DNA from: Escherichia coli
Lineage (GTDB): Bacteria; Pseudomonadota; Gammaproteobacteria; Enterobacterales; Enterobacteriaceae
Length of the DNA: 64,000 nt
Assembly (NCBI RefSeq): GCF_011045215.1
Contig: NZ_CP049201.1
Direction: 5' to 3' (one strand)
In this document: in pieces, positions 1 through 64,000 of the stretch
How positions within the stretch are numbered: the first letter of the stretch is position 1
How the letters are laid out: each line of letters opens with the position of its first letter
The notes under the pieces: generated by a model
Databases searched by the model: none
Told to the model about the DNA's origin: nothing
Seen by the model: only the letters and a program-made list of their open reading frames with translations
Translations under genes and position numbers: made by a program

Positions 1-399
1 AGATACCGCCGTCAAGTTCGGGACGAATGCGCGTGAGGATCAGCATGGCAAAGGCCAGCAATAAAATGCCAGCGCCAGTAATACCCCAGCCGATGAGCAG
101 TGCTGCCGGGCTGGCAACTGCCGCCATATTTTGCGGCAGACTGAAAACACCCGCGCCCAGCATTGAGCTTAATACCAGCGCGGTGAGTGCGCTCAGTCCC
201 AGTTTCTTTTCCATCGATATCCAGTGATTAAAACGTGATAAGAAGAATAAATATTAGGGCAAAACGCATAAAAATGGAGTTTGCCACTGAAGCGCGGGAT
301 TTTACGAAGAGATGTGTCTGCATGCAATGGTCGCAGGGAAATTTGTGACTAAAAATGCGAAAGGCGGCATCAAGCCGCCTTATAGGAGTAACTGAATAG

Positions 400-1344
400 T
401 TATTTATACAGATCTGCGCTGACGGTCAGGTTATTACCACGTTCCTGCCACTGGCGGGTGATGTGGTAATACTTAGCACCTTTCTTCGCGGCACGTTTCG
501 CAACCTGATAGGAGACTTCGGTCATGTTGCCGTAGTTGCCAGAGAATTTGATGCTGTCGAACGGGACCATCATCGCTGCTGTCGCTTTGTTCAGTTCTTC
601 GACTTTAGTGCCGTCCGGGAGCGTGACGGTGTAACGCCCGCCTTTTGATGACTGGGTTTCAAAGAAGCGACCGACTTCAGAACTTGGTGATGCGGTAGTC
701 GCAACACCCGGGATCTCAACTTTCTTCGCGGCTTCGCCACCGGCAGCCAGAGCTGCACGTCCTGCTTCGGAATCTGCCGGGATCACATCCGGGCTCTGGA
801 CGATACGTTTCTTAGCATCTTTTTTATAGATGAATGCAGTAATACGCTGGTTGCCGCCCTGGTTGGCATCGATTTGACGAACAATGTAGAAAGAGTAGGC
901 ACCTTTCGCTTTTGCCGCTTTGGTGATGGCATCATTGACTTCTGGCTGGCTACGATAGAAGCCCTGGACGGTGACCGTGTCAAACGGTTCAATCAGAACA
1001 GCCTGATCTTTCGGCAGTTCGACAACACCGTTAATTACGCGATTACTTGTTTCTTCTGCTTTTTCAGCATCGGCTTTATAGAGGTCAGCGACCACACGCC
1101 AGTTACCGCTGTTACCAAAATCAGAAGTGTCGACAACATAAAAAGAGGCGGCACCTTCTTTATCTGCGCGACGAGAAACGGCTTTCACCGCTTCGCCAAT
1201 AGCATTAAAACGACCGGTAACCACTACACGGTCAAAAGGTTTAACCGCTGCCGCTTGCTCCGGTGTCAGTTCTGTTGCTGCGTTAACGGAGAATGCCGTA
1301 GCAGAAAGCAGTGCCGACGCCAGGAGGGTGTTCTTAAGCTTCAT
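400..1344 (-). CDS. ydgH: YdgH, periplasmic DUF1471-family protein
   Basis: 314-aa ORF with N-terminal signal peptide (MKLKNTLLASALLSATAFSVNA) and repeated YdgH-type domains; position next to pntA as in E. coli K-12. Confidence 0.85.
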   Translation of the reverse strand: MKLKNTLLASALLSATAFSVNAATELTPEQAAAVKPFDRVVVTGRFNAIGEAVKAVSRRADKEGAASFYVVDTSDFGNSGNWRVVADLYKADAEKAEETSNRVINGVVELPKDQAVLIEPFDTVTVQGFYRSQPEVNDAITKAAKAKGAYSFYIVRQIDANQGGNQRITAFIYKKDAKKRIVQSPDVIPADSEAGRAALAAGGEAAKKVEIPGVATTASPSSEVGRFFETQSSKGGRYTVTLPDGTKVEELNKATAAMMVPFDSIKFSGNYGNMTEVSYQVAKRAAKKGAKYYHITRQWQERGNNLTVSADLYK

Positions 1345-1804
1345 AAAAATAATCCTTCGCCTTGCGCAAACCAGGTACTGGTATTGTTATTAACGAGAAA
1401 CGTGGCTGATTATTGCATTTAAACGGTGTAACTGTCTGCGTCATTTTTCATATCAGATTCCTTAAGCCAATTTTAATCCTGCCCAAATGACCGTCTATGC
1501 TTAAAAAACAGCCGTATCAGCATCAATACTACTGAAGCAACTGAATTGTATAAGTTAATTTAATGTTAAGTAGTGATTCGTGCCGGGGCGATGTCTCGTT
1601 TTACCTGACCGTCGAAGACAATTATCAGTCTTTATCCAGCGTTCTAAGGTGTTTATCCCACTATCACGGCTGAATCGTTAATATTTTGCGAGTTCACGCC
1701 GAAATACTGATTTTTGGCGCTAGATCACAGGCATAATTTTCAGTACGTTATAGGGCGTTTGTTACTAATTTATTTTAACGGAGTAACATTTAGCTCGTAC
1801 ATGA

Positions 1805-3400
<1,596 letters not shown>

Positions 3401-3407
3401 GGGGTAA

Positions 3408-4799
<1,392 letters not shown>

Positions 4800-4805
4800 C
4801 CCTGA

Positions 4806-4823
4806 CGGCCTCTGCGGAGGCCG
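4806..4823. terminator. hairpin between convergent pntB and tqsA
   Basis: inverted repeat cggcctc/gaggccg with 4-nt loop in the 24-bp convergent gap; weak T-run. Confidence 0.45.
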
Positions 4824-5858
4824 TCACTCTTTATTGAGATCGCTTAACAGAACGGCGATGCTTTGACCTCCCGCTGTTTGTTCAAGCGCAATTTTGACAA
4901 TAATTGTCAACGGCACGGAAAGCAGCATACCCACCGGTCCTAACAACCATCCCCAAAAAATCAACGACAAAAATACCACCAATGTCGAAAGCCCCAGCCC
5001 ACGTCCCATGATGCGCGGCTCCAGAATATTGCCGAAGACCAGATTAATCAGCAGATATCCCGCCAGCACCAGCAACGCTTCGTAGAAGCCATTAAACACC
5101 AGTACCTGAGCGATAGGGGGGATTGCCGCGAGAACTGAACCAATATTAGGGATGTAATTAAGCGCAAAGGCCAGCAATCCCCAGACAAAAGCGAAGCGAA
5201 CATCGAGTGCGGCGAGCATCGCCCAGGCGACCAGGCCGGTGATGATGCTGATGGCTGTTTTCAGCACCAGATAATGAGACACACTGTCAATCGCGCGTTG
5301 AATCGCCGCCATCCCTTCAACCGGACGCGCCATCATTTGCTGAAATTTTCCGGGCAATTGTGGCACTTCGAGCAGCATAAACAGCACCGTCAGCAGCAAT
5401 AAAAATATTGATGACATGGCATTAGATAACTGCGTCAATAAGTTGGTGAGCAACGTCATCGCCGCGTTCGGATCAATGTAATGCGCCAGTTGGTCAACTG
5501 AGACGTCAATCCCTACGCGTTGCAACAACGGCTCAAGAGCTTGCAGCGGCGTCATAATAGAGTTGCGATATTGTGGTAACGTCCGCGTCAACTCGTTGAG
5601 CGCGGAACCCAGATAAGCTAACAGCAACACCATAGCCATCACGATGATGGTCATCAAAATCGACACCGCCAGTACACGCGGCACTCGCCAGCGGACCATG
5701 TGTTGCACCAGCGGGTTAAGAATAACAGCAATAAATAATGCGAGAATAAACGGCACGATGATCTCGGCGGCAAAACGGATACCGCAGAGAATAATGACCA
5801 GCATTCCCAACATAATGACGATTTTTAGGCCATTGAGCGTGATGATCGGCTTTGCCAT
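4824..5858 (-). CDS. tqsA: AI-2 exporter family membrane protein TqsA (YdgG)
   Basis: 344-aa polytopic membrane protein; conserved position between pntB and mdtJ. Confidence 0.88.
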
Positions 5859-6266
5859 GCTTGTCCCCGTTTTTTCTTCCTTTGCTAATAATGTCTTTTT
5901 CGCTCCGTCATCATAACGAAAATCAAACCGCTCAGGTAAAGAAGTGAAAATATTTTGAGTTAATTCTTAAGCTATGATACAAATCAGGCGTGTTCAACTA
6001 CCGAGGACAATTATCATCCGCGATGACGAGAAGCAACACTGCGGATAATTGTAATATTATGGACAATTTGTTCAGGACGTTATTTTCTACATTTACCCAT
6101 CTTCGTACCTCATCCACTATCTTGCTCGTAGGTGAGCAGCACTGGCGCAACGCGCTTTAGTCCTTTCTTCTGCCAAAGCTTGCCCTATACGCGGGGCTTG
6201 ACCACTTTACTTTGGTTTCGCTGAATTAAGCGAAAATTAGAATAATTCTCTTGCAGGAGAAGGACA

Positions 6267-6632
6267 ATGTATATTTATTGGGTTTTATTAGGTCTGGCTA
6301 TTGCTACAGAAATTACCGGTACGCTGTCCATGAAATGGGCGAGCGTCAGTGAGGGAAATGGCGGCTTTATTTTAATGCTGGTGATGATTTCTCTGTCGTA
6401 TATATTTCTCTCTTTCGCCGTTAAAAAAATCGCCTTAGGCGTGGCTTATGCACTGTGGGAAGGTATCGGTATTTTATTTATTACCTTGTTTAGCGTTTTG
6501 TTATTCGACGAAAGTTTATCGCTGATGAAAATTGCCGGGTTAACCACCCTGGTCGCCGGGATAGTGTTGATCAAATCAGGTACCCGTAAAGCGCGTAAAC
6601 CTGAACTGGAGGTGAACCATGGCGCAGTTTGA
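6267..6632 (+). CDS. mdtJ: SMR-family spermidine exporter subunit MdtJ
   Basis: 121-aa 4-TM small multidrug resistance fold; overlaps mdtI start. Confidence 0.9.
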
Positions 6633-6948
6633 ATGGGTTCACGCCGCCTGGCTGGCATTGGCAATCGTGCTGGAAATCGTTGCTAACGTCTTTTTGAAAT
6701 TTTCTGACGGCTTTCGTCGCAAAATATTTGGCTTGCTCTCCCTGGCGGCGGTGCTGGCTGCCTTTAGTGCGCTTTCTCAGGCCGTTAAAGGGATCGACTT
6801 GTCTGTCGCTTATGCATTGTGGGGCGGGTTTGGTATTGCCGCCACGTTAGCCGCAGGTTGGATCTTGTTTGGTCAACGGTTAAATCGTAAAGGCTGGATT
6901 GGCCTGGTCTTGCTGTTGGCTGGAATGATCATGGTGAAACTTGCCTGA
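6619..6948 (+). CDS. mdtI: SMR-family spermidine exporter subunit MdtI
   Basis: 109-aa 4-TM SMR protein translationally coupled to mdtJ. Confidence 0.9.
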
Positions 6949-6954
6949 TGAAGA

Positions 6955-6982
6955 CGCTGCCCGCGCTGTCGGGCAGCGTTTG
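6955..6982. terminator. rho-independent terminator, mdtI/ydgD convergent gap
   Basis: 10-bp stem acgctgcccg/cgggcagcgt with 6-nt loop followed by ttt. Confidence 0.6.
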
Positions 6983-6986
6983 AACA

Positions 6987-7808
6987 TTATTTTTGCGACA
7001 GTTGATCCAGCTTGTCGCGAAAACCGGTAACAGAAATGGCCCGGTTATCGGCGCGCCAGCGATCTTTCGCGGCAGGAGCCGAACTTTGCACCCCAATTAA
7101 TTGCCAGCCGTCATCGGTATGCAACATCAGAGGCGAACCGCTGTCACCCGGCAAGGTATCGCACTGATGTGACATCACCGACGTTTGCGCCCAGCCAGTC
7201 ACTTCACAGTTTTGATGACTGTACAACGTATCGAGATGATCTTCAGGGTATCCTGCCTGAGTCACTTTACGACCTGCCGCTTTTAATGCGGCGGTAAGCG
7301 CGGCTTTATCTCCCTCAAATAACGGCAACGGCGTAATGCCAGAAGGGGGATTACGTAGCACAATCAATCCGAAGTCCCACGGCGCGGCTGCGGGAGGTAC
7401 AATCCAACCATCCCCATCTGCTTTTAACCGCTTTCCCAGTGTCGGATCAACGCGGCCTTCTATGTCGTGGATGTCATAGCGCCAAAGACCTTTATTTGAC
7501 ACAAAACGCAGCGCCACTGCTTTATCGGCTTTACCCTTTGGAGGTGTCAATAAACAGTGTCCTGCCGTTAATGCCAGATTGGGTGCAATCAGCGTCGCCG
7601 TACATAAATTGCCGCTGGCCGTTTCCAGTTGCCCAACCGCATCCCACGGTGATTGGGTCGTGTCATTCACTGGCACACGATCATCATGACCAAAAAACAG
7701 GGTGCTGACCTCATCGTTTGCCGATTTGGCAATGTCTGGTTTATCTGCAAACACAAAAGCAGACGTCAAACTAATTGCACCCAACACTACAGCAATGGTT
7801 GTACGCAT
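6987..7808 (-). CDS. ydgD: trypsin-like serine protease YdgD
   Basis: 273 aa with signal peptide and catalytic motifs TAGHC and GDSGSPL. Confidence 0.88.
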
Positions 7809-8083
7809 ATCACACTCTGGTGGGTAATTATGATTATTAAAAGCAAACCCTCATAAATACTATAGACGGGACGGGATGAAAGTGGGAGTAAAATCAGATA
7901 ACTACAGTCAGGAAAGATAAAAACGGGCGGCAATCAGTGCGCATAAAATAAGGATGATCAGAATGAACTCAAAGCGATAACGGCCCACCATACTACCCTC
8001 CGCTAAAGGCGGTGCTAAACGTTACCCGCTTAGCACCGTAATTTTCAGGCGCGAGGGGGCGCGCCAGCATTACTGTTGAAAAC

Positions 8084-8392
8084 TTACGCTGCGGGTTGTG
8101 CAGCAGGTTTTGCCGGTTGCTGATGGCTGTGTTTCTTGGCGTGTTTCTTCGCTGCCTGCGCTTTTTGTTCAGGGGCTTTCTGTTCAGCTTTCGTATTTTT
8201 ATGATGCTTTTTAGCCGCCTGCGCTTTCTGGGCAGGTGCTGCTTTATGCTGTTTTTTATGATGTGTAGTTTTCGCCGGCGCTGCTTTGGTGGTCGTCGCA
8301 GTCGGAGCAGGTGTGGTCGCAGTCTCTGCAGCAAAGGCGGCAGAAGACAGACCCATAGCAGCGGCAACAACCAGAGCTAATACTTTTTTCAT
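8084..8392 (-). CDS. asr: acid shock protein Asr
   Basis: 102-aa product from the internal ATG with GAGGG RBS; signal peptide then low-complexity Lys/Ala/His-rich repeats. Confidence 0.85.
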
Positions 8393-8815
8393 TGTCATAC
8401 CCTCAATTTGTTTTTTCATTTAACCCCACTGCGGGGCCGTTGAAATAACTATATCCCTGGGAATGGCAGACTTCCGTGAGTGGTTGGTTTCAGCGTGTAA
8501 CGATATGTACAAACGCTGAATAAATTACAGCGTTGATAATAACGTATTGTGACTTAAGGGAAATTTAGCTACCAATAATAGTAGTCTTGATCGGGTTAAC
8601 TATTTTACTACTTACAAAGCGGTAGAATAACTGCGCATCAGTAATAAATGACACACAGCAAAATGAATCCGTTTATTTGGGTACTTATAATCCTGATGAC
8701 GCTAGACGCGCTGCGGGAATTGGCTGGCGCTTCGTCTATTTTAGGATGGCTATTAACGTTGGTTTGAGCAGGCAATAAGTCCGGACGGGTATTTACCGCA
8801 GTCCGGACTTATTTT

Positions 8816-10069
8816 TCAGGCGTGCAGACGACGATGCAAACGCGTCCCGACCAGCAGAGCAATGACCAGCATCAGAGCAATAAATGCGCCGACGCCGTTC
8901 CAGCCATAGTTATGCCAGAAAACACCACCCAGCGTCCCGGCAATACTCGACCCCAGATAGTAACTGAACAGATACAGCGAGGAGGCCTGGCCTTTAGCGC
9001 GTTTTGCGCGGGGGCCGATCCAGCTGCTGGCTACTGAGTGGGCTGCGAAGAATCCGGCTGAGAAGAGTAACATTCCGGCAAAGATCAGCCACAGCGAGCT
9101 GAATAAGGTCATCAGTAAACCAAACAGCATAACCCCCGTCGAAAACAACATCACTGGACCACGCCCATAGCGGGTGGTCATGGTTCCGGCTTTGGGTGAG
9201 CTCCATGTACCGGTCAAATAAGCCAGCGATAATAAGCCAACCACGGCCTGACTGACATGCCAGGGGGAGAGCATCAACCGATAGCCGATGTAATTAAACA
9301 GCGTGACGAACGACCCCATCAGCAAAAAGCCTTCTGCGAACAATAACGGTAATCCCCGGTCACGCCAGTGCAGACGAAAGTTGATAAACAACGACTTAGG
9401 TCGCAGCGAAGTCGGGCGAAAATGGCGTGATTCCGGGAGGATTTTCCAGAACATCAACGCCGAGGCTAGCGCGAAACAACCGATTGCCGCCAGCGCAATT
9501 CGCCAGTTGAAAAAGTCCGTGAAGACACCGCTAATTAAGCGTCCGCTCATGCCGCCAATTGAGTTGCCGCTGATATACAACCCCATCGAAAAGGCCACGA
9601 AACTGGGGTGGATTTCCTCGCTAAGATAAGTCATGCCAACAGCTGCCACGCCACTTAACGAAAGCCCAATCAAGGCGCGCATAATCAAAATGCCGTGCCA
9701 GCTGGTCATCATTGTCGAAAGTAACGTACAAATGGAGGCCAACAGTAGCGCCGTGACCATCACTGGTTTGCGACCAATGGCATCGGATAGCGGACCAGTA
9801 AACAGCAAACCGATAGCCAACATCGCCGTGGAAATGGACAGTGAAATACTACTGTTCGCGGGCGTTAAGCCAAACTCCTGCGAAAGCACCGGAAGGATAG
9901 GCTGCACACAATAGAGAAGTGCAAATGTTGCCAGTCCGGCAGAGAACAGCGCCAGGGTGACGCGCATAAATTGCGGCGTACCGCGTTTAATAAATTGATT
10001 TGGCTGAGAAATGCTTTGCTTGTCAGTGTCGCTTGCCGGAGCGCCATCAACAGTTGTAGTACGGCTCAC
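8816..10069 (-). CDS. ynfM: MFS transporter YnfM
   Basis: 417-aa 12-TM major facilitator protein divergent from the LysR gene ynfL. Confidence 0.88.
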   Translation of the reverse strand: MSRTTTVDGAPASDTDKQSISQPNQFIKRGTPQFMRVTLALFSAGLATFALLYCVQPILPVLSQEFGLTPANSSISLSISTAMLAIGLLFTGPLSDAIGRKPVMVTALLLASICTLLSTMMTSWHGILIMRALIGLSLSGVAAVGMTYLSEEIHPSFVAFSMGLYISGNSIGGMSGRLISGVFTDFFNWRIALAAIGCFALASALMFWKILPESRHFRPTSLRPKSLFINFRLHWRDRGLPLLFAEGFLLMGSFVTLFNYIGYRLMLSPWHVSQAVVGLLSLAYLTGTWSSPKAGTMTTRYGRGPVMLFSTGVMLFGLLMTLFSSLWLIFAGMLLFSAGFFAAHSVASSWIGPRAKRAKGQASSLYLFSYYLGSSIAGTLGGVFWHNYGWNGVGAFIALMLVIALLVGTRLHRRLHA

Positions 10070-10175
10070 TTGAAATCCTTGCTAAATATGCCTGTGGATC
10101 AGGCTTATACATAGGGTAGGAAAATCGAATTGTTCTGTCTAATATATTAATAATCTCAAATAAGATGTTTTAAAT

Positions 10176-11069
10176 ATGAATATTGAACTTCGTCATCTGC
10201 GTTACTTTGTTGCTGTTGCGGAAGAGCTGCATTTCGGGCGCGCCGCTGCCCGCCTGAATATTTCGCAACCGCCGCTAAGTCAGCAGATTCAGGCGCTGGA
10301 GCAACAAATTGGTGCCCGACTGCTGGCACGAACCAATCGCAGTGTATTGCTGACGGCAGCAGGAAAACAGTTTCTTGCAGATAGTCGGCAAATCCTGTCT
10401 ATGGTGGATGACGCTGCCGCTCGCGCTGAAAGGCTGCATCAGGGTGAAGCGGGGGAGTTGCGTATTGGTTTTACTTCGTCCGCTCCTTTTATTCGGGCGG
10501 TGTCTGATACGTTATCGCTGTTTCGCCGTGATTATCCTGATGTCCATTTACAAACCCGCGAAATGAACACTCGCGAGCAAATCGCTCCGCTCATTGAAGG
10601 AACGCTGGATATGGGATTGCTGCGTAACACAGCGTTACCGGAGACGCTTGAACACGCAGTCATCGTCCATGAACCGCTTATGGCGATGATCCCGCACGAT
10701 CATCCCCTGGCAAATAATTCGAGTGTAACACTGGCTGAACTGGCTAAAGAACCCTTTGTCTTTTTTGATCCGCACGTCGGGACAGGGCTGTATGACGATA
10801 TTCTCGGGCTGATGCGACGTTACCATTTGACGCCCGTCATCACTCAGGAGGTGGGCGAGGCAATGACCATCATCGGTCTGGTTTCCGCCGGTCTGGGTGT
10901 TTCAATTTTGCCTGCGTCATTTAAACGTGTTCAGCTCAACGAAATGCGCTGGGTGCCGATTGCTGAAGAGGATGCGGTTTCTGAAATGTGGTTGGTCTGG
11001 CCGAAGCATCATGAACAAAGTCCAGCTGCGCGTAACTTTCGTATTCATCTGCTGAATGCTCTCAGGTGA
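10176..11069 (+). CDS. ynfL: LysR-family transcriptional regulator YnfL
   Basis: 297 aa with N-terminal LysR HTH (LRYFVAVAEELHFGRAAARLNISQPPLSQQI). Confidence 0.9.
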   Translation: MNIELRHLRYFVAVAEELHFGRAAARLNISQPPLSQQIQALEQQIGARLLARTNRSVLLTAAGKQFLADSRQILSMVDDAAARAERLHQGEAGELRIGFTSSAPFIRAVSDTLSLFRRDYPDVHLQTREMNTREQIAPLIEGTLDMGLLRNTALPETLEHAVIVHEPLMAMIPHDHPLANNSSVTLAELAKEPFVFFDPHVGTGLYDDILGLMRRYHLTPVITQEVGEAMTIIGLVSAGLGVSILPASFKRVQLNEMRWVPIAEEDAVSEMWLVWPKHHEQSPAARNFRIHLLNALR

Positions 11070-11203
11070 GGGAAATTTCAGCGAAAAAGCCCGAAAAATG
11101 TGCTGTTAATCACATGCCTAAGTAAAAATTTGACGACACGTATTGAAGTGCTTCACCATAGCCTACAGATTATTTCGGAGCGCGAAAATATAGGGAGTAT
11201 GCG

Positions 11204-12424
11204 GTGGTTGCTGAAAACCAGCCTGGGCACATTGATCAAATAAAGCAGACCAACGCGGGCGCGGTTTATCGCCTGATTGATCAGCTTGGTCCAGTCTCGC
11301 GTATCGATCTTTCCCGTCTGGCGCAGCTGGCTCCTGCCAGTATCACTAAAATTGTCCGTGAGATGCTCGAAGCACACCTGGTGCAAGAGCTGGAAATCAA
11401 AGAAGCGGGGAACCGTGGCCGTCCGGCGGTGGGGCTGGTGGTTGAAACTGAAGCCTGGCACTATCTTTCTCTGCGCATTAGTCGCGGGGAGATTTTCCTT
11501 GCTCTGCGCGATCTGAGCAGCAAACTGGTGGTGGAAGAGTCGCAGGAACTGGCGTTAAAAGATGACTCGCCATTGCTGGATCGTATCATTTCCCATATCG
11601 ATCAGTTTTTTATCCGCCACCAGAAAAAACTTGAGCGTCTAACTTCGATTGCCATAACCCTGCCGGGAATTATTGATACGGAAAATGGCATTGTACATCG
11701 CATGCCGTTCTACGAGGATGTAAAAGAGATGCCGCTCGGCGAGGCTCTGGAGCAGCATACCGGCGTTCCGGTTTATATACAGCATGATATCAGCGCATGG
11801 ACGATGGCAGAGGCCTTGTTTGGTGCCTCACGCGGGGCGCGCGATGTGATTCAGGTGGTTATCGATCACAACGTGGGGGCGGGCGTCATTACCGATGGTC
11901 ATCTGCTACACGCAGGCAGCAGTAGCCTCGTGGAAATAGGTCACACACAGGTAGACCCATATGGTAAACGCTGTTATTGCGGGAACCACGGCTGCCTCGA
12001 AACCATCGCCAGTGTGGACAGTATTCTTGAGCTGGCACAGCTGCGTCTCAATCAATCCATGAGCTCGATGTTACATGGGCAACCGTTAACCGTGGACTCA
12101 TTGTGTCAGGCGGCATTGCGCGGCGATCTGCTGGCAAAAGACATCATTACCGGGGTGGGCGCGCATGTAGGGCGCATTCTTGCCATCATGGTGAATTTAT
12201 TTAACCCACAAAAAATACTGATTGGCTCACCGTTAAGTAAAGCGGCAGATATCCTCTTCCCGGTCATCTCAGACAGCATCCGTCAGCAGGCCCTTCCTGC
12301 GTATAGTCAGCACATTAGCGTTGAGAGTACTCAGTTTTCTAACCAGGGCACGATGGCAGGGGCTGCGCTGGTAAAAGACGCGATGTATAACGGTTCTTTG
12401 TTGATTCGTCTGTTGCAGGGTTAA
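11204..12424 (+). CDS. mlc: ROK-family global repressor Mlc (DgsA)
   Basis: 406 aa from a GTG start (MVAENQPGH...); ROK zinc motif CYCGNHGCLE. Confidence 0.92.
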   Translation: MVAENQPGHIDQIKQTNAGAVYRLIDQLGPVSRIDLSRLAQLAPASITKIVREMLEAHLVQELEIKEAGNRGRPAVGLVVETEAWHYLSLRISRGEIFLALRDLSSKLVVEESQELALKDDSPLLDRIISHIDQFFIRHQKKLERLTSIAITLPGIIDTENGIVHRMPFYEDVKEMPLGEALEQHTGVPVYIQHDISAWTMAEALFGASRGARDVIQVVIDHNVGAGVITDGHLLHAGSSSLVEIGHTQVDPYGKRCYCGNHGCLETIASVDSILELAQLRLNQSMSSMLHGQPLTVDSLCQAALRGDLLAKDIITGVGAHVGRILAIMVNLFNPQKILIGSPLSKAADILFPVISDSIRQQALPAYSQHISVESTQFSNQGTMAGAALVKDAMYNGSLLIRLLQG

Positions 12425-12548
12425 CATTTTTTAACTGTTCTACCAAAATTTGCGCTATCTCAATTTGGGCCAGGAAAGCATAACTTAGACTTTCAAGGTT
12501 AATTATTTTCCTGGTTTATATTTGTGAAGCATAACGGTGGAGTTAGTG

Positions 12549-13244
12549 ATGCTGAAGCGTTTCTTTATTACCGGTACAGACACTTCTGTAGGGAAAACGG
12601 TGGTTTCCCGCGCATTGCTACAAGCGTTAGCCTCCCAGGGAAAAACGGTTGCGGGATATAAACCCGTAGCGAAGGGGAGCAAAGAGACACCCGAAGGGCT
12701 GCGTAATAAAGATGCCCTGGTGTTGCAGAGTGTTTCAACCATCGAACTGCCTTATGAAGCAGTTAATCCTATCGCGTTAAGCGAAGAAGAAAGTAGCGTG
12801 GCGCACAGTTGCCCAATCAATTACACCCTCATTTCAAACGGCCTGGCAAACCTGACCGAAAAAGTCGATCATGTCGTGGTAGAAGGGACTGGCGGCTGGC
12901 GCAGTCTGATGAATGATTTGCGTCCACTCTCTGAATGGGTGGTGCAGGAACAACTGCCGGTGTTGATGGTTGTCGGTATTCAGGAAGGTTGCATTAACCA
13001 TGCACTGCTAACAGCTCAGGCGATTGCCAACGACGGGCTGCCGCTCATTGGCTGGGTGGCTAACCGAATCAACCCAGGACTGGCGCATTATGCGGAAATC
13101 ATTGATGTGCTCGGTAAAAAACTTCCGGCACCGCTCATTGGTGAACTGCCTTATCTGCCGCGCGCCGAACAGCGTGAACTGGGGCAATACATCCGCTTAG
13201 CTATGCTGCGCAGTGTGCTGGCGGTAGATAGAGTCACGGTGTAA
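12549..13244 (+). CDS. bioD2: dethiobiotin synthetase paralogue BioD2 (YnfK)
   Basis: 231 aa; P-loop GTDTSVGKT characteristic of dethiobiotin synthetase. Confidence 0.88.
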
Positions 13245-14453
13245 CATCCGCGAGATTACCGACGCAATTACGCAGGCAATCAATAAACCGGGGAGTAGCT
13301 GATACTCCCCGGTCATTTCACATATCATCAACGTCGACATAATCGGTGCGTGCGTGGTTGCCGCCAACAGTGTCGCCATCCCGGTCAATCCGAGTAAAAG
13401 CGTAATTTCTTCGCCGTCAGGGAACCATAATCCCAGGCTACGACCATACAACATGCCAATGGCAAGACCGATAAATAGCGTCGGTGTAAAGACACCACCG
13501 GGCGCGCCGGAACCGCTACTCGCCAGCACGGCACACAGTTTACAAAGGAAGATCCCGGCAATGATCATTAACAGTGGCGGGGCGGTTAAAAAGGATTGTA
13601 CGGTGCTATAGCCGTTGCCCCACACTGCAGGTGTGAACAGGGAAAGCAGACCCACGATCAACCCGCCTAGTGCCAGTTGCCAGGGCGGTGCAAGTTTGAG
13701 ACTCACAAATCCACGATGACAGGCGTTCATTAACGTTAACAACAGTGGTCCGCACAGACCTGCCAGCACACCTGTACTGATAATCAGCGCATAGTCACGA
13801 GCCTGAACCGTCACTGAGAGTTGTACGCTGTAGAGTAACGCGTCGCTATGATTAATCAGATTGCTAACCAGCAATGCCACGACGGCGGAAATAATCACCG
13901 GGCCGAGAGAGGCCAACATCATAGTGCCAAACAGCACTTCGGCTATAAATAAACTGCCAGCAAGCGGGGCACGATAGGCCGCAGCCATTCCCGCCGCGGC
14001 CCCACAGGCGATCCATAATTTCCACTCCTGGCGTGGCGTAAAACGTTGGGCAAAACAGGAGGCGGCAAGGACAGCTAAAAGAATCATCGCACCTTCGCGA
14101 CCAATTGCACTGCCGCTGGTTACTACCAGCAGAGAGGCAAGCGATTTAACCAGGCTTGCTGCGTAATCAAACTGACCCTCGGTTTGCAACGCTTCCATAT
14201 AATCGGTCGGCGCATGAGGGCGTTGCTGGGTAAATTTCTGCCAGCCCATCAGCAACAAACCCGCCGCCAGTCCGCCGAGCGCCGGAGTTAGCAGCCGTCG
14301 CCAGGGGGAAAGGTTTGTCGCTGCATTGACCAGACTGCCGGAGTCATTATTGAGGAACAACCACTCCAGTAGCAGCATCGTATGACGAAACCCGGCAACG
14401 GCAAAGGCCGCGAGAATACCGACGACTGTTGCGATAAGCAGACGGCGGAACAT
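13197..14453 (-). CDS. clcB: voltage-gated ClC chloride channel ClcB
   Basis: 418-aa ClC fold with GREGA and GxFxP motifs; start at internal ATG ([10 protein letters not shown]...). Confidence 0.88.
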
Positions 14454-14646
14454 AGTGCGCAGATCCGGATAGGTGTGTAGATGATGCATGAGCAGAAATG
14501 GGCAATGAAACACGGGCGACTATTTTGCGGCAAAAGAGGCCAGCTGCAAAAGCAGTGCGTGCTTTAAGAGATAAAAAACGTGACACTGTAACCTATTATT
14601 GCCGAATTGCGCGTAATCGCCACTATCCGGCAATATTACGGTGATC

Positions 14647-15261
14647 CTATCGAAAGAGTGGTTTAACCGCGACAGGAATCAACAGTTGTGATTGCCATTG
14701 CGCCAGCGTTAAGCGAGCCAGTTCACCCAGTGCACGGTAGAAAGGGTGTTCTGCTTTTTCGATAAAAACGTCAAGAAAACGTGTTGACCACGGAAAAAGG
14801 TGCCATGCCAGCAATTCTTCGCATTCTGTCTGGCGACCATTCTCCGCCAACCACGCAGCCATCAACAGCAGTGAACCAAAATGATCTTCCGGTTCGTTTT
14901 GCTTCATTTCAAACTGAATGCCTTTCTCGCGCATCCACTGACGAAGTGCCAATGTTGAATCGCCAAACAGCACAGATTCGCGATCCAGCCAGACCGATCC
15001 CCACGGCGGAGACGGCAGTGCCCACGGGCCGACAAACAAACGCTGCCAGGCCTGGGCGTGAGTCTCTTCACACTGTGTCTGAAAAGCCGTCACCAGCGGC
15101 GCTAATGACGCTTCTGGTAGAGGCCACTGAGTTTCCCAGCCGTCACGGGTGAGTACCGCAACCAGAGGTGCGGCTTCCGCACTCTCTGGAGCGTAATAAA
15201 ACAGCGCGCCCAACACGCGCGCCGCGACAGAAAAATTATCTTGCTGTGAAAAATGGGTCAT
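14647..15261 (-). CDS. dmsD: Tat proofreading chaperone DmsD
   Basis: 204 aa TorD/DmsD family, adjacent to the ynfEFGH DMSO-reductase-like operon. Confidence 0.88.
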   Translation of the reverse strand: MTHFSQQDNFSVAARVLGALFYYAPESAEAAPLVAVLTRDGWETQWPLPEASLAPLVTAFQTQCEETHAQAWQRLFVGPWALPSPPWGSVWLDRESVLFGDSTLALRQWMREKGIQFEMKQNEPEDHFGSLLLMAAWLAENGRQTECEELLAWHLFPWSTRFLDVFIEKAEHPFYRALGELARLTLAQWQSQLLIPVAVKPLFR

Positions 15262-15303
15262 TCCTAACATCCTGAAATGTGCGGGTTGCCCCGCACCAAT
15301 TTG

Positions 15304-16158
15304 TTAACCTGCAATAGCCACTCCTACCGTCATGTGCAGGCCATAAAAGAGCACACGCCCGATCATCTCACCGCCAAGAATGAGGATTAACCCCAGAATA
15401 AGTCCGGCAACGTGAGGTTCACGGCGACGTATGAGCGGACAAAGCCAGCATCCTAGACCTGCACATAACAATACCACACGCCAGACCTGTAAGGAGGCGT
15501 AATCTGGTACCAGTGCGCTGGCTTGTTGCACGGATGAGTGAATAGACGACAGAGACAAACCTTGCAGCACAATCACCCCGGCACAAGCGATCAGCGCCAG
15601 AACGCTAATGATGGCAAATGGTGTGGTATTAAATGTAACGCGGGCTGCCCGCAGAATTGCGGCAGCAAGTATTGGACCACTCAACAATACCGTCAGGAAG
15701 AAAGCCAGCGTAGTGTAACCGTTATGCCAGGTTGGCACAGTGTCGATTTGATACACGCAGGTCATCATCCAGACGAAAATGACGCCGAGCGCCATGCTGA
15801 CAAGTAACCAGAGTTTCCCCAACGCTTGCGGCATTTTACCGATGACCGCCACCAGCCACCATAGTCCGCCAACGGCAAAAAATATGGAACCGGCAGCAAT
15901 CTCGTTACTCAGACCAGAAGCTCCGATTCGATTCAGCGAGTTAAACGCCCGCAGTGGCGATCCCAGGTGCATGACAGAGGCAATAAACCCGATGCCCATC
16001 AACAGCCAGAGGAAAAACATGCCACGAACAATGTGCTGACGGTCTGCGTCATTTTTGGCGGCGAACCAGCCAATTCCGCTAACAATCAGCGCGCCTACTA
16101 CGCATTGACCCAATACGGTAAAGATAACCAGTGGCCATTCATGCCATCCATTTCCCAT
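15304..16158 (-). CDS. ynfH: DMSO reductase-type membrane anchor subunit YnfH
   Basis: 284-aa DmsC-family polytopic protein starting MGNGWHEW...; the longer upstream in-frame ORF overlaps ynfG and is rejected. Confidence 0.85.
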   Translation of the reverse strand: MGNGWHEWPLVIFTVLGQCVVGALIVSGIGWFAAKNDADRQHIVRGMFFLWLLMGIGFIASVMHLGSPLRAFNSLNRIGASGLSNEIAAGSIFFAVGGLWWLVAVIGKMPQALGKLWLLVSMALGVIFVWMMTCVYQIDTVPTWHNGYTTLAFFLTVLLSGPILAAAILRAARVTFNTTPFAIISVLALIACAGVIVLQGLSLSSIHSSVQQASALVPDYASLQVWRVVLLCAGLGCWLCPLIRRREPHVAGLILGLILILGGEMIGRVLFYGLHMTVGVAIAG

Positions 16159-16159
16159 T

Positions 16160-16777
16160 TTACACTTCCTCCGGATTAGCCAGATAACCAGTGGTATCGC
16201 CGGTCGGGCGGCTGTTGGCGTTAGGTTTGATAACGATATTGGGTTTTGTGAAATGCGCGCGCGGCAGTGGCGCGACGGCAGCCAGAGTGCCGTGCTTCTG
16301 GCGCAGCTCTTCAATTGGACCGAACTCAAGTGCACGCAGCGGGCAGGATTCGACGCATATGGGTTGTTTCCCCTCGGCGACGCGCGAATAACAACCATCG
16401 CACTTCGTCATGTGCCCTTTTTCAGCATTGTACTGTGGCGCGCCGTACGGACAAGCCATGTGGCAGTAGCGGCAGCCGATACAAACATCTTCATCAACCA
16501 CCACAAAGCCATCTTCACGCTTATGCATTGCGCCGCTGGGGCAGACTTTTGTACATGCGGGGTCATCGCAATGGTTACAGGAGATGGAGAGATAATAAGC
16601 GAACACGTTCTGGTGCCAGACGCCATTATCTTCCTGCCAGTCGCCGCCAGCATATTCATAAATACGGCGGAAACTGACTTCCGGGCCAAGATCTTTAAAA
16701 TCTTTGCACGCCAGTTCGCAGGTTTTACAGCCAGTGCAGCGGCTGGAATCGATAAAAAATCCATATTGTGTGGTCAT
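16160..16777 (-). CDS. ynfG: DMSO reductase-type 4Fe-4S subunit YnfG
   Basis: 205 aa with four CxxCxxCxxxCP ferredoxin motifs. Confidence 0.92.
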   Translation of the reverse strand: MTTQYGFFIDSSRCTGCKTCELACKDFKDLGPEVSFRRIYEYAGGDWQEDNGVWHQNVFAYYLSISCNHCDDPACTKVCPSGAMHKREDGFVVVDEDVCIGCRYCHMACPYGAPQYNAEKGHMTKCDGCYSRVAEGKQPICVESCPLRALEFGPIEELRQKHGTLAAVAPLPRAHFTKPNIVIKPNANSRPTGDTTGYLANPEEV

Positions 16778-16787
16778 GGGCTACTCC

Positions 16788-19214
16788 TTAAACCTTTTCG
16801 ATCTGGACAAGATTGCTGTGCGACGGGTTTCCCTTTGCCAGCGGTGAAGGGCGGTGAGAGGTCAGAATATTAATACTGCCGCCGTGATCGACCCGGTCAC
16901 CAAACATATCCGCTTTAAGCCACGCACCTTGCCCGATGGCGGTAACGCCAGGCAGAATACGCGGAGTCACTTTTGCGGCAATCAGCATTTCTCCATTATT
17001 GTTAAATACCCGCACGGTATCGCCATGACGGATACCGCGAGCCTGAGCATCAATGGGGTTGATCCACACCTCTTGTGGGCAGGCCTGCTGTAACACATCA
17101 ATATTGCCGTAGCTGGAGTGGGTACGCGCTTTGTAGTGGAAGCCCGTTAACTGCAGTGGATAGGTTTTCCGCAGGGGATCGTCCCAGCCATCAAAACCTG
17201 GGGTATACGCAGGAAGGGGATGAATAATTTCATCTTTTTTCAATTCCCAGGTATCTGCAATCTTCGCCAGTCGTTCAGAATAAATTTCGATTTTCCCCGA
17301 AGGTGTTTTCAACGGGTTTGCCTGTGGATCTTCACGGAATGCGCGGAAAGCGACGTAGTGTTCTTCCGGGCATTTTTTCTTAAAGATCCCGGTCGTTTTC
17401 ATCTCCTCGTAGTCGGGCATCTCAGGGTTACGTTCCTTCGTTTTCGCATGGAGATATTTGATCCATTCATGCTGACTGCGACCTTCAGTAAAGGTTTGAT
17501 AAACGTCCGGTCCTAAGCGGTTGGCGACTTCACTCAGCATCCAGTAGATGGGTTTGCGTTCAAATTTTGCTGAGGTTGCGGGTTGGGCGAGGATCACATA
17601 GCCCATATTCCCTGCAGATTCATGAGAGATAAGGTCTTCTTGCTCTGTTGGCATCAGGTCGGGCAACAGGATATCGCAATACTTAGCCGAGGCCGTCATG
17701 AAGTGGTCAATGCCAACAATCATCTCGCACTTGCTGTCATCCTGAAGCACCTCATGGGTGTGATTGATGTCGCCATGTTGATTGATCAATGTGTTACTGG
17801 CGTAGCACCATAAAAACTTGATGGGGACATCCAGTTTTTCTTTTCCACGAACACCATCACGGGTCGCGGTCATTTCCGTACCATGGTCGATGGCATCTGT
17901 CCATGTAAAGACGGAAATCTGCGTTTTAACAGGATTCTCGAGCATCGGGAACCATTCTACCCCCAGATCCCAGCTACCTTCGCGTACGCCTGAGTTGCCG
18001 CCGTTTATGCCGACGTTACCGGTGAGAACGGAAAGCATGGCAATAGCGCGGGATGTTTGTTCGCCGTTGGAGTGTCGTTGTGGCCCCCAACCCTGACAAA
18101 TATAAGCAGGTTTTGCTGAACCGATCTCTCGTGCCAACTGGATAATTTTTTCTGCCGGGATGCTGGTGATTTTTGCTGCCCATTCCGGCGTTTTAGCTAT
18201 GCCGTCAGGCCCTTCGCCCAGAATATAGGCTTTATAATGCGCGTTACGTGGTGCGTTGGCGGGAAGCGTTTTTTCATCGTAACCAACACAATATTTGTCG
18301 AGAAATGGCTGATCGACCATGTTTTCAGTAATCAGTACCCAGGCAATCGCACAGGCCAGTGCGCCATCGGTGCCAGGGCGAATGGGCAGCCATTCATCTT
18401 CACGTCCGGCAGCTGTGTCGTTATAACGTGGATCGATGACGATCATGCGTGCGTTTGAACGTTCGCGGGCTTGCTCGACGTAGTAAGTGACACCACCACC
18501 GCTCATCCGCGTTTCTGCCGGGTTATTTCCGAACATAACGACCAGTTTCGTATTGGCGATATCATCCGGGCTGTTGCCATCATTGGCACCGAACATATAA
18601 CTCATTGCGGCACTGATCTGTGCGGTACTGTAGCTGCCATAGCGACTGAGAAAACCACCGCAAGAGTTCATCAGACGGTACGGGACGTTTGAGTTGGTGA
18701 TGTTTCCGCCATCTACACCTGTTCCGTACAGGACATGTACAGCCTCATTGCCGTAATCTTTTAGGATCTGCCGAAGATTATCACTGATGGTATCCAGGGC
18801 TTCGTCCCAACTTATCCGTTCAAATTTACCTTCACCGCGCTTGCCGACGCGCTTCATGGGATATTTCAACCTATCAGGATGATTCATCCGTCGGCGGATA
18901 GAGCGCCCGCGTAAACACGCTCGAACCTGATGATTACCGTAGACGTCGTCACCTGTCGTATCAGACTCCACCCAGTACACGGTGTCATCTTTCACATGCA
19001 AACGTAACAGACAGCGGCTCCCGCAGTTAACGGTGCAGGAACTCCAGACCGCTTTCTCTTCTACCGGAGCCTCTGCCGCCCGGACCATTTGGGAAAATGG
19101 CAGAGTGAAAGCACTGCTTGCCAGCGCAAGACTGCCAAGTGCGGAGGTTTTCATCAGACTTCTACGGCTGATTTCAGCCTTCATGAGCGCCTCTGTGGTA
19201 TGGATTTTCATCAT
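16788..19214 (-). CDS. ynfF: Tat-exported molybdopterin oxidoreductase catalytic subunit YnfF
   Basis: 808 aa with twin-arginine signal (SRRSLMK) and DmsA-type Cys cluster; paralogue of ynfE. Confidence 0.9.
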   Translation of the reverse strand: MMKIHTTEALMKAEISRRSLMKTSALGSLALASSAFTLPFSQMVRAAEAPVEEKAVWSSCTVNCGSRCLLRLHVKDDTVYWVESDTTGDDVYGNHQVRACLRGRSIRRRMNHPDRLKYPMKRVGKRGEGKFERISWDEALDTISDNLRQILKDYGNEAVHVLYGTGVDGGNITNSNVPYRLMNSCGGFLSRYGSYSTAQISAAMSYMFGANDGNSPDDIANTKLVVMFGNNPAETRMSGGGVTYYVEQARERSNARMIVIDPRYNDTAAGREDEWLPIRPGTDGALACAIAWVLITENMVDQPFLDKYCVGYDEKTLPANAPRNAHYKAYILGEGPDGIAKTPEWAAKITSIPAEKIIQLAREIGSAKPAYICQGWGPQRHSNGEQTSRAIAMLSVLTGNVGINGGNSGVREGSWDLGVEWFPMLENPVKTQISVFTWTDAIDHGTEMTATRDGVRGKEKLDVPIKFLWCYASNTLINQHGDINHTHEVLQDDSKCEMIVGIDHFMTASAKYCDILLPDLMPTEQEDLISHESAGNMGYVILAQPATSAKFERKPIYWMLSEVANRLGPDVYQTFTEGRSQHEWIKYLHAKTKERNPEMPDYEEMKTTGIFKKKCPEEHYVAFRAFREDPQANPLKTPSGKIEIYSERLAKIADTWELKKDEIIHPLPAYTPGFDGWDDPLRKTYPLQLTGFHYKARTHSSYGNIDVLQQACPQEVWINPIDAQARGIRHGDTVRVFNNNGEMLIAAKVTPRILPGVTAIGQGAWLKADMFGDRVDHGGSINILTSHRPSPLAKGNPSHSNLVQIEKV

Positions 19215-19271
19215 TACTCACTTATTGCTTTTCAAACAAAATGTCATGCCAGAATTTATGTTTGTAGTGGG

Positions 19272-21698
19272 TTATATTTTTTCGATCTCGACCAGATTAG
19301 TGTGCTGCGGGTTTCCCTTCGCCAGTGGTGAAGGGCGCAGAGTGGTTAGCGTATTCACACAGCCTCCATGGTCGATTTTATCGCCAGACATATCGGCCTC
19401 GTGCCAGGCTCCCTGGCCCATAGCGCTAACTCCAGGGAGAATACGTGGTGTCACTTTGGCTGGTAGCCGAACTTCGCCACGATGGTTAAACACCCGCACC
19501 ATATCGCCGTTGGCAATCCCACGTTTCTGCGCATCTATAGGGTTGATCCACACCTCCTGACGGCAGGCAGCCTTCAGGAGATCAATATTGCCGTAGGTCG
19601 AGTGAGTACGGGATTTGTAATGGAAACCAAACAGTTGCAGTGGGAAGGTTCTACGTTCAGGGGAGTCCCAGCCTTCAAAGGTTGAGGCATAAACTGGCAG
19701 TGGGCTTATCACTTCATCTTTTTCCAGTTCCCAGGTACGGGCAATTTCCGCCAGCCTGCTGGAATAAATTTCAATCTTACCGGAAGGCGTTTTAAGTGGA
19801 TTTGCCTCGGGGTCGTCACGAAATGCTTTGTAGGCGACAAAATGACCATTGGGATCTTTACGCTTATAGATACCCATTTTTTTCAGTTCGTCGTAAGACG
19901 GTAACGCCGGATCTTTGGCAAGCATTTTGGCGTACAGATGTTGTAACCATTGTTCCTGCGTGCGACCTTCTGTGAACTTTTGATAGACGTCAGGTCCAAG
20001 ACGTTTCGCGACTTCACTCAGGATCCAGTAAATCGGTTTGCGTTCGAATTTTTCGCTGGTGACAGGCTGGAGGAAAATGAGATATCCCATGTTACCGGCG
20101 TAGTCGTTAGGAATAATATCTTCCTGCTCAACGGTCATCAGGTCTGGCAGCAGAATGTCGGCATATTTTGCCGATGAGGTCATAAAGTTTTCGATGACCA
20201 CAATCATTTCGCATTTCGATTCGTCTTGCAGAATTTCATGCGTTTTGTTGATGTCAGAATGCTGATTAACGAGGGTATTTCCCGCGTAGTTCCAGATGAA
20301 CTTAATGGGCACATCCAGTTTATCTTTGCCCCGGACGCCGTCGCGGATTGCCGTCATTTGCGGGCCATGATCGATAGCATCTGTCCAGCTGAAGCAGGAG
20401 ATTGACGTTTTGACCGGATTGTCCAGCACCGGCAGGCGTTCTATGGTAATGGTATAGGTCGATTCACGCGCGCCACTATTTCCGCCGCTGATGCCGACAT
20501 TGCCCGTCAGAATAGGCAACATAGCAATAGCGCGTGCGGTCAGCTCGCCGTTTGCCTGGCGTTGTGGCCCCCAGCCCTGGCAGATATAAGCGGGTTTTGC
20601 TGTGCCAATTTCACGCGCCAGTTTGATGATACGGTCCACCGGGATACCGGTAATTTGCGAAGCCCACTGCGGCGTTTTCGCTGTTTTATCGTCACCTTCA
20701 CCAAGAATATAGGCTTTATAGTGACCATTTTTGGGGGCATCTGCGGGTAAGGTTTTTTCGTCATAGCCGACGCAGTATTTATCGAGAAAAGGTTGATCAA
20801 CGAGATTTTCGTTAATCAATACCCAGGCAATACCCGCAACCAGCGCGGCATCGGTGCCCGGGCGAATAGGAAGCCATTCATCTTCACGACCAGCAGCCGT
20901 ATCGGTATATCGCGGATCGATAACAATCATTTTTGCGTTCGATTTTTCGCGCGCTTTTTCAAGAAGATAAGTGATGCCACCGCCGCTCATGCGGGTTTCT
21001 GCCGGGTTGTTACCAAACATCACGACCAGCTTGCTGTTTTCAATATCCGTGGTGCTGTTGCCATCATTACTGCCGTAGGTGTAGGGCATGGCACAGGAAA
21101 TTTGCGCGGTGCTGTAGGAGCCATACTGATTGAGTGAACCGCCGTAGCAGTTCATCAGGCGTTTGACCGCCGAGGCTGATGGCGAAGAGCGGGTCATATT
21201 GCCGCCAACGATCCCCGAAGAGTACTGAATATATACAGCCTCATTGCCATATTGTTCGACGGTTTTCTTCAGGCTACTGGCGATAGTATCCAGGGCTTCA
21301 TCCCAGCTAATCCGTTCGAATTTGCCTTCGCCGCGTTTGCCCGCGCGTTTCATTGGGTAATTCAAGCGATCGGGATGATTAATACGCCGGCGGATGGAGC
21401 GACCGCGCAAACAGGCGCGTACCTGATGGTTGCCGTACTCATCGCTGCCGGTATTGTCAGTTTCCACCCAGGTCACTTCATTATCTTTAACATGTAGACG
21501 AAGTGCACAGCGGCTACCACAGTTGACGGAACAGGCACCCCAGACCACTTTTTCGCTGGCCTGTTGTACCGCTGCCGCTGCACTGCGCAGGGTGAACGGT
21601 AAAGAAAAACCGCCTGCAGCCAGGGCCAGAGAACCTATCGCGGTAGATTTAACGAGTGTTCTGCGGCTGATGCCCACCATTTGTTCATTTTTGGACAT
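19272..21698 (-). CDS. ynfE: Tat-exported molybdopterin oxidoreductase (selenate reductase) catalytic subunit YnfE
   Basis: 808 aa with twin-arginine signal (SRRTLVK); tandem paralogue of ynfF. Confidence 0.9.
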   Translation of the reverse strand: MSKNEQMVGISRRTLVKSTAIGSLALAAGGFSLPFTLRSAAAAVQQASEKVVWGACSVNCGSRCALRLHVKDNEVTWVETDNTGSDEYGNHQVRACLRGRSIRRRINHPDRLNYPMKRAGKRGEGKFERISWDEALDTIASSLKKTVEQYGNEAVYIQYSSGIVGGNMTRSSPSASAVKRLMNCYGGSLNQYGSYSTAQISCAMPYTYGSNDGNSTTDIENSKLVVMFGNNPAETRMSGGGITYLLEKAREKSNAKMIVIDPRYTDTAAGREDEWLPIRPGTDAALVAGIAWVLINENLVDQPFLDKYCVGYDEKTLPADAPKNGHYKAYILGEGDDKTAKTPQWASQITGIPVDRIIKLAREIGTAKPAYICQGWGPQRQANGELTARAIAMLPILTGNVGISGGNSGARESTYTITIERLPVLDNPVKTSISCFSWTDAIDHGPQMTAIRDGVRGKDKLDVPIKFIWNYAGNTLVNQHSDINKTHEILQDESKCEMIVVIENFMTSSAKYADILLPDLMTVEQEDIIPNDYAGNMGYLIFLQPVTSEKFERKPIYWILSEVAKRLGPDVYQKFTEGRTQEQWLQHLYAKMLAKDPALPSYDELKKMGIYKRKDPNGHFVAYKAFRDDPEANPLKTPSGKIEIYSSRLAEIARTWELEKDEVISPLPVYASTFEGWDSPERRTFPLQLFGFHYKSRTHSTYGNIDLLKAACRQEVWINPIDAQKRGIANGDMVRVFNHRGEVRLPAKVTPRILPGVSAMGQGAWHEADMSGDKIDHGGCVNTLTTLRPSPLAKGNPQHTNLVEIEKI

Positions 21699-21896
21699 AA
21701 CTCACTCCCTGTTCTTTATCGTTATATAAATGTTTATATATTGAATATTTAGCGCGCTAACAATAGAGGGAGTCTACCCATTTTGGGTTAAGAATTATTA
21801 ATCCACATCAATAGAAGGGTATGAGTAATATGGTGGGATTATGTTGTATGTTCAAATCGCCGGATGTGTCATATCCGGCGTTCAGTCGATAATGTG

Positions 21897-22202
21897 TTAC
21901 TGCGGTTCGGCAGGCGCGCCATCCTGGGTAGACTGCGCGGGAGCAGAGACGTTACCGCTGGTGGTGCGGGTGTAGAGAATTTTATGCGTATCATTAGCAC
22001 AATGCCCGACGACCTGGGAATCAGGCTGATCAACCTGGTCATTGGGTACAATACTTAACGTGAAGCTGCTTTCGGGTACGCCATTATTGATAATGCGCTG
22101 TGATATATCGCTCTGTATGCGCTCACAGGATCCCGGCGCGGCGAGTACCGTGGGTGAGGAGAGGGCGAGCAGAAGCGCGGCACAGCAGGCTGAGAGTTTC
22201 AT
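21897..22202 (-). CDS. ynfD: DUF1161-family periplasmic protein YnfD
   Basis: 101 aa from internal ATG (MKLSACCAALLL...) with signal peptide. Confidence 0.8.
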   Translation of the reverse strand: MKLSACCAALLLALSSPTVLAAPGSCERIQSDISQRIINNGVPESSFTLSIVPNDQVDQPDSQVVGHCANDTHKILYTRTTSGNVSAPAQSTQDGAPAEPQ

Positions 22203-22309
22203 CATAAGCTCCTTACGCGAAGATAACTTCTTTAAGCATAGCATTTAACGTGTAAAGTACTGTATTTGCTACTATGATTGAGAATCATCTCTACTCTCTG
22301 GTGACTGAT

Positions 22310-23020
22310 GTGAAATACAAATTACTGCCATGCTTACTCGCGATATTACTCACAGGATGTGACCGCACAGAGGTAACACTTTCATTTACTCCTGAGATGG
22401 CCAGTTTCTCTAATGAATTCGATTTTGATCCGCTGCGTGGTCCGGTAAAAGATTTCACTCAGACATTAATGGATGAGCAAGGTGAAGTGACGAAACGTGT
22501 TTCGGGGACTTTGTCGGAAGAAGGCTGTTTTGATTCACTCGAATTACTGGATCTGGAAAATAATACCGTGGTCGCTCTGGTACTGGACGCCAATTATTAC
22601 CGTGATGCCGAGACGCTGGAGAAGAGAGTACGTTTACAGGGAAAATGCCAGCTAGCGGAATTACCTTCCGCCGGGGTGAGTTGGGAAACCGATGATAATG
22701 GCTTCGTGATTAAAGCCAGCAGCAAACAGATGCAGATGGAATATCGCTATGATGATCAGGGGTATCCGCTGGGTAAAACCACGAAAAGTAACGACAAAAC
22801 ATTATCTGTCAGCGCCACGCCATCAACGGATCCGATCAAAAAATTAGATTACACAGCGGTTACTTTACTGAACAATCAACGGGTTGGTAATGTAAAACAG
22901 AGCTGTGAATATGACAGTCACGCCAATCCGGTGGACTGTCAGCTGATCATTGTTGATGAAGGAGTAAAACCCGCCGTCGAACGGGTTTACACCATCAAAA
23001 ATACAATCGATTATTATTAA
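22310..23020 (+). CDS. ynfC: UPF0257 lipoprotein YnfC
   Basis: 236 aa from a GTG start; lipobox LLTGC. Confidence 0.8.
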   Translation: MKYKLLPCLLAILLTGCDRTEVTLSFTPEMASFSNEFDFDPLRGPVKDFTQTLMDEQGEVTKRVSGTLSEEGCFDSLELLDLENNTVVALVLDANYYRDAETLEKRVRLQGKCQLAELPSAGVSWETDDNGFVIKASSKQMQMEYRYDDQGYPLGKTTKSNDKTLSVSATPSTDPIKKLDYTAVTLLNNQRVGNVKQSCEYDSHANPVDCQLIIVDEGVKPAVERVYTIKNTIDYY

Positions 23021-23022
23021 TG

Positions 23023-23583
23023 CTATTGTGCGGTCGGCTTCAGGAGAGTCTGACCCGGTGTTTTGTGCTCTGCCAGATACTGATGCTGGAATATACACAT
23101 GCGAATGGCATTACGATATTGACCATTAATAAAGAACTCATGCATCAATTCACCTTCAACCGTAAAGCCAAGCTTGCGGTAAATGTGAATCGCTTTTTCA
23201 TTCTCTTTATCGACGATCAGATACAGCTTATAGAGATTGAGAACGGTGAAGCCATAGTCCATTGCTAATTTGGCGGCACGGGTTGCCAGACCTTTCCCCT
23301 GATACTCCGGGGAGATAATTATCTGAAATTCTGCGCGGCGATGAACATGGTTAATTTCCACCAGCTCCACCAGACCGGCTTTTTCGCCGTCACATTCCAC
23401 CACAAAGCGCCGTTCGCTCTGATCGTGAATATGCTTATCATACAGATCAGAGAGTTCAACAAAGGCTTCGTAGGGTTCCTCAAACCAGTAACGCATCACA
23501 CTGGCGTTATTGTCGAGTTGATGTACATAGCGTAAATCTTCACGCTCCAGCGGGCGTAGCTTAACACTGTGGGCGCTTGGCAT
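23023..23583 (-). CDS. speG: spermidine N-acetyltransferase
   Basis: 186-aa GNAT acetyltransferase in conserved position. Confidence 0.92.
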
Positions 23584-23617
23584 AACGTGTCCTTACATTC
23601 CTTAAATCAATAACAGG

Positions 23618-23959
23618 TTAGGGGGTAATAACGCGGCCAGTTCGACGGTCCAGGCAGCGCAAAGTATTGGGCTCCCAGTAGGCATTGATGTTGGCGCTTT
23701 GCTCACATTTATCGCGGTTATCAAAAGCGGCGTCGGCTTTATCCCACTCTTTTTCAGTGCGTTTATTCACTTTCTGGCGCAGATTGCGCGTGTCATTCCA
23801 TTGCTCTTTTTCCATAGCGGCGTGCTGGCGGCTTTGTGCACTGTCGCCAGACTCAATCACCAGTTTGTTAGTTTCGGCATGAACAGTTGTGCTCAATGCC
23901 AGTGCGCAAGGCAGCAGAAAAGCGAGCAGGCCGATTCGTTTGCTGAGAGTGATTTTCAT
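23618..23959 (-). CDS. ynfB: DUF1283 secreted protein YnfB
   Basis: 113 aa with signal peptide. Confidence 0.85.
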
Positions 23960-24093
23960 AATTCATTCCCTGTGTGAATGATTAAAGGTGATTCTACACC
24001 ATCCACTGCGAACGCAAAACGTACCAGGAGGGTGTTTATATTGATGATATTATGTCGCCCTATAACTATACATGATGTCAATAAGTGACAAAG

Positions 24094-24420
24094 ATGATTA
24101 AAACAACGTTACTATTTTTTGCTACTGCGCTGTGTGAAATTATTGGATGCTTTCTGCCCTGGTTGTGGTTAAAACGAAACGCCAGTATCTGGCTGTTGCT
24201 TCCGGCGGGGATTTCTCTGGCGCTGTTTGTCTGGTTGTTAACGTTGCATCCTGCGGCGAGTGGGCGTGTTTACGCCGCTTATGGTGGCGTTTATGTCTGC
24301 ACGGCGTTGATGTGGCTGCGCGTTGTGGATGGCGTGAAACTGAGTCTTTATGACTGGACGGGGGCGTTGATTGCGCTTTGCGGCATGTTGATCATTGTTG
24401 CCGGCTGGGGGCGCACGTAA
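24094..24420 (+). CDS. ynfA: UPF0060 inner membrane protein YnfA
   Basis: 108-aa 4-TM protein. Confidence 0.85.
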
Positions 24421-24625
24421 GGACATAAATCTATTTTATCAATAAGATACGAGGAAGCGTCAGCTGATAAAAGGTACTCTATTTCATCTTTTGTCAACCA
24501 TTCATGGCGAAAATATACGCCTTTTTTTGTGATCACTCCGGCTTTTTTTGATCTTCATACTTGTATGGTAGTAGCTCAGTTGCGTAGATTTCATGCATCA
24601 CGACAAGCGATGCAAGGAATCGAAC

Positions 24626-25840
24626 ATGAAGATCGTAAAGGCTGAAGTTTTTGTTACCTGTCCGGGGCGTAATTTCGTCACATTAAAAATCACCACTAAG
24701 GACGGTATTACGGGCCTTGGGGATGCCACCCTCAATGGACGTGAGCTTTCCGTGGCCTCTTATTTGCAGGATCACCTTTGTCCGCAGCTTATTGGTCGCG
24801 ATGCGCACCGTATCGAAGATATCTGGCAGTTTTTCTATAAAGGTGCTTACTGGCGTCGCGGTCCGGTTACGATGTCGGCCATTTCAGCGGTTGATATGGC
24901 GCTGTGGGATATTAAAGCCAAAGCTGCCAACATGCCGCTTTACCAGTTACTCGGCGGCGCGTCTCGTGAAGGGGTGATGGTTTATTGCCATACCACCGGT
25001 CACAGTATTGATGAAGCTCTGGATGATTATGCCCGTCATCAGGAGCTGGGATTCAAAGCCATCCGCGTGCAGTGCGGCATCCCTGGTATGAAAACCACCT
25101 ACGGCATGTCGAAAGGTAAAGGTCTGGCTTATGAACCCGCAACCAAAGGACAGTGGCCGGAAGAGCAGCTGTGGTCGACGGAGAAATACCTCGATTTCAT
25201 GCCGAAATTGTTTGACGCGGTACGTAACAAGTTTGGTTTTAATGAACATTTGCTGCATGACATGCACCATCGCTTAACGCCTATTGAAGCGGCGCGCTTT
25301 GGTAAAAGCATTGAAGATTATCGCATGTTCTGGATGGAAGACCCGACGCCTGCGGAAAACCAGGAATGCTTCCGTCTCATTCGCCAACATACCGTCACAC
25401 CCATCGCAGTGGGTGAAGTCTTCAACAGCATCTGGGACTGCAAACAACTGATTGAAGAGCAACTCATCGATTATATCCGCACCACGCTGACCCATGCAGG
25501 CGGAATTACCGGTATGCGCCGGATTGCCGATTTTGCTTCGTTGTATCAGGTACGTACTGGCTCACACGGTCCTTCCGATTTGTCACCAGTCTGCATGGCT
25601 GCGGCGCTGCACTTTGATCTGTGGGTCCCCAATTTCGGTGTCCAGGAATACATGGGTTATTCCGAACAAATGCTCGAAGTCTTCCCGCACAACTGGACTT
25701 TCGATAACGGCTATATGCATCCGGGAGACAAACCGGGTCTTGGCATCGAATTAGATGAAAAGCTGGCGGCGAAATATCCCTATGAACCTGCTTATCTACC
25801 AGTCGCACGTCTGGAAGATGGCACGCTGTGGAACTGGTAA
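24626..25840 (+). CDS. rspA: starvation-sensing protein RspA (enolase-superfamily mannonate dehydratase-like)
   Basis: 404 aa from [10 protein letters not shown]...; enolase superfamily. Confidence 0.92.
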
Positions 25841-25851
25841 GGAGTAAGATA

Positions 25852-26871
25852 ATGAAAAGCATATTAATTGAAAAACCGAATCAACTGGCGATTGTCGAAC
25901 GTGAAATACCCACCCCGTCAGCGGGTGAAGTACGAGTAAAAGTGAAACTTGCCGGAATTTGTGGTTCAGATAGCCATATTTATCGTGGGCATAATCCTTT
26001 TGCGAAATATCCGCGCGTCATTGGACATGAATTCTTTGGCGTCATTGATGCGGTGGGTGAAGGTGTGGAAAGCGCCAGAGTCGGTGATCGTGTTGCTGTC
26101 GATCCGGTGGTCAGCTGTGGTCATTGCTATCCGTGCTCAATAGGTAAGCCGAACGTTTGTACGACACTCGCTGTATTAGGTGTGCACGCTGACGGTGGTT
26201 TCAGTGAATATGCTGTGGTTCCGGCAAAAAATGCGTGGAAAATTCCTGAAGCATTGGCCGATCAATATGCGGTAATGATCGAACCTTTTACCATTGCGGC
26301 TAACGTAACCGGTCATGGTCAACCGACTGAAAATGATACCGTTCTGGTTTATGGTGCCGGTCCAATCGGCCTGACGATCGTTCAGGTATTAAAAGGCGTC
26401 TATAACGTTAAAAATGTGATTGTTGCCGATCGCATTGATGAACGACTGGAAAAAGCGAAAGAGAGCGGGGCTGACTGGGTGATTAATAACAGCCAGACAC
26501 CGCTTGGCGAGATTTTCGCTGAAAAAGGCATAAAGCCGACATTAATTATCGATGCGGCTTGTCATCCTTCTATCCTGAAAGAGGCCGTAACGCTGGCTTC
26601 TCCAGCGGCACGTATTGTATTGATGGGCTTCTCCAGTGAACCGTCTGAAGTGATTCAGCAAGGAATTACCGGAAAAGAACTCTCTATTTTCTCTTCACGC
26701 TTAAATGCAAATAAATTCCCGGTCGTTATCGACTGGTTAAGTAAAGGGTTAATTAAACCAGAAAAATTAATTACCCATACGTTTGATTTCCAGCATGTTG
26801 CTGATGCCATTAGTTTATTTGAACAGGATCAAAAACATTGCTGCAAAGTCTTACTCACTTTTTCTGAATAA
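25852..26871 (+). CDS. rspB: zinc-type alcohol dehydrogenase-like starvation-sensing protein RspB
   Basis: 339-aa MDR-family dehydrogenase with GHE zinc motif and NAD-binding GAGPIG. Confidence 0.92.
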   Translation: MKSILIEKPNQLAIVEREIPTPSAGEVRVKVKLAGICGSDSHIYRGHNPFAKYPRVIGHEFFGVIDAVGEGVESARVGDRVAVDPVVSCGHCYPCSIGKPNVCTTLAVLGVHADGGFSEYAVVPAKNAWKIPEALADQYAVMIEPFTIAANVTGHGQPTENDTVLVYGAGPIGLTIVQVLKGVYNVKNVIVADRIDERLEKAKESGADWVINNSQTPLGEIFAEKGIKPTLIIDAACHPSILKEAVTLASPAARIVLMGFSSEPSEVIQQGITGKELSIFSSRLNANKFPVVIDWLSKGLIKPEKLITHTFDFQHVADAISLFEQDQKHCCKVLLTFSE

Positions 26872-26928
26872 TACCAATAACGGCGAGTAAGTAGTACGCA
26901 TCTTACCTCTTTTTTAGAGATAACCATT

Positions 26929-27039
26929 ATGACAATAGAAAAACACGAAAGAAGCACTAAGGATTTGGTGAAAGCAGCGGTATCGGGATGGCTGGGCACT
27001 GCGCTTGAATTTATGGATTTCAAGAGTCATGCGTATTAA
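26929..27039 (+). pseudogene. ydfJ: 5' fragment of MFS transporter gene ydfJ, truncated by prophage insertion
   Basis: encodes MTIEKHERSTKDLVKAAVSGWLGTALEFMDF then runs into a stop after 36 codons where integrase-proximal DNA begins; K-12 ydfJ is known to be split by Qin at this locus. Confidence 0.6.
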
Positions 27040-27058
27040 CTATTTGATAAATATTAAA

Positions 27059-28339
27059 TTAATTTTTCATTGCTTCGTTATGGGGCATGGTTGGGGCAAA
27101 CTCGCTTAACTGTGTATTTAACAAAGCTACCTGTGCATTATTGTTTTCAGACATCCATTTTCCGTATACCTGAAATACCATTTGCGCATCTGCATGGCCC
27201 ATCTGGTTTGCTATAAATGCCGGGTTAGCACCAGCTGTCAGCGACCAGCAGGCATAAGTATGTCTCGACTGATATGATTTTCGATGGCGGAGTCCGGCAC
27301 GTTTTATCGCTGCGTCCCACATCTGCCTTATTGAGTCAACGGTAAAATGGTCACCATAATTTTTTACTCTCGCTGACACTTCAGGTTGAAAAACAAAGGT
27401 GCATTTTTGTTTTTCTGTTCTGCCATACTCTCTGAGGTGAACATCAATGATATGCTCTTTGCTCAGTCTCGTTAATGTCATCTGACTCCGGAGAGCGTCG
27501 ATTGCTGGCTTAATAAGATGAATGACCCGATTGGTTCCCGCCTGTGTTTTTGGTACCGTGAAACGGTCTTTTGCTAAATTTCTCCTGATCATCATTGTTC
27601 CATTTTTCAGATCTATGTCCTCCCATCCAAGTGCACACAGCTCACCAGGGCGAACGCCAGTATAAACAGAAACACACCATAAATTTTTTGCTTGCTGATT
27701 TCTGCACGCATCGATAAGACGGATAAATTCTTCCCGCGAAAGAGGATCCGGAATGGTTCTTGATTCCTTTAATGGCGAGATCCCCTTAAACGGATTATCT
27801 GCCAGGTAACCGTTATCAACACCAAACTGGAACACGGCGTTAAGATTTGTCATGTAATTATTTACAGTTACAGCCGATCTCCCTGGTTGTGTAACAATAT
27901 AGTTACTTTTGGGGGTCTGGTATCCAGTCAGTAGCTCTTTACGAACCTCCAGTAATTTTTCTTTATTAATCGATGAGGCAAGATTTTTTTCACCGATTAT
28001 GCTCAGGATATTTTTGATGACGGCACGGTATGTGTTGAGTGATGTTTTGGCGACTTCAGTTTCTTTCAGTGCCAGAAATTTTTCAGCCAGTTCTTTTATG
28101 GTTAAATCTTGTCGGGCCTCACCAAATTTTTCCAGATTGCGTGAGGAGGGAAACTGTTTTGCATAGTCGAAAACACCAGTTTTTATTGCGTAACAAACAG
28201 AGGAGCGTAGTTCACCTGCAACGCGCCTGTTTTTTGCTGTGTCAGGAACCCCCAGATTTTCCCTGACTCTTACGCCTTTATAAACAAACCAGATACGTAA
28301 TTTCCCTCCATGGTTTTCCACGCCTGTCGGATATTTCAT
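27059..28339 (-). CDS. int: phage integrase, tyrosine recombinase
   Basis: C-terminal catalytic region with R..HxxR..Y arrangement (RHTYACWSL...HADAQMVFQVYGKW); first gene inside the insertion. Confidence 0.9.
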   Translation of the reverse strand: MKYPTGVENHGGKLRIWFVYKGVRVRENLGVPDTAKNRRVAGELRSSVCYAIKTGVFDYAKQFPSSRNLEKFGEARQDLTIKELAEKFLALKETEVAKTSLNTYRAVIKNILSIIGEKNLASSINKEKLLEVRKELLTGYQTPKSNYIVTQPGRSAVTVNNYMTNLNAVFQFGVDNGYLADNPFKGISPLKESRTIPDPLSREEFIRLIDACRNQQAKNLWCVSVYTGVRPGELCALGWEDIDLKNGTMMIRRNLAKDRFTVPKTQAGTNRVIHLIKPAIDALRSQMTLTRLSKEHIIDVHLREYGRTEKQKCTFVFQPEVSARVKNYGDHFTVDSIRQMWDAAIKRAGLRHRKSYQSRHTYACWSLTAGANPAFIANQMGHADAQMVFQVYGKWMSENNNAQVALLNTQLSEFAPTMPHNEAMKN

Positions 28340-28373
28340 TTCAACTTCTCTCATTAGTTAGTGTGGCTTTTAG

Positions 28374-28625
28374 TCAAGTAAGATGACGTCTTGGTCTCGC
28401 TGATGCCTGGCGCTCAATCCAGCGATCAATTTCTTCCAGGTTGTAAAAGCATGGACTGTTATCCCATGGCATACCGTCATGAGCGACATGCTTATATTCC
28501 CTTCCTTCCATAAACGATTTTTCCCGGGCCTTTTTTAACGTACCTTTTTTTATTCCTTTCAGCGCAATTAACTGCTCTTCGGATACCCATTTGCCGGGAG
28601 AGACAATCATGATTACTTCGCTCAT
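28374..28625 (-). CDS. xis: excisionase-like protein
   Basis: 83-aa ORF immediately upstream of int on the same strand; small basic DNA-binding-type protein. Confidence 0.65.
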   Translation of the reverse strand: MSEVIMIVSPGKWVSEEQLIALKGIKKGTLKKAREKSFMEGREYKHVAHDGMPWDNSPCFYNLEEIDRWIERQASARPRRHLT

Positions 28626-28697
28626 CGATTTCTTTATCTCTTACATCAGACGAGCGCCGGTTGCAGAATACCAGTCACAACCGGCGACAGTTGAACA

Positions 28698-31169
28698 TTA
28701 AGAATCAGCCTGACTCGGGATCAGTTTTTGCCAGATAACTGAAACGTATTTTGCCTGGTAACGGGCGTCATCAAGTGCATTATGGCGCTCACCTTCGAAT
28801 GGAATAGCCGTTCTGGGATCGAAGTCTATGGCTTTCCCCAGCTCAACGATTGTGCGTACATCGCGATCGTTGTAGTAACGCCACGGGCAGGGGATCCCCT
28901 GCCGTTCGTATGAACGGCGCAAAATCGTGTTGTCGAAGTTGGCTCCATTTCCCCAGACCTGAACAAAAAATTCACCGGAGTTTTCGTCGATAAATTCCCG
29001 CAATTGTAACAGTGCATCATCTAACGGGATTTCATCGGTCATAATGGCAGATTGCGCTTCGCGTGATTGCTTAAGCCACCATTTAATGGTGTCCCGATCA
29101 ATGACTCCGCCAGCAGTTTCCAGATCGATAGTCTTACTAAATTCCGGTCCCATATCTCCGGTTTGCGGATCGAAAAATATTGCACCTATTGAGATGATCG
29201 GGGCATCAGGATTTTTTCCCATGGTTTCAAGGTCGATCATTAGATGGTCACACGTCCTGCTGGTGGATGTGATTTCGTGATGACCGTTCACCTTAATTGA
29301 GTGATCTGCCGTCTCGCCAGTTTCATTATCGCTATTGTGATGCTGATTGCCGCCAGTGTTCTCCTTGTGTGGATGTTCAGCGCCTTCCATTTCCTCCGGA
29401 TCATCTTCCTGAACTTCAACCTGATACTCTTCATCGAATGTTTCTTGGTATGTTGCGTCGCCCATCACCGCGCCACAATCAGGGCAGTTGCCGCCGCCGG
29501 TCTGACCGCAGGCGGTGCAGACTTTTTCCACTTCCTGTTGCGCCACTGGTTCAGGCTGTTTCGTTTCTGGCTCGTTTTGTAACGCATTTGGGCTGTTTTG
29601 TTCCGCTTTTTGGTAGTTCCGTTCCGATTCATGCTGGTTCTGGTTCACAGAATCGCGGGTCTGGATCCCCTTAACCCATTTCGGATCATTCGGGTCACTA
29701 ATCCCTTCAACAAATTCACCACGTGATGCAGCAAGCAACTTATCGGCGTCAGGCTGGCTGATATTGGCTGCCTGCATAATTTTGTTTACTTCGTCAGCGG
29801 TAACTTTTATCGGCTCTGGTTGTTCTGAATCTTCAGCGGTATCTACATTTTGCGGTAAGCCCGTGTATGTGCCATTTTTTCGGGCAAAATATTCTTCTTT
29901 TGTGATTTCAGTGGCGCCAGCAGCCAGTGCCTTATCCAGACCAGAAAGTTTGTTTGCGCGACCGTATTTTTCTCCGTCCTTATCTGCGAAGAGGAAATAG
30001 AACGGCCCCTCACGCTCTACAGATGGTTCAGCTTCCGGCGCGGTTTCATTTTTTGGGATATCAGATACCTCAGTTTCCACTGCATCAGTTTGTGTTTCTG
30101 ATGACTGGAGAACATCAACAGTGCCCAGGTCTGTTTCTTCATTCTCAAACACGCCCTTTGTCGTCAGGTATTCGCAGATATATTTGTTCAGTGCTACGGG
30201 ATCTTTGTGAATGTCGATCGGACGCTCACGGACAAGGCCAAAAATAGTTTGGCGGTCGTAGCGAAGGGCATCAGGCTGTTTGCGCATTGATGCCGAGATA
30301 CGCTTCCAGTCTTCGCGGTCGTTGTCGATAACTTCTTTTTTTGCCCAGCGATGGATGCTGCCGTCAATGTTTCCGGCATCCACATCACCAGGCCAGAGAG
30401 CGTAGGCCAGTTCGTCATCCAGTGTTTTCCATGTCTGCTTGTATTCGCGATGAATGGCAGCAATGACCGGGCTGATTTTTCCTGTTGAATTTTCAGTGTA
30501 CTGTTGATTGGCTCTGGCGCGGGCGAGATCAACAACAGACGTGTATTTTCCGGTTTCCTTGCGTTCACCTTCGCGACGTTTTTTCCAGATGCGCATCTCT
30601 GTCTGAATTTCGGGCCATTTAGCACCAGGAATACATTTATGCTTAACCCACCCAATGGCGTGCAACTTAAGCTCCGGATACATGGCGTTAACTTCTGGCA
30701 TTTTCATCAACGCTTCAACGATATGTCCGTCGAATGTTGCCATGTCTTCCTGCAACAATTCCTGTGTGCTAATAACCATATCAACGGTGATGTTTTCACA
30801 TGTGTCGAACTTAACCATGACAGCGTTCTGTACTTCAGGGGCCAGCTTGTCAAAAGTGACGTTCATCGGATCGGATTCAGTCTCAACCGGGACAAAAGAA
30901 GCAGACTCCTCATCCCAGCGGTTTTCCTGCATATATTCAGCATCCCATGAATCGAGGGCAGGGCGGGGTATGCCAGGTTTATCCTCGCAGATAATAAATT
31001 TATAAGCGCAGTCCTGAGCAGCCGGATAATGTTCCAGGAACTGCCAGTGAAATTTTGCTCGAGCACGGCGTTCGTCGCCAGCTTCAATGGCTGTGGCTAC
31101 AGCCACCGCGCCTTCTCCCCTTGTTGCCAGTTCGTCAGGAATAGCGGCGCAAATAAAGACTTTACTCAT
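28698..31169 (-). CDS. large phage exonuclease with C-terminal DnaQ/DEDDh-like 3'-5' exonuclease domain
   Basis: 823 aa; C-terminal motifs DLETMG, GNGANFD and HNALDDA consistent with DEDDh; long acidic low-complexity central region. Confidence 0.75.
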   Translation of the reverse strand: MSKVFICAAIPDELATRGEGAVAVATAIEAGDERRARAKFHWQFLEHYPAAQDCAYKFIICEDKPGIPRPALDSWDAEYMQENRWDEESASFVPVETESDPMNVTFDKLAPEVQNAVMVKFDTCENITVDMVISTQELLQEDMATFDGHIVEALMKMPEVNAMYPELKLHAIGWVKHKCIPGAKWPEIQTEMRIWKKRREGERKETGKYTSVVDLARARANQQYTENSTGKISPVIAAIHREYKQTWKTLDDELAYALWPGDVDAGNIDGSIHRWAKKEVIDNDREDWKRISASMRKQPDALRYDRQTIFGLVRERPIDIHKDPVALNKYICEYLTTKGVFENEETDLGTVDVLQSSETQTDAVETEVSDIPKNETAPEAEPSVEREGPFYFLFADKDGEKYGRANKLSGLDKALAAGATEITKEEYFARKNGTYTGLPQNVDTAEDSEQPEPIKVTADEVNKIMQAANISQPDADKLLAASRGEFVEGISDPNDPKWVKGIQTRDSVNQNQHESERNYQKAEQNSPNALQNEPETKQPEPVAQQEVEKVCTACGQTGGGNCPDCGAVMGDATYQETFDEEYQVEVQEDDPEEMEGAEHPHKENTGGNQHHNSDNETGETADHSIKVNGHHEITSTSRTCDHLMIDLETMGKNPDAPIISIGAIFFDPQTGDMGPEFSKTIDLETAGGVIDRDTIKWWLKQSREAQSAIMTDEIPLDDALLQLREFIDENSGEFFVQVWGNGANFDNTILRRSYERQGIPCPWRYYNDRDVRTIVELGKAIDFDPRTAIPFEGERHNALDDARYQAKYVSVIWQKLIPSQADS

Positions 31170-31262
31170 TTTGTTTGAACCTCATGACAGATTTAAGGAT
31201 GAACAAATCCCTGCCATTGCTGGCATATAAGAATGAAACCGGATATTTATTACGGAACTGTT

Positions 31263-31454
31263 TTAAAGACCTGCCGGGATTTCGATATTATCCTGGTGAA
31301 TAACTTTATCGACCGGGTAACAGTTACCGGGAATTTTCTGTTCGGTTGCTGCAGTCATACACTCCTGCATTGTCCTGTGAACACTGACTGCAATATCAAC
31401 TGGCTCTCCGGAAACAAGAAAAACTGTCAGAACAAGCGCAAATGCTGAATTCAT
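31263..31454 (-). CDS. ydfD: YdfD (63-aa Qin-type small lysis-associated protein)
   Basis: 63 aa from internal ATG with AAGGA RBS; N-terminal hydrophobic segment; overlaps dicB stop. Confidence 0.75.
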   Translation of the reverse strand: MNSAFALVLTVFLVSGEPVDIAVSVHRTMQECMTAATEQKIPGNCYPVDKVIHQDNIEIPAGL

Positions 31455-31639
31455 TGTGCACATCCTTTTGGCATCAGACGTAAACGAGCCAGCATTGAAA
31501 CAATGCATATTTTATTTAATAGCTCCCGTTCTTGTTTTCTCTTGTTAATGGCATCTTCAGTAAATACAGGGTTACTGATAGTGACACCAATTTCAAAACA
31601 ACCTTCAGACGTATTAACGTTTGGTAATAACGTTTTCAT
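31451..31639 (-). CDS. dicB: cell division inhibitor DicB
   Basis: 62 aa (MKTLLPNVNTSEGCFEIGV...LMPKGCAQ) with GAGGA RBS; directly downstream of dicF. Confidence 0.85.
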   Translation of the reverse strand: MKTLLPNVNTSEGCFEIGVTISNPVFTEDAINKRKQERELLNKICIVSMLARLRLMPKGCAQ

Positions 31640-31807
31640 TATCGCGTCCTCAACAATGAATTTTGTGATGCAGTGCCTGGTGCCTCCAGGTGACGTTAAC
31701 CAGTTAACAATTAACGCCGGATACAGAGAATCCACCCATAACACTGTTTTTGGTTTTAACTGTTCCGCGTGCGCTTAGCCGCATTCACCGCATCACAAAA
31801 TTCACTT

Positions 31808-31865
31808 TAAAAACGGCGGCAGAGCAGTCACGGAGTAAAACTGATACCGCCAAACGTCACCAGAA
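31808..31865 (-). ncRNA. dicF: DicF small regulatory RNA
   Basis: minus-strand sequence UUUCUGGUGACGUUUGGCGGUAUCAGUUUUACUCCGUGACUGCUCUGCCGCC followed by a U-run matches DicF (53 nt plus terminator tail). Confidence 0.88.
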
Positions 31866-32125
31866 AATTGATAACAGAGGGCGTTGCAGCGGGGTTGTCA
31901 CTTAAGCGTATGGTCAACCTGACAACTCGGTGTCCTCAACGGGGAAGGAATAACCCCGCCATACTTACCGCCGCGCCATTTCGCGGATTGCCACAACCGG
32001 AAGCGCACGGTCGAATTAAATTTACCGACACCGTACAGTTAGACGAATTTCGCCGTGCGCTTTCGTGTTGTGTGCCTGCTTTTAACCACGTCAGGCGAGG
32101 TGGTATCCTTAAAATCACCACAGTT

Positions 32126-32701
32126 TTAAGGATTCATTAAGCAATGTCGCAACCACCAATAAATCCGCTTAAGAACATGAAAATTGATTACTGGTATAAA
32201 GCGCTTACAGTTGTTGGCGCTGCGTTGTTTGTCTTTAATGGAACGTCTTTTTTTGACAGATATCCCGTTGTTCCATTGGGTTTTTTGTCCTCCGGCATCT
32301 TTTTTATTGGTTTGGGGGAGTGGATTAATCACCCTCTCAAAGTGAGATTTATTGGTCCTGGGGTTTGGACTCGTGGATATAATCGTTCTTCGTGCGCACT
32401 CGGCATCATCTTCGACATACTTGGTTGTTTCCTGATTGTTACAGGAGTCGTCAAGTTCTTCTGATGTAAAACCGCAAATGGGGCACGTAACGGGAATTTT
32501 GAAAAGCGTTTCTCCGGGTTCCAGAACAAAATTTTCTGCGGTCTGATTTTGCTTCTCATATTTGTGCTCCGCGTCATTGTGAGAGCACATTCTTATTCTG
32601 AGTGCCTGTTTAAACTCACTGAAGCTGAGAGCTTCTTCGCCTTCGGCAAGGCCTTCGAAGTATTCTTCGTAAGCCTTTTCCATGATTGTGTCGAAATCCA
32701 T
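32126..32701 (-). CDS. hypothetical protein in the ydfB/ydfC position, possible zinc-ribbon
   Basis: 191-aa ORF translationally coupled to ydfA (AGGTGA RBS, 1-nt gap); CPICGF...C motif; C-terminal third is low-complexity and overlaps an antisense 106-aa ORF, so the true extent is uncertain. Confidence 0.5.
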   Translation of the reverse strand: MDFDTIMEKAYEEYFEGLAEGEEALSFSEFKQALRIRMCSHNDAEHKYEKQNQTAENFVLEPGETLFKIPVTCPICGFTSEELDDSCNNQETTKYVEDDAECARRTIISTSPNPRTNKSHFERVINPLPQTNKKDAGGQKTQWNNGISVKKRRSIKDKQRSANNCKRFIPVINFHVLKRIYWWLRHCLMNP

Positions 32702-32702
32702 A

Positions 32703-32858
32703 TCACTCACCTGAGTTTCTTTCCAGCCAGCGACGGGCACCATTTTCGGTTTTAAACGTTTTGCTTTTGGTATACGTCATCGCGGTGAACGTGCCGTCCT
32801 GGTTGGGGAACACGCCACATACCAGAGATTCGCTGTTGCCAAGATCGATAGTATCCAT
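32703..32858 (-). CDS. ydfA: YdfA (51-aa DicA-operon protein)
   Basis: 51 aa from internal ATG with GAGG RBS; first gene downstream of dicA. Confidence 0.75.
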   Translation of the reverse strand: MDTIDLGNSESLVCGVFPNQDGTFTAMTYTKSKTFKTENGARRWLERNSGE

Positions 32859-33026
32859 GCTGACCTCATTTCCCCTTAACGCCTGGGTAGCGGAACTGTT
32901 TGCTGAGAACACCGTGCGGTGTCTTGATGGAAATTAATTTAGAATAATCTAACATGATAGGCAAGTGTTTTTTGTTAGGTTAGTCTAACAAAAAGAGTGA
33001 GCGCAACTAATCACTTGAAAAGAATG

Positions 33027-33434
33027 TTATTTTATTGATTTATTTTTACGCGCTTTAAGCATTTCTTCGAAGAGTTTGTTGAAGTTTTCTACTCTTGCGC
33101 GCATTTCAGACAGCAAGGCTTCCTGCTCGGAAGATGGAAGAGCATCGAATAATTCGATCAATTCTTTGTGGTTGGGAGTTAGCTCTGTTTCCACATGAAG
33201 TTCTTGTGCAGGCACTGGTGCCTTGTCTTCATCACCAAACATTAGCCATGTAGGTGAGCACTTCAGAGCATCCGCTAAAGCAAACAATCGTTTTCCGACT
33301 GGCTGGGTTTCGTCTCTTTCCCATTGTGAAATTGTGACGTGAGCAACTCCAGCGAGGCGCGCAGCTTCTCGTTGTGTTAAGCGTAATTCTTTTCGTCGCG
33401 CCAGAACTCGCTGGCCTAGGGTTCTTGTATCCAT
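33027..33434 (-). CDS. dicA: HTH XRE-family repressor DicA
   Basis: 135 aa with N-terminal HTH (LTQREAARLAGVAHVTISQWERDETQP); divergent from dicC. Confidence 0.88.
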   Translation of the reverse strand: MDTRTLGQRVLARRKELRLTQREAARLAGVAHVTISQWERDETQPVGKRLFALADALKCSPTWLMFGDEDKAPVPAQELHVETELTPNHKELIELFDALPSSEQEALLSEMRARVENFNKLFEEMLKARKNKSIK

Positions 33435-33511
33435 AGTTAGGTAATTCTAATTTTTCTTGACTTAGGTATCCCGCGCACAATAATGTTAGAAAAGTCTAAC
33501 AAGAGGGGGCT

Positions 33512-33742
33512 TTGATGCTTAAAGTTGACGCAATTACTTTTTTTGGCAGCAAAACAAAGCTTGCCAATGCCGCAGGAGTGAGACTGGCAAGTGTTGCTGC
33601 TTGGGGGATACTGGTTCCTGAAGGTCGCGCGATGCGTCTACAGGAGGCATCTGGCGGGGAGCTTCAGTATGATCCCAAAGTTTATGACGAATATCGTAAG
33701 ACGAAGCGGACGGGGCGGTTGAACAATGAAAATCACTCCTGA
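33512..33742 (+). CDS. dicC: Cro-like regulator DicC
   Basis: 76 aa transcribed divergently from dicA across a short operator-containing gap. Confidence 0.85.
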   Translation: MMLKVDAITFFGSKTKLANAAGVRLASVAAWGILVPEGRAMRLQEASGGELQYDPKVYDEYRKTKRTGRLNNENHS

Positions 33743-34247
33743 ACAGGCTCGTGAGGCTCTGGATGCCTGGATATGTCGACCAGGAATGACACAGGAGCAG
33801 GCGACGATATTAATCACTGAAGCATTCTGGGCTTTGAAAGAGCGCCCGAACATCGATGTTCAGCGTGTCACATATGAAGGTGGCGCGGTTGATCAGCGAG
33901 CGCTTAGCGTTAATCGAGTGAAGATATTCGAACGCTGGAAGGCTATCGACACCAGGGATAAGCGTGAAAAGTTCACAGCGCTAGTGCCTGCAATTATGGA
34001 GGCTATCCGGATTAGTGATTTCAGGTTGTATCGTGAGATCAGTGATGGAAAAAGTATTACGTACATGATCGCCGGGTTAAATAAAGAATATGGCGATGTG
34101 GTGGAATCTGGACTGCTTTTTGCAGATCCTGCCGTTGTAGATCGTGAAACTGACGAACTTATAGAAAAAGCAATTGCTTTCAAGCTTGCGTATCGACAGC
34201 AATACCAACAAAAAGCTGGATGGAATTATGAGTCTTCTTTTTGCTGA
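33726..34247 (+). CDS. hypothetical early-region protein (YdaT-like position)
   Basis: 173-aa ORF overlapping the dicC stop; no recognisable catalytic motif. Confidence 0.65.
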   Translation: MKITPEQAREALDAWICRPGMTQEQATILITEAFWALKERPNIDVQRVTYEGGAVDQRALSVNRVKIFERWKAIDTRDKREKFTALVPAIMEAIRISDFRLYREISDGKSITYMIAGLNKEYGDVVESGLLFADPAVVDRETDELIEKAIAFKLAYRQQYQQKAGWNYESSFC

Positions 34248-35193
34248 ACGCCCACTGGTTATAAACACGCAGCTGGCAATGAAAATCGGCTTAAACGAAG
34301 CCATTGTTTTGCAACAACTGCACTACTGGTTGAGAGATACCAACTCCGGTATGGAATGTGATGGTGTTCGCTGGATTTATAACACAACGGAACAATGGCT
34401 GGAACAGTTCCCATTCTGGTCAGAGTCAACGTTAAAACGCGCGTTTGCAAGTCTGAAAACGCTGGGGCTTTTGCGTTGTGAAAAGCTCAATAAATCAAAG
34501 CGCGATATGACCAATTTCTACACGATCAACTATGGGAGCGAGCTTTTAGATGGTGGCAAATTGAACGAATCCATCGGTTCAAAATGCGCCGCTCCATCAG
34601 GTCAAAATGACACGATGGAAGAGGTCAAAATGAAACGCTCCATTGGTTCAAAACGACCCAATGTCATCGGGTCAAAATGGCCTGATGATCTTACAGAGAA
34701 TACAACAGAGATTACTACAGAGAATAAAAACACTTTTCGTCCGGAAGCTTCGCAACCGGACCCGCAGACGACTGAACAGGATTTTTTAACCCGGAACCCC
34801 GACGCGGTTGTGTTTAGTGTGAAAAAACGCCAGTGGGGTAGCAGGGAGGATTTGGCGTGTGCGCAGTGGATTTGGGGGCGGATCGTGAACCTTTACGAAC
34901 AGGCTGCCAGCGACGATGGAGAGATCATGCGACCAAAAGAGCCTAACTGGACAGCCTGGGCCAATGACGTGCGCACAATGCGGATGCTGGATGGCAGAAG
35001 CCACAGACAAATTTGCGAAATGTTTGGTCGGGTACAGCGGGATCCATTCTGGGTAAAAAACATCATGAGCCCGTCAAAACTCCGCGAAAAATGGGACGAA
35101 CTGGTCATCCGCCTGGGACGTTCACCTGTACAGCGTTGTGTGAATCATATTTCTGAACCGGATACAGAAATTCCGCCTGGTTTCAGAGGATAA
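34228..35193 (+). CDS. replication initiator, lambda O-like
   Basis: 321 aa with N-terminal DNA-binding-type region; gene contains five regularly spaced iterons, as in lambda O/ori. Confidence 0.75.
   Translation: MSLLFAERPLVINTQLAMKIGLNEAIVLQQLHYWLRDTNSGMECDGVRWIYNTTEQWLEQFPFWSESTLKRAFASLKTLGLLRCEKLNKSKRDMTNFYTINYGSELLDGGKLNESIGSKCAAPSGQNDTMEEVKMKRSIGSKRPNVIGSKWPDDLTENTTEITTENKNTFRPEASQPDPQTTEQDFLTRNPDAVVFSVKKRQWGSREDLACAQWIWGRIVNLYEQAASDDGEIMRPKEPNWTAWANDVRTMRMLDGRSHRQICEMFGRVQRDPFWVKNIMSPSKLREKWDELVIRLGRSPVQRCVNHISEPDTEIPPGFRG
34575..34680. repeat. phage replication origin iterons (5 direct repeats of GGTCAAAATG-like motif, about 23-bp period)
   Basis: copies at about 34576, 34600, 34623, 34645 and 34669 inside the O-like gene, producing repeated IGSK peptide motifs. 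Confidence 0.75.
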
Positions 35194-35233
35194 GTTTTGA
35201 TTTCAGGTCATGAGGTAATTTTAAGGGGGACTT

Positions 35234-35635
35234 GTGGCAAAAGTTTTTACACAAGAAGAGCGGGAAAAAATTAAAGGGCAGGTGGTGGAACTCGTGCGCC
35301 AGAGCGGTCGTGAGACGTTACGGCAACTGGAAGCTAAAACAGGTGCGACTAGATATCTGATGAGCGTTCTTGCCAGAGAGCTGGTAGCCAGTGGCGATGT
35401 ATACAACTCCGGCTACGGGTTATTCCCGTCTGAACAGGCGCGTAAGGACTGGCAAAACGCCCGCAAAAAACTATCGAGGGCAAAGGTGAAGAAAACAGCT
35501 GTGGTTGATCCGGACCTTATCTGGTCGTTACCTGATGGAGAAATACGTCGCTACGACAGTCGCCTAAACATAATCTGTCGCGAGTGCCGGATGAGTGAAG
35601 TTATGCAGCGCATACTGGCATTTTATCAGGGATAA
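35234..35635 (+). CDS. hypothetical phage protein
   Basis: 133-aa ORF with GTG start preceded by AAGGGGGA RBS; follows the O-like gene. Confidence 0.65.
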   Translation: MAKVFTQEEREKIKGQVVELVRQSGRETLRQLEAKTGATRYLMSVLARELVASGDVYNSGYGLFPSEQARKDWQNARKKLSRAKVKKTAVVDPDLIWSLPDGEIRRYDSRLNIICRECRMSEVMQRILAFYQG

Positions 35636-35831
35636 TGTTAGGTATTTTAGACGTTACTAGATTAAAAAGCATTAGTTCAGGAGTGAATTGACATTCTCAT
35701 TTTTCATGGCACAGGGTAGATCTGGCGTGGTTGTCCGCTTTGTGCCAGAAGCGGACATAGCAGGTGCCAGATGCATTTGTTATTCTTCATTGAATTGAGC
35801 AGTATCCTTAACAGGAACTCTGAATACATAA

Positions 35832-36470
35832 ATGAAGATGAAAAACATGTCTGAAGTGTTGACCCAAGAAAAGCTTATTTTTGTTGCCCAGAGACTAAAG
35901 GCCCTCGCGCAGTCAGGCCTGACCTATTCAAAAGACGTCTTTGACAAGGAACGCTATGAAGCCTTGCGTGAAATTGCCGCTGGACTGCTGAGTTCGCAGT
36001 TTGATATTAGCCGCAATGATTTGTTTCATGTATCGGAAACGGGTTACGCGACGCCCAAAACAGATGTGCGTGCGTTTATCCTGCGTAATAATCGTATTCT
36101 GATGGTGAAAGAGGCTGCAGATGGATTATGGAGTCTTCCTGGCGGATGGGCAGATGTTGGAGATACACCTTCTGAAGCTGTGCGTCGAGAGGTCGAAGAA
36201 GAAACCGGATTAAAAGTCAGAGTGACTAAACTATTGGGAGTTTGGGATCGTAATCTTCACGGCCATCCGCCTTTACCCTGGCATGTTTACAAGCTGATTT
36301 TTCTCTGTGAAGAAGTAGGTGGCAGCCTGTCAATCAGCCATGAGTCACTCGATGCTGATTTTTTTGATGTCAACGACCTGCCTGAATTGTCGCTTTCAAG
36401 AATTGTGCCTGAGCAGATTGCTGTCAGCCTGAGAGTAGCGAAAGGTGATGAAAAAACATGGTTTGATTAA
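35832..36470 (+). CDS. Nudix hydrolase with N-terminal extension domain
   Basis: 212 aa; Nudix-box core GGWADVGDTPSEAVRREVEEETGL. Confidence 0.85.
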   Translation: MKMKNMSEVLTQEKLIFVAQRLKALAQSGLTYSKDVFDKERYEALREIAAGLLSSQFDISRNDLFHVSETGYATPKTDVRAFILRNNRILMVKEAADGLWSLPGGWADVGDTPSEAVRREVEEETGLKVRVTKLLGVWDRNLHGHPPLPWHVYKLIFLCEEVGGSLSISHESLDADFFDVNDLPELSLSRIVPEQIAVSLRVAKGDEKTWFD

Positions 36471-36493
36471 CTTTCTTCTGCAACCATTAAGGA

Positions 36494-37138
36494 ATGGCAA
36501 TGATATTCAACGCTAAGGGTTTTTTATTCGATATGGACGGTACGCTGGTTGATTCAACAGCCGTAGTGGAAAACGTCTGGAGAGATTTTTGTGCAGAATA
36601 CGGTCTTGATTCTCAGGCTGTGATTGCTTACGCACACGGGCGGCAAACGATTGATACACTAACGCATTTTATTGGTGCAGGTGAGAAAACCAATAAAATC
36701 GCGGCCTCACTCGAAGAGGTTGAAATCAACACGACAGAAGGCGTTACTGAAGTAAAAGGGGCCGCTGCACTCTTATCAAAACTGCCACCGGATAGCTGGG
36801 CACTTGTCACTTCTGCAGGCAGAATGCTTGCCGAAAACAGGATGAAAGCGGCTAATCTCCCCTTACCCAGAGTAATGGTGTGTGCAGAAGATGTAATGAC
36901 GGGAAAACCAAGTCCCGAGGGTTACATCAAAGCAGCTTTGGCTTTGGGCCTTGAGCCTGGTGAATGCGTGGTATTTGAGGATGCATCTGCGGGTATAAAA
37001 GCAGGGCTGGCAAGTGGAGCTTCGGTAATAGCTGTTCAGCCTGACGCTCTGGGATCATCTGAAGCCCATGCCGTCAGCGAACTGTCTGACATTATGGTCA
37101 AGATTTCCGGAGAACGTTTCAATATCATCTGTGGTTAA
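36494..37138 (+). CDS. HAD-superfamily phosphatase (beta-phosphoglucomutase-like subfamily)
   Basis: 214 aa; motif I FDMDGTLVDS, motif III lysine region and downstream acidic motif (EDASAG); 24 bp after the Nudix gene. Confidence 0.85.
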   Translation: MAMIFNAKGFLFDMDGTLVDSTAVVENVWRDFCAEYGLDSQAVIAYAHGRQTIDTLTHFIGAGEKTNKIAASLEEVEINTTEGVTEVKGAAALLSKLPPDSWALVTSAGRMLAENRMKAANLPLPRVMVCAEDVMTGKPSPEGYIKAALALGLEPGECVVFEDASAGIKAGLASGASVIAVQPDALGSSEAHAVSELSDIMVKISGERFNIICG

Positions 37139-37386
37139 TCACGTTACACAATACGCATCAATGGACGCTGAGTAGTTCGCGAGTTTTAAACTTCCAACGT
37201 CCGCTTTTCGCTCAAAGCGGACTAGAAGGTTAGCTTGTATCGGACTTTGCGTATTAAATGACTAGTGGTTGAGCCCCATTTCCACAGAAAAAATCAGAGA
37301 AACTATACCCAATAGTTGTATTGAATCACTGACGAGACAGCCTCATATTCATCAGGACTGGTGTACGTCCAATACAGGAGGTTGTG

Positions 37387-37476
37387 GTGCTGGTTCTCAA
37401 ATGTGCGCTGGCTATTACGGCTGTAATGGCGATTTATTGTCTTGCTATTGTTCTTATGGATCGCCTTTCTGACTGA
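37387..37476 (+). CDS. candidate small hydrophobic membrane peptide (about 29 aa), possible type I toxin
   Basis: consensus AGGAGG at 37376-37381, 5 nt before GTG; encodes (M)LVLKCALAITAVMAIYCLAIVLMDRLSD, one TM helix with charged tail; a different frame of the same region gives the 67-aa Cys/Gly-rich ORF in the track. Confidence 0.3.
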   Translation: MLVLKCALAITAVMAIYCLAIVLMDRLSD

Positions 37477-37687
37477 TTTCATATTGGCGAGGTAACGGTA
37501 GTTAAGTAGAATGGCTGCGGGTGCTTGAGGCTATCTGCCTCGGGCATGAACACCAACGGCAGATAGAGAAAAGCCCCAGTTAACATTACGCGTCCTGCAA
37601 GACGCTTAACATTAATCTGAGGCCAATTTCATGCTAGACACATGTAGGTTAGCCTCTTACGTGCCGAAAGGCAAGGAGAAGCAGGCT

Positions 37688-37843
37688 ATGAAGCAGCAAA
37701 AGGCGATGTTAATCGCCCTGATCGTCATCTGTTTAACCGTCATAGTGACGGCACTGGTAACGAGGAAAGACCTCTGCGAGGTACGAATCCGAACCGGCCA
37801 GACGGAGGTCGCTGTCTTCACAGCTTACGAACCTGAGGAGTAA
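37688..37843 (+). CDS. hok: Hok/Gef-family type I toxin
   Basis: 51 aa MKQQKAMLIALIVICLTVIVTALVTRKDLCEVRIRTGQTEVAVFTAYEPEE, typical Hok; in-frame upstream ATG at 37631 could act as a mok-like leader. Confidence 0.88.
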   Translation: MKQQKAMLIALIVICLTVIVTALVTRKDLCEVRIRTGQTEVAVFTAYEPEE

Positions 37844-37911
37844 GAGACCCGGCGAGGGATAAATCCCTCGCCACCTCTGATGTGGCAGGCATCCTCAACG
37901 CACCCGCACTT

Positions 37912-37940
37912 AACCCGCTTCGGCGGGTTTTTGTTTTTAT
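37912..37940 (+). terminator. rho-independent terminator of hok transcript
   Basis: stem cccgc/gcggg with ttcg loop followed by tttttgttttt. Confidence 0.75.
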
Positions 37941-38059
37941 TTTCAACGCGTTTGAAGTTCTGGACGGTGCCGGAATAGAATCAAAAATACTTAAGTAGCG
38001 CGCAGGGATAAGAGGGATGGTCCCTTAAAGGGGAGAGCTAATTATCCGGAAGGATTCTG

Positions 38060-38311
38060 ATGATGAACATCGAAGAACTGCGTAAAATTTTTTGTGAAGA
38101 TGGCCTCTATGCTGTGTGCGTTGAAAATGGAAACATTGTTAGTCATTACCGCATTCTGTGTTTGCGAAAGAATGGGGCTGCGTTAATTAATTTTATGGAT
38201 GCTCGGGTCACGGACGGATTTATCTTGCGCGAAGGTGAGTTTGTCACTTCATTACAGGCACTGAAAGAGATCGGAATAAAAGCAGGCTTTTCAGCTTTTG
38301 CAGAAGAATAA
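38060..38311 (+). CDS. small phage protein in the Rem position (83 aa)
   Basis: 83-aa ORF between hok and the DUF968 gene, same order as hokD-rem-ydfU in Qin. Confidence 0.6.
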   Translation: MMNIEELRKIFCEDGLYAVCVENGNIVSHYRILCLRKNGAALINFMDARVTDGFILREGEFVTSLQALKEIGIKAGFSAFAEE

Positions 38312-38377
38312 ACTCATCTACAATCTTGCGCGGGGCTGAACTCCCGCTGAGTAACACCGTGCCACCGGAGAAAACCG

Positions 38378-38656
38378 ATGGCACGCAACGTAAAATATTA
38401 CAATTCTGATAATTCGCCCGTTCTTGCCTGCACGCACGAGCGGTATTCTCACGCATTCAAGTCTGAATGGTTCCAGCACCCTCCATGCACTGAAGAGCAG
38501 GCTGAATGGATAATTCAGTGTTACCGCAGGCGCGGATACGAGGTTAAGAAAGCCCTTAGTCTCGACTACCGTCACTGGATAATCTCAGTCAGATTGCCTT
38601 ACTCCGAACGCCCACCGCGTCCGTCCCGTACATTCCAGCAACGCATCTGGAGGTAA
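38378..38656 (+). CDS. hypothetical phage protein
   Basis: 92-aa ORF abutting the start of the DUF968 gene. Confidence 0.55.
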   Translation: MARNVKYYNSDNSPVLACTHERYSHAFKSEWFQHPPCTEEQAEWIIQCYRRRGYEVKKALSLDYRHWIISVRLPYSERPPRPSRTFQQRIWR

Positions 38657-38657
38657 C

Positions 38658-39707
38658 GTGCGGGTATTACTTCGACCTGTTCTGGTACCGGAACTCGGGC
38701 TGGTGGTCGTTAAGCCGGGCCGTGAATCCATGCCGGTATTCCACAATACCCGGGTACTGGTGGAGCCGGAACCGAAAAGCATGCGTAATCTGCCGTCCGG
38801 GATCGTTCCTGCCGTTCGCCAGCCGCTGGTGGAAGACAAAACATTGCTGCCGTTTTTCAGTAATGCACGGGTAATTCGTGCTGCTGGTGGTGCTGGTGCA
38901 TTGTCTGACTGGCTGTTGCGCCATATTAAATCCTGCCAGTGGCCACACGGCGATTATCATCACAGCGAAACCGTTATTCACCGTTATGGTACCGGCGCAA
39001 TGGTGTTGTGCTGGCACTGCGACAACCAGCTGCGTGACCAGACATCCGAATCACTCGAGCAACTTGCTCATCAAAACCTGTCAGCATGGATGATTGACGT
39101 CATCGGTCACGCAATAAGCGGTACGCAGGAGCGTGAATTATCTCTGGCTGAATTATCCTGGTGGGCGGTCCGCAATCAGGTGGCGGACGCGCTACCGGAA
39201 GCGGTATTACGTCGTTCGCTGGGGTTGCGTGCGGAAAAAATCCGCTCCATGTACCGTGAAAGCGACATCGTACCGGGAGAGCAGACCGCCACCAGCATAC
39301 TGAAACAGCGCACAAAAAATCTTGCGCCGCTGCCTCACGCCCACCAGCAACAGAACCCACCACAGGAAAAGACGGTGGTCAGCATTGCCGTTGATCCTGA
39401 GTCTCCGGAATCTTTCATGAAACGACCTAAACGTCGCCGCTGGGTTAATGAAAAGTACACGCGCTGGGTTAAGACACAGCCGTGTGCATGTTGTGGAAAG
39501 CCCGCTGATGATCCCCACCACCTGATAGGCCACGGTCAGGGGGGAATGGGTACAAAAGCGCATGACCTCTTTGTGTTGCCTTTGTGCAGAAAGCATCACG
39601 ACGAGCTGCATGCGGATACCGTGGCATTTGAAGAGAAGTATGGCTCCCAGCTGGAGCTGATATTTCGTTTTATCGATCGTGCGCTGGCAATTGGCGTGCT
39701 GGCCTGA
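38658..39707 (+). CDS. ydfU: YdfU-like DUF968 protein with C-terminal HNH-like zinc motif
   Basis: 349 aa; C-terminal CACCGK...HHLIGHGQGG...CRKHHDELH; immediately upstream of Q as in Qin. Confidence 0.8.
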   Translation: MRVLLRPVLVPELGLVVVKPGRESMPVFHNTRVLVEPEPKSMRNLPSGIVPAVRQPLVEDKTLLPFFSNARVIRAAGGAGALSDWLLRHIKSCQWPHGDYHHSETVIHRYGTGAMVLCWHCDNQLRDQTSESLEQLAHQNLSAWMIDVIGHAISGTQERELSLAELSWWAVRNQVADALPEAVLRRSLGLRAEKIRSMYRESDIVPGEQTATSILKQRTKNLAPLPHAHQQQNPPQEKTVVSIAVDPESPESFMKRPKRRRWVNEKYTRWVKTQPCACCGKPADDPHHLIGHGQGGMGTKAHDLFVLPLCRKHHDELHADTVAFEEKYGSQLELIFRFIDRALAIGVLA

Positions 39708-39724
39708 TTTTGTGGAGAAAGTTG

Positions 39725-40069
39725 ATGCGTGATATGTATGAAGTTTTAGACCGCTGGGGAGCGTGGGCTGCAGCAGATAACAGTGGTGTGGACTGGCAGC
39801 CGATAGCAGCAGGCTTTAAGGGGCTTTTACCTCATGGTAAAAAAATACGCCTTCAGTGTGATGATGATGAAGGCATCATGATAGACGGCTGTGTTGCCCG
39901 CCTGTGTAAGTATAAACCAGACGAATATGAGCTGATCATTGCTCACTTCGTTATAGGTATTTCACTGCGTTCTATTGCGAAGAGACGCAGATGCTCAGAT
40001 GGAACAATCCGGAAGCAATTGCAGACTGCGTTAGGTTTCATTAATGGGGTTATGTACATGCTCAAGTAA
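39725..40069 (+). CDS. Q: late-gene antiterminator Q (933W/82-type)
   Basis: 114 aa from ATG with GGAG RBS (MRDMYEVLDRWGAWAA...), N-terminus resembles small Q antiterminators. Confidence 0.8.
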   Translation: MRDMYEVLDRWGAWAAADNSGVDWQPIAAGFKGLLPHGKKIRLQCDDDEGIMIDGCVARLCKYKPDEYELIIAHFVIGISLRSIAKRRRCSDGTIRKQLQTALGFINGVMYMLK

Positions 40070-41288
40070 TATTTGGCATTAATTTAAATAAAATACCGAT
40101 GATGCCTATGAATGTAGGCATCCATGCTAGTGATAATAAACTGTCAAGCACCTTATGACAAAAATCCTCATTGTCATTTAATTTTTTAATAGCCTCTTCT
40201 AAGCTCTCTTTAAGATCGCTGGTGTCATCCTTTATTCTATATCTTAATTGTCCAAAAAGTATTTCTTTAGAGTGTGAAATACGAGCAAGTTGTTTTTTTT
40301 GTGACACAATCATTGCAGATGTTATTATTGCTGTGATAATCAATCCAATTAAAGCAATAATCCAATCAGCTTTTGTTGTTAATTTGAAAATAGCAATTGA
40401 ACCAGCTAGTGAAATAGGTATTGCAAGAGCTTTGTTAGAAATTTCTGAAATTATTTTTGACAGTTTTTCTGAGTAATCGAGTTCAGCATCAACAACTTCT
40501 TTCCTTGCTTTATGAAAAGAAAATGCCGATATATAAGCAGCTAAGTTGTTCGTATAAAGTTCGCATATGAAATCCCACTTGTTAATTAACTCGACAAAGG
40601 AATTTCCATTTTTATTAACATACTCAATAACTGTGTTTCTGAAAGTGTTAATCTTTTCAATGTGATGGGCATCAGTAGTAGCTTCACTACTTACTAATGT
40701 TTTAACTAACTGAGTATTTACTGTTTTATCATTAAAAATTTCTTCTGTAATATTTGTTTCAATTACAGCAGAAGAAGATTTAGACTCTGAGTTTAAAATA
40801 AAGACTAAACGATAAAATGTACCTTTGCTATCTTTTTTTATATCATGGAAATGAGCAAGCATGGAAAGAGCATTGATTAGCTCACAAATGTCCTCAATTT
40901 TTTGGATATAAGAAGGTTTTGGTGTTTCTAATGAATAGAAATCATCCTCTATAATATAGAAATACTCTGGCATTATGCCTTTCTTGAGCGTGTTTATTTT
41001 TACAAACTCGTTTTTATTTTTATAAAAACGATTCGCACTTCCTTGTGAAATTTTAAACGAGTATGTAAGAAAATTTCCCTTTTCAGGAAAGTCTTCATAA
41101 TCATAAATTAAATGACCATCCACCTCTATTTCGTCAGCTGTACCAGCTTGAAAAGTAGGGTTCAAAATTCTTTTGAACAATGATTTTACGTCTGCATTAT
41201 AAGCTATACGCGCAGAAAACTTAGCCCCGTCAAAATGAGGATAGCTTGATAATCTATACAGATTAACTATTATACTAAAATCATTCAT
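40062..41288 (-). CDS. candidate defence effector: protein with soluble N-terminal domain and C-terminal transmembrane helices
   Basis: 408 aa, AT-rich; hydrophobic segments ALAIPISLAGSIAIFKL, WIIALIGLIITAIITSAMIVS and WMPTFIGIIGILFKL; start overlaps upstream gene stop (ATGA). Confidence 0.75.
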   Translation of the reverse strand: MNDFSIIVNLYRLSSYPHFDGAKFSARIAYNADVKSLFKRILNPTFQAGTADEIEVDGHLIYDYEDFPEKGNFLTYSFKISQGSANRFYKNKNEFVKINTLKKGIMPEYFYIIEDDFYSLETPKPSYIQKIEDICELINALSMLAHFHDIKKDSKGTFYRLVFILNSESKSSSAVIETNITEEIFNDKTVNTQLVKTLVSSEATTDAHHIEKINTFRNTVIEYVNKNGNSFVELINKWDFICELYTNNLAAYISAFSFHKARKEVVDAELDYSEKLSKIISEISNKALAIPISLAGSIAIFKLTTKADWIIALIGLIITAIITSAMIVSQKKQLARISHSKEILFGQLRYRIKDDTSDLKESLEEAIKKLNDNEDFCHKVLDSLLSLAWMPTFIGIIGILFKLMPNIT

Positions 41289-42451
41289 TCTTTATCTTCT
41301 TCATTACTCGGGTTATCAGTTTCTTTCAACGCTCTTCTTATCTTAGTTAATGCTTCAACAGGCAAATTATTAAATGTTAGGCTTTGGTTTTCGTCATCAT
41401 AATATATTTTAGCATCAGTTGTGACACCGAGTAAATCCTTGTCGAAGTGAAAGCTCAATGATGGGGTTTTATATATCACATTGCGGATTTTATCTAAGGA
41501 GTTTTTATTGATTACGAACTCTGATGGGATTCTGACTTCCTCACTATTGAGGTGTTTCATTAATTTATCAACAAGTTCTGTTTTTTCTTCCTCTTTTAAA
41601 TAGGACATATGGCCTGAAGCAAGCGATTCGATATCAGAAAGCCTTGCAGAGTGCTCGTTGTCAAATTGCTTTTCTAAGTATTTGATAACATCATTTCTAA
41701 ATGACTCTGCTTGATTTTTTAAAAGAGGTTCTTTCTTAAAGAAACGCCTTATTTCATCTGGTAACTTACGGGTTGCGCCTGCTGAAGCAATCCCCTTGTC
41801 ACATCCTAATGCTGCTATAAAATATGCTGCCGCTGACTGTCCCGTAGTTTTGCTTATAAAGCTTAGATAACTTAAGTCTGTTTTTTTTAAATCATCTGCT
41901 TTTTGGTATTCTTCATAATATCTGAAATTTATTTTTGCTGCTTGGTTAATATTACCAAGTTCTAAGTGAATCATTTCCTCTGGCTCTAAATTTTCACTAA
42001 TAGTTACGCCATTAGTTTTTTTGATCATTGTAACCAATAGATAACGGAAACCAGATAAAATATAATCAGTAAAAACAACATATCCTCCAGAAGCCCAAAT
42101 CTGCTCTTGAGCAGATTTATACATTTGTTTCATAACTTCCTTCGATAATTCAATGAAATCATTTGAAACAGATTGTTGAACTAAAGAGTATTTATGAAAT
42201 AGTTCTGGTATAGGGCCTTGTTTTGTTTTATTTTTAATAAAAACACCATAATGCGCTGAGTTCCCTTTTGAACCATACAAATCAATAACACCGTCTACTA
42301 ATTTTTTTACTATATCATTTGTTTTATCTAGTTCTGTATCACGAAGATTGTATGGTTTGGAGTGATCGAAGTCTTTATTAGATTCTTTTAAGAGCTCATG
42401 AACGATTACGTGGCGTATGCTTGCTTTGCTCATTTTTTTGGTCAATTCCAT
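41285..42451 (-). CDS. YejK/NdpA-like (NA37 family) nucleoid-associated-type protein
   Basis: 388 aa, AT-rich; blocks resembling E. coli YejK (IRHVIVHELLK; SGGYVVFTDY..FRYLLVTMIK...ISENL; YLSFISKTTG..AAYFIAALG); start may be the internal ATG at 42433. Confidence 0.75.
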   Translation of the reverse strand: MELTKKMSKASIRHVIVHELLKESNKDFDHSKPYNLRDTELDKTNDIVKKLVDGVIDLYGSKGNSAHYGVFIKNKTKQGPIPELFHKYSLVQQSVSNDFIELSKEVMKQMYKSAQEQIWASGGYVVFTDYILSGFRYLLVTMIKKTNGVTISENLEPEEMIHLELGNINQAAKINFRYYEEYQKADDLKKTDLSYLSFISKTTGQSAAAYFIAALGCDKGIASAGATRKLPDEIRRFFKKEPLLKNQAESFRNDVIKYLEKQFDNEHSARLSDIESLASGHMSYLKEEEKTELVDKLMKHLNSEEVRIPSEFVINKNSLDKIRNVIYKTPSLSFHFDKDLLGVTTDAKIYYDDENQSLTFNNLPVEALTKIRRALKETDNPSNEEDKE

Positions 42452-42550
42452 GCGGTTAAGCTAACAATTGTAAAGAGCATAATAAATTACTAACGCGTAC
42501 GCAAAAACTATCATAATCTGTTAAGAGTGGTTACTTCGCCACACAGCTTA

Positions 42551-42577
42551 AACCCGCCGTCGAGCGGTTTTTTTGTA
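42551..42577. terminator. hairpin plus T-run upstream of the AT-rich operon
   Basis: aaacccgccgtcgagcggttttttt: bulged stem flanked by A-run and T-run, possibly bidirectional. Confidence 0.4.
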
Positions 42578-42672
42578 CCTGTAAAACTGGTGCAGTACAG
42601 TAAACACGCTGGTGGTCGTGAATACTGACTTTTTATCTTGCTGGCTTTTTAGACAAGAGTTATTGGTATGTC

Positions 42673-42900
42673 ATGTTAACCAGAAGGGAAAAAGACATGC
42701 TAAAACAGCAAGATATGACAGAAACCGCCGCCGCAGTCCTTCATTTCTTACCTGCTGACAAGTGGGTAACGCCACGCATGATGACGAGAACTACCGGAGT
42801 AAGCGAAGCCCGGTGCCAGTTAATACTGACTCAGTTAGTTCTGGCGGGTCTGGCGAAGGATAACGGCGGGTACGGGAATAAATTCAGACGCTGCCAGTAA
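42673..42900 (+). CDS. small hypothetical protein, possible winged-helix DNA binding
   Basis: 75-aa ORF upstream of the methyltransferase gene. Confidence 0.5.
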   Translation: MLTRREKDMLKQQDMTETAAAVLHFLPADKWVTPRMMTRTTGVSEARCQLILTQLVLAGLAKDNGGYGNKFRRCQ

Positions 42901-43050
42901 TGGCGGTTTCCTGCTGTGAAAATGGGCGGCTGGTGGGTGTTGGTAGCACCTGCCAGCCATTCGCTCATGCTTACTGGTCACAAGCGAACCACGGCCCACT
43001 GCTTTAGCGCAAAAGCAGAGTGAGCCTACCAGAGTTACGCTTACTGATCC

Positions 43051-44103
43051 ATGAAAAATACTGTAAAAATAAACAGTGTTGATTTAATCAACGCTGATTG
43101 CCTGCATTTTATTCAGTCCTTGCCTGATGATTCCATTGATCTGATTGTTACCGATCCGCCGTACTTCAAAGTGAAGCCCAACGGCTGGGACAATCAGTGG
43201 AAAGGGGACGAAGATTACCTGAAGTGGCTGGACTACTGTCTGGCCCAGTTCTGGCGGGTACTGAAACCAGCCGGAAGCCTTTACCTGTTCTGTGGACATC
43301 GCCTGGCATCTGATATTGAGATCATGATGCGTGAACGTTTCAACGTGCTTAACCATATCATCTGGGCGAAGCCGTCCGGACGTTGGAATGGGTGTAATAA
43401 AGAAAGTCTGCGCGCATATTTTCCTGCCACAGAGCGCGTTCTGTTTGCTGAACATTACCAGGGGCCATATCGCGGCAAAAGTGACGGCTATGCGGCAAAA
43501 GAAAGGGAACTCAAACAGCACATAATGGCACCGCTGATATCGTATTTCAGGGATGCTCGTGCCGAACTGGGTATAACGGCAAAACAAATTGCCGAAGCCA
43601 CAGGTAAGAAAAATATGGTTTCCCACTGGTTTGGTGCCAGTCAGTGGCAGTTGCCGAATGAGGCTGACTATCGGAAGTTACAGGCACTGTTTTCCCGTAT
43701 AGCGGCAGAGAAGTTTCAGGAACAACAACTGGAACAACCACACCACCAGCTGGTGGCATCTTATGATTCACTGAATCGCAAATATTCTGAATTGCTGGAT
43801 GAGTTTAAATCTCTCCGGCGCTATTTCTCCGTATCAGTCTCCGTGCCTTATACCGATGTCTGGATGCATAAACCCGTTCAGTTCTACCCGGGTAAACATC
43901 CGTGTGAGAAACCTGCGGATATGCTCCGGCAAATAATCAATGCCAGTAGTCGACCTGGTGATCTGGTTGCTGATTTTTTTATGGGATCCGGTTCCACAAT
44001 AAAAGCAGCAATGGCGCTGGGGCGTCGGGCCTTAGGTGTTGAGCTTGAGTCAGAGCGGTTTAACCAGACAGTGAAAGAGATATACGAGCTGGTGGGGAAA
44101 TAA
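43051..44103 (+). CDS. DNA N6-adenine/N4-cytosine methyltransferase
   Basis: 350 aa with DPPY catalytic motif near N-terminus and AdoMet motif FFMGSGST near C-terminus (beta-class arrangement). Confidence 0.88.
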   Translation: MKNTVKINSVDLINADCLHFIQSLPDDSIDLIVTDPPYFKVKPNGWDNQWKGDEDYLKWLDYCLAQFWRVLKPAGSLYLFCGHRLASDIEIMMRERFNVLNHIIWAKPSGRWNGCNKESLRAYFPATERVLFAEHYQGPYRGKSDGYAAKERELKQHIMAPLISYFRDARAELGITAKQIAEATGKKNMVSHWFGASQWQLPNEADYRKLQALFSRIAAEKFQEQQLEQPHHQLVASYDSLNRKYSELLDEFKSLRRYFSVSVSVPYTDVWMHKPVQFYPGKHPCEKPADMLRQIINASSRPGDLVADFFMGSGSTIKAAMALGRRALGVELESERFNQTVKEIYELVGK

Positions 44104-44109
44104 TCTGGT

Positions 44110-44130
44110 GGCCACGTAGGTGGCCTTTTT
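44110..44130 (+). terminator. rho-independent terminator after methyltransferase gene
   Basis: stem ggccac/gtggcc, loop gtag, followed by ttttt. Confidence 0.7.
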
Positions 44131-44169
44131 ATTTCCATTACACAGCACCCGCATCTGCGAGGTGGGGTT

Positions 44170-44385
44170 ATGAAATCCATGGATAAGTTAACAACGGGTG
44201 TCGCCTATGGCACCTCAGCAGGTAGTGCCGGGTACTGGTTTTTACAGTTGCTCGATAAAGTCACGCCCTCACAGTGGGCGGCAATAGGTGTGCTGGGTAG
44301 TCTGGTATTTGGCTTGCTGACGTATCTGACAAACCTTTATTTCAAGATTAAAGAAGATAAGCGTAAGGCTGCGAGAGGTGAATAA
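44170..44385 (+). CDS. phage holin
   Basis: 71-aa two-TM protein with charged C-terminus, directly upstream of lysozyme. Confidence 0.85.
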
Positions 44386-44882
44386 TGTCGCCATCATTAC
44401 GCAAGGCTGTTGCTGCTGCTATTGGTGGTGGGGCTGTTGCCATAGCGTCTGTGCTCATCACTGGTCCGAGTGGTGACGATGGCCTGGAAGGTGTCAGCTA
44501 CATACCATACAAAGATATCGTTGGCGTATGGACTGTATGTCACGGACACACCGGAAAAGACATCATGCTAGGTAAAACGTATACCGAAGCAGAATGCAAA
44601 GCCCTCCTGAATAAAGACCTTGCCACGGTCGCCAGACAAATTAACCCGTACATCAAAGTCGATATACCGGAAACAACGCGCGGCGCTCTTTACTCGTTCG
44701 TCTACAACGTGGGTGCTGGCAATTTCAGAACATCGACGCTTCTTCGCAAAATAAACCAGGGCGATATCAAAGGCGCATGTGACCAGCTACGTCGCTGGAC
44801 ATACGCTGGCGGTAAGCAATGGAAAGGCCTGATGACTCGTCGTGAGATTGAGCGTGAAGTCTGTTTGTGGGGGCAACAATGA
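44385..44882 (+). CDS. phage lysozyme (T4 lysozyme/GH24 family) with N-terminal signal-anchor
   Basis: 165 aa; hydrophobic N-terminus ([18 protein letters not shown]) then lysozyme core with catalytic E-D-T spacing; ATG overlaps holin stop. Confidence 0.88.
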
Positions 44883-45346
44883 GCAGAGTAACCGCGATTA
44901 TCTCCGCTCTGGTTATCTGCATCATCGTCTGCCTGTCGTGGGCGGTCAATCATTACCGTGATAACGCCATCGCCTACAAAGAACAGCGAGATAAAAAAGT
45001 CAGTGAGCTGAAGCAGGCGACCGCCACCATCGCTGACATGCAGCAGCGTCAGCGTGATGTTGCTGCGATCGATGCAAAATACACGAAGGAGTTAGCCGAT
45101 GCGAAAACTGAAAATGAAACTCTGCGCGCTGATGTTGCCGCTGGTCGTAAGCGCCTGCGGGTCAATGCCAGTTGCTCCGCAGCCGTGCGTGAAGCCACCG
45201 GACCCACCAGCATGGATAATGCAACCAGCCCCCGACTGGCAGACACCGCTGAACGGGATTATTTCATCCTCAGAGAACGGTTGATGACGATGCAGAAGCA
45301 ACTGGAAGGGGCGCAGGAATATATCCGCACCCAGCGCATTAAGTAG
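44879..45346 (+). CDS. Rz: i-spanin Rz
   Basis: 155 aa with N-terminal TM and coiled-coil periplasmic domain; overlaps lysozyme stop. Confidence 0.85.
45099..45284 (+). CDS. Rz1: o-spanin Rz1 lipoprotein, embedded in Rz
   Basis: 61 aa in +1 frame inside Rz; lipobox LVVSAC; proline-rich. Confidence 0.8.
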
Positions 45347-45367
45347 CTGGAGAAAAAACACGAATCT

Positions 45368-45730
45368 GTGGTTTTTACTGAGCGCGGTGTACACGGTGGA
45401 ACATATGGCGGGAAGTTTGTTGCTTATGATTATGCAGCATGGCTAAACCCCGGATTTAAATATGCAGCCTATAAAGTCCTGGATGACTACTTCACCGGAG
45501 AACTTCAGCATCGCAACAGCTTAAGTGCGCAGCTCAATATGAAGTGTCATGAGTTTGATCAGAAAAAAGATATGGCGAGCTTCTGTGGACAAGGGCTGGC
45601 GGCATGGCGCTATACGAAGCCAGTGTTGGTCGCTGAGATTAACTCCCTGGCTAACCAGCTGCAGATAACGATCCCCGGGCTGTCCGGTATTTGCCGGTAT
45701 GAAATTACCGGAAGGCGCGGTCGTTACTGA
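45368..45730 (+). CDS. hypothetical phage protein
   Basis: 120-aa ORF after the lysis cassette. Confidence 0.55.
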   Translation: MVFTERGVHGGTYGGKFVAYDYAAWLNPGFKYAAYKVLDDYFTGELQHRNSLSAQLNMKCHEFDQKKDMASFCGQGLAAWRYTKPVLVAEINSLANQLQITIPGLSGICRYEITGRRGRY

Positions 45731-46184
45731 GTAACAGCAGGCATTACAGCAGCCCTTCACTGAGGGGCTGCGATAATGTGAGGAATAAAAAACCGGCAGG
45801 GGAAATCCATTGAAGATTTGCCGGTGGCAAAAGATGGCCATGCTTTTAACCTTAGTAGCAGAGTTACGGAGTTCAACAACGACCGTCGCCGTTATCTTGC
45901 TGAAAGGCGTTTCAATGATTTTCATCAATTTATTCATCAGCAATGGTGATAATCACTCTCATTTTGGCGGGTCCTTCCGGTGGGGTGGCCTGCCACGGGG
46001 CGGGAGCGTCGCGGAAAAAGGCTAGTTTTTGAAATTTCATTCGTCATCACCACCACTGTAATAGATTGATATTACAGTGGTTTTATTTTTATGGTGTCGA
46101 TTTTGATTGTTTTTTTGTTCACCACTAACACCGTTTGCCTAAAGTTGTTCGCAAGATGCATGTTTAAAACATTCTGGAGCGGGT

Positions 46185-46679
46185 ATGGATCGAGAGTTAA
46201 AAAATCTGACGCTGAATATCAGTCAACTGGCGGCACTGTCAGGTGTACATCGCCAGACTGCTGCGGCAAGGCTGCAAAATCTACCCGTTGCAGGGGGGCA
46301 TGAAAGCAACCTCAAGCTTTATCGGGTGGTTGATATTGTGTCGGCATTTCTGGCATTGCCACCGCCGGTTGCAGAAGGCGAAATGGACGCGCATGAGCGC
46401 AAAGCCTGGTATCAGTCTGAACGTGAGCGTCTTAAGTTCGAACAGGAAACGGCACAACTCATTCCGGCCAGTGATGTCAGACGGGAGTTTGCCATCTGGG
46501 CAAAAGCGGTCGTGCAGGTGCTGGAGACATTACCGGATATTCTGGAACGTGACTGCGGTCTGCAGCCTGCCGCTGTGAGCCGTGTTCAGTCCATTATTGA
46601 TGATCTGCGCGATCAGATAGCCCTGCGGGTGACTGAAGCAGGTGCGGATGATGAGGAGGAATTACAGCAGGAGGAGTAA
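46185..46679 (+). CDS. terminase small subunit
   Basis: 164 aa with N-terminal HTH-like segment (LNISQLAALSGVHRQTAAARL) and acidic C-terminus; directly precedes large terminase. Confidence 0.8.
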   Translation: MDRELKNLTLNISQLAALSGVHRQTAAARLQNLPVAGGHESNLKLYRVVDIVSAFLALPPPVAEGEMDAHERKAWYQSERERLKFEQETAQLIPASDVRREFAIWAKAVVQVLETLPDILERDCGLQPAAVSRVQSIIDDLRDQIALRVTEAGADDEEELQQEE

Positions 46680-48781
46680 TGCTGAATCAGGAAACCGCAA
46701 AGGCAGCACGAACCGATTCAGGTTATATCCTTCGCGCACCGAGACGAATGCGGGTTGCTGATGCCGTTGCTCAGTATATGCGGGTGCCCATGGGGGCAGG
46801 GAACTCAGTCCCGTGGGATCCGCTGGTGGCACCGTATGTTATTGAGCCGATGAACTGCCTGGCCTCGCGTGAATACGACGCAGTGATATTTGTTGGCCCG
46901 GCACGAACCGGCAAGACTATCGGCCTGATTGACGGCTGGGTGATTTACAACGTGATTTGCGATCCTGCTGATATGCTGATCATTCAGATGACGGAGGAAA
47001 AAGCCCGCGAACACTCCAAAAAACGACTCGCCAGAACGTTTCGCGTCAGCCCGGAAGTGGTCAGTCGCCTGAGTCCGAACAAAAATGACAACAACGTTTA
47101 TGACAGAACATTCCTTGCTGGTAACTACCTGAAAATCGGCTGGCCGTCAGTCAATATCATGTCCTCATCAGATTATAAATGCGTCGCGCTGACGGATTAT
47201 GACCGTTTTCCGGAAGATATTGATGGCGAGGGGGATGCTTTCTCTCTTGCCTCAAAACGTACCACCACATTTATGTCCAGCGGTATGACGCTGGTGGAGA
47301 GTTCCCCCGGCAGGGATGTGAAGGATGTGAAATGGCGACGGACTTCACCGCATGAGGCTCCACCAACCACGGGGATCCTGTCGCTCTATAACCGTGGTGA
47401 TCGCCGTCGCTGGTACTGGCCCTGTCCACACTGTGGTGAGTATTTTCAGCCCTGCGGCGATGTGGTTGCTGGTTTCCGTGATATTGCCGATCCCGTGCTG
47501 GCAAGTGAGGCGGCTTATATTCAGTGTCCTTCCTGTTCAGGACGGATTATGCCTGAACAAAAACGTGAGCTGAACGGACGTGGGGTCTGGTTGCGGGATG
47601 GTGAATCCATCAATGCGGATGGCAGTCGTTATGGTGATCCCCGACGCTCACGTATTGCGTCATTCTGGATGGAGGGTCCGGCAGCTGCTTACCAGACACT
47701 CTCGCAACTCGTTTACAAACTGCTTACTGCAGAACAGGAATACGAGACAACCGGAAGTGAAGAAACACTCAAGACGGTTATCAATACCGACTGGGGATTA
47801 CCTTATCTTCCCCGCGCCAGCATGGAGCAACGAAAAAGTGAACTGCTTGAGCAGCGGGCAGAGCCAGTTCCTTCCCGCAGTGTGCCGGATGGCGTTAATT
47901 TCCTTGTGGCGACAGTGGATGTGCAGGCGGGACGTCATCGCCGTTTTGTGGTTCAGGTAACGGGCTATGGCAGCCGTGGCGAACGCTGGATTATTGATCG
48001 TTACAACATCACGCAGTCATTGCGCGGTGACAGCGACGGGGAGAGCCAGCGAATTGATCCGGCCAGCTATCCGGAAGACTGGGATGTCCTGCTGACGGAT
48101 GTTTTTCATAAAAGCTGGCCGCTGGCCTCCGATCCTTCTCAACAAATGCGACTGATGGCAATGGCGGTGGACTCCGGCGGTGAAGACGGGGTCACTGATA
48201 ATGCCTATAAATTCTGGCGTCGTTGCCGTCGTGATGGCCTTGGTAAACGTATTTACCTGTTTAAGGGCGACAGCATCCGGCGCGCAAAACTGATCACCCG
48301 TACATTCCCTGATAACACCGGACGAACGGGCCGACGGGCGCAGGCCGCAGGTGATGTGCCGCTCTGGCTTCTTCAGACGGATGCACTGAAAGACCGGGTG
48401 AATAACGCGTTATGGCGTGACTCGCCAGGTCCCGGCTATGTGCATTTCCCTGACTGGCTGGGGAGCTGGTTTTACGACGAACTGACGTATGAAGAGCGGA
48501 GCAGTGACGGGAAATGGAGTAAGCCGGGTCGCGGTGCCAACGAAGCTTTTGACCTGATGGTGTATGCCGAGGCTCTGGTCATTCTGCATGGATACGAAAA
48601 GATCCGCTGGCCGGATGCACCGGAGTGGGCGAGCCGGGAAACCTGGCTGGAGTGTGTCCCGGACAGTACCGAACCGTCATCCTCACCGGAACCGGTATCC
48701 ACGCCTGTTAAAAAACAAAAACGGAAGAAAACAGTAACTGACGATGTTAACCCCTGGCTGACTTCCGGAGGATGGTTATGA
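46679..48781 (+). CDS. terminase large subunit (lambda gpA family)
   Basis: 700 aa; Walker A-like VGPARTGKT; ATG overlaps small-subunit stop. Confidence 0.9.
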   Translation: MLNQETAKAARTDSGYILRAPRRMRVADAVAQYMRVPMGAGNSVPWDPLVAPYVIEPMNCLASREYDAVIFVGPARTGKTIGLIDGWVIYNVICDPADMLIIQMTEEKAREHSKKRLARTFRVSPEVVSRLSPNKNDNNVYDRTFLAGNYLKIGWPSVNIMSSSDYKCVALTDYDRFPEDIDGEGDAFSLASKRTTTFMSSGMTLVESSPGRDVKDVKWRRTSPHEAPPTTGILSLYNRGDRRRWYWPCPHCGEYFQPCGDVVAGFRDIADPVLASEAAYIQCPSCSGRIMPEQKRELNGRGVWLRDGESINADGSRYGDPRRSRIASFWMEGPAAAYQTLSQLVYKLLTAEQEYETTGSEETLKTVINTDWGLPYLPRASMEQRKSELLEQRAEPVPSRSVPDGVNFLVATVDVQAGRHRRFVVQVTGYGSRGERWIIDRYNITQSLRGDSDGESQRIDPASYPEDWDVLLTDVFHKSWPLASDPSQQMRLMAMAVDSGGEDGVTDNAYKFWRRCRRDGLGKRIYLFKGDSIRRAKLITRTFPDNTGRTGRRAQAAGDVPLWLLQTDALKDRVNNALWRDSPGPGYVHFPDWLGSWFYDELTYEERSSDGKWSKPGRGANEAFDLMVYAEALVILHGYEKIRWPDAPEWASRETWLECVPDSTEPSSSPEPVSTPVKKQKRKKTVTDDVNPWLTSGGWL

Positions 48782-48990
48782 ACCAGAATGATATCGAAGC
48801 CATGATTCAGCGTTATACGGAAGCTGAAATGGCGGTGCTGGACGGAAAATCCGTCACCTTTAATGGTCAGCAGATGACCATGGAAAACTTATCTGAGATC
48901 CGGCAGGGACGGCAGGAGTGGGAGCGCCGCCTTGCGGCTCTGATTACACGACGACGGGGGCATCCCGGGTATCGGCTGGCGAGGTTCTGA
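48772..48990 (+). CDS. W: head-tail joining protein, gpW-like
   Basis: 72 aa with gpW-type pattern and C-terminal RRRGHPG. Confidence 0.75.
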   Translation: MVMNQNDIEAMIQRYTEAEMAVLDGKSVTFNGQQMTMENLSEIRQGRQEWERRLAALITRRRGHPGYRLARF

Positions 48991-50498
48991 TGGCAATTCT
49001 TGATGATGTGATTGGCGTTTTTTCACCAGGATGGAAAGCGGCAAGGCTGCGTTCCCGTGCGGTGATCCAGGCTTATGAGGCCGTAAAAACGACGCGGACA
49101 CACAAAGCCCGACGGGAGAACCGAACTGCCGACCAGTTAAGCCAGTACGGGGCCGTGTCGTTACGTGAGCAGGCCCGTTACCTTGATAACAACCACGATC
49201 TGGTTATTGGTGTATTTGACAAGCTGGAAGAACGGGTGGTGGGGAAAAACGGGATTATTGTCGAGCCACATCCGGTATTACGCAATGGGGCCATTGCCCG
49301 TGACCTGGCTGCGGAGATTCGCACCCGATGGAGTGAATGGTCTGTCAGCCCGGAAGTCACCGGGCAGTTTACCCGTCCGATGCTGGAACGTCTGATGCTT
49401 CGTACCTGGCTGCGCGATGGTGAGGTGTTTGCCCAGATGGTTTCCGGGCGCATAAACAGCCTGACGCCTTCTGCCGGTGTTCATTTCTGGCTGGAGGCGC
49501 TCGAGCCGGACTTTATTCCCATGACCAGTGATGAGAGCAACAGGCTGAATCAGGGCGTGTTTGTTGATGACTGGGGGCGTCCCGAAAAATATCTGGTGTA
49601 TAAAAGCCGTCCCGTATCCGGACGGCAGATGGAAACCAAAGAAGTGGATGCAGAGCGAATGCTGCATCTTAAATTTGTTCGCCGTCTGCACCAGATGCGC
49701 GGGACGTCTTTATTGTCCGGTGTGCTGATCCGCCTCAGTGCCCTGAAAGAGTATGAAGATTCTGAGCTGACTGCAGCAAGGATCGCCGCCGCTCTGGGGA
49801 TGTACATCCGGAAAGGCGACGGGCAGAGCTATGAAGCGGATGGTAATGGCAGCAAGGATAAGGAACGCGAGCTTACCATTCAGCCAGGCATTATTTACGA
49901 TGATCTGAAACCCGGCGAAGAAATCGGAATGGTGAAGTCGGATCGCCCAAATCCTAACCTTGAAACTTTTCGTAATGGTCAGTTGCGTGCCGTGGCGGCG
50001 GGCAGTCGTCTGAGTTTTTCCAGTACAGCGCGCAACTATAACGGCACTTACAGCGCCCAGCGTCAGGAGCTGGTTGAATCCACTGATGGCTACCTGATCC
50101 TGCAGGACTGGTTTATTGGTGCCGTCACCCGTCCGATGTATCGTGCCTGGCTGAAACAGGCTGTGGCATCCGGTGTTATCAGGCTACCCCGCGATCTTGA
50201 CCTTTCTTCACTGTATACCGCGGTGTATTCCGGACCGGTGATGCCGTGGATTGACCCTGTTAAGGAGGCTGAGGCCTGGAAAATCCAGATTCGTGGTGGA
50301 GCGGCGACAGAATCAGACTGGGTACGTGCTGGTGGTCGTAATCCGGATGATGTCAAACGTCGGCGCAAGGCCGAAATTGATGAAAACCGCAAGCTGGATC
50401 TGGTATTTGATACCGATCCGGCCAGTGATAAAGGAGGCAGCAGTGCCGCAACGAAACGACAGGAGCCGCAGCACACCGACGACCAGTCCGAAGAATAA
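48990..50498 (+). CDS. portal protein (lambda gpB family)
   Basis: 502 aa from ATG overlapping W stop (TGATG); position after terminase and W. Confidence 0.85.
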   Translation: MAILDDVIGVFSPGWKAARLRSRAVIQAYEAVKTTRTHKARRENRTADQLSQYGAVSLREQARYLDNNHDLVIGVFDKLEERVVGKNGIIVEPHPVLRNGAIARDLAAEIRTRWSEWSVSPEVTGQFTRPMLERLMLRTWLRDGEVFAQMVSGRINSLTPSAGVHFWLEALEPDFIPMTSDESNRLNQGVFVDDWGRPEKYLVYKSRPVSGRQMETKEVDAERMLHLKFVRRLHQMRGTSLLSGVLIRLSALKEYEDSELTAARIAAALGMYIRKGDGQSYEADGNGSKDKERELTIQPGIIYDDLKPGEEIGMVKSDRPNPNLETFRNGQLRAVAAGSRLSFSSTARNYNGTYSAQRQELVESTDGYLILQDWFIGAVTRPMYRAWLKQAVASGVIRLPRDLDLSSLYTAVYSGPVMPWIDPVKEAEAWKIQIRGGAATESDWVRAGGRNPDDVKRRRKAEIDENRKLDLVFDTDPASDKGGSSAATKRQEPQHTDDQSEE

Positions 50499-50511
50499 TT
50501 CCTGGTTCAGG

Positions 50512-52470
50512 ATGCAGGCTGGTCACCAGAGTGACGCGGATATTTATATTTATGACGAGATTGGTTTCTGGGGTGTTACAGCGAAGCAGTTTATCAGTGA
50601 TCTGAATGCACTGGGCGATATCACCCATATTAATCTCCATATTAATTCACCGGGTGGCGATGTCTTTGAAGGCATCGCCATTTTTAATGCACTGAAAACA
50701 CATGGTGCGTCCATTACCGTTTATGTCGACGGTGTGGCGGCGTCAATGGCGTCGGTCATTGCGATGGTGGGAAACCCGGTCATTATGCCGGAAAACACCT
50801 TCATGATGATTCATAAACCATTTGGCTTTACGGGCGGTGATGCGGAGGACATGCGCACCTATGCCGACCTGCTCGATAAAGTTGAGGCGGTTCTGTTACC
50901 CGCTTATGCACAGAAAACCGGGAAAACCACCGATGAAATTGCTGCCATGCTGGCGGATGAGACCTGGATGTCCGGTGCCGAATGTCTGGCACATGGATTT
51001 GCTGATCAGGTAACGCCAGCCGTTAAGGCAATGGCATGTATTCAGTCAAAACGTACAGAGGAATTTAAAAAGATGCCGGAATCCATTCGAAACATGATTA
51101 CTCCGCCACGCAACAGTGCTCCACGCGTACAGGATAATGAACCTGAAGCCTCCCGGACGCCAGTGCAGGCAGCAGCACCCGTGGTGGATGAAAACAGCAT
51201 CCGTGCGCAGGTACTGGCAGAGCAAAAAGCGCGTGTAAACGGTATTAATGATCTGTTTGCCATGTTTGGCGGGCGTTATCAGACGCTGCAGGCTCAGTGT
51301 CTTGCCGATCCTGAATGTTCGCTGGAGCAGGCCCGCGAAAAGCTGTTGAACGAGATGGGGCGCGAGTCCACGCCATCCAATAAAAATACCCCGGCTCATA
51401 TTTATGCCGGTAACGGTAATTTTGTGGGGGACGGGATCCGCCAGGCGCTGATGGCGCGTGCCGGATTTGAAAAAACCGAACGTGATAATGTCTACAACGG
51501 GATGACCCTGCGTGAATATGCCCGTATGTCACTGACTGAACGGGGTATTGGGGTTTCCAGTTATAACCCGATGCAGATGGTCGGTGCGGCGTTCACACAC
51601 AGTACGTCTGACTTCGGTAATATTCTGCTGGATGTTGCGAACAAAGCCATTCTGCAGGGCTGGGAAGATGCCCCTGAAACCTATGAACAGTGGACGCGGA
51701 AAGGTCAGTTGTCTGATTTTAAAATTGCCCATCGTGTGGGTATGGGGGGCTTCAGTGCTCTGCGTCAGGTGCGTGAAGGGGCGGAATATAAATACGTCAC
51801 CACCGGAGATAAACAGGCCACTATTGCACTGGCGACCTATGGCGAGCTGTTCAGTATCACCCGTCAGGCCATTATCAATGATGATCTGAATATGCTGACC
51901 GATGTCCCGATGAAACTGGGCCGTGCGGCGAAATCCACTATTGCCGATCTGGTTTATGCCATTCTGACGTCTAACCCGAAAATCTCCACAGATAATGTAA
52001 GTCTGTTCGATAAAGCGAAACATGCAAACGTACTGGAGAGCGCTGCAATGGACGTGGCATCGCTGGATAAAGCCCGCCAGTTGATGCGCGTTCAGAAAGA
52101 GGGGGAGCGTCATCTGAATATTCGTCCTGCGTTCGTACTGGTACCGACGGCGATGGAGTCTGTTGCTAACCAGGTCATTCGCTCCTCAAGTGTCAAGGGG
52201 GCTGACATTAACGCCGGTATTATTAACCCGGTGAAAGATTTTGCGACCGTTATTGCAGAGCCTCGTCTTGATGATAACAGCCAGACCACCTTCTACCTGG
52301 CTGCGTCAAAAGGCTCCGATACGATTGAAGTGGCTTATCTCAACGGTGTGGATACGCCATATATTGATCAGATGGAGGGCTTCAGTGTGGATGGCGTGAC
52401 AACGAAAGTGCGTATTGACGCCGGTGTCGCGCCAGTTGATCACCGCGGTCTGGTGAAATGTACGGCGTAA
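50512..52470 (+). CDS. prohead protease (ClpP/S14-like) fused to major capsid protein
   Basis: 652 aa; N-terminal ClpP-like region (NSPGGDVFEGIAIFNAL...GVAASMASVIAM) and C-terminal capsid-like domain; upstream in-frame extension overlaps portal and is rejected. Confidence 0.8.
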   Translation: MQAGHQSDADIYIYDEIGFWGVTAKQFISDLNALGDITHINLHINSPGGDVFEGIAIFNALKTHGASITVYVDGVAASMASVIAMVGNPVIMPENTFMMIHKPFGFTGGDAEDMRTYADLLDKVEAVLLPAYAQKTGKTTDEIAAMLADETWMSGAECLAHGFADQVTPAVKAMACIQSKRTEEFKKMPESIRNMITPPRNSAPRVQDNEPEASRTPVQAAAPVVDENSIRAQVLAEQKARVNGINDLFAMFGGRYQTLQAQCLADPECSLEQAREKLLNEMGRESTPSNKNTPAHIYAGNGNFVGDGIRQALMARAGFEKTERDNVYNGMTLREYARMSLTERGIGVSSYNPMQMVGAAFTHSTSDFGNILLDVANKAILQGWEDAPETYEQWTRKGQLSDFKIAHRVGMGGFSALRQVREGAEYKYVTTGDKQATIALATYGELFSITRQAIINDDLNMLTDVPMKLGRAAKSTIADLVYAILTSNPKISTDNVSLFDKAKHANVLESAAMDVASLDKARQLMRVQKEGERHLNIRPAFVLVPTAMESVANQVIRSSSVKGADINAGIINPVKDFATVIAEPRLDDNSQTTFYLAASKGSDTIEVAYLNGVDTPYIDQMEGFSVDGVTTKVRIDAGVAPVDHRGLVKCTA

Positions 52471-52493
52471 ACGTCGCAGACAACAACTCTGAT

Positions 52494-52513
52494 GGCCCGT
52501 AAGGGCTTTTTTT
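52494..52513 (+). terminator. terminator-like hairpin after capsid gene
   Basis: short stem gccc/gggc with 7-T run. Confidence 0.5.
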
Positions 52514-52556
52514 GTACCTGAAATCAGCCCCTGAACGGGGCTGTGCGGAGACAGTT

Positions 52557-52880
52557 ATGGCAAAGAATTTTGTAGAAGAAGGAAAAACGGTGGCGATTGT
52601 TGCCAGTGCAGCCATCAGCAGCGGAGATCTGGTGCAGGTGGGTGATGTTTTTGCGGTGGCGCTGACCGATATTCCACAGGGTGAAACAGGCGACGGCATG
52701 ACCGAAGGTGTGTTTATCCTGCCTAAACTGAAAACGGATGACATGAAAACGGGTAAGAAGGTTTATCTGAAGTCCGGAAAAGTTCAGCTGACTAACAGCG
52801 GCTCTGATCCGCTGGTCGGGGTTGTCTGGGCAGATGCCGGAACCAGTGCAGAAGAAGTGCCGGTAAAACTCAATGTCTGA
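52557..52880 (+). CDS. small head structural/decoration-type protein
   Basis: 107 aa directly after the capsid gene. Confidence 0.6.
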   Translation: MAKNFVEEGKTVAIVASAAISSGDLVQVGDVFAVALTDIPQGETGDGMTEGVFILPKLKTDDMKTGKKVYLKSGKVQLTNSGSDPLVGVVWADAGTSAEEVPVKLNV

Positions 52881-53148
52881 TCCCTTTTCCCGGCTGGCAG
52901 CGCGTATGGATGCGATCACGGTCAGAAAGATGGGAAAGACAGCCTCGATTAATGATGTCGATATGACTGTGATCCCGGGAGAAACACTGGCAGAGCTGAA
53001 TGCTCTGTCCGGACCTGCGGTCTCTCTGGTGGTGTTTTCTTCGGGATACCGCCCACGGCGCGGGGATCGCGTTGTTTATGACGGACAACATTGGACGGTC
53101 ACACGGCATGAACGCTTTAACGGTAAGCCAATGATCTTTATTGAGTAA
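52873..53148 (+). CDS. head-tail connector protein (FII-like position)
   Basis: 91-aa ORF overlapping previous stop, immediately before Z. Confidence 0.6.
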   Translation: MSDPFSRLAARMDAITVRKMGKTASINDVDMTVIPGETLAELNALSGPAVSLVVFSSGYRPRRGDRVVYDGQHWTVTRHERFNGKPMIFIE

Positions 53149-53159
53149 AGAGGTGTGGG

Positions 53160-53738
53160 ATGAAGGGGCTTGAGAATGCCATCCGCAATCTGAACAGCCT
53201 TGATACCCGTATGGTGCCACAGGCCAGCGCATGGGCGATAAACCGTGTGGCACAGAAAGCGGTCTCGGTTGCCACCCGGCAGGTTGCCGGGAATACCGTT
53301 GCGGGAGATAACCAGGTGAAAGGGATACCCCTGAAACTGGTACGTCAGCGTGTCCGGGTGTTTAAAGCCAGTCCGTCAGGAAAAATGACGGCCAGGATCC
53401 GCGTTAACCGGGGCAATCTGCCTGCCATTAAGCTGGGGACCGCCCGGGTCAGACTGACCCGACGTGGTGGAAAACTGCAGTACCGTGGCAGCGTGCTGAA
53501 GGTGGGTAAATATCTTTTCCGGGATGCGTTTATTCAGCAACTGGCGAATGGTCGCTGGCATGTGATGCGGCGTATTGATGGCAAAAATCGTTACCCCATT
53601 GATGTGGTGAAAATCCCTCTGTCCGGACCGCTGACACAGGCATTTGAAGATGCCCGCGACCGCATCATTGCTGCGGAAATGCCGAAACAGCTGGGGTATG
53701 CACTGAAACAACAACTGAGGTTATGGCTGACCCGATGA
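53160..53738 (+). CDS. Z: tail completion protein Z
   Basis: 192 aa, same length and position as lambda gpZ. Confidence 0.8.
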   Translation: MKGLENAIRNLNSLDTRMVPQASAWAINRVAQKAVSVATRQVAGNTVAGDNQVKGIPLKLVRQRVRVFKASPSGKMTARIRVNRGNLPAIKLGTARVRLTRRGGKLQYRGSVLKVGKYLFRDAFIQQLANGRWHVMRRIDGKNRYPIDVVKIPLSGPLTQAFEDARDRIIAAEMPKQLGYALKQQLRLWLTR

Positions 53739-54136
53739 ACCGACATACACAAATCCGCCAGGTCGTACTGGCACGCCTTCGGGAACAGTGTGGAGACAGC
53801 GCCACGTTTTTTGACGGGCTTCCGGCATTTGTTGATGCGCAGGAACTGCCTGCCGTGGCGGTGTGGCTGAGTGATGCTCAGTACACCGGAAAAATGACGG
53901 ATGACGATGACTGGCAGGCTGTTCTGCATATTGCTGTCTTCATCCGGGCACAGGCACCGGATTCAGAGCTGGATATGTGGATGGAGAGCACCATTTTCCC
54001 GGCCCTGAATGATGTACCGGCACTTTCCGGACTCATCGACACCCTGATCCCACTCGGTTTTAACTATCAACGTGATAATGAGATGGCCACCTGGGCGATG
54101 GCGGAAATCACGTACCAGATCACGTACACGAATTAA
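53735..54136 (+). CDS. U: tail terminator protein U
   Basis: 133 aa from ATG overlapping Z stop (ATGA). Confidence 0.8.
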   Translation: MNRHTQIRQVVLARLREQCGDSATFFDGLPAFVDAQELPAVAVWLSDAQYTGKMTDDDDWQAVLHIAVFIRAQAPDSELDMWMESTIFPALNDVPALSGLIDTLIPLGFNYQRDNEMATWAMAEITYQITYTN

Positions 54137-54146
54137 GGAGGTGGCA

Positions 54147-54890
54147 ATGACCACACCAAATCCACTGGCAAAAACGAAAGGTGCGGGAACGACGTTCTGG
54201 ATGTACACCGGCAAGGGCGATGCGTTTGCGAACCCTTTATCGGACACTGACTGGCTGCGTCTTGCGATGGTGAAGGATCTGCAGCCTGGCGAAATGACCG
54301 CTGATGCAGAAGATGACACTTATCTCGATGATGAAGATGCAGACTGGAAAACGACAACCCAGGGGCAGAAATCCGTCGGTGATACTTCGGCGACGCTGGC
54401 CTGGCGTCCGGGTGACAGCGGGCAGAAAAAACTGGTTCAGTTGTTCGACGCCGGTGAAGTCTGCGCGTTTCGTATCAAATATCCCAACGGTACTGTTGAT
54501 GTTTTCCGTGGCTGGCTGAGTTCACTGGGTAAAACCATTGCCTCAAAAGACGTGATGACCCGCACAGTGAAAATCAGCGGTGTGGGGCGTCCGTATCTGG
54601 CAGAAGAAGGTACTGAAACCGTGGGCGTTACCGGGCTGACGGTGGCACCGGCATCTGCCAGTGTAAAAGTGGGAGCAACCACCACGCTGACCTTTACAGT
54701 AAAACCTGACGGAGCCAGTGACAAAGCGATCAGTGTGCATTCGACAGATCCACAGACTGCCACGGTGACCCTGAACGGGCTTGTGGCCACGGTGAAAGGC
54801 GTGAAGCAGGGCAGTGTCAGCATTGTGGGCATGACTTCTGACGGCGATTTTGTGGCAGTGGCTGCGGTGGCTGTCAGCGCAGCAGGTTAA
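54147..54890 (+). CDS. V: major tail protein V with C-terminal Ig-like domain
   Basis: 247 aa with strong RBS TAAGGAGG; C-terminal Thr/Val-rich Big_2-like segment. Confidence 0.85.
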   Translation: MTTPNPLAKTKGAGTTFWMYTGKGDAFANPLSDTDWLRLAMVKDLQPGEMTADAEDDTYLDDEDADWKTTTQGQKSVGDTSATLAWRPGDSGQKKLVQLFDAGEVCAFRIKYPNGTVDVFRGWLSSLGKTIASKDVMTRTVKISGVGRPYLAEEGTETVGVTGLTVAPASASVKVGATTTLTFTVKPDGASDKAISVHSTDPQTATVTLNGLVATVKGVKQGSVSIVGMTSDGDFVAVAAVAVSAAG

Positions 54891-54910
54891 CAGGACGATA
54901 CTCATCATTT

Positions 54911-54934
54911 GCCCCGGTTATCCGGGGCTTTTTT
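54911..54934 (+). terminator. rho-independent terminator after V
   Basis: stem gccccgg/ccggggc, loop ttat, then tttttt. Confidence 0.7.
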
Positions 54935-54947
54935 GCAGGTGGAGAAC

Positions 54948-55337
54948 ATGATGTTTCTGAAACAGGGCACGTTTAATTATGAAAAGCAGTCCGTGGTGCT
55001 CAGTGAGCTGTCCGGGCTGCAGAGAATTGAATATCTGGCGTTTGTTCAGCAGCGAACGGCAAAGTTTGATGCCGAAGAGGGAGAACTGCCGGAGGCTGAA
55101 CGACAGATTGCTTTTCTGCGGATGGGGATGGATATCAATGCCTGGCTGGTTTCCCGCTCACTGTGGAATGCGGATCAGTCTAAGGATGTTGAGACGCTTT
55201 GCGCATCCGTTATTACAACATGGTCGTATGATGCCCTGGGAGCGGGGGCGGAGATGGTTCTGTCGCTGAGCGGTATGGGAGCCATTGAGAATGCCGGGGA
55301 TTTGGAGCATGAGGTGCTGACGCCGGAAAAGTCCTGA
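54948..55337 (+). CDS. G: tail assembly chaperone G
   Basis: 129 aa preceding the tape measure gene. Confidence 0.8.
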   Translation: MMFLKQGTFNYEKQSVVLSELSGLQRIEYLAFVQQRTAKFDAEEGELPEAERQIAFLRMGMDINAWLVSRSLWNADQSKDVETLCASVITTWSYDALGAGAEMVLSLSGMGAIENAGDLEHEVLTPEKS

Positions 55338-55345
55338 CGCGGGAA

Positions 55346-55675
55346 ATGCAGTTTGTCATGCGGCTTGCCCGGGAGTTCCGGCGGGCAGACTGGCGGCGGA
55401 TGCTGTCGGAAATGTCGGCCACTGAGCTTGGTGAGTGGGGCGATTATTTCCGGATGCAGAGCTTCAGTGATGTGTGGATGGATGCGCAGTTTGCCTCGCT
55501 GAAGGCATTGATCGTGAGAATGGTGTCCGGTAGCAGTGATGCTGCGGTGGCTGATTTCAGCCTTTTACCGGAAGAGAACGGGATACCGGAGCGAACGGAC
55601 GAAGAACTGATGCATCTTGGGGAAGGTATTTCCGGAGGTGTGCGTTATGGACCAGATAGCCAACCTGGTCATTGA
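55346..55675 (+). CDS. T: T segment of tail assembly chaperone GT (expressed by -1 frameshift from G)
   Basis: ORF in -1 frame relative to G, open upstream into the G 3' end around an A-rich slippery site (GGAAAAG, 55325-55331). Confidence 0.65.
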   Translation: MQFVMRLAREFRRADWRRMLSEMSATELGEWGDYFRMQSFSDVWMDAQFASLKALIVRMVSGSSDAAVADFSLLPEENGIPERTDEELMHLGEGISGGVRYGPDSQPGH

Positions 55676-58600
55676 TTTGGGGATTGATGCGGCAGAGTTT
55701 AAAAATGAAATTCCCCGTATCAAAAACCTTCTGAATGGTGCAGCCAGCGATGCAGAACGGTCTTCTGCCCGTATGCAGCGTTTTATGGAGCGTCAGACTC
55801 AGGCCGCCCGGCAGACAATGCAGGCGGCTTCTTCGGCTGCAACAGCCGCATCCGTCCATGCGCAGACGGTGGAGAAGAGCGCACAGGCTCATGAACGCAT
55901 GGCCCGCGAGGTGGAGCAAACCCGCCAGCGTATGGAGGCACTGAGCCAGAAAATGCGCGAGGAACAGGCGCAGGCCATGGCTCTGGCGGAGGCTCAGGAT
56001 AAAGCGGCTGCTGCGTTTTATCGTCAGATTGACAGTGTGAAACAGGCCAGTGCGGGGCTGCAGGAATTACAGCGTATTCAGCAGCAGATCCGACAGGCCA
56101 GAAACAGTGGCGGGATTGGTCAGCAGGATTATCTGGCGCTGATTTCTGAGGTTACTGCGAAAACTCGAGTTCTTACACAGGCTGAGGAAGAGGCTACCCG
56201 ACAGAAAGTGGCGTTTATCCGTCAGCTTAAAGAGCAGGCAACCCGCCAGAATCTTTCATCTTCTGAGTTGCTTCGTGCTAAGGCAGCCCAGCTGGGGGTA
56301 AGCAGTGCTGCAGAAGTGTATATCCGCAAAATGGAGCAGGCAGGAAAAGCCACGCATTCGCTGGGGCTGAAAAGTGCAGCGGCCCGCCAGGAGATAGGCG
56401 TTCTGATAGGTGAACTGGCCCGCGGCAATTTAGGGGCGCTGAGAGGATCCGGGATAACGCTGGCTAACCGTGCCGGATGGATAGACACACTGATGTCACC
56501 GAAAGGCATGATGCTGGGCGGGGTTATTGGCGGTATTACCGCGGCCGTCTATGGTCTGGGTAAAGCCTGGTATGACGGTCAGAAGGAGGGGGAAGAATTT
56601 AACCGCCAGCTGTCGCTGACGGGGCACTATGCCGGAGTCACTGCCGGGCAACTGTGGACGCTCAGTCGTGCTATTTCCGGGAATGGTATCACGCAACATG
56701 CTGCAGCCGGTGCGCTGGCTCAGGTGGTGGGGAGTGGCGCATTTCGTGGAAACGATATCGGTATGGTGGCGAGAGCTGCCGCACAGATGGAGCGATCGGT
56801 TGGCCAGTCGGTCAGCGATACCATAAATCAGTTTAAGCGGCTGAAGGATGATCCTGTAAATGCCGCGAAGGCTCTGGACAATGAGCTGCATTTTCTTACT
56901 GCCACTCAGCTTGAGCAGATACGCGTCCTTGGGGAGCAGGGGCGGTCCAGTGATGCTGCACGGATAGCCATGTCTGCACTGGCAGAGGAAACCGGTCGGC
57001 GTACTGCGGATATTGATAATAACCTCAATGCGCTTGGCAGTACGCTGAAGTATCTGTCTGATTTGTGGAGTCGTTTCTGGGATGCGGCCATGAATATTGG
57101 TCGTGAAGACTCGCTGGATGAACAGATTGCCGCTTTACAGGAGAAAGTGTCGCGGGCGAAAAGACTCCCCTGGACGGCATCATCTTCTCAGGTTGAATAC
57201 GATCAGCAGCGTCTTAACGATCTTCAGGAGAAAAAACGCCAGAAGGATTTGCAGGATGCAAAAGAGCAGGCAGAGCGGAATTATCAGGAGCAACAGAAAC
57301 GACGTAATGCTGAAAATGCTGCACTGAACCGGATGAATGAAACGGAAGCAGCACGACATCAGCGTGAAATTGCGCGTATTAATGCCATGCAGTACGCCGA
57401 TCAGGCTGTCAGGGATGCGGCGATACAACGTGAAAATGAACGTTACGAGAAAGCCCTGGCATCCGGTAAGAAAAAAACACGCGAACCCCGTAATGATGAG
57501 GCCACCCGGTTATTGCTGCAGTACAGTCAGCAACAGGCACAGGTGGAAGGGCAGATTGCTGCTGCCAGACAGTCAGCAGGCATTGCCACGGAAAGGATGA
57601 CAGAAGCGCATAAACAGCTTCTGGCTCTGCAGCAGCGCATCAGCGACCTGGACGGGAAAAAACTGACGGCAGATGAAAAGAGTGTGCTGGCCCGTAAAGA
57701 TGAACTGATTCAGGCACTGACGCTGCTGGATGTAAAACAGCAGGAGCTTCAGAAACAGACGGCACTCAACGAGCTGAAGAAAAAAACAATTCAGCTGACC
57801 AGTCAACTGGCTGAAGAAGAGCGCGCTCAGCGTCAGCAACATGACCTGGATATCGCCACGGTGGGTATGGGTGATCAGCAGCGGCAGCGATATCAGGTAC
57901 AACTGAGTCTTCGCCAGAAATACCAGCAACAGCTGGAGCAGTTGAGGCGGGATAGTGAGCAGAAAGGAACATATAACACGGATGACTACAGAAAGGCCGA
58001 GCAGGCGCTGACGGAGAGCCTGAACCGACAACTGAATGAGAATCGCCGTTATTGGCAACAGCTTGAAATTGCTCAGGGTGACTGGAAAAACGGAGTCCTG
58101 CGTGCACTCCAGAATGTCACTGAGAAAGCGGATAACACAGCCGGGACAGTGGAACAGTTGTTCACGTCTGCGTTCAGTAGCATGAGTGACTGGCTGGCGA
58201 CATTCTGTACTACAGGCAAACTCAATTTCAAATCCTTCACCTCTTCTGTGCTGTCAGATATGTCCAGAATCATGGCTCAGATAGCTTTAATGAAAGCGGT
58301 AAAAGGTATTGCTTCCGCGCTGCCTTTTGATTTTGTAGCCAATGCTGATGGCGGTGTTTATCAGTCGGCTGATTTGAGTCGCTACAGTGGCACGGTGGTT
58401 AACCGTCCGACGTTTTTTGCTTTTGCAAAAGGCGCGGGTGTGATGGGGGAAGCTGGACCTGAAGCCATTCTGCCACTGCGTCGTGGTGCTGACGGTAAGC
58501 TGGGGGTTGTGGCGGATATTGGTGGTTCAGGTATGGCGATGTTTGCCCCGCAGTACAACATTGAGATCAATAACGATGGCACGAACGGGCAGATAGGTCC

Positions 58601-58703
58601 GGCTGCCCTGAAGGTGGTTTATGACCTTGGGAAAAAAGCGGCAGCGGACTTTATGCAACAGCAGGCCCGTGATGGTGGTCGGTTAAGTGGAGCATATCGG
58701 TAA
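55647..58703 (+). CDS. H: tail tape measure protein H
   Basis: about 1018 aa, highly alpha-helical Ala/Gln/Arg-rich with glycine-rich segments. Confidence 0.88.
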   Translation: MDQIANLVIDLGIDAAEFKNEIPRIKNLLNGAASDAERSSARMQRFMERQTQAARQTMQAASSAATAASVHAQTVEKSAQAHERMAREVEQTRQRMEALSQKMREEQAQAMALAEAQDKAAAAFYRQIDSVKQASAGLQELQRIQQQIRQARNSGGIGQQDYLALISEVTAKTRVLTQAEEEATRQKVAFIRQLKEQATRQNLSSSELLRAKAAQLGVSSAAEVYIRKMEQAGKATHSLGLKSAAARQEIGVLIGELARGNLGALRGSGITLANRAGWIDTLMSPKGMMLGGVIGGITAAVYGLGKAWYDGQKEGEEFNRQLSLTGHYAGVTAGQLWTLSRAISGNGITQHAAAGALAQVVGSGAFRGNDIGMVARAAAQMERSVGQSVSDTINQFKRLKDDPVNAAKALDNELHFLTATQLEQIRVLGEQGRSSDAARIAMSALAEETGRRTADIDNNLNALGSTLKYLSDLWSRFWDAAMNIGREDSLDEQIAALQEKVSRAKRLPWTASSSQVEYDQQRLNDLQEKKRQKDLQDAKEQAERNYQEQQKRRNAENAALNRMNETEAARHQREIARINAMQYADQAVRDAAIQRENERYEKALASGKKKTREPRNDEATRLLLQYSQQQAQVEGQIAAARQSAGIATERMTEAHKQLLALQQRISDLDGKKLTADEKSVLARKDELIQALTLLDVKQQELQKQTALNELKKKTIQLTSQLAEEERAQRQQHDLDIATVGMGDQQRQRYQVQLSLRQKYQQQLEQLRRDSEQKGTYNTDDYRKAEQALTESLNRQLNENRRYWQQLEIAQGDWKNGVLRALQNVTEKADNTAGTVEQLFTSAFSSMSDWLATFCTTGKLNFKSFTSSVLSDMSRIMAQIALMKAVKGIASALPFDFVANADGGVYQSADLSRYSGTVVNRPTFFAFAKGAGVMGEAGPEAILPLRRGADGKLGVVADIGGSGMAMFAPQYNIEINNDGTNGQIGPAALKVVYDLGKKAAADFMQQQARDGGRLSGAYR

Positions 58704-59032
58704 TGGAGACGTTTCACTGGAAAGTGCGCCCGGATATGAATGTGGTATCAGAGCCGAAAGTGGTGACAGTGAAGCTGGGCGATGGTTATGAACAGCGTCG
58801 TGCGGCGGGACTGAATAACCAGTTGTCGACTTACAGCGTGACGATACGTGTTCGTAAATGTGAACACCCATCTTTAAAAGCCTTTCTGGAACGGCACGGT
58901 GGCGTCCGCGCATTTCAGTGGACGCCACCTTATGACTGGAAACCGATTAGGGTGGTTTGTCGTAAATGGTCGGCAAGCGTGGGGGCGCTGTGGGTAACCA
59001 TAACGGCAGATTTTGAACAGGTCGTGGCATAG
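58703..59032 (+). CDS. M: minor tail protein M
   Basis: 109 aa, as lambda gpM; ATG overlaps H stop. Confidence 0.85.
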   Translation: METFHWKVRPDMNVVSEPKVVTVKLGDGYEQRRAAGLNNQLSTYSVTIRVRKCEHPSLKAFLERHGGVRAFQWTPPYDWKPIRVVCRKWSASVGALWVTITADFEQVVA

Positions 59033-59041
59033 GAGGCTCTG

Positions 59042-59740
59042 ATGCAGGATATTCCACAGGAAACACATCATGAGACGACACGCCTCACTCAGTCAGCCCA
59101 GGTGGTGCTCTGGGAAATCGATCTGACAGAGGTCGGTGGTGAACGTTATTTTTTCTGTAATGAGCAGAACGAAAAAGGTGAGCCGGTTACCTGGCAGGGG
59201 CGGCAGTATCAGGCATACCCCATTCAGGGGACGGGATTTGAACTGAACGGCAAGGGCAGTGCTGCCCGTCCGACACTGACGGTTTCTAACCTGCACGGCA
59301 TGGTCACGGGGATGGCGGAAGACCTGCAGAGTCTGGTCGGCGGAACGGTGGTCAGGCGTAAGGTTTACGCCCGTTTTCTGGATGCGGTGAACTTCGTCAA
59401 CGGAAACAGCGACGCCGATCCGGAGCAGGAGGTGATCAGCCGCTGGCGCATAGAGCAGTGCAGCGAACTGAGTGCGGTCAGTGCCTCCTTTGTGTTGTCC
59501 ACACCGACGGAAACGGATGGTGCCGTTTTTCCGGGGCGCATCATGCTGGCTAATACCTGCACCTGGACCTATCGCGGCGATGAGTGCGGTTATCACGGTC
59601 CGGCGGTCGCGGATGAATATGACCAGCCAACGTCCGATATCACGAAGGATAAATGCAGCAAATGCCTGAGCGGCTGTAAGTTTCGCAATAACGTCGGCAA
59701 CTTTGGCGGCTTCCTTTCCATTAACAAACTTTCGCAGTAA
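59042..59740 (+). CDS. L: minor tail protein L
   Basis: 232 aa, as lambda gpL; C-terminal Cys cluster. Confidence 0.85.
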   Translation: MQDIPQETHHETTRLTQSAQVVLWEIDLTEVGGERYFFCNEQNEKGEPVTWQGRQYQAYPIQGTGFELNGKGSAARPTLTVSNLHGMVTGMAEDLQSLVGGTVVRRKVYARFLDAVNFVNGNSDADPEQEVISRWRIEQCSELSAVSASFVLSTPTETDGAVFPGRIMLANTCTWTYRGDECGYHGPAVADEYDQPTSDITKDKCSKCLSGCKFRNNVGNFGGFLSINKLSQ

Positions 59741-59745
59741 ATCCC

Positions 59746-60489
59746 ATGACAGAGACAGAATCAGCGATTCTGGCGCACGCCCGGCGATGTGCGCCAGCGG
59801 AGTCGTGCGGCTTCGTGGTGAGAACGCCGGAAGGGGAAAGATATTTTCCCTGCGTGAATATCTCCGGTGAGCCGGAGGAGTATTTCCGGATGTCGCCGGA
59901 GGACTGGCTGCGGGCAGAGATGCAGGGTGAGATTGTGGCGCTGGTCCACAGCCACCCCGGTGGTCTGCCCTGGCTGAGTGAGGCTGACCGGCGGCTGCAG
60001 GTGCAGAGTGATTTGCCGTGGTGGCTGGTCTGCCGGGGTGAGATTCATAAATTCCGCTGTGTGCCGCATCTCACCGGGCGGCGCTTTGAGCACGGGGTGA
60101 CGGACTGTTACACGCTGTTCCGGGATGCTTATCATCTGGCGGGGATTGAGATGCCGGATTTTCATCGTGAGGATGACTGGTGGCGTCACGGTCAGAATCT
60201 CTATCTGGATAATCTGGAGGCAACGGGGCTATATCAGGTGCCGTTGTCAGCGGCGCAGCCGGGCGATGTGCTGCTGTGCTGTTTTGGTTCATCGGTGCCG
60301 AATCATGCCGCTATTTACTGCGGCGACGGCGAGCTGCTGCACCATATTCCTGAACAACTGAGCAAACGAGAGAGGTATACCGACAAATGGCAGCGACGCA
60401 CACACTCCCTCTGGCATCACCGGGCATGGCACGCATCTGCCTTTACGGGGATTTGCAACGATTTGGCCGCCGCATCGACCTTCGTGTGA
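59746..60489 (+). CDS. K: tail assembly protein K (JAMM/MPN plus NlpC/P60-like)
   Basis: 247 aa; HSHP JAMM-type motif and Cys/His peptidase residues. Confidence 0.85.
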   Translation: MTETESAILAHARRCAPAESCGFVVRTPEGERYFPCVNISGEPEEYFRMSPEDWLRAEMQGEIVALVHSHPGGLPWLSEADRRLQVQSDLPWWLVCRGEIHKFRCVPHLTGRRFEHGVTDCYTLFRDAYHLAGIEMPDFHREDDWWRHGQNLYLDNLEATGLYQVPLSAAQPGDVLLCCFGSSVPNHAAIYCGDGELLHHIPEQLSKRERYTDKWQRRTHSLWHHRAWHASAFTGICNDLAAASTFV

Positions 60490-61034
60490 AAACGGGGGCC
60501 GAAGCCATCCGGGCGCTGGCCACACAGCTCCCGGTGTTTCGTCAGAAACTGAATGAGGGCTGGTATCAGGTGCGCATTGCCGGGCGTGATGCAGGCGAAA
60601 ATGAATTATCTGCCCGTCTTAATGAGCCGCTGGCAAATGGTGCCGTGATCCACATCGTGCCGCGTCTGGCGGGAGCTAAAAGTGGCGGTGTGTTTCAGGT
60701 GGTGCTTGGGGCGGCGCTGATTGCGGTGGCATGGTGGAATCCTGTGGGTTGGCTGGGTGCCGCGGCTGTATCGGGCATGTATGCGGCAGGGGCCAGTATG
60801 ATCCTGGGCGGAGTGGCGCAGATGCTGGCACCGAAAGCCAGGACGCCCACGGCAGCCAGTACAGATAACGGCAAACAGAACACGTATTTCTCCTCACTGG
60901 ATAACATGGTTGCCCAGGGCAATGTTCTGCCTGTTCTGTACGGTGAAATGCGCGTGGGGTCACGTGTGGTTTCTCAGGAGATCAGCACGGCAGACGAAGG
61001 GGATGGTGGTCAGGTTGTGGTGATTGGTCGCTGA
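60426..61034 (+). CDS. I: tail assembly protein I
   Basis: about 202 aa overlapping K 3' end, as in lambda. Confidence 0.75.
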   Translation: MARICLYGDLQRFGRRIDLRVKTGAEAIRALATQLPVFRQKLNEGWYQVRIAGRDAGENELSARLNEPLANGAVIHIVPRLAGAKSGGVFQVVLGAALIAVAWWNPVGWLGAAAVSGMYAAGASMILGGVAQMLAPKARTPTAASTDNGKQNTYFSSLDNMVAQGNVLPVLYGEMRVGSRVVSQEISTADEGDGGQVVVIGR

Positions 61035-61094
61035 TGCAAAACATTTTATGTGAAACCGCCTGCGGGCGGTTTTGTCATTTATGGAGCGTGAGGA

Positions 61095-64000
61095 ATGGGT
61101 AAAGGCAGCAGTAAGGGGCATACCCCGCGCGAAGCGAAGGACAACCTGAAGTCCACGCAGCTGCTGAGTGTGATCGATGCCATCAGCGAAGGGCCGGTTG
61201 AAGGTCCGGTGGATGGATTAAAAAGCGTGCTGCTGAACAGTACGCCGGTGCTGGACACTGAGGGGAATACCAACATCTCCGGTGTCACGGTGGTGTTCCG
61301 TGCCGGTGAGCAGGAGCAGACACCGCCGGAGGGGTTTGAATCCTCCGGCTCCGAGACGGTGCTGGGTACGGAAGTGAAATATGACACGCCGATCACCCGC
61401 ACCATTACGTCTGCAAACATCGACCGTCTGCGCTTTACCTTCGGCGTGCAGGCACTGGTGGAAACCACCTCAAAGGGGGACCGGAATCCGTCGGAAGTCC
61501 GCCTGCTGGTTCAGATCCAGCGTAATGGTGGCTGGGTGACGGAAAAAGACATCACCATTAAGGGCAAAACCACCTCGCAGTATCTGGCCTCGGTGGTGGT
61601 GGGTAACCTGCCGCCGCGCCCGTTCAATATACGGATGCGCAGGATGACGCCGGACAGCACCACAGACCAGCTGCAGAACAAAACGCTCTGGTCGTCATAC
61701 ACCGAAATCATCGATGTGAAACAGTGCTACCCGAACACGGCACTGGTCGGCGTGCAGGTGGATTCGGAGCAGTTCGGCAGCCAGCAGGTGAGCCGTAATT
61801 ATCATCTGCGCGGGCGCATTCTGCAGGTGCCGTCGAACTATAACCCGCAGACGCGGCAATACAGCGGTATCTGGGACGGAACGTTTAAGCCAGCATACAG
61901 CAACAACATGGCCTGGTGTCTGTGGGATATGCTGACCCATCCGCGCTACGGCATGGGGAAACGTCTTGGTGCGGCGGATGTGGACAAATGGGCGCTGTAT
62001 GTCATCGGCCAGCATTGCGATCAGTCGGTGCCGGACGGTTTTGGCGGCACGGAGCCGCGCATCACCTGTAATGCGTACCTGACCACACAGCGCAAGGCGT
62101 GGGATGTGCTCAGTGATTTCTGCTCTGCGATGCGCTGTATGCCGGTATGGAACGGGCAGACGCTGACGTTCGTGCAGGACCGACCGTCGGATAAGGTGTG
62201 GACCTATAACCGCAGTAATGTGGTGATGCCGGATGATGGTGCGCCGTTCCGCTACAGCTTCAGCGCCCTGAAGGACCGCCATAATGCCGTTGAGGTGAAC
62301 TGGATTGACCCGAATAACGGCTGGGAGACGGCGACAGAGCTTGTGGAGGACACGCAGGCCATTGCCCGTTACGGTCGTAACGTCACGAAGATGGATGCTT
62401 TTGGCTGTACCAGCCGGGGGCAGGCACACCGCGCCGGGCTGTGGCTGATTAAAACAGAACTGCTGGAAACGCAGACCGTGGACTTCAGCGTGGGTGCCGA
62501 AGGGCTTCGCCATGTACCGGGCGATGTCATTGAAATCTGCGATGATGACTATGCCGGTATCCGCACCGGCGGGCGCGTGCTGGCGGTAAACAGCCAGACC
62601 CGGACGCTGACGCTCGACCGTGAAATCACGCTGCCATCTTCCGGCACCACGCTGATAAGCCTGGTTGACGGGCAGGGGAGTCCGGTCAGCGTGGAGGTTC
62701 AGTCCGTCACCGACGGCGTGAAGGTGAAAGTGAGCCGTGTTCCTGACGGCGTTGCTGAATACAGCGTATGGGGGCTGAAGCTGCCGACGTTGCGCCAGCG
62801 CCTGTTCCGCTGCGTGAGTATCCGTGAGAACGACGACGGCACGTATGCCATCACCGCCGTGCAGCATGTACCGGAAAAAGAGGCCATCGTGGATAACGGG
62901 GCGCACTTTGACGGCGACCAGAGCGGCACGGTAAATGGTGTCACGCCGCCAGCGGTGCAGCACCTGACCGCAGAAGTCACCGCAGACAGCGGGGAATACC
63001 AGGTGCTGGCGCGCTGGGACACGCCGAAGGTGGTGAAGGGCGTGAGCTTCCTGCTTCGCCTGACCGTGGCAGCGGATGACGGCCGTGAGCGGCTGGTCAG
63101 CACGGCCCGGACGACGGAAACCACTTACCGCTTCACACAACTGGCTCTGGGGAACTACAGGCTGACAGTCCGGGCAGTAAATGCGTGGGGGCAGCAGGGC
63201 GATCCGGCGTCGGTATCGTTCCGGATTGCCGCACCGGCAGCGCCGTCGCGGATTGAGCTGACGCCGGGCTATTTTCAGATAACCGCCACGCCGCATCTTG
63301 CGGTTTATGACCCGACGGTACAGTTTGAGTTCTGGTTCTCGGAAAAACGGATTGCGGATATCAGGCAGGTTGAAACCAGCGCGCGTTATCTTGGTACGGC
63401 ACTGTACTGGATAGCCGCCAGTATCAATATCAAACCGGGCCATGATTATTATTTTTACGTTCGCAGTGTGAACACCGTTGGCAAATCGGCATTCGTGGAG
63501 GCTGTCGGTCAGCCGAGTGATGATGCATCAGGCTATCTGGATTTTTTCAAAGGCGAGATAGGGAAAACCCATCTGGCTCAGGAGCTGTGGACGCAGATTG
63601 ATAACGGTCAGCTTGCGCCTGACCTGACTGAAATCAGGACGTCCATAACGGATGTCAGCAATGAAATAACACAGACCGTCAATAAGAAACTGGAAGACCA
63701 GAGTGCAGCGATCCAGCAGATACAGAAGGTTCAGGTTGATACAAATAATAACCTGAACAGCATGTGGGCAGTGAAGCTGCAGCAGATGCAGGACGGACGC
63801 CTTTATATTGCGGGTATCGGTGCCGGTATTGAGAACACCCCTGACGGCATGCAGAGTCAGGTGCTGCTGGCAGCAGACAGGATTGCGATGATTAATCCTG
63901 CGAATGGCAACACAAAGCCGATGTTTGTTGGTCAGGGCGATCAGATATTCATGAATGAAGTGTTCCTGAAACGCCTGACGGCCCCCACCATTACCAGCGG
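61095..64000 (+). CDS. J: host specificity/central tail fibre protein J (5' partial in window, continues beyond end)
   Basis: begins [41 protein letters not shown]..., near-identical to lambda J N-terminus; open to window end; absent from ORF track because it is truncated. Confidence 0.9.

Follow-up and report, generated by a model that had tools for sequence, protein, structure and literature searches.

A two-gene cassette in a lambdoid prophage of Escherichia coli is, by protein homology, a divergent relative of DS-1 and a member of the DS-1 homologous superfamily. DS-1 is an experimentally validated E. coli defense pair (DefensePredictor, Science 2026; PMC13092281). The cassette genes, referred to here as A and B, likely form a prophage antiphage system, and we assign a probability of about three in four to the reading that they combine a nucleoid-protein sensor with a membrane effector in an abortive, type II PANGU-like relative of DS-1. 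A first-pass annotation of the window (the whole 64,000-nucleotide stretch of DNA analyzed) had presented the pair as a candidate undescribed system and had itself named a match to an already-named defense system as counting against that claim. Such a match, though distant, exists: both proteins match the paired NCBIfam models for DS-1, DS-1 has been validated, and type II PANGU has been published. The claim of novelty therefore fails, and the locus reveals no new kind of system.

Location and Borders of the Cassette

Genes A and B form a moron-like two-gene operon in a variable cargo slot of the Q-to-lysis region, as first proposed (table 1). The cassette is tail-to-tail with the gene of a Q-like antiterminator and upstream of methyltransferase and holin genes, and these neighbors were all found as the first-pass annotation described them. 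So were the ATGA junction, at which the TGA stop of gene A overlaps the ATG start of gene B (4-bp overlap), and the 8-bp tail-to-tail overlap with Q (B stop at 40062-40064, Q stop at 40067-40069). The low GC content ascribed to the pair is also evident (0.319 versus 0.50 in the window, 0.475 upstream, and 0.517 downstream). The slot is in the late region, but the cassette itself apparently lies between Q and a promoter/terminator-like block rather than within the late transcript. Scans with Rfam models and for tRNA genes yielded no match within or adjoining the cassette. The true start of gene A is likely the ATG at 42433 (382 aa) rather than that at 42451, because the former is favored by the alignment of homologs and by the RefSeq start (WP_120130707.1).

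Table 1. Coordinates of the cassette, its flanking features, and regions of the gene B product in the window.
Feature	Position	Strand	Description
Q-family antiterminator gene	39710..40069	+	phrog_79, E 9e-46; left border of cassette
Gene B	40062..41288	-	ORF of 408 aa; DS-1B-like membrane protein; presumed effector
B residues 383-401	40086..40142	-	C-terminal hydrophobic helix, TM3
B residues 287-328	40305..40430	-	Hydrophobic helical hairpin, TM1-TM2
B residues 181-285	40434..40748	-	Acidic helical region; secondary structure from AF2 model
B residues 1-180	40749..41288	-	N-terminal alpha/beta domain without recognizable fold
Gene A	41285..42451	-	Longest ORF 388 aa; NA37/YejK family; presumed sensor, Pag2A/DS-1A-like
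Candidate operon promoter	42476..42504	-	TTGCGT, 17 nt, TATGCT; read from sequence; weak, putative
Conserved noncoding block	42491..42575	+	Four-locus DNA alignment plus terminator-like site
DNA methyltransferase gene	43051-44103		phrog_67; followed by holin and lysozyme ORFs

The conserved noncoding block is the right-hand border of the exchangeable cassette. It consists of an invariant TAACGCGTACGCAAAA (42491-42506), the motif TGnTAAGAGT (42519-42528), and a hairpin with a T-run (42556-42575), and it may be the late promoter/qut/terminator module. In the four-locus DNA alignment, the -35-like hexamer of the candidate A/B promoter falls inside the invariant part of the block, and each of the DS-1, Pectobacterium, and Klebsiella loci likewise has a TAnnnT hexamer spaced 17 nt from it. 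The candidate is proposed solely from this cross-locus conservation; a scan for promoter consensus sequences picked up none on the minus strand ahead of gene A.

Homology to DS-1

NCBIfam has paired models for DS-1, DS1_1_antiphage (nucleoid-associated antiphage protein; NF053868) and DS1_2_antiphage (NF053869). Gene A scores 98.2 bits on the former (E 4.9e-28; cut-off of 330 bits) and gene B scores 100.7 bits on the latter (E 8.9e-29; cut-off of 315 bits), with residues 86-397 of B aligned to positions 31-336 of the 337 in the model. Both thus fall short of the equivalog cut-offs, at about one-third of the curated values; a DS-1A-type protein from Pseudoteredinibacter, for comparison, exceeds the cut-off of NF053868 with 429.5 bits. 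BLASTP aligns A to DS-1A and B to DS-1B at 24% identity (E 3e-11 and 2e-10, respectively), and a comparison of the B and DS-1B families with hhalign gives a probability of 99.4% (E 2.9e-21) over 302 columns that include the TM region.

The likeness to DS-1 extends to organization and location. Both systems are two-gene operons with an overlapping or nearly overlapping gene junction in an AT-rich cassette, in which a gene for an NA37 protein comes first and is followed by one for a protein of about 400 aa with a hydrophobic C-terminal region; the two proteins of one pair are homologous to those of the other, in the same order. In lambdoid prophages of E. coli, the two cassettes also share one slot, where each is tail-to-tail with Q and has homologous flanks on both sides. 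The Q gene flanking DS-1 is 84% identical to that next to gene B, and the two loci have near-identical DNA past the 5' ends of their cassettes. Relative to DS-1, however, the A/B pair is just 24-27% identical, the zinc ribbon at the N terminus of DS-1A is missing from gene A, the TM region of gene B is more hydrophobic (Kyte-Doolittle maximum of 2.76 versus 1.56 in DS-1B), and the pair is rarer (29 versus 106 of 5426 complete E. coli genomes).

For DS-1 itself (WP_000355468.1 and WP_000150292.1), the entry in Table S7 describes a clone under the native promoter (PMC13092281), and the cloned pair protects on its own, with no prophage present (PMC13092281). Reductions in efficiency of plating listed for it, as -log EOP, are 7.6 for Bas1, 2.7 for Bas26, 1.7 for Bas3 and T3, and 1.0 for T5 (PMC13092281).

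The A/B pair has been predicted as well. WP_120130707.1, by which RefSeq represents gene A in close relatives, is among the predicted novel defense genes of DefensePredictor with a log-odds of 10.3, as is WP_016159279.1 with 13.05 (PMC13092281). The latter (408 aa) is probably gene B. The pair is absent from the tables of tested units of that study, which predicted but did not clone it (PMC13092281). No model for A or B was found in PADLOC-DB v2 (2023), which predates DS-1 and PANGU; a match to DrmC in that database (E 0.047) was dismissed as chance level. A literature search for the accession numbers of the pair returned none.

Features of the A and B Proteins

The block-wise likeness to NA37 proteins claimed for gene A understated the relationship, as the match to the Pfam NA37 model is full length (E 2.8e-50), with residues 16-364 aligned to positions 1-321 of 325. 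Gene A also matches phrog_3767 (E 2e-98), and its alignment to the structure of E. coli YejK/NdpA (PDB 9BE2) runs end to end (E 6.7e-15), residues 11-372 spanning both YejK domains (YejK 7-331) at ~21% identity. The NCBIfam YejK equivalog model (NF001557) gives 133.2 bits, below its 341-bit cut-off, and this housekeeping model outscores the DS-1A model on gene A (133 versus 98 bits). On these scores, we class gene A as a member of the NA37 family that is a paralog of YejK and not an equivalog, and it further differs from YejK in being prophage encoded and having a dedicated partner. The possibility that gene A is a second housekeeping copy of yejK was rejected on the basis of the low score, the dedicated and conserved partner, and its mobile-element contexts.

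Residues that contact DNA in YejK are poorly kept. The N-domain triad R173/R176/K177 is replaced by T/Q/S in gene A, and the C-domain residues R276/R280/K284 correspond to K316/D320/N324, with K316 alone kept in place; altogether, five of six mapped DNA-binding residues are not kept in place. Three other basic residues (K321, R323, and K328) are close to the C-domain positions. Because the triad is lost and a single C-domain basic position is kept, DNA binding by the product of gene A is an assumption. An alignment also revealed that the N-terminal CxxC...CxxC zinc ribbon is absent from gene A and all five of its partner-linked subfamily relatives and is present in two DS-1A-type proteins.

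Gene B is a C-terminal TM protein as claimed, with three hydrophobic segments after a soluble part of ~285 aa (Kyte-Doolittle peaks of 1.61 at 287-305, 2.76 at 310-328, and 1.94 at 383-401). Its AF2 model (pLDDT of 87.9) has helices at 289-302 and 306-351. The basic stretch QKKQLARISHSK follows the TM1-TM2 hairpin, and a W389-P391 motif is kept across the B family. The soluble part (residues 1-285) has a net charge of -8 and a pI of 5.46, and this part is acidic in 50 of 50 family members (median net charge of -10). Gene B matches phrog_5023 (E 1e-137). No significant domain was found in Pfam, the B-family profile drew no match below E 0.05 from the sequences in the PDB, and a structure search with the whole of gene B gave generic helical matches only. 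Further groups for comparison are other two-gene defenses with TM effectors, such as Kiwa KwaA/KwaB, and CorA- or ClyA-like helical membrane proteins.

Distribution and Pairing

Co-occurrence of the two genes away from this locus was borne out by a check of gene neighborhoods, as an NA37 gene is directly upstream in 11 of 12 sampled B-superfamily genes. Pairs of NA37 and B-superfamily genes are present in prophages of Edwardsiella, Pectobacterium, and Klebsiella, in marine and other metagenomes, and in integrase-bearing elements. Beyond lambdoid prophages, A-B pairing occurs on plasmids, on integrase-borne islands, and beside AbiEii, AAA_21, and NACHT genes; one such pair adjoins a NACHT gene on a conjugative plasmid of Pseudomonas. 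A megablast search of the cassette against the INPHARED phages gave no match, and a later tblastn search found the pair in one phage, Klebsiella phage P7641. Divergence of A tracks that of B (Spearman correlation of 0.96, p 4.5e-4, n = 7). One natural disruption of the cassette by IS1 was observed, with the prophage region otherwise retained.

Comparison to Type II PANGU

Type II PANGU systems pair a YejK-like nucleoid-associated protein (NAP) with a protein whose soluble part is acidic and whose C-terminal region is TM, and they are described as acting by abortive infection; for the type II system PANGU-Ecu, both genes are reported to be needed and neither to be toxic alone (bioRxiv 10.64898/2026.04.06.716658). 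For type I PANGU, escape mutants map to EndoII, a nuclease that degrades host DNA. Type II systems are delimited by a NAP HMM match of E < 1e-10 in a protein of at least 300 aa and by an intergenic distance < 40 bp, and the acidic N-terminal domain of the partner is described as DNA-mimicking. Gene A (382-388 aa) matches NA37 at E 2.8e-50 and overlaps gene B by 4 bp, and gene B has an acidic soluble part (net charge of -8) followed by TM segments at 287-328 and 383-401. As in type II PANGU, the two genes are closely packed into one bicistronic operon and carried on mobile DNA. The likeness described here is one of architecture, and whereas PANGU systems were found via linkage to defense islands, the A/B pair is in a late-region slot of a prophage. 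By this comparison, the pair appears to fit the published description.

Predicted Mechanism and Alternatives

In the mechanism that we favor, the product of gene A would form a YejK-like dimeric clamp on the chromosomal DNA of the uninfected lysogen. An infecting phage that degrades or disrupts the nucleoid would set A free, and free A would dock at the inner membrane onto the N-terminal part of B, which is soluble and acidic. Binding is predicted to switch the helical/TM region of B, leading to membrane damage or growth arrest, such that the infected cell gives no phage. We infer every functional step at this locus from the homology of A and B to DS-1A and DS-1B, gene order, the prophage slot, pairing with codivergence, and the acidic-soluble-plus-TM architecture.

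Locations and affinities reported for type II PANGU are consistent with this mechanism. In PANGU-Ecu, Pag2A is on the nucleoid before infection and leaves upon T4 infection, and Pag2A binds the soluble domain of Pag2B with a KD of 19 nM (bioRxiv 10.64898/2026.04.06.716658). These are the only mechanistic data for the architecture of a NAP with a TM partner, and both the relocation and the nanomolar binding argue against a defense built of the same parts that responds to a trigger other than nucleoid degradation, for example, a phage protein or DNA feature recognized by A or by the N-terminal domain of B. We consider such a trigger possible but unlikely. In its favor, the basic triad of the YejK N-domain is not kept in gene A, and the N-terminal alpha/beta domain of B, which is without a known fold, could be a sensor. 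The zinc ribbon of DS-1A, missing in gene A, suggests that the input side varies between subfamilies. PANGU-Ecu (type II) targets T4, and T1 and T5 are resistant to it (bioRxiv 10.64898/2026.04.06.716658), whereas there is no T4 entry among the Table S7 matches listed for DS-1 (PMC13092281). To the extent that these listed spectra differ, the trigger may not be common to both systems.

Features of the pair could also be read to suggest that its subfamily is functionally distinct from DS-1 and PANGU-Ecu, with its own trigger and phage range and with expression wired into the late switch, but this seems rather improbable to us. The lack of a zinc ribbon, the differently built DNA-contact surface of A, and the strong hydrophobicity of B would point to a separate function, and the candidate promoter, which shares the invariant TAACGCGTACGCAAAA block that separates Q from the late terminator-like hairpin, would point to wiring into the switch. 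If the latter is true, a prophage entering the lytic cycle might be able to shut down its abortive-infection module or set it free.

Nonabortive superinfection exclusion, in which B sits in the inner membrane, A traps or blocks incoming phage DNA near its site of entry, and the cell survives, is still harder to support. A moron slot in a prophage is typical of exclusion genes, and gene B encodes a membrane protein whose TM counterparts have an action established in neither the DS-1 nor the PANGU study. Phages of the T5 and T7 types inject their DNA stepwise. Both types are included among the targets listed for DS-1 (PMC13092281), and gene A belongs to a family of DNA clamps that bind without sequence specificity (PMC11229321). 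However, cultures with PANGU-Ecu stall at a MOI of 10 and phage titers drop (bioRxiv 10.64898/2026.04.06.716658), which reads as abortive infection; Pag2A is on the nucleoid rather than the membrane prior to infection; and the soluble part of B, acidic throughout its family, suits a DNA mimic that binds a clamp better than it does a block to entry.

Least credible is that the pair serves the prophage itself, with A as a xenogeneic NAP regulator and its membrane partner tuning expression, induction, or lysis timing and resistance being incidental: NA37 proteins on mobile elements are described as able to regulate (PMC8565334), with NdpA2 of the PAPI-1 ICE a comparable case, and the position of the cassette between Q and the promoter/terminator-like block, which its candidate promoter overlaps, makes it physically intertwined with the late switch, but A-B pairs are found on plasmids and islands where that switch is absent, DS-1 alone protects in a prophage-free context, and the IS1 disruption is in a prophage region otherwise retained.

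Implications for Defense in Lambdoid Prophages

If our preferred reading of a nucleoid-protein sensor and membrane effector is confirmed, the A/B pair would be a second, highly diverged allele beside the only validated E. coli defense composed of a nucleoid protein and a membrane protein. Because they have common flanks and ~25% identity, DS-1 and the A/B pair are a natural exchange pair, useful for dissecting determinants of phage specificity, the contribution of the zinc ribbon, and the action of the membrane effector. In Escherichia, Klebsiella, Pectobacterium, and Edwardsiella alike, the site between Q and the conserved block, which may be a late promoter, is one at which lambdoid prophages exchange defense cargo.

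Homology of the Gene Pair to DS-1

The pair formed by A (the NA37/YejK-family gene, presumed sensor) and B (the membrane-protein gene, presumed effector) is related to DS-1, a validated two-gene defence system of E. coli. The first-pass annotation had recognised no named defence system in the pairing and proposed a candidate undescribed one. This novelty no longer stands, as A and B distantly match the paired NCBIfam models NF053868 (DS1_1_antiphage, nucleoid-associated anti-phage protein; E = 4.9e-28) and NF053869 (DS1_2_antiphage; E = 8.9e-29, across nearly the full model), both far under the equivalog cut-offs. BLASTP aligns A with DS-1A (24% identity, E = 3e-11) and B with DS-1B (24% identity, E = 2e-10), and a profile-profile comparison of 22 relatives of B with 28 of DS-1B gives a probability of 99.4% (E = 2.9e-21); the 302 aligned columns start midway in the soluble part and extend across the TM region. 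On these matches, homology to DS-1A and DS-1B is secure for both components at the level of sequence and, with scores so far under the cut-offs, membership in the DS-1 equivalog families is not.

DS-1 comes from DefensePredictor, where it is the E. coli transcription unit D390, and consists of DS-1A (WP_000355468.1, with a zinc ribbon and NA37 in 391 aa) and DS-1B (WP_000150292.1, 404 aa); cloned with its native promoter, it is among 42 validated systems (PMC13092281). In the rows of Table S7 covered here, its -log EOP is 7.6 against Bas1, 2.7 against Bas26, 1.7 against Bas3 and T3, 1.0 against T5, and 0.9, with small plaques, against T7 (PMC13092281). In the same paper, the YejK domain is described as newly linked to defence, and the mechanism of DS-1 is nowhere discussed. 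Its Table S10, on predicted novel defence genes, includes WP_120130707.1, the RefSeq protein for A in close relatives (log-odds 10.3), and the 408-aa WP_016159279.1 (log-odds 13.05), probably gene B, with an accession next to the one of the flanking Q protein. Both are absent from the DefensePredictor tables of cloned units (PMC13092281).

Features of Genes A and B

The claimed NA37/YejK similarity of A extends over the full length (Pfam PF04245, E = 2.8e-50; residues 16-364 of A match positions 1-321 of the 325-position model), and its alignment with the solved structure of E. coli YejK (9BE2, E = 6.7e-15) likewise runs from one end of the protein to the other. The housekeeping YejK itself is ruled out because A scores 133 bits against a cut-off of 341 bits. 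YejK is a dimeric DNA clamp with a pore lined by R173/R176/K177 and R276/R280/K284 (PMC11229321). In the alignment, the first triplet is replaced by T/Q/S in A and the second corresponds to K316/D320/N324, with K321, R323, and K328 close by. A thus keeps the YejK fold and only part of its DNA-contact surface. The A subfamily lacks the zinc ribbon that DS-1A carries in addition to NA37. Gene A has in-frame ATGs at 42451 (388 aa) and 42433 (382 aa) on the minus strand, and public databases hold both forms. Neither is preceded by an obvious Shine-Dalgarno sequence; alignment of homologues supports the downstream ATG at 42433, the start used in RefSeq.

No domain was found in B with Pfam. A confident AF2 model (pLDDT 87.9) divides the protein into three parts, and the C-terminal TM helices anticipated for it appear as three hydrophobic segments (table). 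The likely topology is a cytoplasmic N-terminus followed by a TM hairpin, then a helical linker in the cytoplasm with a basic stretch at its start, and a last TM helix. The soluble part is acidic (net charge -8, pI 5.46), as it is in 50 of 50 aligned family members (median net charge -10). The TM segments of B are more hydrophobic than those of DS-1B.

An Exchangeable Cassette Adjoining Q

Both ORFs lie where the first-pass annotation placed them, and its description of the locus is borne out. The TGA stop of A overlaps the ATG start of B at GAATGAATG, the stop codons of B and Q overlap tail-to-tail by 8 bp, and GC content is 0.29-0.36 along the pair (mean 0.319), against 0.50 for the window and 0.475 and 0.517 for the flanks. 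A DUF968/HNH-type gene lies on the Q side; beyond the pair are, in order, a 75-aa ORF and genes for a DNA methyltransferase, holin, lysozyme, and Rz. The host element is a Qin-like lambdoid prophage, as sok and DicF RNA matches indicate. The sok RNA belongs to a hok/sok-type toxin-antitoxin module, where it overlaps a Hok-like ORF.

Features of the A-B locus and of protein B
Feature	Position	Strand	Remarks
DicF antisense RNA	31814-31865	-	Rfam, 72.5 bits, full model
hok/sok-type module	37519-37843	+
sok RNA	37519-37693		Rfam, 115 bits; gathering score 59
Hok-like ORF	37631-37843		70 aa
Q-like antiterminator	39710-40069	+	phrog_79, E = 9e-46
Gene B	40062-41288	-	ORF, 408 aa
Gene A	41285-42451	-	longest ORF, 388 aa
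Candidate operon promoter	42504-42476	-	TTGCGT-17 nt-TATGCT; weak
Invariant TAACGCGTACGCAAAA, containing palindrome GCGTACGC	42491-42506	+	four-locus alignment
TGnTAAGAGT	42519-42528	+	four-locus alignment
Hairpin and T-run	42556-42575	+	in the two E. coli loci
B, N-terminal alpha/beta domain	residues 1-180		AF2 model
B, acidic helical region	after N-terminal domain		AF2 model
B, long helices with hydrophobic segments	residues 287-305, 310-328, 383-401		AF2 model and hydrophobicity

Of 5426 complete E. coli genomes, 29 contain the A-B pair at 99% identity or above, in every one adjoining a Q gene, and DS-1, present in 106 of the 5426, also overlaps the 3' end of Q. The annotated DS-1 locus shares the early-region neighbours of the window (DUF968, KilA-N, RusA, LexA-like, Dam, and PerC), and the Q proteins are 84% identical. 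On the opposite side, the DNA of the two loci is near-identical from 36 nt upstream of the A ATG, including TAACGCGTACGCAAAA, TGnTAAGAGT, the hairpin with its T-run, and the first downstream ORF. With this common Q edge and matching opposite flank, DS-1 and the A-B pair are alternative cassettes at one site, bounded on one side by Q. Next to the cassette, TAACGCGTACGCAAAA and TGnTAAGAGT are kept in Escherichia, Pectobacterium, and Klebsiella prophages (the window, L014, L008, and L010), and the conserved block at 42491-42575 (+) is plausibly a late promoter/qut/terminator module. The -35-like hexamer of the candidate operon promoter falls within the invariant block, and each of the four loci has a TAnnnT hexamer at that spacing.

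One of the 29 carriers, strain 268.2 (NZ_CP059947.1, 1161599-1164765), has an IS1 transposase inside the pair and is a natural knockout comparable with intact carriers. In the same prophage region of strain AR434 (L001, 17158-19057), the prophage integrase has as neighbours a reverse-transcriptase-domain gene and an adjoining gene with a SLATT domain, past degraded portal and tail pseudogenes; they are probably a second defence cargo. The Edwardsiella prophage with the homologous A-B cassette (L005/L006/L007) has a BrnT/BrnA toxin-antitoxin pair in its early region (~10792-11308).

Conservation of the Pairing

Relatives of B form 59 clusters across Enterobacterales. A two-subfamily B profile recovers 1191 representatives (E <= 1e-3), of which 319 reach E <= 1e-30, from 1.84 billion proteins; nearly all are ~400 aa long and are matched along their entire length. 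An NA37 gene is directly upstream in 11 of the 12 B-superfamily genes with inspected neighbourhoods, in prophages and other elements. These contexts include the same Q-to-lysis slot in Edwardsiella, Pectobacterium, and Klebsiella prophages, contigs from marine and other metagenomes, elements with integrase or resolvase genes, and an island of Pseudoteredinibacter that carries AAA_21 and AbiEii genes. The pair also occurs in the isolated temperate Klebsiella phage P7641 (PQ133623.1, 3821-6182), whose annotation calls both genes hypothetical and in which lysis genes and a Q-sized gene lie on either side, and on the Pseudomonas putida conjugative plasmid p716811-VIM (48844-51240), ~2 kb from a NACHT-domain gene. 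The exception among the 12, P0177 (L017, 1409-3256), is a 615-aa protein with a C-terminal SH3_3 extension and no upstream NA37 gene; on its 3.5-kb contig it neighbours a housekeeping MTA/SAH nucleosidase gene, and this variant may act alone or with a different partner. Across seven loci, divergence of A correlates with that of B (Spearman 0.96, p = 4.5e-4), so both genes are inherited and evolve as a unit.

Comparison with PANGU and Possible Mechanism

PANGU systems combine a YejK-like nucleoid-associated protein with an effector; in type II, Pag2A is paired with Pag2B, which has an N-terminal acidic "DNA-mimicking" domain and a C-terminal TM domain (April 2026 preprint, 10.64898/2026.04.06.716658). 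The preprint, which does not cite DefensePredictor, defines candidates by an NA37 match, a length of 300 aa or more, and an operon gap below 40 bp, all of which are found in the A-B pair. The link of PANGU type II to DS-1 and to the A-B pair is one of architecture only. With homology to DS-1, we put the probability that the pair is a defence system of the DS-1/PANGU type II kind at about 0.75.

The E. coli type II system depends on both genes, each of them non-toxic by itself; growth of infected cultures stalls and phage titres drop, which reads as abortive infection; Pag2A-GFP on the nucleoid becomes diffuse after T4 infection; and Pag2A is bound by the soluble domain of Pag2B (KD 19 nM) (10.64898/2026.04.06.716658). 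By analogy, there is about an even chance that the A-B pair acts by relocation. A would ride host DNA as a clamp, nucleoid damage by phage would free it, and freed A would bind the acidic soluble region of B, whose helical/TM part would then compromise the membrane or arrest growth.

The two PANGU systems target T4 or Bas34 but leave T1 and T5 unaffected (10.64898/2026.04.06.716658), a spectrum unlike that of DS-1, for which the Table S7 rows covered here have no T4 entry (PMC13092281). That the pair has these parts but responds to another trigger is an unlikely but serious alternative to defence by relocation. Non-abortive exclusion at the membrane is less probable still. A prophage-regulatory role is the least credible; it is weakened by the presence of the pair on plasmids and islands and by the protection that DS-1 gives when cloned alone.

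Implications

The kind of system is already known, from DS-1 (2025-2026) and, by architecture, from PANGU type II (2026), and the RefSeq protein of A, probably with that of B, had been flagged computationally. What is new is a highly diverged, as yet predicted-only defence subfamily, without the zinc ribbon and with a more hydrophobic effector; the exchangeability of the A-B pair and DS-1 at one site, with Q and a conserved noncoding block as its edges; and evidence of near-obligate pairing and co-divergence of A and B over a large superfamily.

Follow-up and report, generated by a model that had tools for sequence, protein, structure and literature searches.

A prophage of Escherichia coli (assembly GCF_011045215.1, contig NZ_CP049201.1) carries a DNA methyltransferase gene just ahead of its lysis genes, which raises the question of what this enzyme methylates, when it is made, and how it is controlled. 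We analysed a 64,000-nucleotide stretch of this contig, hereafter the window, in which the gene occupies 43051..44103 on the plus strand and encodes 350 amino acids from an ATG start. The catalytic motif IV, DPPY, was read from the sequence and translation at residues 35–38 (43153..43164, plus strand), and the AdoMet-binding motif I, FFMGSGST, at residues 309–316 (43975..43998, plus strand). Motif IV before motif I is the order of the beta class. Pfam N6_N4_Mtase (PF01555) matched residues 29–341 with profile positions 1–220 of 221 (E = 5.4e-42), and the best NCBIfam and PADLOC matches were adenine-specific or type II methyltransferase models. Both motifs, their order and the Pfam match agreed with the original prediction of a beta-class amino-methyltransferase, and the protein belongs to the beta-class N6/N4 amino-methyltransferases. 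The same prediction held that no restriction endonuclease adjoins the gene, and this was also borne out: upstream lie a winged-helix ORF and the gene for an NA37-like protein next to that of its partner, and downstream a holin gene and a lysozyme gene. Pfam, NCBIfam, PHROG and PADLOC-type profile comparison detected no nuclease domain in any of them, so the label "orphan" is right; no trace of a cognate endonuclease gene was found beside the methylase, and the gene was not assigned to a type II restriction-modification system.

To which family the protein belongs was clear from full-length comparison. It was 81% identical to M.EcoGII from end to end (349 aligned residues; 2 gaps, none large) and 89% identical to the reconstructed ancestor Anc291. 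The supplement of PMC11551740 supplied the M.EcoGII sequence, and because both comparison sequences were machine-read from there and contain a few reading errors, the true identities may be slightly higher. M.EcoGII/M.EcoGI of E. coli O104:H4 C227-11 (Murray et al. 2018, PMC5778455) is, like the window gene, a prophage-borne adenine methylase of beta-class order and of the same length (349 and 350 amino acids). Phage 1720a-02, named as the carrier of a very similar enzyme (PMC5778455), has a methylase 93% identical to M.EcoGII and 81% identical to the window protein, and identity to PhiARM81ld_p56 of an Aeromonas linear-plasmid prophage was 53% over the full length. The annotated methylases of phages cdtI, mEp460 and SfV were 98–99% identical at the amino acid level (cdtI, 99.4%). 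At the DNA level, the genes of cdtI, mEp460, Ayreon and SfV were 96.5–98.7% identical, those of Stx2c phages 84%, and that of the Ec-U11 genome 100%. The gene was present in 1264 of 5426 complete E. coli genomes, about a quarter; NCBI already lists an identical protein from E. coli and Shigella sonnei, and the 90%-identity cluster of this protein has 4060 members. The full-length similarity, which included the central domain, and the Q, lysis and terminase genes around the methylase, as expected for an enzyme borne by a temperate phage or prophage, identify it as a member of the M.EcoGII family, that is, a common prophage gene of a kind already described.

The activity of this family is known from its characterised members. 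M.EcoGII methylates adenine in any context in double-stranded DNA, single-stranded DNA and RNA, modifies up to 99% of adenines, and thereby blocks many restriction enzymes (PMC5778455). It is encoded at a locus described as a cryptic prophage, is unexpressed in its own lysogen and leaves the chromosome unmarked, and its expression slows growth (PMC5778455). Anc291 methylated DNA and, without a motif, RNA (PMC11551740). Two much more divergent enzymes, PhiARM81ld_p56 (Aeromonas) and PhiOS31_p25 (Serratia), are described as non-specific or extremely relaxed in PMC7556043, which cites Dziewit and Radlinska 2016 for this; the homologues in phiP27, Morganella and "many Escherichia phage" are predicted there to be likewise non-specific. 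Since non-specificity is thus documented both very close to the window methylase and far from it within the family, we infer with good support from relatives at 81%, 89% and about 53% identity that the window enzyme methylates adenine in any context. The tested members of the M.EcoGII family are silent in lysogens and harmful when expressed (PMC5778455; PMC7556043; PMC12707154), and the position of the window gene between terminator-like sites in the late region suggests the same here. An anti-restriction role was put forward by those who characterised the relatives (PMC5778455; PMC12707154); the benefit appears to have been demonstrated in vitro or by plasmid protection rather than as an effect on phage fitness.

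The timing of expression was approached through the layout of the locus. The late region starts with the gene for a Q antiterminator of 119 amino acids (39710..40069, plus strand; Pfam Phage_antitermQ, 5e-44). Downstream of it, a terminator scan found two intrinsic-terminator-like sites on the plus strand, namely a hairpin with a T-run at 42556..42578 and a hairpin in the gap between the methylase and the holin at 44110..44135 (GGCCACGTAGGTGGCC followed by TTTTTATTTC). As had been predicted, the methylase lies directly before the lysis cassette (44170..45346, plus strand): its stop codon ends at 44103, the hairpin follows, and the holin ATG is at 44170. The cassette consists of a P21-type holin (44170..44385; Phage_holin_2_1, 2e-35), a lysozyme (44385..44882; Phage_lysozyme, 1e-45), and Rz (44867..45346; Phage_lysis, 4.5e-49) with an Rz1-like ORF embedded in it (45099..45284, from the ORF list). 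A DUF1441 ORF (46185..46679) and then the large terminase subunit follow downstream of the lysis genes.

This arrangement was recognised in other phages. Homology of the window to SfV and Ayreon begins at 42551, at the first terminator-like site, which forms the left edge of a module shared with SfV, Ayreon and Ec-U11 and is annotated in SfV as a terminator after Q; a terminator matching 44110..44135 is annotated between methylase and holin in SfV, Ayreon, N15 and phiKO2. The order terminator, small ORF, gap of about 150 nt, methylase, terminator and holin is common to SfV, Ayreon and Ec-U11. In 1720a-02 (Q, small ORF, leader, methylase), phiP27 and the Stx2a phage WGPS2, the order is kept up to the methylase; tRNA genes and stx then separate it from the lysis genes, whereas in the window the holin follows directly. 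The Hafnia and Morganella phages keep the order with an extra ORF between methylase and lysis genes. N15, phiKO2, PY54 and YDC107_1 have a winged-helix gene (gp51), the methylase and then lysis genes, and in N15 and phiKO2 the annotation places a late promoter and a terminator ahead of the methylase and a further terminator behind it. A methylase before the lysis genes was seen in SfV, Ayreon, N15, phiKO2, PY54, YDC107_1 and VHML as well as in the Hafnia, Morganella, Aeromonas and Vibrio phages, PhiARM81ld_p56 likewise directly preceding a holin. These results indicated that the methylase is the first gene of a late antiterminator-dependent unit in very different phages, from lambdoid to N15-like, and this place fits the lysogen silence reported for relatives. 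A consensus scan of the plus strand at 42452–42555 and just after Q gave no convincing Q-dependent late promoter, and the best candidate on inspection by hand was an 8-of-12 match (TTACTA-17-TATCAT). Since no such promoter was located and Q and the methylase module are set apart by a minus-strand insert of 2.4 kb, it is synteny that suggests Q-dependence of the methylase in the window.

The gap between the small ORF and the methylase was found to contain a structured 5′ leader RNA of 140 nt on the plus strand (42914..43053), which ends at the methylase ATG and was delineated by alignments, a covariance model and covariation. With 42914 as position 1, the model has four helices: P2 (15–28/32–45), P3 (47–52/70–75), P4 (79–82/111–114) and P5 (86–92/99–105). 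The leader is kept, with covariation, from lambdoid to telomere phages in at least seven genera (Escherichia, Hafnia, Morganella, Yersinia, Klebsiella, Vibrio and Aeromonas), always ahead of a methylase gene of this family. In an alignment of seven phages, which spans Hafnia (methylase 74% identical) and Morganella (64% identical), the gap showed long invariant runs and was more conserved than the protein. The leaders of N15-type phages, PY54, phiKO2 and VHML could be aligned too, with compensating changes in the stems, and the fold of the leader was more stable than those of shuffled sequences (z = −3.5). Two pattern scans of viral contigs yielded at least 120 loci and 39 loci, respectively. 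An ORF with DPPY lay no more than 420 nt downstream of the pattern in 117 of the first 120 loci; the three exceptions were an unrelated chance match, a contig end, and a methylase allele with APPY. The four-helix covariance model (R1) found a single copy in the window, at 42914–43053 (144.8 bits), and recovered every phage locus tested. Its matches were weaker in Vibrio ST2-1pr (39.6 bits) and Aeromonas phiARM81ld (29.2 bits), where the leader lies upstream of an extra ORF, Com-like in the latter phage, that precedes the methylase; the window has no such intervening ORF.

Covariation supported the proposed helices. After realignment, 27 of the 31 pairs changed on both sides, and the covariation score was 0.399, compared with 0.156 ± 0.008 for shuffled alignments and at most 0.134 when the partners were slid. 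The clearest pairs were 52:70 (C-G in 31 sequences, U-A in 23) and 80:113 (G-C in 32, A-U in 19). Because G-U pairs are frequent, the structure was assigned to the plus strand, which is that of the methylase mRNA. The helices were set by hand from a column-pair scan, since the varying length of the long hairpin left RNAalifold with poor or partial structures on plain MAFFT alignments, and they were tested after a model-based realignment, which favours structure. The slid-partner control and the independent MAFFT column scan agree, which argues that the covariation is real despite the model-fitted alignment. In addition, the invariant 5′ UGGGC can pair with an invariant GCCCA at 81–85. This pairing overlaps P4 by two bases, which implies a pseudoknot-like arrangement or a switch between two folds, and in the Aeromonas leader, a single sequence, both of its strands change together. 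A pairing of 5′ AUGGG with CYCRU at 51–55 was dropped since the P3 pair 52:70 covaries best.

The leader was neither a tRNA nor a known RNA family: ARAGORN called no tRNA in it, and a search of 8 kb against Rfam 15 gave nothing at E ≤ 0.1 for it. A 200-nt Rfam search around it returned chance-level minus-strand matches alone (E > 3), and nothing overlapped the leader in seven diverse loci. No recognisable Shine-Dalgarno sequence precedes the methylase ATG. A narrow literature search, weak as evidence of absence, did not find a description of a leader or riboswitch before M.EcoGII-family genes; at this locus, only the leader RNA and the ORF that accompanies it may be new.

The companion is a small winged-helix-like ORF of 67 amino acids (42697..42900, plus strand; 75 amino acids from an alternative ATG at 42673). 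It matched phrog_331, of unknown function (3e-26), and gave weak Pfam matches to winged-helix domains of the MarR/TrmB type. The ORF precedes the methylase in SfV, Ayreon, 1720a-02, phiP27, WGPS2, Hafnia and Morganella phages, and its exact sequence occurred on at least 1000 contigs. When a profile of the lambdoid small ORFs was run against just 17 proteins, it reached gp51 of N15-like phages at about 1e-4, and direct pairwise comparison with N15 gp51 gave 25% identity (E = 5e-6), so a relationship to gp51 is suggestive rather than firm. Pfam found no Com zinc-ribbon in the small ORF, which thus did not match control of the Mu com/mom type; the ORF between leader and methylase in the Aeromonas phage did match Zn_ribbon_Com (1.6e-6). 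We tentatively propose, at somewhat below even odds, that the leader (42914–43053) and the winged-helix ORF (42697–42900) form an undescribed post-transcriptional module that would gate translation of the methylase, which is predicted to be toxic and non-specific. Possible mechanisms are a fold that responds to a protein or ligand, or autoregulation by the methylase as an RNA-binding protein. The combination of companion protein, leader and sometimes a Com-like protein would recall the layered control of Mu mom.

Here, we propose a model of the locus by summarizing the above results. The methylase would be silent in the lysogen, as expected from its place in a Q-dependent late unit between two terminator-like sites before the holin. 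After induction, it would be made alongside the lysis and packaging functions, and replicated phage DNA would become heavily adenine-methylated before packaging. Progeny genomes would then carry protection against many adenine-methylation-sensitive restriction systems at once when they enter a new host, as the authors of the M.EcoGII study also proposed, at the cost of sensitivity to methyl-adenine-dependent nucleases. An enzyme of this kind is harmful to the cell and is therefore probably expressed under tight limits, with the leader RNA and the small winged-helix gene as the likely control elements. We assign a probability of roughly 0.8 to this explanation as a whole, in which an any-context methylase of the M.EcoGII family is made late, protects progeny DNA and is tightly controlled. 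The original view of a late-expressed orphan anti-restriction methylase therefore stands as regards the late position before lysis and the role, which has been proposed for relatives too, whereas the idea of an orphan with a recognition motif is not supported. Modification of host DNA in the lysogen, which had also been suggested, is likewise not supported, in view of the non-specific and lysogen-silent behaviour of the tested family members. A comparison of the methylomes of lysogen and cured strain had been suggested as a check; no lysogen motif is to be expected from an enzyme whose relatives act in any context, are silent in lysogens and are toxic when expressed. The absence of a strain-specific motif would accordingly be the expected outcome and no refutation, and a motif search in REBASE would be equally motif-less.

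Other explanations were weighed against this model. Site-specific enzymes of the beta class act at defined recognition sites, in some cases alongside a partner restriction enzyme. The window gene could likewise be an ordinary orphan methylase with one defined motif, possibly acting on the lysogen chromosome as well, as most N6_N4_Mtase members are site-specific and database names read "site-specific"; the public name of the protein, "site-specific DNA-methyltransferase", is however automatic and not a measurement. No solved structure was found for the M.EcoGII family, and its best relatives among solved structures, M.RsrI, M.MboIIA and CcrM, are site-specific. They matched the window protein (phmmer, E = 1e-13 to 7e-24) only in the catalytic core, at residues 9–114 and 282–341. 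The central region, residues 115–280, had no detectable similarity to them; this core and this difference also apply to M.HpyAVI/DpnA-type enzymes. About 19% of positions differ from M.EcoGII, and many of these differences fall in the central region, the presumed site of DNA contact. The full-length identity of 81–89% to enzymes shown to be non-specific, the non-specificity attributed in PMC7556043 to relatives at about 53–58% identity, and the unmarked chromosome of the M.EcoGII lysogen (PMC5778455) make a defined motif distinctly improbable. An inactive remnant in a decaying prophage is more doubtful still. M.EcoGII itself is encoded by what has been described as a cryptic prophage (PMC5778455), and a related metagenomic allele (L099) has APPY instead of DPPY. 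Against decay, the window ORF is full-length with both motifs intact, near-identical genes are carried by the plaque-forming phages Ayreon, mEp460 and SfV, the 90%-identity cluster numbers 4060 members, and the lysis and terminase genes of this prophage are intact.

The methylase might also be the self-protection part of a restriction-modification-like module with the two genes inserted on the minus strand between Q and the small ORF, an NA37/YejK-like gene (41285..42451) and its partner (40062..41288), both delineated from ORFs and family models. The pair lies 600 bp upstream of the methylase and matched the NCBIfam anti-phage models DS1_1 (5e-28) and DS1_2 (9e-29), in both cases below the curated cut-offs. 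By these matches, it resembles the anti-phage defences based on YejK-like nucleoid proteins (PANGU-like) that were recently reported (Science 2026, PMC13092281; bioRxiv 10.64898/2026.04.06.716658). Published defences of the nucleoid-protein kind, however, detect genome damage and make no use of methylation (bioRxiv 10.64898/2026.04.06.716658). The pair has a GC content of 30–33% compared with about 49% for the methylase gene, is transcribed in the opposite direction, and was present in 29 of 5426 E. coli genomes as against 1264 for the methylase, which argues strongly against a unit of the methylase with the NA37-type sensor and partner of the DS1_1/DS1_2 system. Ec-U11 has other genes in place of the pair despite its 100% identical methylase, the genes of the pair are absent from the matching place in SfV and Ayreon, and the interval from Q to the terminator held different cargo in each phage examined. 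We concluded that the pair is independent cargo; of the alternatives, a joint module is the most improbable. Finally, the main role of the enzyme could be other than anti-restriction, such as regulation of the phage cycle, host shutdown, or RNA methylation late in infection. M.EcoGII also acts on RNA and single-stranded DNA (PMC5778455), many phage orphan methylases may be regulatory according to a review (PMC12707154), and the elaborate conserved leader with its companion protein suggests that dosage matters. Nevertheless, the literature examined held no supporting experiment for the M.EcoGII family, and the place as first late gene together with the broad protection in vitro fits anti-restriction more simply. 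Such a main role is unlikely, although the least so of the alternatives, and the two kinds of role are not mutually exclusive.

The preferred reading, a late-made methylase of any context under tight control, has a parallel in phage Mu. The window methylase has no sequence relationship to Mom, which is not itself a methyltransferase. The likeness to mom/com is one of mode of working rather than ancestry: both concern a loosely specific DNA modification that is late, silent in lysogens, toxic if artificially expressed and under layered control (PMC12707154). The control part is Com in Mu, whereas the candidates in the window are the structured leader and the winged-helix protein. Promiscuous adenine methyltransferases of the alpha class, as cited in PMC5778455 from Drozdz et al. 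2012, are also linked to phages and have little or no specificity. Their motif order is opposite (FxGxG first, DPPY last), and they are therefore a separate architecture and a different family.

Thousands of copies exist of the characterised enzyme family to which the methylase belongs, a family already on sale as a reagent for chromatin footprinting, and finding this one changes little in itself. The automatic name "site-specific DNA-methyltransferase" of the cluster is misleading. Methylome-motif surveys of lysogens will miss the activity of this methylase, and virion DNA from induced cultures is the more apt material. Given that the gene is present in roughly one in four complete E. coli genomes, the temperate phages released from them may broadly resist adenine-methylation-sensitive restriction; conversely, the same phages may be sensitive to methyl-adenine-dependent nucleases. 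If functional, the leader RNA and its companion protein would explain how phages restrain a dangerous methylase, and the two would add a new class of phage riboregulator.

A structured leader RNA of 140 nt (window 42914–43053, plus strand) adjoins the ATG of the methylase gene (43051–44103) on its 5′ side. The leader, with covariation, was kept across lambdoid, N15-like, VHML-like, Vibrio and Aeromonas phages, and an ORF encoding the catalytic DPPY motif was found downstream of the leader pattern in 117 of the first 120 matches listed. No counterpart of the leader was present in Rfam 15. Numbering from window 42914, an invariant UGGGC at positions 10–14 (42923–42927) is complementary to an invariant GCCCA at positions 81–85 (42994–42998). 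Because this pairing shares two bases with helix P4 (79–82 with 111–114), the RNA may either adopt a pseudoknot or switch from one fold to another.

A small hairpin, ACUGU...ACAGU, is located within the coding sequence at 43060–43081 on the plus strand, inside methylase codons 4–11, and was retained at the nucleotide level in most homologues. Together with the absence of a Shine-Dalgarno sequence, this hairpin may play a role in the initiation of methylase translation. A weak match to the leader model was still detected in the distant relatives Aeromonas phiARM81ld (L006, 2731–3077) and Vibrio ST2-1pr (L015, 2227–2500). In phiARM81ld, the Aeromonas phage being the only one in which the Pfam test was applied, the leader is separated from the methylase by an ORF resembling the zinc-ribbon protein Com of Mu, which overlaps the methylase start. 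This arrangement points to an additional layer of translational control.

The leader and the methylase have a constant partner in lambdoid phages, a winged-helix-like ORF of 67 aa (42697–42900, plus strand; alternative start at 42673) that matches phrog_331. Its relationship to gp51 of N15, phiKO2 and YDC107_1 and to ORF59 of PY54 was weak, and the phiP27 copy is annotated in RefSeq as a TrmB-family regulator.

In public records, the exact window protein is named "site-specific DNA-methyltransferase". This name is probably wrong, since the tested activity of the M.EcoGII family is non-specific. An allele in a viral contig (L099, 4072–5121, minus strand) is nearly identical to M.EcoGII and carries APPY in place of DPPY in the catalytic motif, a change that may have inactivated this copy naturally.

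Between Rz and a DUF1441 ORF, which is followed by the large terminase subunit gene, a plus-strand ORF of 120 aa (45368–45730) matched phrog_10441, gave a partial match to Rha/anti-repressor-type regulator families, and may be a truncated regulator gene.

On the minus strand, a two-gene insert (40062–42451) with a GC content of 30–33% encodes an NA37/YejK-like protein (388 aa) together with its partner (408 aa), each showing weak similarity, below the cut-off, to the NCBIfam anti-phage models DS1_1 and DS1_2. The insert is rare, being found in 29 of 5426 E. coli genomes, and is similar to recently reported nucleoid-protein-sensor defences. Comparison of window 40070–42550 with the intervals of related phages (L001, 6800–8446; L003, 2718–3500; L007, 1614–3152; L008, 1324–3152) indicated that the cargo between the late antiterminator gene Q and the terminator preceding the small ORF varies from one phage to another, consisting in the relatives of a protein with a LAPAL motif, a nuclease of the GIY-YIG type, or uncharacterised minus-strand pairs. 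This interval appears to be a hotspot at which accessory or defence genes insert.

Follow-up and report, generated by a model that had tools for sequence, protein, structure and literature searches.

An IHF bending site as the most likely core of a palindrome in the cosB region of a lambda-like Escherichia coli prophage

Why should a long, perfect palindrome stand just before the terminase genes of a prophage? The question is raised by a 64,000-nt stretch of Escherichia coli DNA (the window), in which a preliminary description had marked a perfect hairpin with an 11-bp stem and a 6-nt loop, followed by a T-rich tract, at 46053-46094. It placed this element where cos or packaging signals and late-transcript terminators are both to be expected. 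We hypothesize, by analogy with lambda, that the functional core of the palindrome is an I1-type IHF bending site of cosB, a reading to which we give a probability of about 0.6. A transcription terminator, or an operator for the small terminase subunit (TerS), appears less likely.

The palindrome and the cos site around it

The palindrome is present as first described, with ccactgtaata-gattga-tattacagtgg spanning 46053-46080 and ttttatttttat directly 3' of it, but its stem is in fact 12 bp long. A repeat finder extends the perfect plus-strand arms to 46052-46063 (ACCACTGTAATA) and 46070-46081 (TATTACAGTGGT), with the 6-nt spacer GATTGA between them and TTTTATTTTTAT 3' of the right arm (46081/2-46092). 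Only two loci in the window, 13287 and 46052, carry a perfect palindrome whose arms reach 11 bp or more around a loop of 3-10 nt, whereas first-order Markov simulations predict 0.07 per 64-kb window by chance, so the symmetry at 46052 is not due to chance. As RNA, the hairpin by itself folds at -16.7 kcal/mol and the 61-nt region at -21.7 kcal/mol (z = -5.2 relative to shuffles). The minus strand folds nearly as well (-19.7 kcal/mol), as is expected of a DNA palindrome. The other locus, a GC-rich palindrome at 13287-13313 (ACCGGGGAGTA-GCTGA-TACTCCCCGGT), sits where two convergent open reading frames meet (12537-13244 on the plus strand and 13197-14513 on the minus strand) and is probably a bidirectional terminator.

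Upstream of the palindrome are genes for a holin (44170-44385), a lysozyme (44385-44882) and Rz/Rz1, followed by a small gene with an ORF11CD3 domain (45368-45730); downstream come terS and terL, then a gpW-like gene and a portal gene. The region, a member of the mEp460 group, is 99.8% identical to phage phi458. The large subunit gene terL (46679-48781, plus strand) is of the gpA type, with the Pfam domains GpA_ATPase and GpA_nuclease, and terS (46185-46679, plus strand) encodes a small subunit of the DUF1441 family (Pfam PF07278, E = 2.7e-41) whose homologues in phi458 and mEp460 are annotated as terminase small subunits. The same family of small terminase is common to Gifsy-2, Fels-1, mEp213, VT1-Sakai, CP-1639, Chris1, Kp4865-4 and cdtI.

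Comparison with a lambdoid cos, using the right end of lambda (ACGGGTCCTTTCCGG...TTACG|GGGCGG), aligns both cosQ and a CG-flanked cosN to the left of the palindrome. The cosQ-like heptamer GGGTCCT lies at 45969-45975 on the plus strand and is kept in nearly all related loci; cosQ is known as a highly conserved 7-bp site (PMC4669245). Its distance to the nick is 29 nt in the window versus 30 nt in lambda. Homology with lambda and the termini of the cdtI and Tritos records place cosN at 45996-46011, where CG dinucleotides flank GGGCGGGAGCGT on either side, and suggest that 45998-46009 forms a 12-nt 5' cohesive end. The record of phage cdtI ends on the base equivalent to 45997 and begins with GGGCGGGAGCGTCGCGG, and the record of the linear phage Tritos has the same start base as cdtI (45998). 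The window's cohesive end differs from that of lambda (GGGCGGCGACCT) at four bases in the right half, 7, 8, 9 and 11, and the flanking CG dinucleotides are the same in both (a comparison supported by PMC4669245). A literature search found no experimental mapping of the GGGCGGGAGCGT cohesive end or of the mEp460 cos site.

Counted from the left cohesive end, the palindrome occupies the positions 55-84 bp to the right of the cleavage site. On this evidence we place it inside the cosB of a lambda-like prophage of the mEp460/phi458 type, which bears out the earlier suggestion of a cos or packaging signal. A GC-rich stretch that had been pointed out about 80 bp upstream also exists and corresponds to cosQ-cosN (45969-46011), since it is there that cosQ and the CG-flanked cosN align with lambda. 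Immediately to the right of cosN, a spacer with A5/T5 tracts (GGAAAAAGGCTAGTTTTTGAAATTT, 46013-46037) is invariant in 62 relatives. The I2 element of lambda spans bp 18-50 and contains poly-dA tracts (PMC4856287), and by position the spacer in the window would be its analogue, with a function that we would expect to be similar.

The cohesive end itself is not uniform among relatives. Bases 11-12 (46008-46009) are polymorphic (GCGT, GCGG, GCAG and GCAT), so that phages with nearly the same terminase would have mismatching sticky ends; natural variation in bp 7-12 of cosN has already been published, and this polymorphism fits it. Three database records are irregular at cos: that of mEp460_4F5 (L381, 1-20) lacks TCG from GGGAGCGTCGCGG exactly at cos, that of Ayreon (L378, about 100-165) is joined at cos to unrelated, terS-internal sequence, and that of mEp460_ev081 (L379, about 190-230) has a short duplication of GGCTAGTTTTTGAAATT. 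All three irregularities probably arose in assembly, at the physical ends of the genomes. At the other side of the region, just 5' of terS, AAAGTTGTTCGCAAGATGCATGTTTAAA (46141-46168) hardly varies between three cosB types with different I1 regions, and it holds an imperfect dyad centred on ATGCAT; this segment may serve as an additional TerS site or as a signal for translation.

Conservation of the core, the T tract and the flanking repeats

The spacer and the inner arm bases of the palindrome together make up TATCAATCTATTA on the minus strand (46071-46059, bp 62-74 from the left end), which matches the IHF core consensus WATCAANNNNTTR perfectly. Both this consensus, WATCAR-N4-TTR, and the lambda H' core used for comparison were taken from PMC2709558. 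The window holds seven perfect matches where 2.5 are expected, so a consensus match alone is weak evidence, and in our reading of the sequences the case for an IHF site is carried by the pattern of conservation instead. Next to the core stands the T tract TTTATTTTTAT (46082-46092, plus strand), which on the minus strand is an A/T-rich element 5' of the core and 9 bp away from it. In lambda, the H' site has an A-tract at a similar spacing from its core, and the layout of core and A-rich tract in the window resembles that site. The core lies between cosN and terS, less than about 100 bp from the nick, with terS beginning at bp 188; its position and orientation are kept in related cos sites while the surrounding bases diverge.

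This last point holds across cosB types. A core with zero or one mismatch is found in the same orientation at bp 61-64 in the window, PhiR40_1, CP-1639, mEp213, Fels-1, Kp4865-4 and cdtI. It also occurs in Chris1 and VT1-Sakai, where presence and not offset was scored, and Gifsy-2 has a one-mismatch core in the opposite orientation. A 10-way alignment of cosB sequences shows conservation of cosN, the I2-like GGC..TTTTT, (CAY)n, the TTG of the core, ATGTCGA/ATGATGA and TGTTCAYCAYC; the core TTG is invariant and the palindrome arms are not conserved. The segments equivalent to the palindrome in PhiR40, the sister type L081, cdtI and lambda fold at only -0.4 to -3.3 kcal/mol, and a T-rich tract is nevertheless found at the same place in all four.

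The same contrast appears among close relatives. Sampling of the window's cosB type from IMG/VR gave about 190 loci, which reduce to 61 different haplotypes of 70 nt, from phages whose TerS proteins are 99-100% identical. The bases that IHF would specify (TAA at 46059-61 and TTGATA at 46066-71) are invariant or nearly so in these haplotypes, as are the T tract at 46081-46090 and the flanking CAYCAY and GTGTCGA blocks. Variation is concentrated at 46054-56, 46063-64, 46074, 46076-80 and 46091-93, and the most variable sites of all, 46063 and 46064 with 3-4 alleles each, both fall among the four N positions that the core leaves unspecified. Only a minority of sequences have the perfect palindrome (8 of 62 in a first sample). 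Hairpin energies in the 61 haplotypes run from -16.7 to 0 kcal/mol (median -10.7), and about 85% of haplotypes keep a hairpin of -6 kcal/mol or stronger. Among viable, plaque-forming relatives, mEp460, Ayreon, 569R4 and mEp460_4F5 have imperfect palindromes and intact cores. A core and a T tract that stay fixed while the arms vary indicate that selection acts on the core and the A/T tract, and that the dyad symmetry is not required. Perfect symmetry is a property of this haplotype and not the conserved feature.

On both sides of the core are repeats that may be sites for TerS. The first, a (CAY)n repeat (TTCGTCATCACCACCAC, 46040-46056, plus strand), overlaps the outer end of the left arm and is a candidate R3 by analogy with R3 of lambda. 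Plus-strand CAYCAY is found at bp 44-54 in nine of ten DUF1441-type cosBs, and 46039-46053 is nearly invariant within the window's type. A candidate R2 (ATGGTGTCGATT, 46091-46102, minus strand) combines an inverted CAYCAY, present at bp 94-99 in the window, VT1-Sakai, Fels-1 and Kp4865-4, with the block ATGTCGA/ATGATGA, which nine of ten cosBs keep; it pairs with 46041-46049 in both RNA and DNA folds. The third, a candidate R1 in direct orientation (GTTCACCACTAAC, 46117-46129, plus strand), contains the block TGTTCAYCAYC that is conserved at bp ~117-130 in DUF1441 cosBs, with plus-strand CAYCAY at bp 120-127. Together, the CAYCAY copies at bp 44-54 (plus), 94-99 (minus) and 120-127 (plus) form the densest such cluster in the window, although the copy in R2 is imperfect. 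The order R3-I1-R2-R1 with R2 inverted has been described for lambda, 21, phi80 and Gifsy-1 (PMC9026076, PMC4669245), and the arrangement in the window reproduces it; by that analogy we infer the R identities of the candidate sites. The number of triplets in the candidate R3 and the choice of C or T vary between cosB types (the window and L370-L376), with CATCATCATCAT in Fels-1, VT1-Sakai, mEp213, Chris1 and Kp4865-4 and CATCACCACCAC in the window (46045-46056).

TerS itself differs among the three sister cosB types (the window, L005 and L081) almost only in its N-terminal 60 residues (46185-46370), which presumably form the DNA-binding domain; the C-terminal 100 residues are essentially identical. 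This N-terminal divergence between cosB types fits co-variation of the DNA-binding domain with its sites, and suggests that the recognition domain and cosB are either exchanged as a module or diverging rapidly together. An AF2 model of the N-terminus has the order strand-helix-helix-wing-strand-helix, which is winged-helix-like, and Foldseek returned weak matches of this model to MerR-type, Rpp and excisionase structures (E of at least 0.03). A search by sequence found no relative of TerS in the PDB. The model suggests that TerS may carry a winged helix like that of gpNu1.

Mutation, termination and TerS binding as alternative explanations

The bases around the core are unusually variable among close relatives, and this local hypervariability is the sole part of our results that a specialist might find surprising. 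Within the window's type, the ~40-bp stretch 46053-46093 has a diversity of 0.07-0.11 versus 0.023 at four-fold sites of terS, which makes it 3-5 times more polymorphic than four-fold degenerate sites, and several of its sites have 3-4 alleles; the adjacent non-coding DNA has a diversity of 0.01-0.02. Pairs of sequences with zero or one difference in about 680 flanking bases nevertheless differ at about 3.2 of 43 positions in the stretch. An independent check on 5,426 complete E. coli genomes agrees: 893 of them carry this cosB, and its 131-nt segment reaches at least 99% identity to the window in none (90-95% in 575 of 893), whereas the adjacent 131 nt of terS is at least 99% identical in 767 of 886.

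One explanation for this pattern is that the dyad has no function of its own. It would be a quasi-palindrome in a weakly constrained spacer, made, perfected and eroded by hairpin-templated (template-switch) mutation, and the spacer would be a local mutational hot spot. This idea is compatible with an IHF site, and we consider it possible but short of probable. Template-switch hot spots at quasi-palindromes are known in E. coli, and the stretch shares with them a short imperfect inverted repeat, a raised density of substitutions and the perfecting of mismatches in either arm. At the pair 46054:46079, for example, T.G is found in 30 haplotypes, C:G in 10 and T:A in 12, so that the mismatch has been perfected both ways; the pair 46055:46092 is A:T in 47 and G:C in 7. 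The stretch differs from those hot spots in that its evidence consists of population data, and in that polymorphism is about as high in a sister cosB that has no strong palindrome.

A similar excess of diversity is seen in the PhiR40-type cosB, where a strong palindrome is lacking (0.07-0.09 versus 0.020), and a smaller one in the lambda-type cosB (0.02-0.06 versus 0.026, in a subset of a control that mixed several cosB types). Relaxed constraint in the spacer, together with recombination, may therefore suffice. The palindromic partner sites are also no more strongly associated than other pairs of sites in a linkage test (p = 0.19), and the counts of pair states exceed their shuffle controls in a comparison that ignores the relatedness of the sequences; for these reasons we set covariation aside as proof of a hairpin. 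In lambda IHF is accessory, with a yield of about 30% in IHF- cells (PMC4856287), and relaxed constraint in a spacer whose protein is accessory may explain much of the polymorphism.

A further reading holds that the I1 spacer is a genuine hot spot of sequence change, either through hairpin-templated switching or through selection on a plus-strand hairpin of RNA or single-stranded DNA or on an extruded cruciform. A selected structure could fold R3 onto R2 independently of IHF, or could shield the terminase genes in lysogens as a terminator. We think this reading rather doubtful. Two observations count against the IHF explanation, which does not account for the first of them: the strong, statistically unexpected palindrome occurs only in this type among those compared, and the ~85% of haplotypes that retain an appreciable hairpin do so through G.U-type changes that favour the plus strand.

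The element shares with Rho-independent terminators a 12-pair stem, a 6-nt loop and a U-rich run that directly follows the stable stem-loop on the sense strand of the late operon. A terminator at this place would keep stray transcription of the lysis/moron region from reaching terS and terL in a lysogen, Q-modified polymerase would read through it, and it could coexist with an IHF site. A terminator scan does pick out the palindrome (12 pairs, 4 of them G-C, a 6-nt loop and the tail TTTATTTTTA), and beyond the low folding energy and z-score given above, the tail UUUAUUUUUAU is found on the plus strand only. Most haplotypes keep the hairpin, and its plus-strand version is the more stable in 47 of 61, because the substitutions are mostly G.U-compatible.

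However, the scan gives three terminator-like matches in 3 kb where 3.2 are expected, the stem is AT-rich, and the late operon must be transcribed through cos into the terminase genes. The structure is not maintained in homologous loci: in 7 of the 61 haplotypes, whose TerS is nearly the same, the hairpin is no stronger than -4 kcal/mol, and the absence of excess association between partner positions (p = 0.19) applies here as well. The tract in turn is conserved in PhiR40, L081, cdtI and lambda, where there is no stable hairpin, so that it does not depend on one. Rfam gave no match at E <= 1 for 45300-46700. The earlier suggestion of a late-transcript terminator is not supported as the main function, since the T tract is kept without the hairpin, and many phages that share nearly the same terminase, plaque-forming ones included, have a dyad that is imperfect or missing. 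We regard termination as unlikely, and the proposal is probably wrong or at most describes a secondary role. A hairpin that does look like a strong terminator, possibly tR'-like, is found elsewhere, upstream of the late region (CCGCCGTCGAGCGG followed by T7, 42545-42601); just past it, CTGTAAAACTGGTGCAGTACAG contains the dyad CTGTA-N12-TACAG, which bears a weak likeness to the cosB palindrome (3 mismatches).

Least well supported of the fuller alternatives is that the arms themselves are TerS sites, R3 and R2 side by side in an operator-like palindrome bound by a TerS dimer, with no bend needed. The left arm (bp 55-66) does sit where R3 of lambda lies, TerS there contacting bp 55-63 (PMC9026076); a partial third copy, CACCACT, is found at 46120-46126, and the palindrome is specific to one variant of the TerS DNA-binding domain. 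Bases contacted by TerS should not vary among phages with the same TerS, but the outer arm bases (46054-56 and 46077-80) are among the most variable of the module despite TerS being 99-100% identical, and some haplotypes lack any symmetry. The conserved inner bases coincide with the IHF core, and the blocks conserved in the family are the flanking CAYCAY and ATGTCGA, not the arms. We consider such an operator improbable.

The remaining candidates can be dismissed briefly. A LexA (SOS) box needs CTGT-N8-ACAG, and the CTGT and ACAG of the arms are 14 nt apart; a reused prophage operator finds no other copy of the half-site in the window at one mismatch or fewer, the 3-mismatch likeness at 42578 being weak; a sigma-70 promoter, TTGATA-18-TATGGT (46066-46095), matches at 9 of 12 positions, which is chance frequency, and its -10 hexamer is a variable spot (TATGGT, TGTAGT, TGCAGT and others); and a small open reading frame of 70 aa from the ATG at 46091 has a start codon that is not conserved among haplotypes.

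A cosB bending site compared with known systems

We conclude that the element is most likely, by analogy, an IHF site of the I1 type, belonging to the cosB of a lambda-like phage with an uncharacterised DUF1441 TerS. Hypothetically, it would work as its lambda counterpart does. IHF would bend the DNA sharply at 46059-46090, and the bend would bring together the inverted TerS sites R3 (~46040-46056) and R2 (~46091-46102). A winged-helix dimer of TerS could then dock on R3 and R2, with R1 (~46117-46129) assisting, and TerL, positioned by the bound TerS, would nick cosN some 55 bp further left. On this model, what resembles a terminator tail, the T tract, would be the A/T-rich element that accompanies strong IHF sites.

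The likeness to I1 of lambda extends to most of the layout. Both lie to the right of cosN and upstream of the small-terminase gene, and in both a T-rich tract comes after an IHF-consensus core of the same strand. Inverted repeats stand on either side, and a third repeat, in direct orientation, lies further downstream (R3-I1-R2-R1), the repeats of the window being candidates; cosQ and cosN are homologous in the two phages (PMC9026076, PMC4669245 and PMC4856287 for lambda). The two also differ. The window's TerS belongs to DUF1441 and not to Pfam Phage_Nu1, its core is perfect where that of lambda has, by our reading, two mismatches, and it lies at bp 62-74 versus about 74-86 in lambda, or ~12 bp closer to cosN. 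Its candidate R sites consist of CAY triplets, where lambda has CGTTTCC. Finally, the core of the window is embedded in a perfect 12-bp palindrome that lambda lacks.

The RIP/BIME-1 elements of E. coli consist of an IHF site flanked by inverted REP palindromic units. The element in the window has the same general arrangement, but it has no sequence similarity to REP and is single-copy within a phage cos site.

If the spacer is a true hot spot, then dyad symmetry would have a role beyond the IHF consensus, and if the elevated polymorphism is mutational, the stretch would be a natural quasi-palindrome hot spot in a phage control region. Under the IHF reading that we prefer, the case illustrates that a textbook-like hairpin with a T run can be a protein-bending site instead of a terminator. 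The analysis locates cos in a prophage group that is very common in E. coli (893 of 5,426 complete genomes), and for terminases with a small subunit still classed as DUF1441 it provides an R3-I1-R2-R1 map that can be tested. Such a map may be of use in the annotation of genome ends, in cos-based tools for packaging and transduction, and in predicting which prophages and satellites share packaging machinery.

Follow-up and report, generated by a model that had tools for sequence, protein, structure and literature searches.

A ClpP-like protease/major capsid protein fusion gene of the Gifsy-2 type in an Escherichia coli prophage, with a candidate nested internal start

The window analysed in this study is a 64,000-nucleotide stretch of contig NZ_CP049201.1 of Escherichia coli (assembly GCF_011045215.1). 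Directly after a portal gene and before a head decoration gene, it carries an open reading frame that encodes a ClpP-like protease and a capsid protein in one chain (Table 1). Inspection of this ORF confirmed that the frame is unbroken from the ATG at 50512 to the stop codon at 52468-52470 (652 codons), while its stop-to-stop frame begins at 50242. The encoded protein matched the NCBIfam model NF045540 (scaf_prot_MCP1) with a score of 986.1 bits (cutoff, 475) over profile positions 2-651 of 652, and PHROG 133 matched it end to end. The gene is thus a ClpP-like prohead protease/major capsid protein fusion of the Gifsy-2 type. It is very probably the head-shell gene of a lambdoid prophage of the Gifsy-2/mEp460 type, composed of a ClpP-like serine protease whose Ser-His-Asp triad is intact, a linker, a scaffold-like segment and a capsid domain of the HK97 fold; a four-part layout is also seen in the full-length AF2 model (pLDDT 87).

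Table 1. Features of the fusion gene and its surroundings (positions refer to the whole window).
Feature	Position	Strand	Remarks
Portal gene	48990-50498		Adjoins the fusion upstream
Shine-Dalgarno sequence AAAGGAGG of the probable true start	50430..50437	+	5-nt spacer to GTG 50443
Probable complete CDS of the ClpP-like protease-scaffold-major capsid protein chain	50443..52470	+	675 aa; GTG start, TAA stop
ClpP-like (S14) prohead protease domain	50509..51015	+	Residues 23-191 of the 675-aa product
ORF as delimited in the first-pass annotation	50512..52470	+	ATG start, 652 aa; frame confirmed
Catalytic Ser codon	50743..50745	+	Ser78 (652-aa) / Ser101 (675-aa numbering); aligns with the ClpP active-site Ser in AASM
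Catalytic His codon	50812..50814	+	His101 / His124; in MIHKP, aligned to ClpP MIHQP
Probable third triad residue	51004..51006	+	Asp165 / Asp188 in GFAD; aligns with ClpP Asp
Internal Shine-Dalgarno-like GAGGA	51058..51062	+	10 nt upstream of ATG 51073; duplex -6.0 kcal/mol
Putative nested in-frame gene, protease-less scaffold-capsid protein	51073..52470	+	465 aa; from comparative sequence
Disordered, hypervariable Pro/Ala/Gln-rich linker	51106..51177	+	Residues 222-245 of the 675-aa product; AF2 pLDDT <50
Helical scaffold-like (delta-domain-like) segment	51190..51462	+	Residues ~250-340
HK97-fold major capsid protein domain	51508..52467	+	Residues ~356-675
Terminator-like hairpin GGCCC-GTAA-GGGCT and T run	52494..52513	+	Consensus scan; putative function
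Second GC-rich hairpin CAGCCCC-TGAAC-GGGGCTG	52525..52543	+	RNA fold; just upstream of the ribosome-binding site of the decoration gene
Head decoration/cement protein gene	52557..52880	+	107 aa; PF09956 Phage_cement_2, 1.3e-20; PHROG 122 "head decoration", 1.4e-46

The first-pass annotation, made from the sequence alone, had described a single ORF with an S14/ClpP-like protease region in its N-terminal part and a capsid-like domain in its C-terminal part, followed by a terminator-like hairpin. All of this was borne out: domain searches of the two halves identified (i) a ClpP/S14 protease (Pfam CLP_protease, aa 23-168, E = 4.4e-36) and (ii) an HK97 capsid fold (Phage_capsid_4, aa 354-649, E = 2.1e-54) in one and the same chain, with scores well outside what chance would give, and the hairpin is present at 52494-52507, with the T run behind it.

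The protease domain matched NF045542 ("head maturation protease, ClpP-related") at 3e-64. It was modelled by AF2 with pLDDT values mostly above 90, and a Foldseek search with the full-length model recovered ClpP structures at target-normalised TM-scores of 0.77-0.82. Across 58 homologues spanning 33-69% identity the catalytic Ser and His are unchanged, and the triad Asp is kept in most, though not all, of the homologues aligned. This variation of the third triad residue would suit a catalytically dead domain acting only as a scaffold or internal cargo, with maturation left to a host protease or absent, but such a role is very improbable given that Ser and His never vary in the 58 sequences, that the predicted fold superposes on active ClpP and that the NCBIfam class of the domain is that of head maturation proteases.

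The linker that follows is unalignable among homologues and variable in length. The segment behind it is predicted to form four helices (pLDDT 84-96) with the conserved motif R..I..F...L...C..D, and its position, together with what is reported for Gifsy-2, suggests a role as a scaffold. The capsid fold was recognised by a profile search and by a separate structure model of the capsid half. The former matched the solved Mu-GpT-type capsids 8rkc/8rkx at 3.6e-11, and the latter, submitted to Foldseek, matched encapsulins and phage capsids including HK97 Head II with a probability of 1.0. A plain sequence search of the PDB with the fusion protein returned ClpP only and no capsid, and in a Foldseek search with the full-length model ClpP matches dominated, leaving the C-terminal half uninformative. 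The capsid domain was also matched, weakly, by the Pfam family of Mu-like gpT (3.7e-08).

Analysis of the distribution of the gene revealed that 2016 of 5426 complete E. coli genomes (~37%) carry it, that the ORF occurs at no less than 99% identity in more than 1,500 complete genomes, and that it is 99-100% identical in isolated phages, the gene occurring in Ayreon, mEp460 and cdtI. Over 100 protein clusters at 33-60% identity retain the full-length fusion architecture, a survey of Paracoccus prophages describes the same fusion of ClpP with a gpT-like protein, and in a sister family (NF045541-like) an S78 protease is fused to the same capsid type. The fusion belongs to a known, curated and experimentally studied family, and its arrangement is not unusual. 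Tailed phages admittedly have separate protease and capsid genes more often, ~1,600 phage records contain stand-alone ClpP-like proteases that align to aa 1-200 and one split variant exists, but a frameshift or sequencing error, for which the first-pass annotation had advised a check, or an assembly error joining two genes is refuted as the source of the fusion by the independently sequenced phages, the thousands of genomes and the clusters of full-length fusions down to 33% identity, as well as by the curated NCBIfam model covering exactly this fusion, and it can be dismissed as practically excluded.

Two further candidates were considered among the homologues. The 468-aa protein P0227 was rejected as a naturally split capsid gene, since it lies on a truncated contig and its frame is open upstream. 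Ralstonia phage YO122_2 was rejected as a case of a stand-alone capsid gene, since its protein is a 697-aa fusion; for the N-terminal part of the latter, no match to a Pfam protease family reached the threshold applied.

As for the beginning of the gene, the frame of the 652-aa ORF stands, but its start at ATG 50512 probably does not. The fusion product most likely comprises 675 aa and starts at GTG 50443, because (i) the sequence AAAGGAGG upstream of this in-frame codon forms a strong duplex with the anti-Shine-Dalgarno sequence (-11.6 kcal/mol), (ii) the RefSeq/PGAP model for an identical sequence begins there, and (iii) Gifsy-2, Pseudomonas phage CF145a and most of 56 distant homologues have conserved a Trp motif, NSWF, which is encoded 5' of 50512. 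Phage Eeyore has a Shine-Dalgarno sequence and a GTG arranged as at 50430-50443. Translation from ATG 50512 would make use of the commonest start codon, which sits 14 nt past the portal stop and so avoids any overlap of the genes (the 675-aa gene overlaps the 3' end of the portal gene by 56 nt), and a length of ~652 aa is annotated in several phage records. This shorter product is nevertheless unlikely: the ATG lacks a ribosome-binding site (Shine-Dalgarno duplex of only -2.2 kcal/mol), the residues encoded upstream of it are conserved as protein, and neither Gifsy-2 nor CF145a has a start codon at the aligned position.

Downstream of the fusion, the order of genes is the same as in Gifsy-2, whose corresponding decoration protein is 61% identical. 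The decoration gene is the functional counterpart of lambda D. Of the two hairpins in the intergenic region, the first keeps its GCCC/GGGC stem and T7 run in enteric relatives, with varying loops; the stems of the second vary in sequence among relatives and retain complementarity. The predicted RNA fold of the intergenic region is only modestly better than that of shuffled sequence (z = -1.85), and a search of Rfam detected no known RNA family within 50000-53200.

The relationship to lambda was examined across the head and tail modules. BLASTP of the fusion and decoration proteins against lambda C, Nu3, D and E detected no similarity, and the Pfam families found here are S14 CLP_protease, Phage_capsid_4 and Phage_cement_2, rather than those of separate lambda-type gpC (S49), gpE and gpD homologues. 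Upstream, the terminase matched GpA_ATPase (9e-72) and GpA_nuclease (1e-85), and the portal protein matched Phage_portal_2, the lambda family (5e-82); the large terminase subunit is 25% identical to lambda A and the portal protein 21% identical to lambda B. The tail proteins matched Minor_tail_Z, Phage_tail_U and Phage_TTP_12 and showed identities to their lambda counterparts of 50% (Z), 53% (U), 55% (V), 34% (G) and 25% (H), in the same order as in lambda. The terminase and portal are thus distant members of the lambda gpA and gpB families, and since the gene order also parallels that of lambda, the head module is a hybrid and not wholly non-lambda. The first-pass annotation had contrasted a lambda-type tail module with a head module of another type, and had placed the fusion in the position of lambda C, Nu3, D and E. 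The former view is correct for the tail (Z, U and V at 50-55%) and for the head shell, but not for the terminase and portal; the latter applies to C, Nu3 and E, but not to D, for which a separate decoration gene exists.

The closest studied system is Gifsy-2 with its "tripartite capsid gene" (STM1034.3n). The two fusion proteins are 70% identical over their full length, share the protease-linker-scaffold-capsid layout and are embedded in the same gene order (TerS-TerL-W-like-portal-fusion-decoration-FII-like-Z-U-V-G-T-H). The two do not differ in kind: the linkers vary in sequence and length, the N-termini are annotated differently (the Gifsy-2 record has 696 aa, against 675 aa here), and the E. 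coli gene represents the mEp460/cdtI/Ayreon-type allele. With HK97 the protein shares the capsid fold and an N-terminal scaffold-like segment fused to the capsid protein (the delta domain of gp5), presumably removed by the prohead protease. In HK97, however, the protease gp4 is encoded by a separate gene and belongs with the S78 (herpesvirus assemblin-like) proteases rather than with the ClpP-like ones, and the shell is a covalent chainmail with no decoration protein, whereas a cement gene is present here.

The locus resembles lambda in (i) its place behind the portal gene in the late operon, (ii) a protease of the broader ClpP/SppA-like group (S49 peptidase in the annotation of lambda C), (iii) a single reading frame for protease and scaffold, Nu3 being nested in C, (iv) a trimeric decoration protein and (v) the tail genes, which are true homologues. 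It differs in that the capsid protein shares the ORF with the protease and scaffold, that the decoration gene follows the capsid gene instead of preceding it and belongs to another family (PF09956), and that it lacks an FI homologue. The capsid domain and gpT of Mu are distant relatives. In Mu an in-frame scaffold start (Z) lies within the protease gene (I) and provides a model for the nested start proposed below; the capsid gene T of Mu is separate, whereas the fusion gene runs on from the protease into scaffold and capsid without a change of frame.

Comparison of the fusion genes revealed a conserved signal within the linker region. Upstream of the in-frame ATG 51073 lies a GAGGA motif whose duplex energy is comparable to those of the portal (-7.1 kcal/mol) and decoration (-6.6 kcal/mol) genes. 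In each of the 57 full-length fusion genes of the ClpP type, which represent 41 distinct contexts, a Shine-Dalgarno core precedes an in-frame ATG of the linker by 4-11 nt. This count overstates independence, since these genes are phylogenetically related; other in-frame ATG contexts of the same ORFs were preceded by such a core in 52 of 877 cases (5.9%). The residues encoded by the linker motif vary (EE, ED, QE, KE, GD, KD), while the nucleotide motif stays. Where Glu is encoded there, its codon is GAG (20 of 20 contexts), although the ORF as a whole contains 21 GAA and 16 GAG codons. Distant members of the family read MKK, MNK or MPK from the linker Met onward. In the S78-protease sister family the core and linker ATG were present in nine of ten genes, the remaining one (L079) having no clear Shine-Dalgarno sequence. 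In the split variant (L084) the separate capsid gene begins at the Met equivalent to ATG 51073; the genome that contains this variant is a draft, and the prophage may be in decay. An in-frame scaffold start inside the protease gene has been documented in Mu-like phages (PMC4378225).

From these sequence comparisons it appears somewhat probable that the fusion consists of two nested in-frame genes, the inner of which would be translated from the conserved internal ribosome-binding site and ATG 51073 to yield a protease-less scaffold-capsid protein. The internal signal is common to the whole family of ClpP-type fusions and to the S78-type sister family. No statement on a nested start of this fusion was found in the searchable literature, which does not include the primary Gifsy-2 paper, and the feature may already have been noted.

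The other reading, that only a single polyprotein is made, each capsid subunit being a full chain and the internal signal being either the relic of an ancestral, once separate capsid gene or a motif that acts in the protein, for instance in docking or cleavage, is a serious possibility, though we judge it to fall short of probable. The Shine-Dalgarno sequence of the upstream GTG is far stronger than the internal one (-11.6 vs -6.0 kcal/mol), and by a rough estimate a T=7 procapsid could hold ~415 copies of the ~37 kDa N-terminal part. In the subgroup that contains this gene, the 10-nt spacer is long and the internal Shine-Dalgarno sequence only moderate, which counts against a nested start. 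The string R-x-E-E-F-x-x-M-P is conserved as amino acids in the enteric subgroup and could be a signal at the level of the protein. Against a single polyprotein, the ATG and core were retained in every ClpP-type fusion gene although the linker is otherwise hypervariable and disordered, they persist at 31-43% identity, where surrounding residues are unrelated and unalignable, and also in the S78-type sister family, and the constant choice of GAG suggests that the nucleotide sequence itself is under selection; a relic, moreover, would be expected to decay.

Work on Gifsy-2 and the biology of HK97, lambda and Mu suggest how the fusion product might be used. The capsid domains would assemble on the portal into a T=7 procapsid, with the N-terminal parts facing its interior, and the scaffold-like segment would act in the manner of the HK97 delta domain or lambda Nu3. 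With a nested start, the protease would be present on only some of the subunits, an arrangement known from lambda C/Nu3 and Mu I/Z. The tethered protease would then excise itself together with the scaffold segment, so that a mature capsid protein of ~300-330 residues remains; the 2010 study of Gifsy-2 by Effantin and colleagues (Virology 402:355) reportedly described how autoproteolysis frees the mature capsid protein as the head matures. The shell would expand upon DNA packaging and might be stabilised by trimers of the downstream decoration protein.

The names given to the fusion gene in public records are inconsistent and include "Clp protease ClpP", "ATP-dependent Clp protease proteolytic subunit", "head-tail preconnector protein Nu3", "head-tail preconnector protease C", "putative protease/scaffold protein" and "Major head protein", and automated surveys can therefore miss the capsid protein. 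A study of capsid architecture failed to recover an HK97-fold capsid protein for Gifsy-2 (PMC8814770). The main value of the present analysis lies in annotation: recognition of a protease-scaffold-capsid unit, together with its likely true start and a probable internal one, allows the gene to be modelled correctly in a type of prophage found in ~37% of complete E. coli genomes. The nested start, if true, would explain how the fused protease is dosed per procapsid, and would extend the arrangement of lambda C/Nu3 and Mu I/Z to a third type of phage head.

The stop-free frame surrounding the prophage head gene runs from position 50242 to the TAA at 52468-52470, and translation from the ATG at 50512 gives, without interruption, the 652-aa product proposed in the first-pass annotation as a fusion of a prohead protease and a major capsid protein. 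Within this single polypeptide (652-aa numbering), Pfam searches identified CLP_protease (aa 23-168, E 4.4e-36) and Phage_capsid_4 (aa 354-649, E 2.1e-54), as well as a weak match to Mu-like gpT. The protein is covered end to end by PHROG 133 and scored 986 bits against the NCBIfam model NF045540 (scaf_prot_MCP1; cutoff 475).

Isolated phages (e.g. Ayreon, mEp460, cdtI, phi458 and Tritos) carry the 1959 nt of the ORF at 99-100% identity; in Stx2 phages the identity is about 77%. Of 5426 complete E. coli genomes, 2016 contain the gene over 80% or more of its length, and its RefSeq name in them is [quoted passage not shown]. Among 1.8 billion cluster representatives, well over 100 full-length fusions were found (about 640-700 aa, 36-60% identity), 56 of which could be aligned with the window protein from one terminus to the other. 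A frameshift or sequencing error, for which the first-pass annotation had proposed a check, or an assembly artefact is ruled out by the near-identical phage copies, the 2016 genomes and the more than 100 distant full-length fusions. The gene is an unremarkable representative of a known and very common family. The fusion of Salmonella phage Gifsy-2 is the studied example; Effantin et al. are said to have described a T=7 shell, with HK97 gp5 and lambda gpD used for modelling, and to have suspected a scaffolding role for a central domain of ~200 residues. Among Paracoccus siphovirus prophages, one in three has a ClpP and gpT-like fusion of the same kind (PMC6536676). Four database entries (P0005, P0033, P0061, P0081) combine the fusion with domains of the terminase, portal or tail and reach lengths of up to 1135 aa; these are probably gene-calling or assembly artefacts of draft genomes, which could mislead surveys of domain architecture.

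An AlphaFold2 model of the fusion protein, built on 58 sequences (mean pLDDT 87), resolved the segments listed in the table. The protease-domain model superposes on solved ClpP structures (target TM-score 0.77-0.82). Ser101 (AASM motif) and His124 (MIHKP) match the ClpP active site and are invariant across the 58-sequence alignment, and the Asp of GFAD is conserved in most, but not all, of these sequences. When residues 211-675 were modelled on their own (pLDDT 82), the model matched HK97-fold shells, both encapsulins and phage capsids (phiXacJX1, FCWL1, phiCD508, SU10 and HK97 Head II; probability 1.0, E-values about 1e-8 to 1e-9), and the sequence profile matched the solved Mu-GpT-type capsid proteins 8rkc/8rkx (3.6e-11). 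Since a capsid fold was found in the C-terminal half, next to a ClpP-like N-terminal half, the original interpretation stands.

Features of the head and tail modules (window coordinates) and of the fusion protein (residues, 675-aa numbering, AlphaFold2)
Feature	Position	Remarks
TerS-like gene		first in head-module order
gpA-family large terminase	46679-48781	after TerS-like gene
Small W-position gene		between large terminase and portal
Lambda-family portal	48990-50498	directly before fusion
Candidate internal start	ATG 51073	Met188 of 652-aa ORF; SD-like GAGGA at 51058-51062
Terminator-like hairpin	52494-52507	GGCCC-GTAA-GGGCT + T run; 24 nt past fusion stop
Second GC-rich hairpin	52525-52543	just before ribosome-binding site of decoration gene
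Cement/decoration gene	52557-52880	107 aa; PF09956, PHROG 122; after fusion
FII/Gifsy-2-family gene	52873-53148	after decoration gene
Tail genes Z, U, V, G, T, H		in this order after FII/Gifsy-2-family gene
Strong terminator-like hairpin	54911-54928	GCCCCGG-TTAT-CCGGGGC + T6; directly after major tail gene V
Disordered N-terminus	residues 1-17	
ClpP-like domain	residues 23-191	
Short linker	residues 192-221	two small helices
Disordered stretch	residues 222-245	pLDDT <50
Four-helix segment	residues about 250-340	
Alpha/beta domain	residues about 356-675	

The start codon had to be revised. Shine-Dalgarno (SD) pairing at ATG 50512 is essentially nil (-2.2 kcal/mol), whereas the in-frame GTG at 50443, at which the PGAP gene model begins, is preceded by AAAGGAGG at a spacing of 5 nt (-11.6 kcal/mol). 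Between the two codons the frame encodes a peptide ending in NSWF, and most homologues match W-[YF]-x-[IM] with a Trp at this position, a few residues past the N-terminal Met. ATG 50512 has no aligned start codon in Gifsy-2 or in Pseudomonas phage CF145a. The SD strength, the conserved upstream Trp and the PGAP choice indicate that the product most probably comprises 675 aa; with the start at GTG 50443, the gene would overlap the last 56 nt of the portal gene.

Past the protease domain, the linker is hypervariable among homologues, both in sequence and in length (46-102 residues), and nearly all of them retain one linker Met, preceded by E-E, E-G or K-E. DNA analysis of 76 viral loci together with the window, Gifsy-2, Eeyore and CF145a revealed an SD core (GAGGA, AGGAG, GGAG or AAGG) 4-11 nt upstream of an in-frame linker ATG in all 57 full-length ClpP-type fusions, which are phylogenetically related loci (41 distinct contexts), compared with 52 of 877 other in-frame ATG contexts of the same ORFs (5.9%). 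The residues encoded by the SD site vary (EE, ED, QE, KE, GD, KD) while the nucleotide motif stays, and its Glu codon is GAG in 20/20 contexts (whole ORF: 21 GAA, 16 GAG). In distant members the sequence past the linker Met resembles a true N-terminus (MKKF, MNKN, MKQK). The SD duplex at ATG 51073 (-6.0 kcal/mol) is comparable to those of the portal (-7.1) and decoration (-6.6) genes.

A sister family carries the Phage_capsid_4 capsid and scaffold on an HK97-type Peptidase_S78 instead of ClpP. Nine of the 10 genes examined (from L004, 3329-5422; L063; L073-L081) contain an SD and in-frame ATG in the linker, and the SDs are often strong; the Ralstonia ORF in L004 shares the capsid domain, but none of the Pfam protease families matched its N-terminal part. 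In one draft genome (GCA_000755365.1; locus L084, 1857-3832) a TAG closes the ClpP-like gene, and 38 nt further a separate capsid gene of 443 aa begins exactly at the conserved linker Met (RIKDFHN-M-P, AAGGA upstream); this split could reflect either an ancestral-like arrangement or the decay of the prophage. In lambda, an in-frame nested scaffold start is annotated in the protease gene (C/Nu3), and such starts are documented in Mu-like phages (PMC4378225). On the strength of the SD and ATG conservation, GAG bias, N-terminus-like sequences, sister family, split locus and these precedents, we lean slightly towards a second, protease-less scaffold-capsid protein of 465 aa, which would also be made from ATG 51073. 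Against this, the SD-ATG spacer in the window's subgroup is long, and there the surrounding motif is also conserved as protein.

The head and tail gene order is identical to that of Gifsy-2, whose fusion and decoration proteins are 70% and 61% identical to those of the window. The view of a non-lambda head combined with a lambda tail holds for the shell genes. BLASTP found no similarity of the fusion and decoration proteins to lambda C, Nu3, D and E, and the tail proteins are clear lambda homologues (Z 50%, U 53%, V 55%, G 34%, H 25%); however, the terminase and portal are also of lambda families, though distant (25% and 21%), and the lambda gene order is kept. Nor are all of C, Nu3, D and E replaced by one ORF, as the D-equivalent decoration gene remains separate. 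At the G/T-like tail chaperone pair (55323-55346), the T-like ORF (55346-55675) is shifted by -1 against the frame of the G-like ORF, which ends at 55337; the junction reads CCGGAAAAGTCCTGA, with GGAAAAG in place of the GGGAAAG of lambda.

The terminator-like hairpin noticed earlier after the fusion ORF was found. Among enteric relatives its GCCC/GGGC stem and T7 run are kept and the loops vary; in the second hairpin the stems change sequence with complementarity preserved. The hairpin after V mirrors that after the capsid gene, and these structures are more plausibly partial terminators or mRNA-stability elements following the two most abundant structural genes of a Q-antiterminated late operon.

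Two further loci deserve mention. A GC-rich stretch upstream of the small terminase gene (45975-46030; ...CCGGTGGGGTGG.CTGCCACGGGGCGGGAGCG.CGCGGAAAAAGGCT.GTTTTTG) may be cos-related. Four viral contigs (L031, L043, L044, L046) have it too, directly downstream of the capsid fusion gene; because decoration and tail genes seem to be missing there, these elements may be satellite-like. In the lysis cassette, the Rz-like ORF (44867-45346) encloses, in another frame, an ORF of 61 aa (45099-45284) whose product has a lipoprotein-type signal; the two look like an Rz/Rz1 nested pair.

The domain content, intact catalytic residues, HK97 fold and partner decoration gene are established here. Homology with Gifsy-2, HK97 and lambda suggests that the capsid domains form a procapsid around the N-terminal parts and that the helical segment acts as a scaffold like the delta domain or Nu3. 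The tethered protease would then cut off itself and the scaffold, after which the shell would expand and be cemented by the decoration protein. The fusion is confirmed and its interpretation supported, the arrangement being already known; the useful outcomes are the corrected start codon, a clearer comparison of the modules with lambda, and the nested-start hypothesis.

What the first reader, a model, noticed from the sequence alone, without database searches (positions are those of the whole stretch)
55320..55350. Probable programmed -1 frameshift joining tail chaperone G to T
The T frame is open upstream into the last codons of G and lies in the -1 frame, with an A-rich slippery stretch (CCGGAAAAG) a few codons before the G stop. 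This is the conserved G/GT frameshift arrangement of long-tailed phages, although the heptamer differs from lambda's G GGA AAG.
Basis: partly seen in the sequence, partly recalled or inferred. Interest (0 to 1): 0.3.

Follow-up and report, generated by a model that had tools for sequence, protein, structure and literature searches.

The report
Lambda-type G/GT tail chaperone frameshift
This is the ordinary, long-known ribosomal -1 frameshift that lets lambda-like phages make a little G-T fusion protein alongside the G tail-assembly chaperone, here in a common E. coli prophage with a slightly non-standard slippery sequence (G GAA AAG).

Summary
Gene G (54948..55337, lambda gpG equivalog) ends ...CCG GAA AAG TCC TGA. 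The T frame is the -1 frame, open from 55313 to 55675, and overlaps G by 22 nt. The only slip-prone site in the overlap is G GAA AAG (55325..55331).

Comparative evidence supports the frameshift reading:
- The same in-register motif (G GAA AAG, or an A_AAR variant) sits 0-5 codons before the G stop in 43 distinct homologous junctions. These include cdtI, Gifsy-1/-2, Fels-1, phi80, mEp213 and the N15-like HK225. Lambda has G GGA AAG at the aligned position.
- The heptamer is nearly invariant although the sequence upstream is hypervariable.
- Codon-position variability switches from the G frame to the -1 frame exactly at the heptamer.
- The ATG at 55346, which RefSeq uses as the T start, has no usable Shine-Dalgarno sequence. 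It is Leu or Ile in most relatives, and a conserved Glu lies upstream of it.

The predicted product is a 242-aa GT fusion, ...LTPEK-VLTREMQF....

This is a textbook system, and GenBank already describes the Gifsy and N15-type homologues as frameshift products. One point of interest is that the P-site codon is non-canonical (GAA re-pairs with GGA through a G·U pair). This heptamer served as a poorly slippery control in vitro, so efficiency is probably low. No experiment exists for this phage.

The parts
54147..54890 (+). Major tail tube gene V. This is the upstream context gene that defines the locus.
   Evidence: Pfam Phage_TTP_12, E 1e-66, plus a C-terminal Big_2 domain. Strong Shine-Dalgarno AAGGAGGTG.
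54911..54934 (+). Intrinsic-terminator-like hairpin (GCCCCGG-TTAT-CCGGGGC followed by TTTTTT) between V and G.
   Evidence: Terminator scan. The same element is annotated 'terminator' in the phage Ayreon and mEp460 records.
54948..55337 (+). Gene G, the tail assembly chaperone: the 0-frame product, 129 aa. RefSeq starts it at the second ATG, 54951.
   Evidence: Pfam Phage_TAC_2, E 2e-39. NCBIfam TIGR01674 phage_lambda_G equivalog, E 2e-56, matched over its full length.
55310..55312 (+). Last stop codon (TGA) in the -1 frame upstream. It sets the 5' limit of where a productive shift can occur.
55311..55316 (+). Shine-Dalgarno-like GAGGTG, 8 nt 5' of the heptamer. A possible but unproven frameshift stimulator.
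   Evidence: Duplex with the anti-SD sequence is -6.9 kcal/mol. However, 10.8% of random 24-nt windows from the same region do as well. The region encodes acidic residues.
55325..55331 (+). Slippery heptamer G GAA AAG: Glu codon in the P site, Lys codon in the A site.
   Evidence: It is the only A_AAG in the 22-nt overlap. Column entropy is 0-0.78 bits, against 1.4-1.8 bits in most of the upstream flank, across 43 distinct junctions.
55335..55337 (+). G stop codon (TGA), one codon after the slip site.
   Evidence: The arrangement AAG YCC TGA is conserved throughout the cdtI/Gifsy clade.
55331..55675 (+). T segment read in the -1 frame after the shift (VLTREMQFVMRLAREF...GPDSQPGH, then stop). 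The predicted GT fusion is join(54948..55331, 55331..55675), 242 aa.
   Evidence: TIGR01715 phage_lam_T, E 3e-40. Pfam Phage_tail_T, E 5e-15. PHROG 32165, a 290-position profile, matches G at positions 1-119 and T at positions 141-252.
55346..55348 (+). ATG that databases use as an independent start for T (109-aa ORF). Probably just an internal Met codon.
   Evidence: Weak GGGA directly abutting the codon. The residue is not conserved. PGAP and cdtI annotate T from here.
55647..58703 (+). Tape measure gene H. This is the downstream context gene. Its start overlaps the end of T by 29 nt.
   Evidence: Pfam TMP_2, Tape_meas_lam_C and TMP_4. Shine-Dalgarno GGAGGT, 7 nt upstream of the ATG.

Best explanation
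Most ribosomes translating G finish at the TGA at 55335 and make the 129-aa chaperone G. A small fraction slip back one nucleotide on G GAA AAG (55325..55331). tRNA-Lys re-pairs from AAG to AAA, which is cognate. tRNA-Glu re-pairs from GAA to GGA, which is near-cognate with a G·U pair at the middle position. These ribosomes then read GTC CTG ACG CGG GAA ATG... in the -1 frame and make a 242-aa G-T fusion (...LTPEK-VLTREMQFVMRLAREF...). By analogy with lambda, many G copies plus a few GT copies coat the tape measure protein H, and the T domain recruits the tail tube protein V. Neither protein ends up in the virion. What is shown here: the gene order, the homology, the frame relationship, the conserved in-register motif, and the switch of the coding signature at the motif. 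What is inferred: that slippage actually occurs, its efficiency (probably below lambda's roughly 3-4%), and the chaperone mechanism.
For: - G is a gpG equivalog and the -1 frame peptide is a gpT equivalog.
- One PHROG profile built from fused proteins matches G and T co-linearly.
- The locus has the gene order V-G-T-H-M-L-K-I-J.
- G GAA AAG, or another A_AAR variant, lies in register 0-5 codons before the G stop. In every intact locus examined, about 100-160 -1 frame codons are open beyond it. These loci are 11 annotated phages plus 78 IMG/VR loci, giving 43 distinct junctions at 35-98% protein identity.
- The heptamer is nearly invariant while the 39 nt upstream are hypervariable. The most variable codon position switches from position 3 of the G frame to position 3 of the -1 frame exactly at the heptamer, including the 5 codons before ATG 55346.
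- K128 and E133 of the fusion are invariant across the alignment and lie upstream of the annotated T start.
- GenBank records already describe the Gifsy-1, Gifsy-2, mEp213 and HK225 (N15-like) homologues, which have the same heptamer, as halves of a frameshift product.
- In E. coli, A_AAG is the most shift-prone tetramer (PMC4066793).
- The same GAA-to-GGA re-pairing through G·U has been noted in recurring tail-chaperone frameshift motifs (PMC10885494).
Against: - No protein-level evidence exists for this phage or, as far as I could find, for any G GAA AAG site.
- The heptamer breaks the X XXY YYZ rule. In a reconstituted E. coli system this exact sequence was the 'unfavourable, less slippery' control and gave mainly 0-frame product (PMC6924986).
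- The A_AAG tetramer without a stimulator is barely above background, about 0.15%.
- I found no significant or conserved downstream structure in this clade (z = -0.82; alifold -4.1).
- The upstream SD-like motif is not statistically compelling.
- An ATG lies 8 nt after the G stop, so some termination-reinitiation cannot be excluded.
- All public annotations of this exact sequence call T as a separate ORF.
Confidence: 0.85

Rival explanations
1. T is made as a separate 109-aa protein from ATG 55346, for example by termination-reinitiation after the G stop 8 nt upstream. On this view no frameshift is needed.
For: An ATG exists in the T frame 8 nt after the G stop. PGAP, cdtI and many other records annotate exactly this ORF. 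It appears on at least 1000 contigs as 'phage tail assembly protein T', while the fused sequence is absent from a collection of 15 billion proteins. The heptamer is intrinsically weak.
Against: There is no properly spaced Shine-Dalgarno sequence: only GGGA abutting the ATG, -4.3 kcal/mol, compared with -10 to -13 for V, H and L. The codon is CTG, ATT or CGC in Gifsy-1/-2, Fels-1, phi80, HK225, lambda and most IMG/VR relatives, so no start is conserved. Different annotators choose different T starts; Ayreon starts T 66 nt further downstream. Conserved -1 frame coding, including the invariant Glu133, precedes the ATG. TIGR01715 begins its match upstream of the Met. None of these features would be conserved if T started at the ATG.
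Confidence: 0.08
2. The G/T frame break is bridged at the RNA level, by transcriptional slippage on the A run. Alternatively, ribosomes shift elsewhere in the overlap.
For: The overlap allows any shift between 55313 and 55334. A short A4 run is present.
Against: From my own knowledge of the field, productive RNA polymerase slippage needs runs of about 7 or more A or T, and only four A's are present here. No other slip-prone motif exists in the 22-nt overlap (GAG GTG CTG ACG CCG). Across relatives the only conserved element of the overlap is the A_AAR site.
Confidence: 0.03
3. The T region is an unexpressed relic of a decaying prophage, so the arrangement has no current function.
For: The window is a chromosomal prophage region, 100% identical to E. 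coli 55989. One lambda-like relative (L080) does carry a disrupting indel in G.
Against: Free phages that share 98-99.6% nucleotide identity over this region (Ayreon, cdtI, mEp460, phi458 and others) have the identical arrangement. T shows a strong purifying-selection signature: entropy by codon position is 0.53, 0.41 and 1.20 bits. The whole tail module is intact in the window.
Confidence: 0.02

Closest known systems
Bacteriophage lambda G/GT programmed -1 ribosomal frameshift (Levin, Hendrix & Casjens 1993; Xu, Hendrix & Duda 2004, 2013, 2014, as summarised in PMC5009743)
   Same: The gene order V-G-T-H is the same. G and T are homologues, with about 35% identity over the fusion. T lies in the -1 frame and overlaps the 3' end of G. 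The slip site is at the aligned position, with the same A-site codon (A AAG, tRNA-Lys), and the Lys at the junction is invariant.
   Different: The P-site codon is GAA (Glu) and not GGA (Gly), so P-site re-pairing needs a G·U pair at the middle position. The G stop follows after 1 codon, against 5 in lambda. The overlap is 22 nt, against 61 nt. T is shorter (114 residues after the shift, against 144) and lacks lambda's C-terminal duplication of the GGVRYG segment. The hairpin about 40-76 nt downstream, conserved in the lambda/N15/phi80 clade, is absent. There is no experimental verification.
G/T pairs of Gifsy-1, Gifsy-2, Fels-1, cdtI, mEp460, Ayreon, phi80, mEp213 and HK225 (N15-like)
   Same: They have the identical heptamer G GAA AAG in the same register. 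cdtI, mEp460 and Ayreon are 98-99.6% identical in DNA to the window. In the cdtI/Gifsy clade the context CCG GAA AAG YCC TGA is also the same.
   Different: Essentially nothing differs; the window is another copy of this lineage. The GenBank notes for Gifsy-1/-2, mEp213 and HK225 already describe T as part of a frameshift product. The RefSeq E. coli annotations do not.
A_AAG tetramer and X_XXA_AAG heptamer frameshift sites of E. coli (dnaX A AAA AAG; IS911/IS3)
   Same: They rely on the weak AAG pairing of E. coli tRNA-Lys and its cognate re-pairing to AAA (PMC4066793; PMC6924986).
   Different: dnaX and the IS elements use strong stimulators: an upstream SD sequence plus a downstream stem-loop or pseudoknot. 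No convincing stimulator was found here. The required output here is a low-percentage fusion, not a roughly 50% split.

Membership tests
Lambda-type tail assembly chaperone G/GT -1 frameshift | Two ORFs located between the major tail (tube) gene and the tape measure gene | tested here: met
   V (Phage_TTP_12) lies at 54147..54890. H (TMP_2 and Tape_meas_lam_C) lies at 55647..58703. G and T lie between them.
Lambda-type tail assembly chaperone G/GT -1 frameshift | The upstream ORF is homologous to gpG | tested here: met
   TIGR01674 equivalog, 189.6 bits against a cutoff of 74.45. Pfam PF06894, E 2e-39.
Lambda-type tail assembly chaperone G/GT -1 frameshift | The downstream ORF is homologous to gpT, lies in the -1 frame and overlaps the 3' end of G | tested here: met
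   TIGR01715 equivalog, 136.8 bits against a cutoff of 77.35. The -1 frame is open 55313..55675, giving a 22-nt overlap.
Lambda-type tail assembly chaperone G/GT -1 frameshift | A canonical X XXY YYZ slippery heptamer lies within the overlap in the G frame | tested here: inconclusive
   G GAA AAG has a canonical A-site half (A AAG), but the P-site half is not XXY. GAA to GGA needs a G·U pair at position 2 (PMC6924986). Nonetheless it is conserved in register in most relatives.
Lambda-type tail assembly chaperone G/GT -1 frameshift | The slip site and the frame arrangement are conserved among divergent homologues | tested here: met
   Across 43 distinct junctions, heptamer entropy is 0-0.78 bits against 1.4-1.8 bits in most of the upstream flank. 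The coding phase switches at the heptamer.
Lambda-type tail assembly chaperone G/GT -1 frameshift | T has no functional independent translation start | tested here: inconclusive
   ATG 55346 exists, but it lacks a spaced Shine-Dalgarno sequence and is not conserved. Reinitiation cannot be excluded from sequence alone.
Lambda-type tail assembly chaperone G/GT -1 frameshift | A GT fusion protein is produced at a low, fixed ratio to G and is required for tail assembly | not testable with these tools
   This needs an immunoblot, mass spectrometry, a reporter assay and genetics. No such data were found in the searched literature.

The most novel reading that the evidence does not exclude
The G GAA AAG / A_AAR sites dominate the cdtI, Gifsy, phi80 and N15-like relatives sampled here. 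They might work by a mechanistically different route from lambda's two-tRNA slip. One possibility is slippage of tRNA-Lys alone, helped by the adjacent 0-frame stop and/or the upstream SD-like GAGG. Both site tRNAs (Glu and Lys) carry the mnm5s2U34 modification, which might set a different G:GT ratio and a stronger dependence on host tRNA thiolation than in lambda.
Probability: 0.25. Interest if true: 0.35.

Novelty: already known. Interest (0 to 1): 0.13.

Why it matters
The main value is better annotation. This G-T pair occurs in 1847 of 5426 complete E. coli genomes. It is uniformly annotated as two separate proteins, and the real fusion product is missing from protein databases. A joined CDS with ribosomal slippage at 55331 would describe it better.

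There is also a modest mechanistic point. A heptamer used in vitro as a 'non-slippery' control (PMC6924986) is the naturally conserved shift site of a large phage clade. That makes it a convenient natural test case for how much P-site mispairing a low-efficiency programmed frameshift tolerates.

Tried and rejected
- **Downstream stimulatory RNA structure.** The 89 nt after the site fold no better than shuffled sequences (z = -0.82). RNAalifold finds no consensus structure in the cdtI/Gifsy clade (-4.1 kcal/mol) or across all 30 representatives (-1.6). Rejected for this clade.
- **Upstream SD-like stimulator.** GAGGTG lies 8 nt 5' of the heptamer, and most clade members have a GAGG or AGGA motif there. 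However, 10.8% of random windows score as well, and the region encodes Glu/Asp-rich peptide. Kept only as a lead.
- **Independent T start.** Scored by Shine-Dalgarno strength and by conservation. Judged unlikely.
- **Prior annotation of the joined product.** An exact look-up found neither the 242-aa nor the 241-aa fusion.
- **Literature on G GAA AAG in phage tails.** Four full-text searches found no experimental test. Xu, Hendrix & Duda 2004 is not held. The PRFect supplement did not list the motif.
- **L080, which seemed to lack a T frame.** It is a lambda-like locus with an indel in G and not a different architecture.
- **The 582-aa minus-strand ORF at 61695..63443.** It is antisense to gene J and has no credible domain, so I treat it as spurious.

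Full report
**Observation**

I read 54700..55900 and translated all frames.
- Gene G runs 54948..55337 on the + strand (129 aa). It starts at one of the twin ATGs at 54948 and 54951, behind GGTGGAG.
- G ends ...CTG ACG CCG GAA AAG TCC TGA.
- The frame that holds the T homologue is the -1 frame relative to G. It is open from 55313, just after a TGA at 55310..55312, to the stop at 55673..55675. It therefore overlaps G by 22 nt.
- The string CCGGAAAAG is at 55323..55331. In G's frame the heptamer is G GAA AAG (55325..55331), with a single sense codon before the stop.
- Chance is a poor explanation. In the window's long + strand open frames, in-frame A_AAG occurs at 0.0027 per codon and G_GAA_AAG at 0.00016 per codon. 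The expected counts in a 7-codon overlap are about 0.02 and 0.001.

**What the genes are**

- G matches Pfam Phage_TAC_2 (E 2e-39) and the NCBIfam equivalog TIGR01674 phage_lambda_G (E 2e-56, full length).
- The -1 frame peptide matches Pfam Phage_tail_T (E 5e-15) and the equivalog TIGR01715 phage_lam_T (E 3e-40).
- One PHROG profile of 290 positions (phrog_32165) matches G at positions 1-119 and T at positions 141-252. This means fused G-T proteins exist as a family.
- The neighbours are lambda-like: Z, U, V (tube protein with a Big_2 domain), then G and T, then H (tape measure), M, L, K, I and J.
- The DNA is 100% identical to a prophage of E. coli 55989. It is 98-99.6% identical to phages Ayreon, phi458, cdtI, mEp460 and others.
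- This G-T segment is present in 1847 of 5426 complete E. coli genomes.

**Comparative test**

I extracted the G/T junction from 11 annotated phages and from 78 IMG/VR loci found with a GT protein alignment. This gave 43 distinct junction sequences at 35-98% protein identity.

The frame arrangement holds throughout. In every intact locus the T homologue lies in the -1 frame, with about 100-160 codons open beyond the overlap.

An in-register A_AAR lysine codon lies 0-5 codons before the G stop in all of them. The variants found were:
- CCG GAA AAG YCC TGA in the cdtI, Gifsy-1/-2 and Fels-1 clade, which includes the window.
- GCG GAA AAG ... in phi80, mEp213, Eeyore and the N15-like HK225.
- GCG GAA AAG CGC TAA, GCA GAA AAG TAA, CTG GAA AAA TAG and CTG GCA AAA TAG in more distant IMG/VR loci.
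- GCG GGA AAG in lambda and PhiR12_5.

Conservation is concentrated on the site. The heptamer columns have entropies of 0.37, 0, 0.78, 0, 0, 0 and 0.58 bits. Most of the preceding columns have 1.4-1.8 bits.

The coding signature switches at the site.
- Upstream, the most variable codon position is position 3 of the G frame (1.77 bits against 1.36 and 1.43).
- In the five codons immediately after the heptamer it is position 3 of the -1 frame (1.29 bits against 0.83 and 0.66).
- The same pattern holds in the rest of T (1.20 bits against 0.53 and 0.41).

In the protein alignment, the junction Lys (K128) and Glu133 are invariant. Both lie upstream of the ATG that databases use as the T start.

**Independent start?**

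ATG 55346 lies 8 nt after the G stop. RefSeq/PGAP and the cdtI record use it as the T start. The 109-aa ORF is recorded on at least 1000 contigs, whereas the fused sequence is absent from a collection of 15 billion proteins.

Several points argue against it as a real start.
- Its only Shine-Dalgarno-like element is GGGA directly abutting the ATG (-4.3 kcal/mol). V, H and L have -10 to -13 kcal/mol at normal spacing.
- The codon is CTG, ATT or CGC in most relatives.
- Other annotators chose other starts. Ayreon starts T 66 nt further downstream.

I therefore read the Met as an ordinary hydrophobic-position variant. Some termination-reinitiation in this particular lineage cannot be excluded from sequence alone.

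**Mechanism**

The A-site half of the site (A AAG) is the classic E. coli shift-prone element. A_AAG is the best of the 16 tetramers (PMC4066793), and tRNA-Lys re-pairs cognately with AAA.

The P-site half is non-canonical. tRNA-Glu must move from GAA to GGA, which places a G·U pair at the middle position. Peng et al. used exactly AUG GAA AAG as their 'unfavourable', 'less slippery' mRNA and saw mainly 0-frame product with wild-type EF-G (PMC6924986). The PRFect authors noted the same GAA-to-GGA re-pairing in recurrent tail-chaperone motifs, and they list a 'twofour' motif class (a 2-base run followed by a 4-base run), which I take to include GGAAAA (PMC10885494).

Among relatives the P-site codon varies (GAA, GGA, GCA) while A_AAR does not. 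This suggests the lysine slip is the essential event and that P-site pairing only tunes efficiency.

The tetramer alone is near background without a stimulator, about 0.15%. I therefore infer an efficiency at or below lambda's few percent. That fits a system in which a G:GT ratio of about 30:1 is needed (PMC5009743).

I looked for stimulators and found nothing convincing.
- The downstream 89 nt fold no better than shuffled sequences (z = -0.82).
- There is no consensus structure in this clade.
- The lambda/N15/phi80 clade does share a hairpin about 40-76 nt downstream (alifold -29.5).
- An SD-like GAGGTG lies 8 nt upstream, and similar motifs recur in the clade. However, 10.8% of random windows score as well.

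The predicted product is join(54948..55331, 55331..55675): 242 aa, with the junction ...LTPEK-VLTREMQF....

**Comparison with what is known, and verdict**

This is the lambda G/GT programmed -1 frameshift, in a lineage where GenBank curators had already inferred it. The Gifsy-1 T record reads 'part of ... gpG by translational frameshifting'. The Gifsy-2 record reads 'G+G' frameshift hybrid'. The mEp213 and HK225 T records cite N15's 'downstream half of translational frameshift product'. The Ayreon T record reads 'GpGT-like'.

All sequence-level membership criteria are met except strict X XXY YYZ canonicity. Production of the fusion cannot be tested here.

The feature is already known, and interest is low. 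The residual value lies in two things: correcting a widespread two-ORF annotation, and the modest curiosity that a 'non-slippery' laboratory control is the conserved natural site of a large phage clade.

Noticed in passing
window 54911..54934 (+): There is a strong intrinsic-terminator-like hairpin (7 G-C pairs, tetraloop, T6 tail) in the 57-nt gap between the major tail gene V and G. The same element is annotated 'terminator' in phages Ayreon and mEp460. It might lower G/T/H expression relative to V unless late transcription is antiterminated.
   Followed up: partly
window 50347..52470 (+): A single long ORF carries a ClpP-type protease domain (residues 63-223) followed by a phage capsid domain (Phage_capsid_4, residues 409-704). 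This would be a prohead protease and major capsid protein fusion. The TTG start at 50251 listed by the ORF finder is probably too far upstream.
   Followed up: partly
L003 (lambda), L006, L007, L008, L011: about 40-76 nt downstream of the heptamer: The lambda/N15/phi80 clade shares a conserved G+C-rich hairpin (GGCGCGYG...CUGGCGYGCC) inside the T coding region (RNAalifold -29.5 kcal/mol on 7 sequences). The window's cdtI/Gifsy clade lacks it. I did not test whether it affects frameshifting or only reflects the conserved LAREFGRPDWRAM codons.
   Followed up: partly
window 55346..55675 and RefSeq NC_011748 (L094 1947..2276): PGAP and most submitters annotate T as an independent 109-aa protein, found on at least 1000 contigs. 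The fused GT product of this sequence is absent from a collection of 15 billion proteins. This looks like a systematic annotation gap for this prophage family.
   Followed up: yes
IMG/VR loci L074-L076, L079, L081, L082, L084, L085, L087 (G/T junction): In distant relatives the 0-frame stop directly follows the slip codon (GCA AAA TAG, GAA AAA TAG, GAA AAG TAA), a 'shifty stop' arrangement. The P-site codon GCA cannot re-pair in the -1 frame, which points to slippage of tRNA-Lys alone.
   Followed up: partly
L080 about 940..1010: This lambda-like IMG/VR locus has an indel that truncates G (…PEQALV, then stop). The indel puts the T sequence in G's frame behind a stop codon. It is probably a decayed prophage or a sequencing error.
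   Followed up: partly
window 55634..55675 (+): The last 29 nt of T overlap the start of the tape measure gene H (ATG 55647). The Shine-Dalgarno sequence of H (GGAGGT, 55634..55639) lies inside the conserved GGVRYGPD coding segment of T.
   Followed up: no
window 61695..63443 (-): A 582-aa open frame lies antisense to the tail tip gene J, which starts near 61095 and runs off the window end. It has no credible domain hit and is most likely a spurious antisense ORF.
   Followed up: partly
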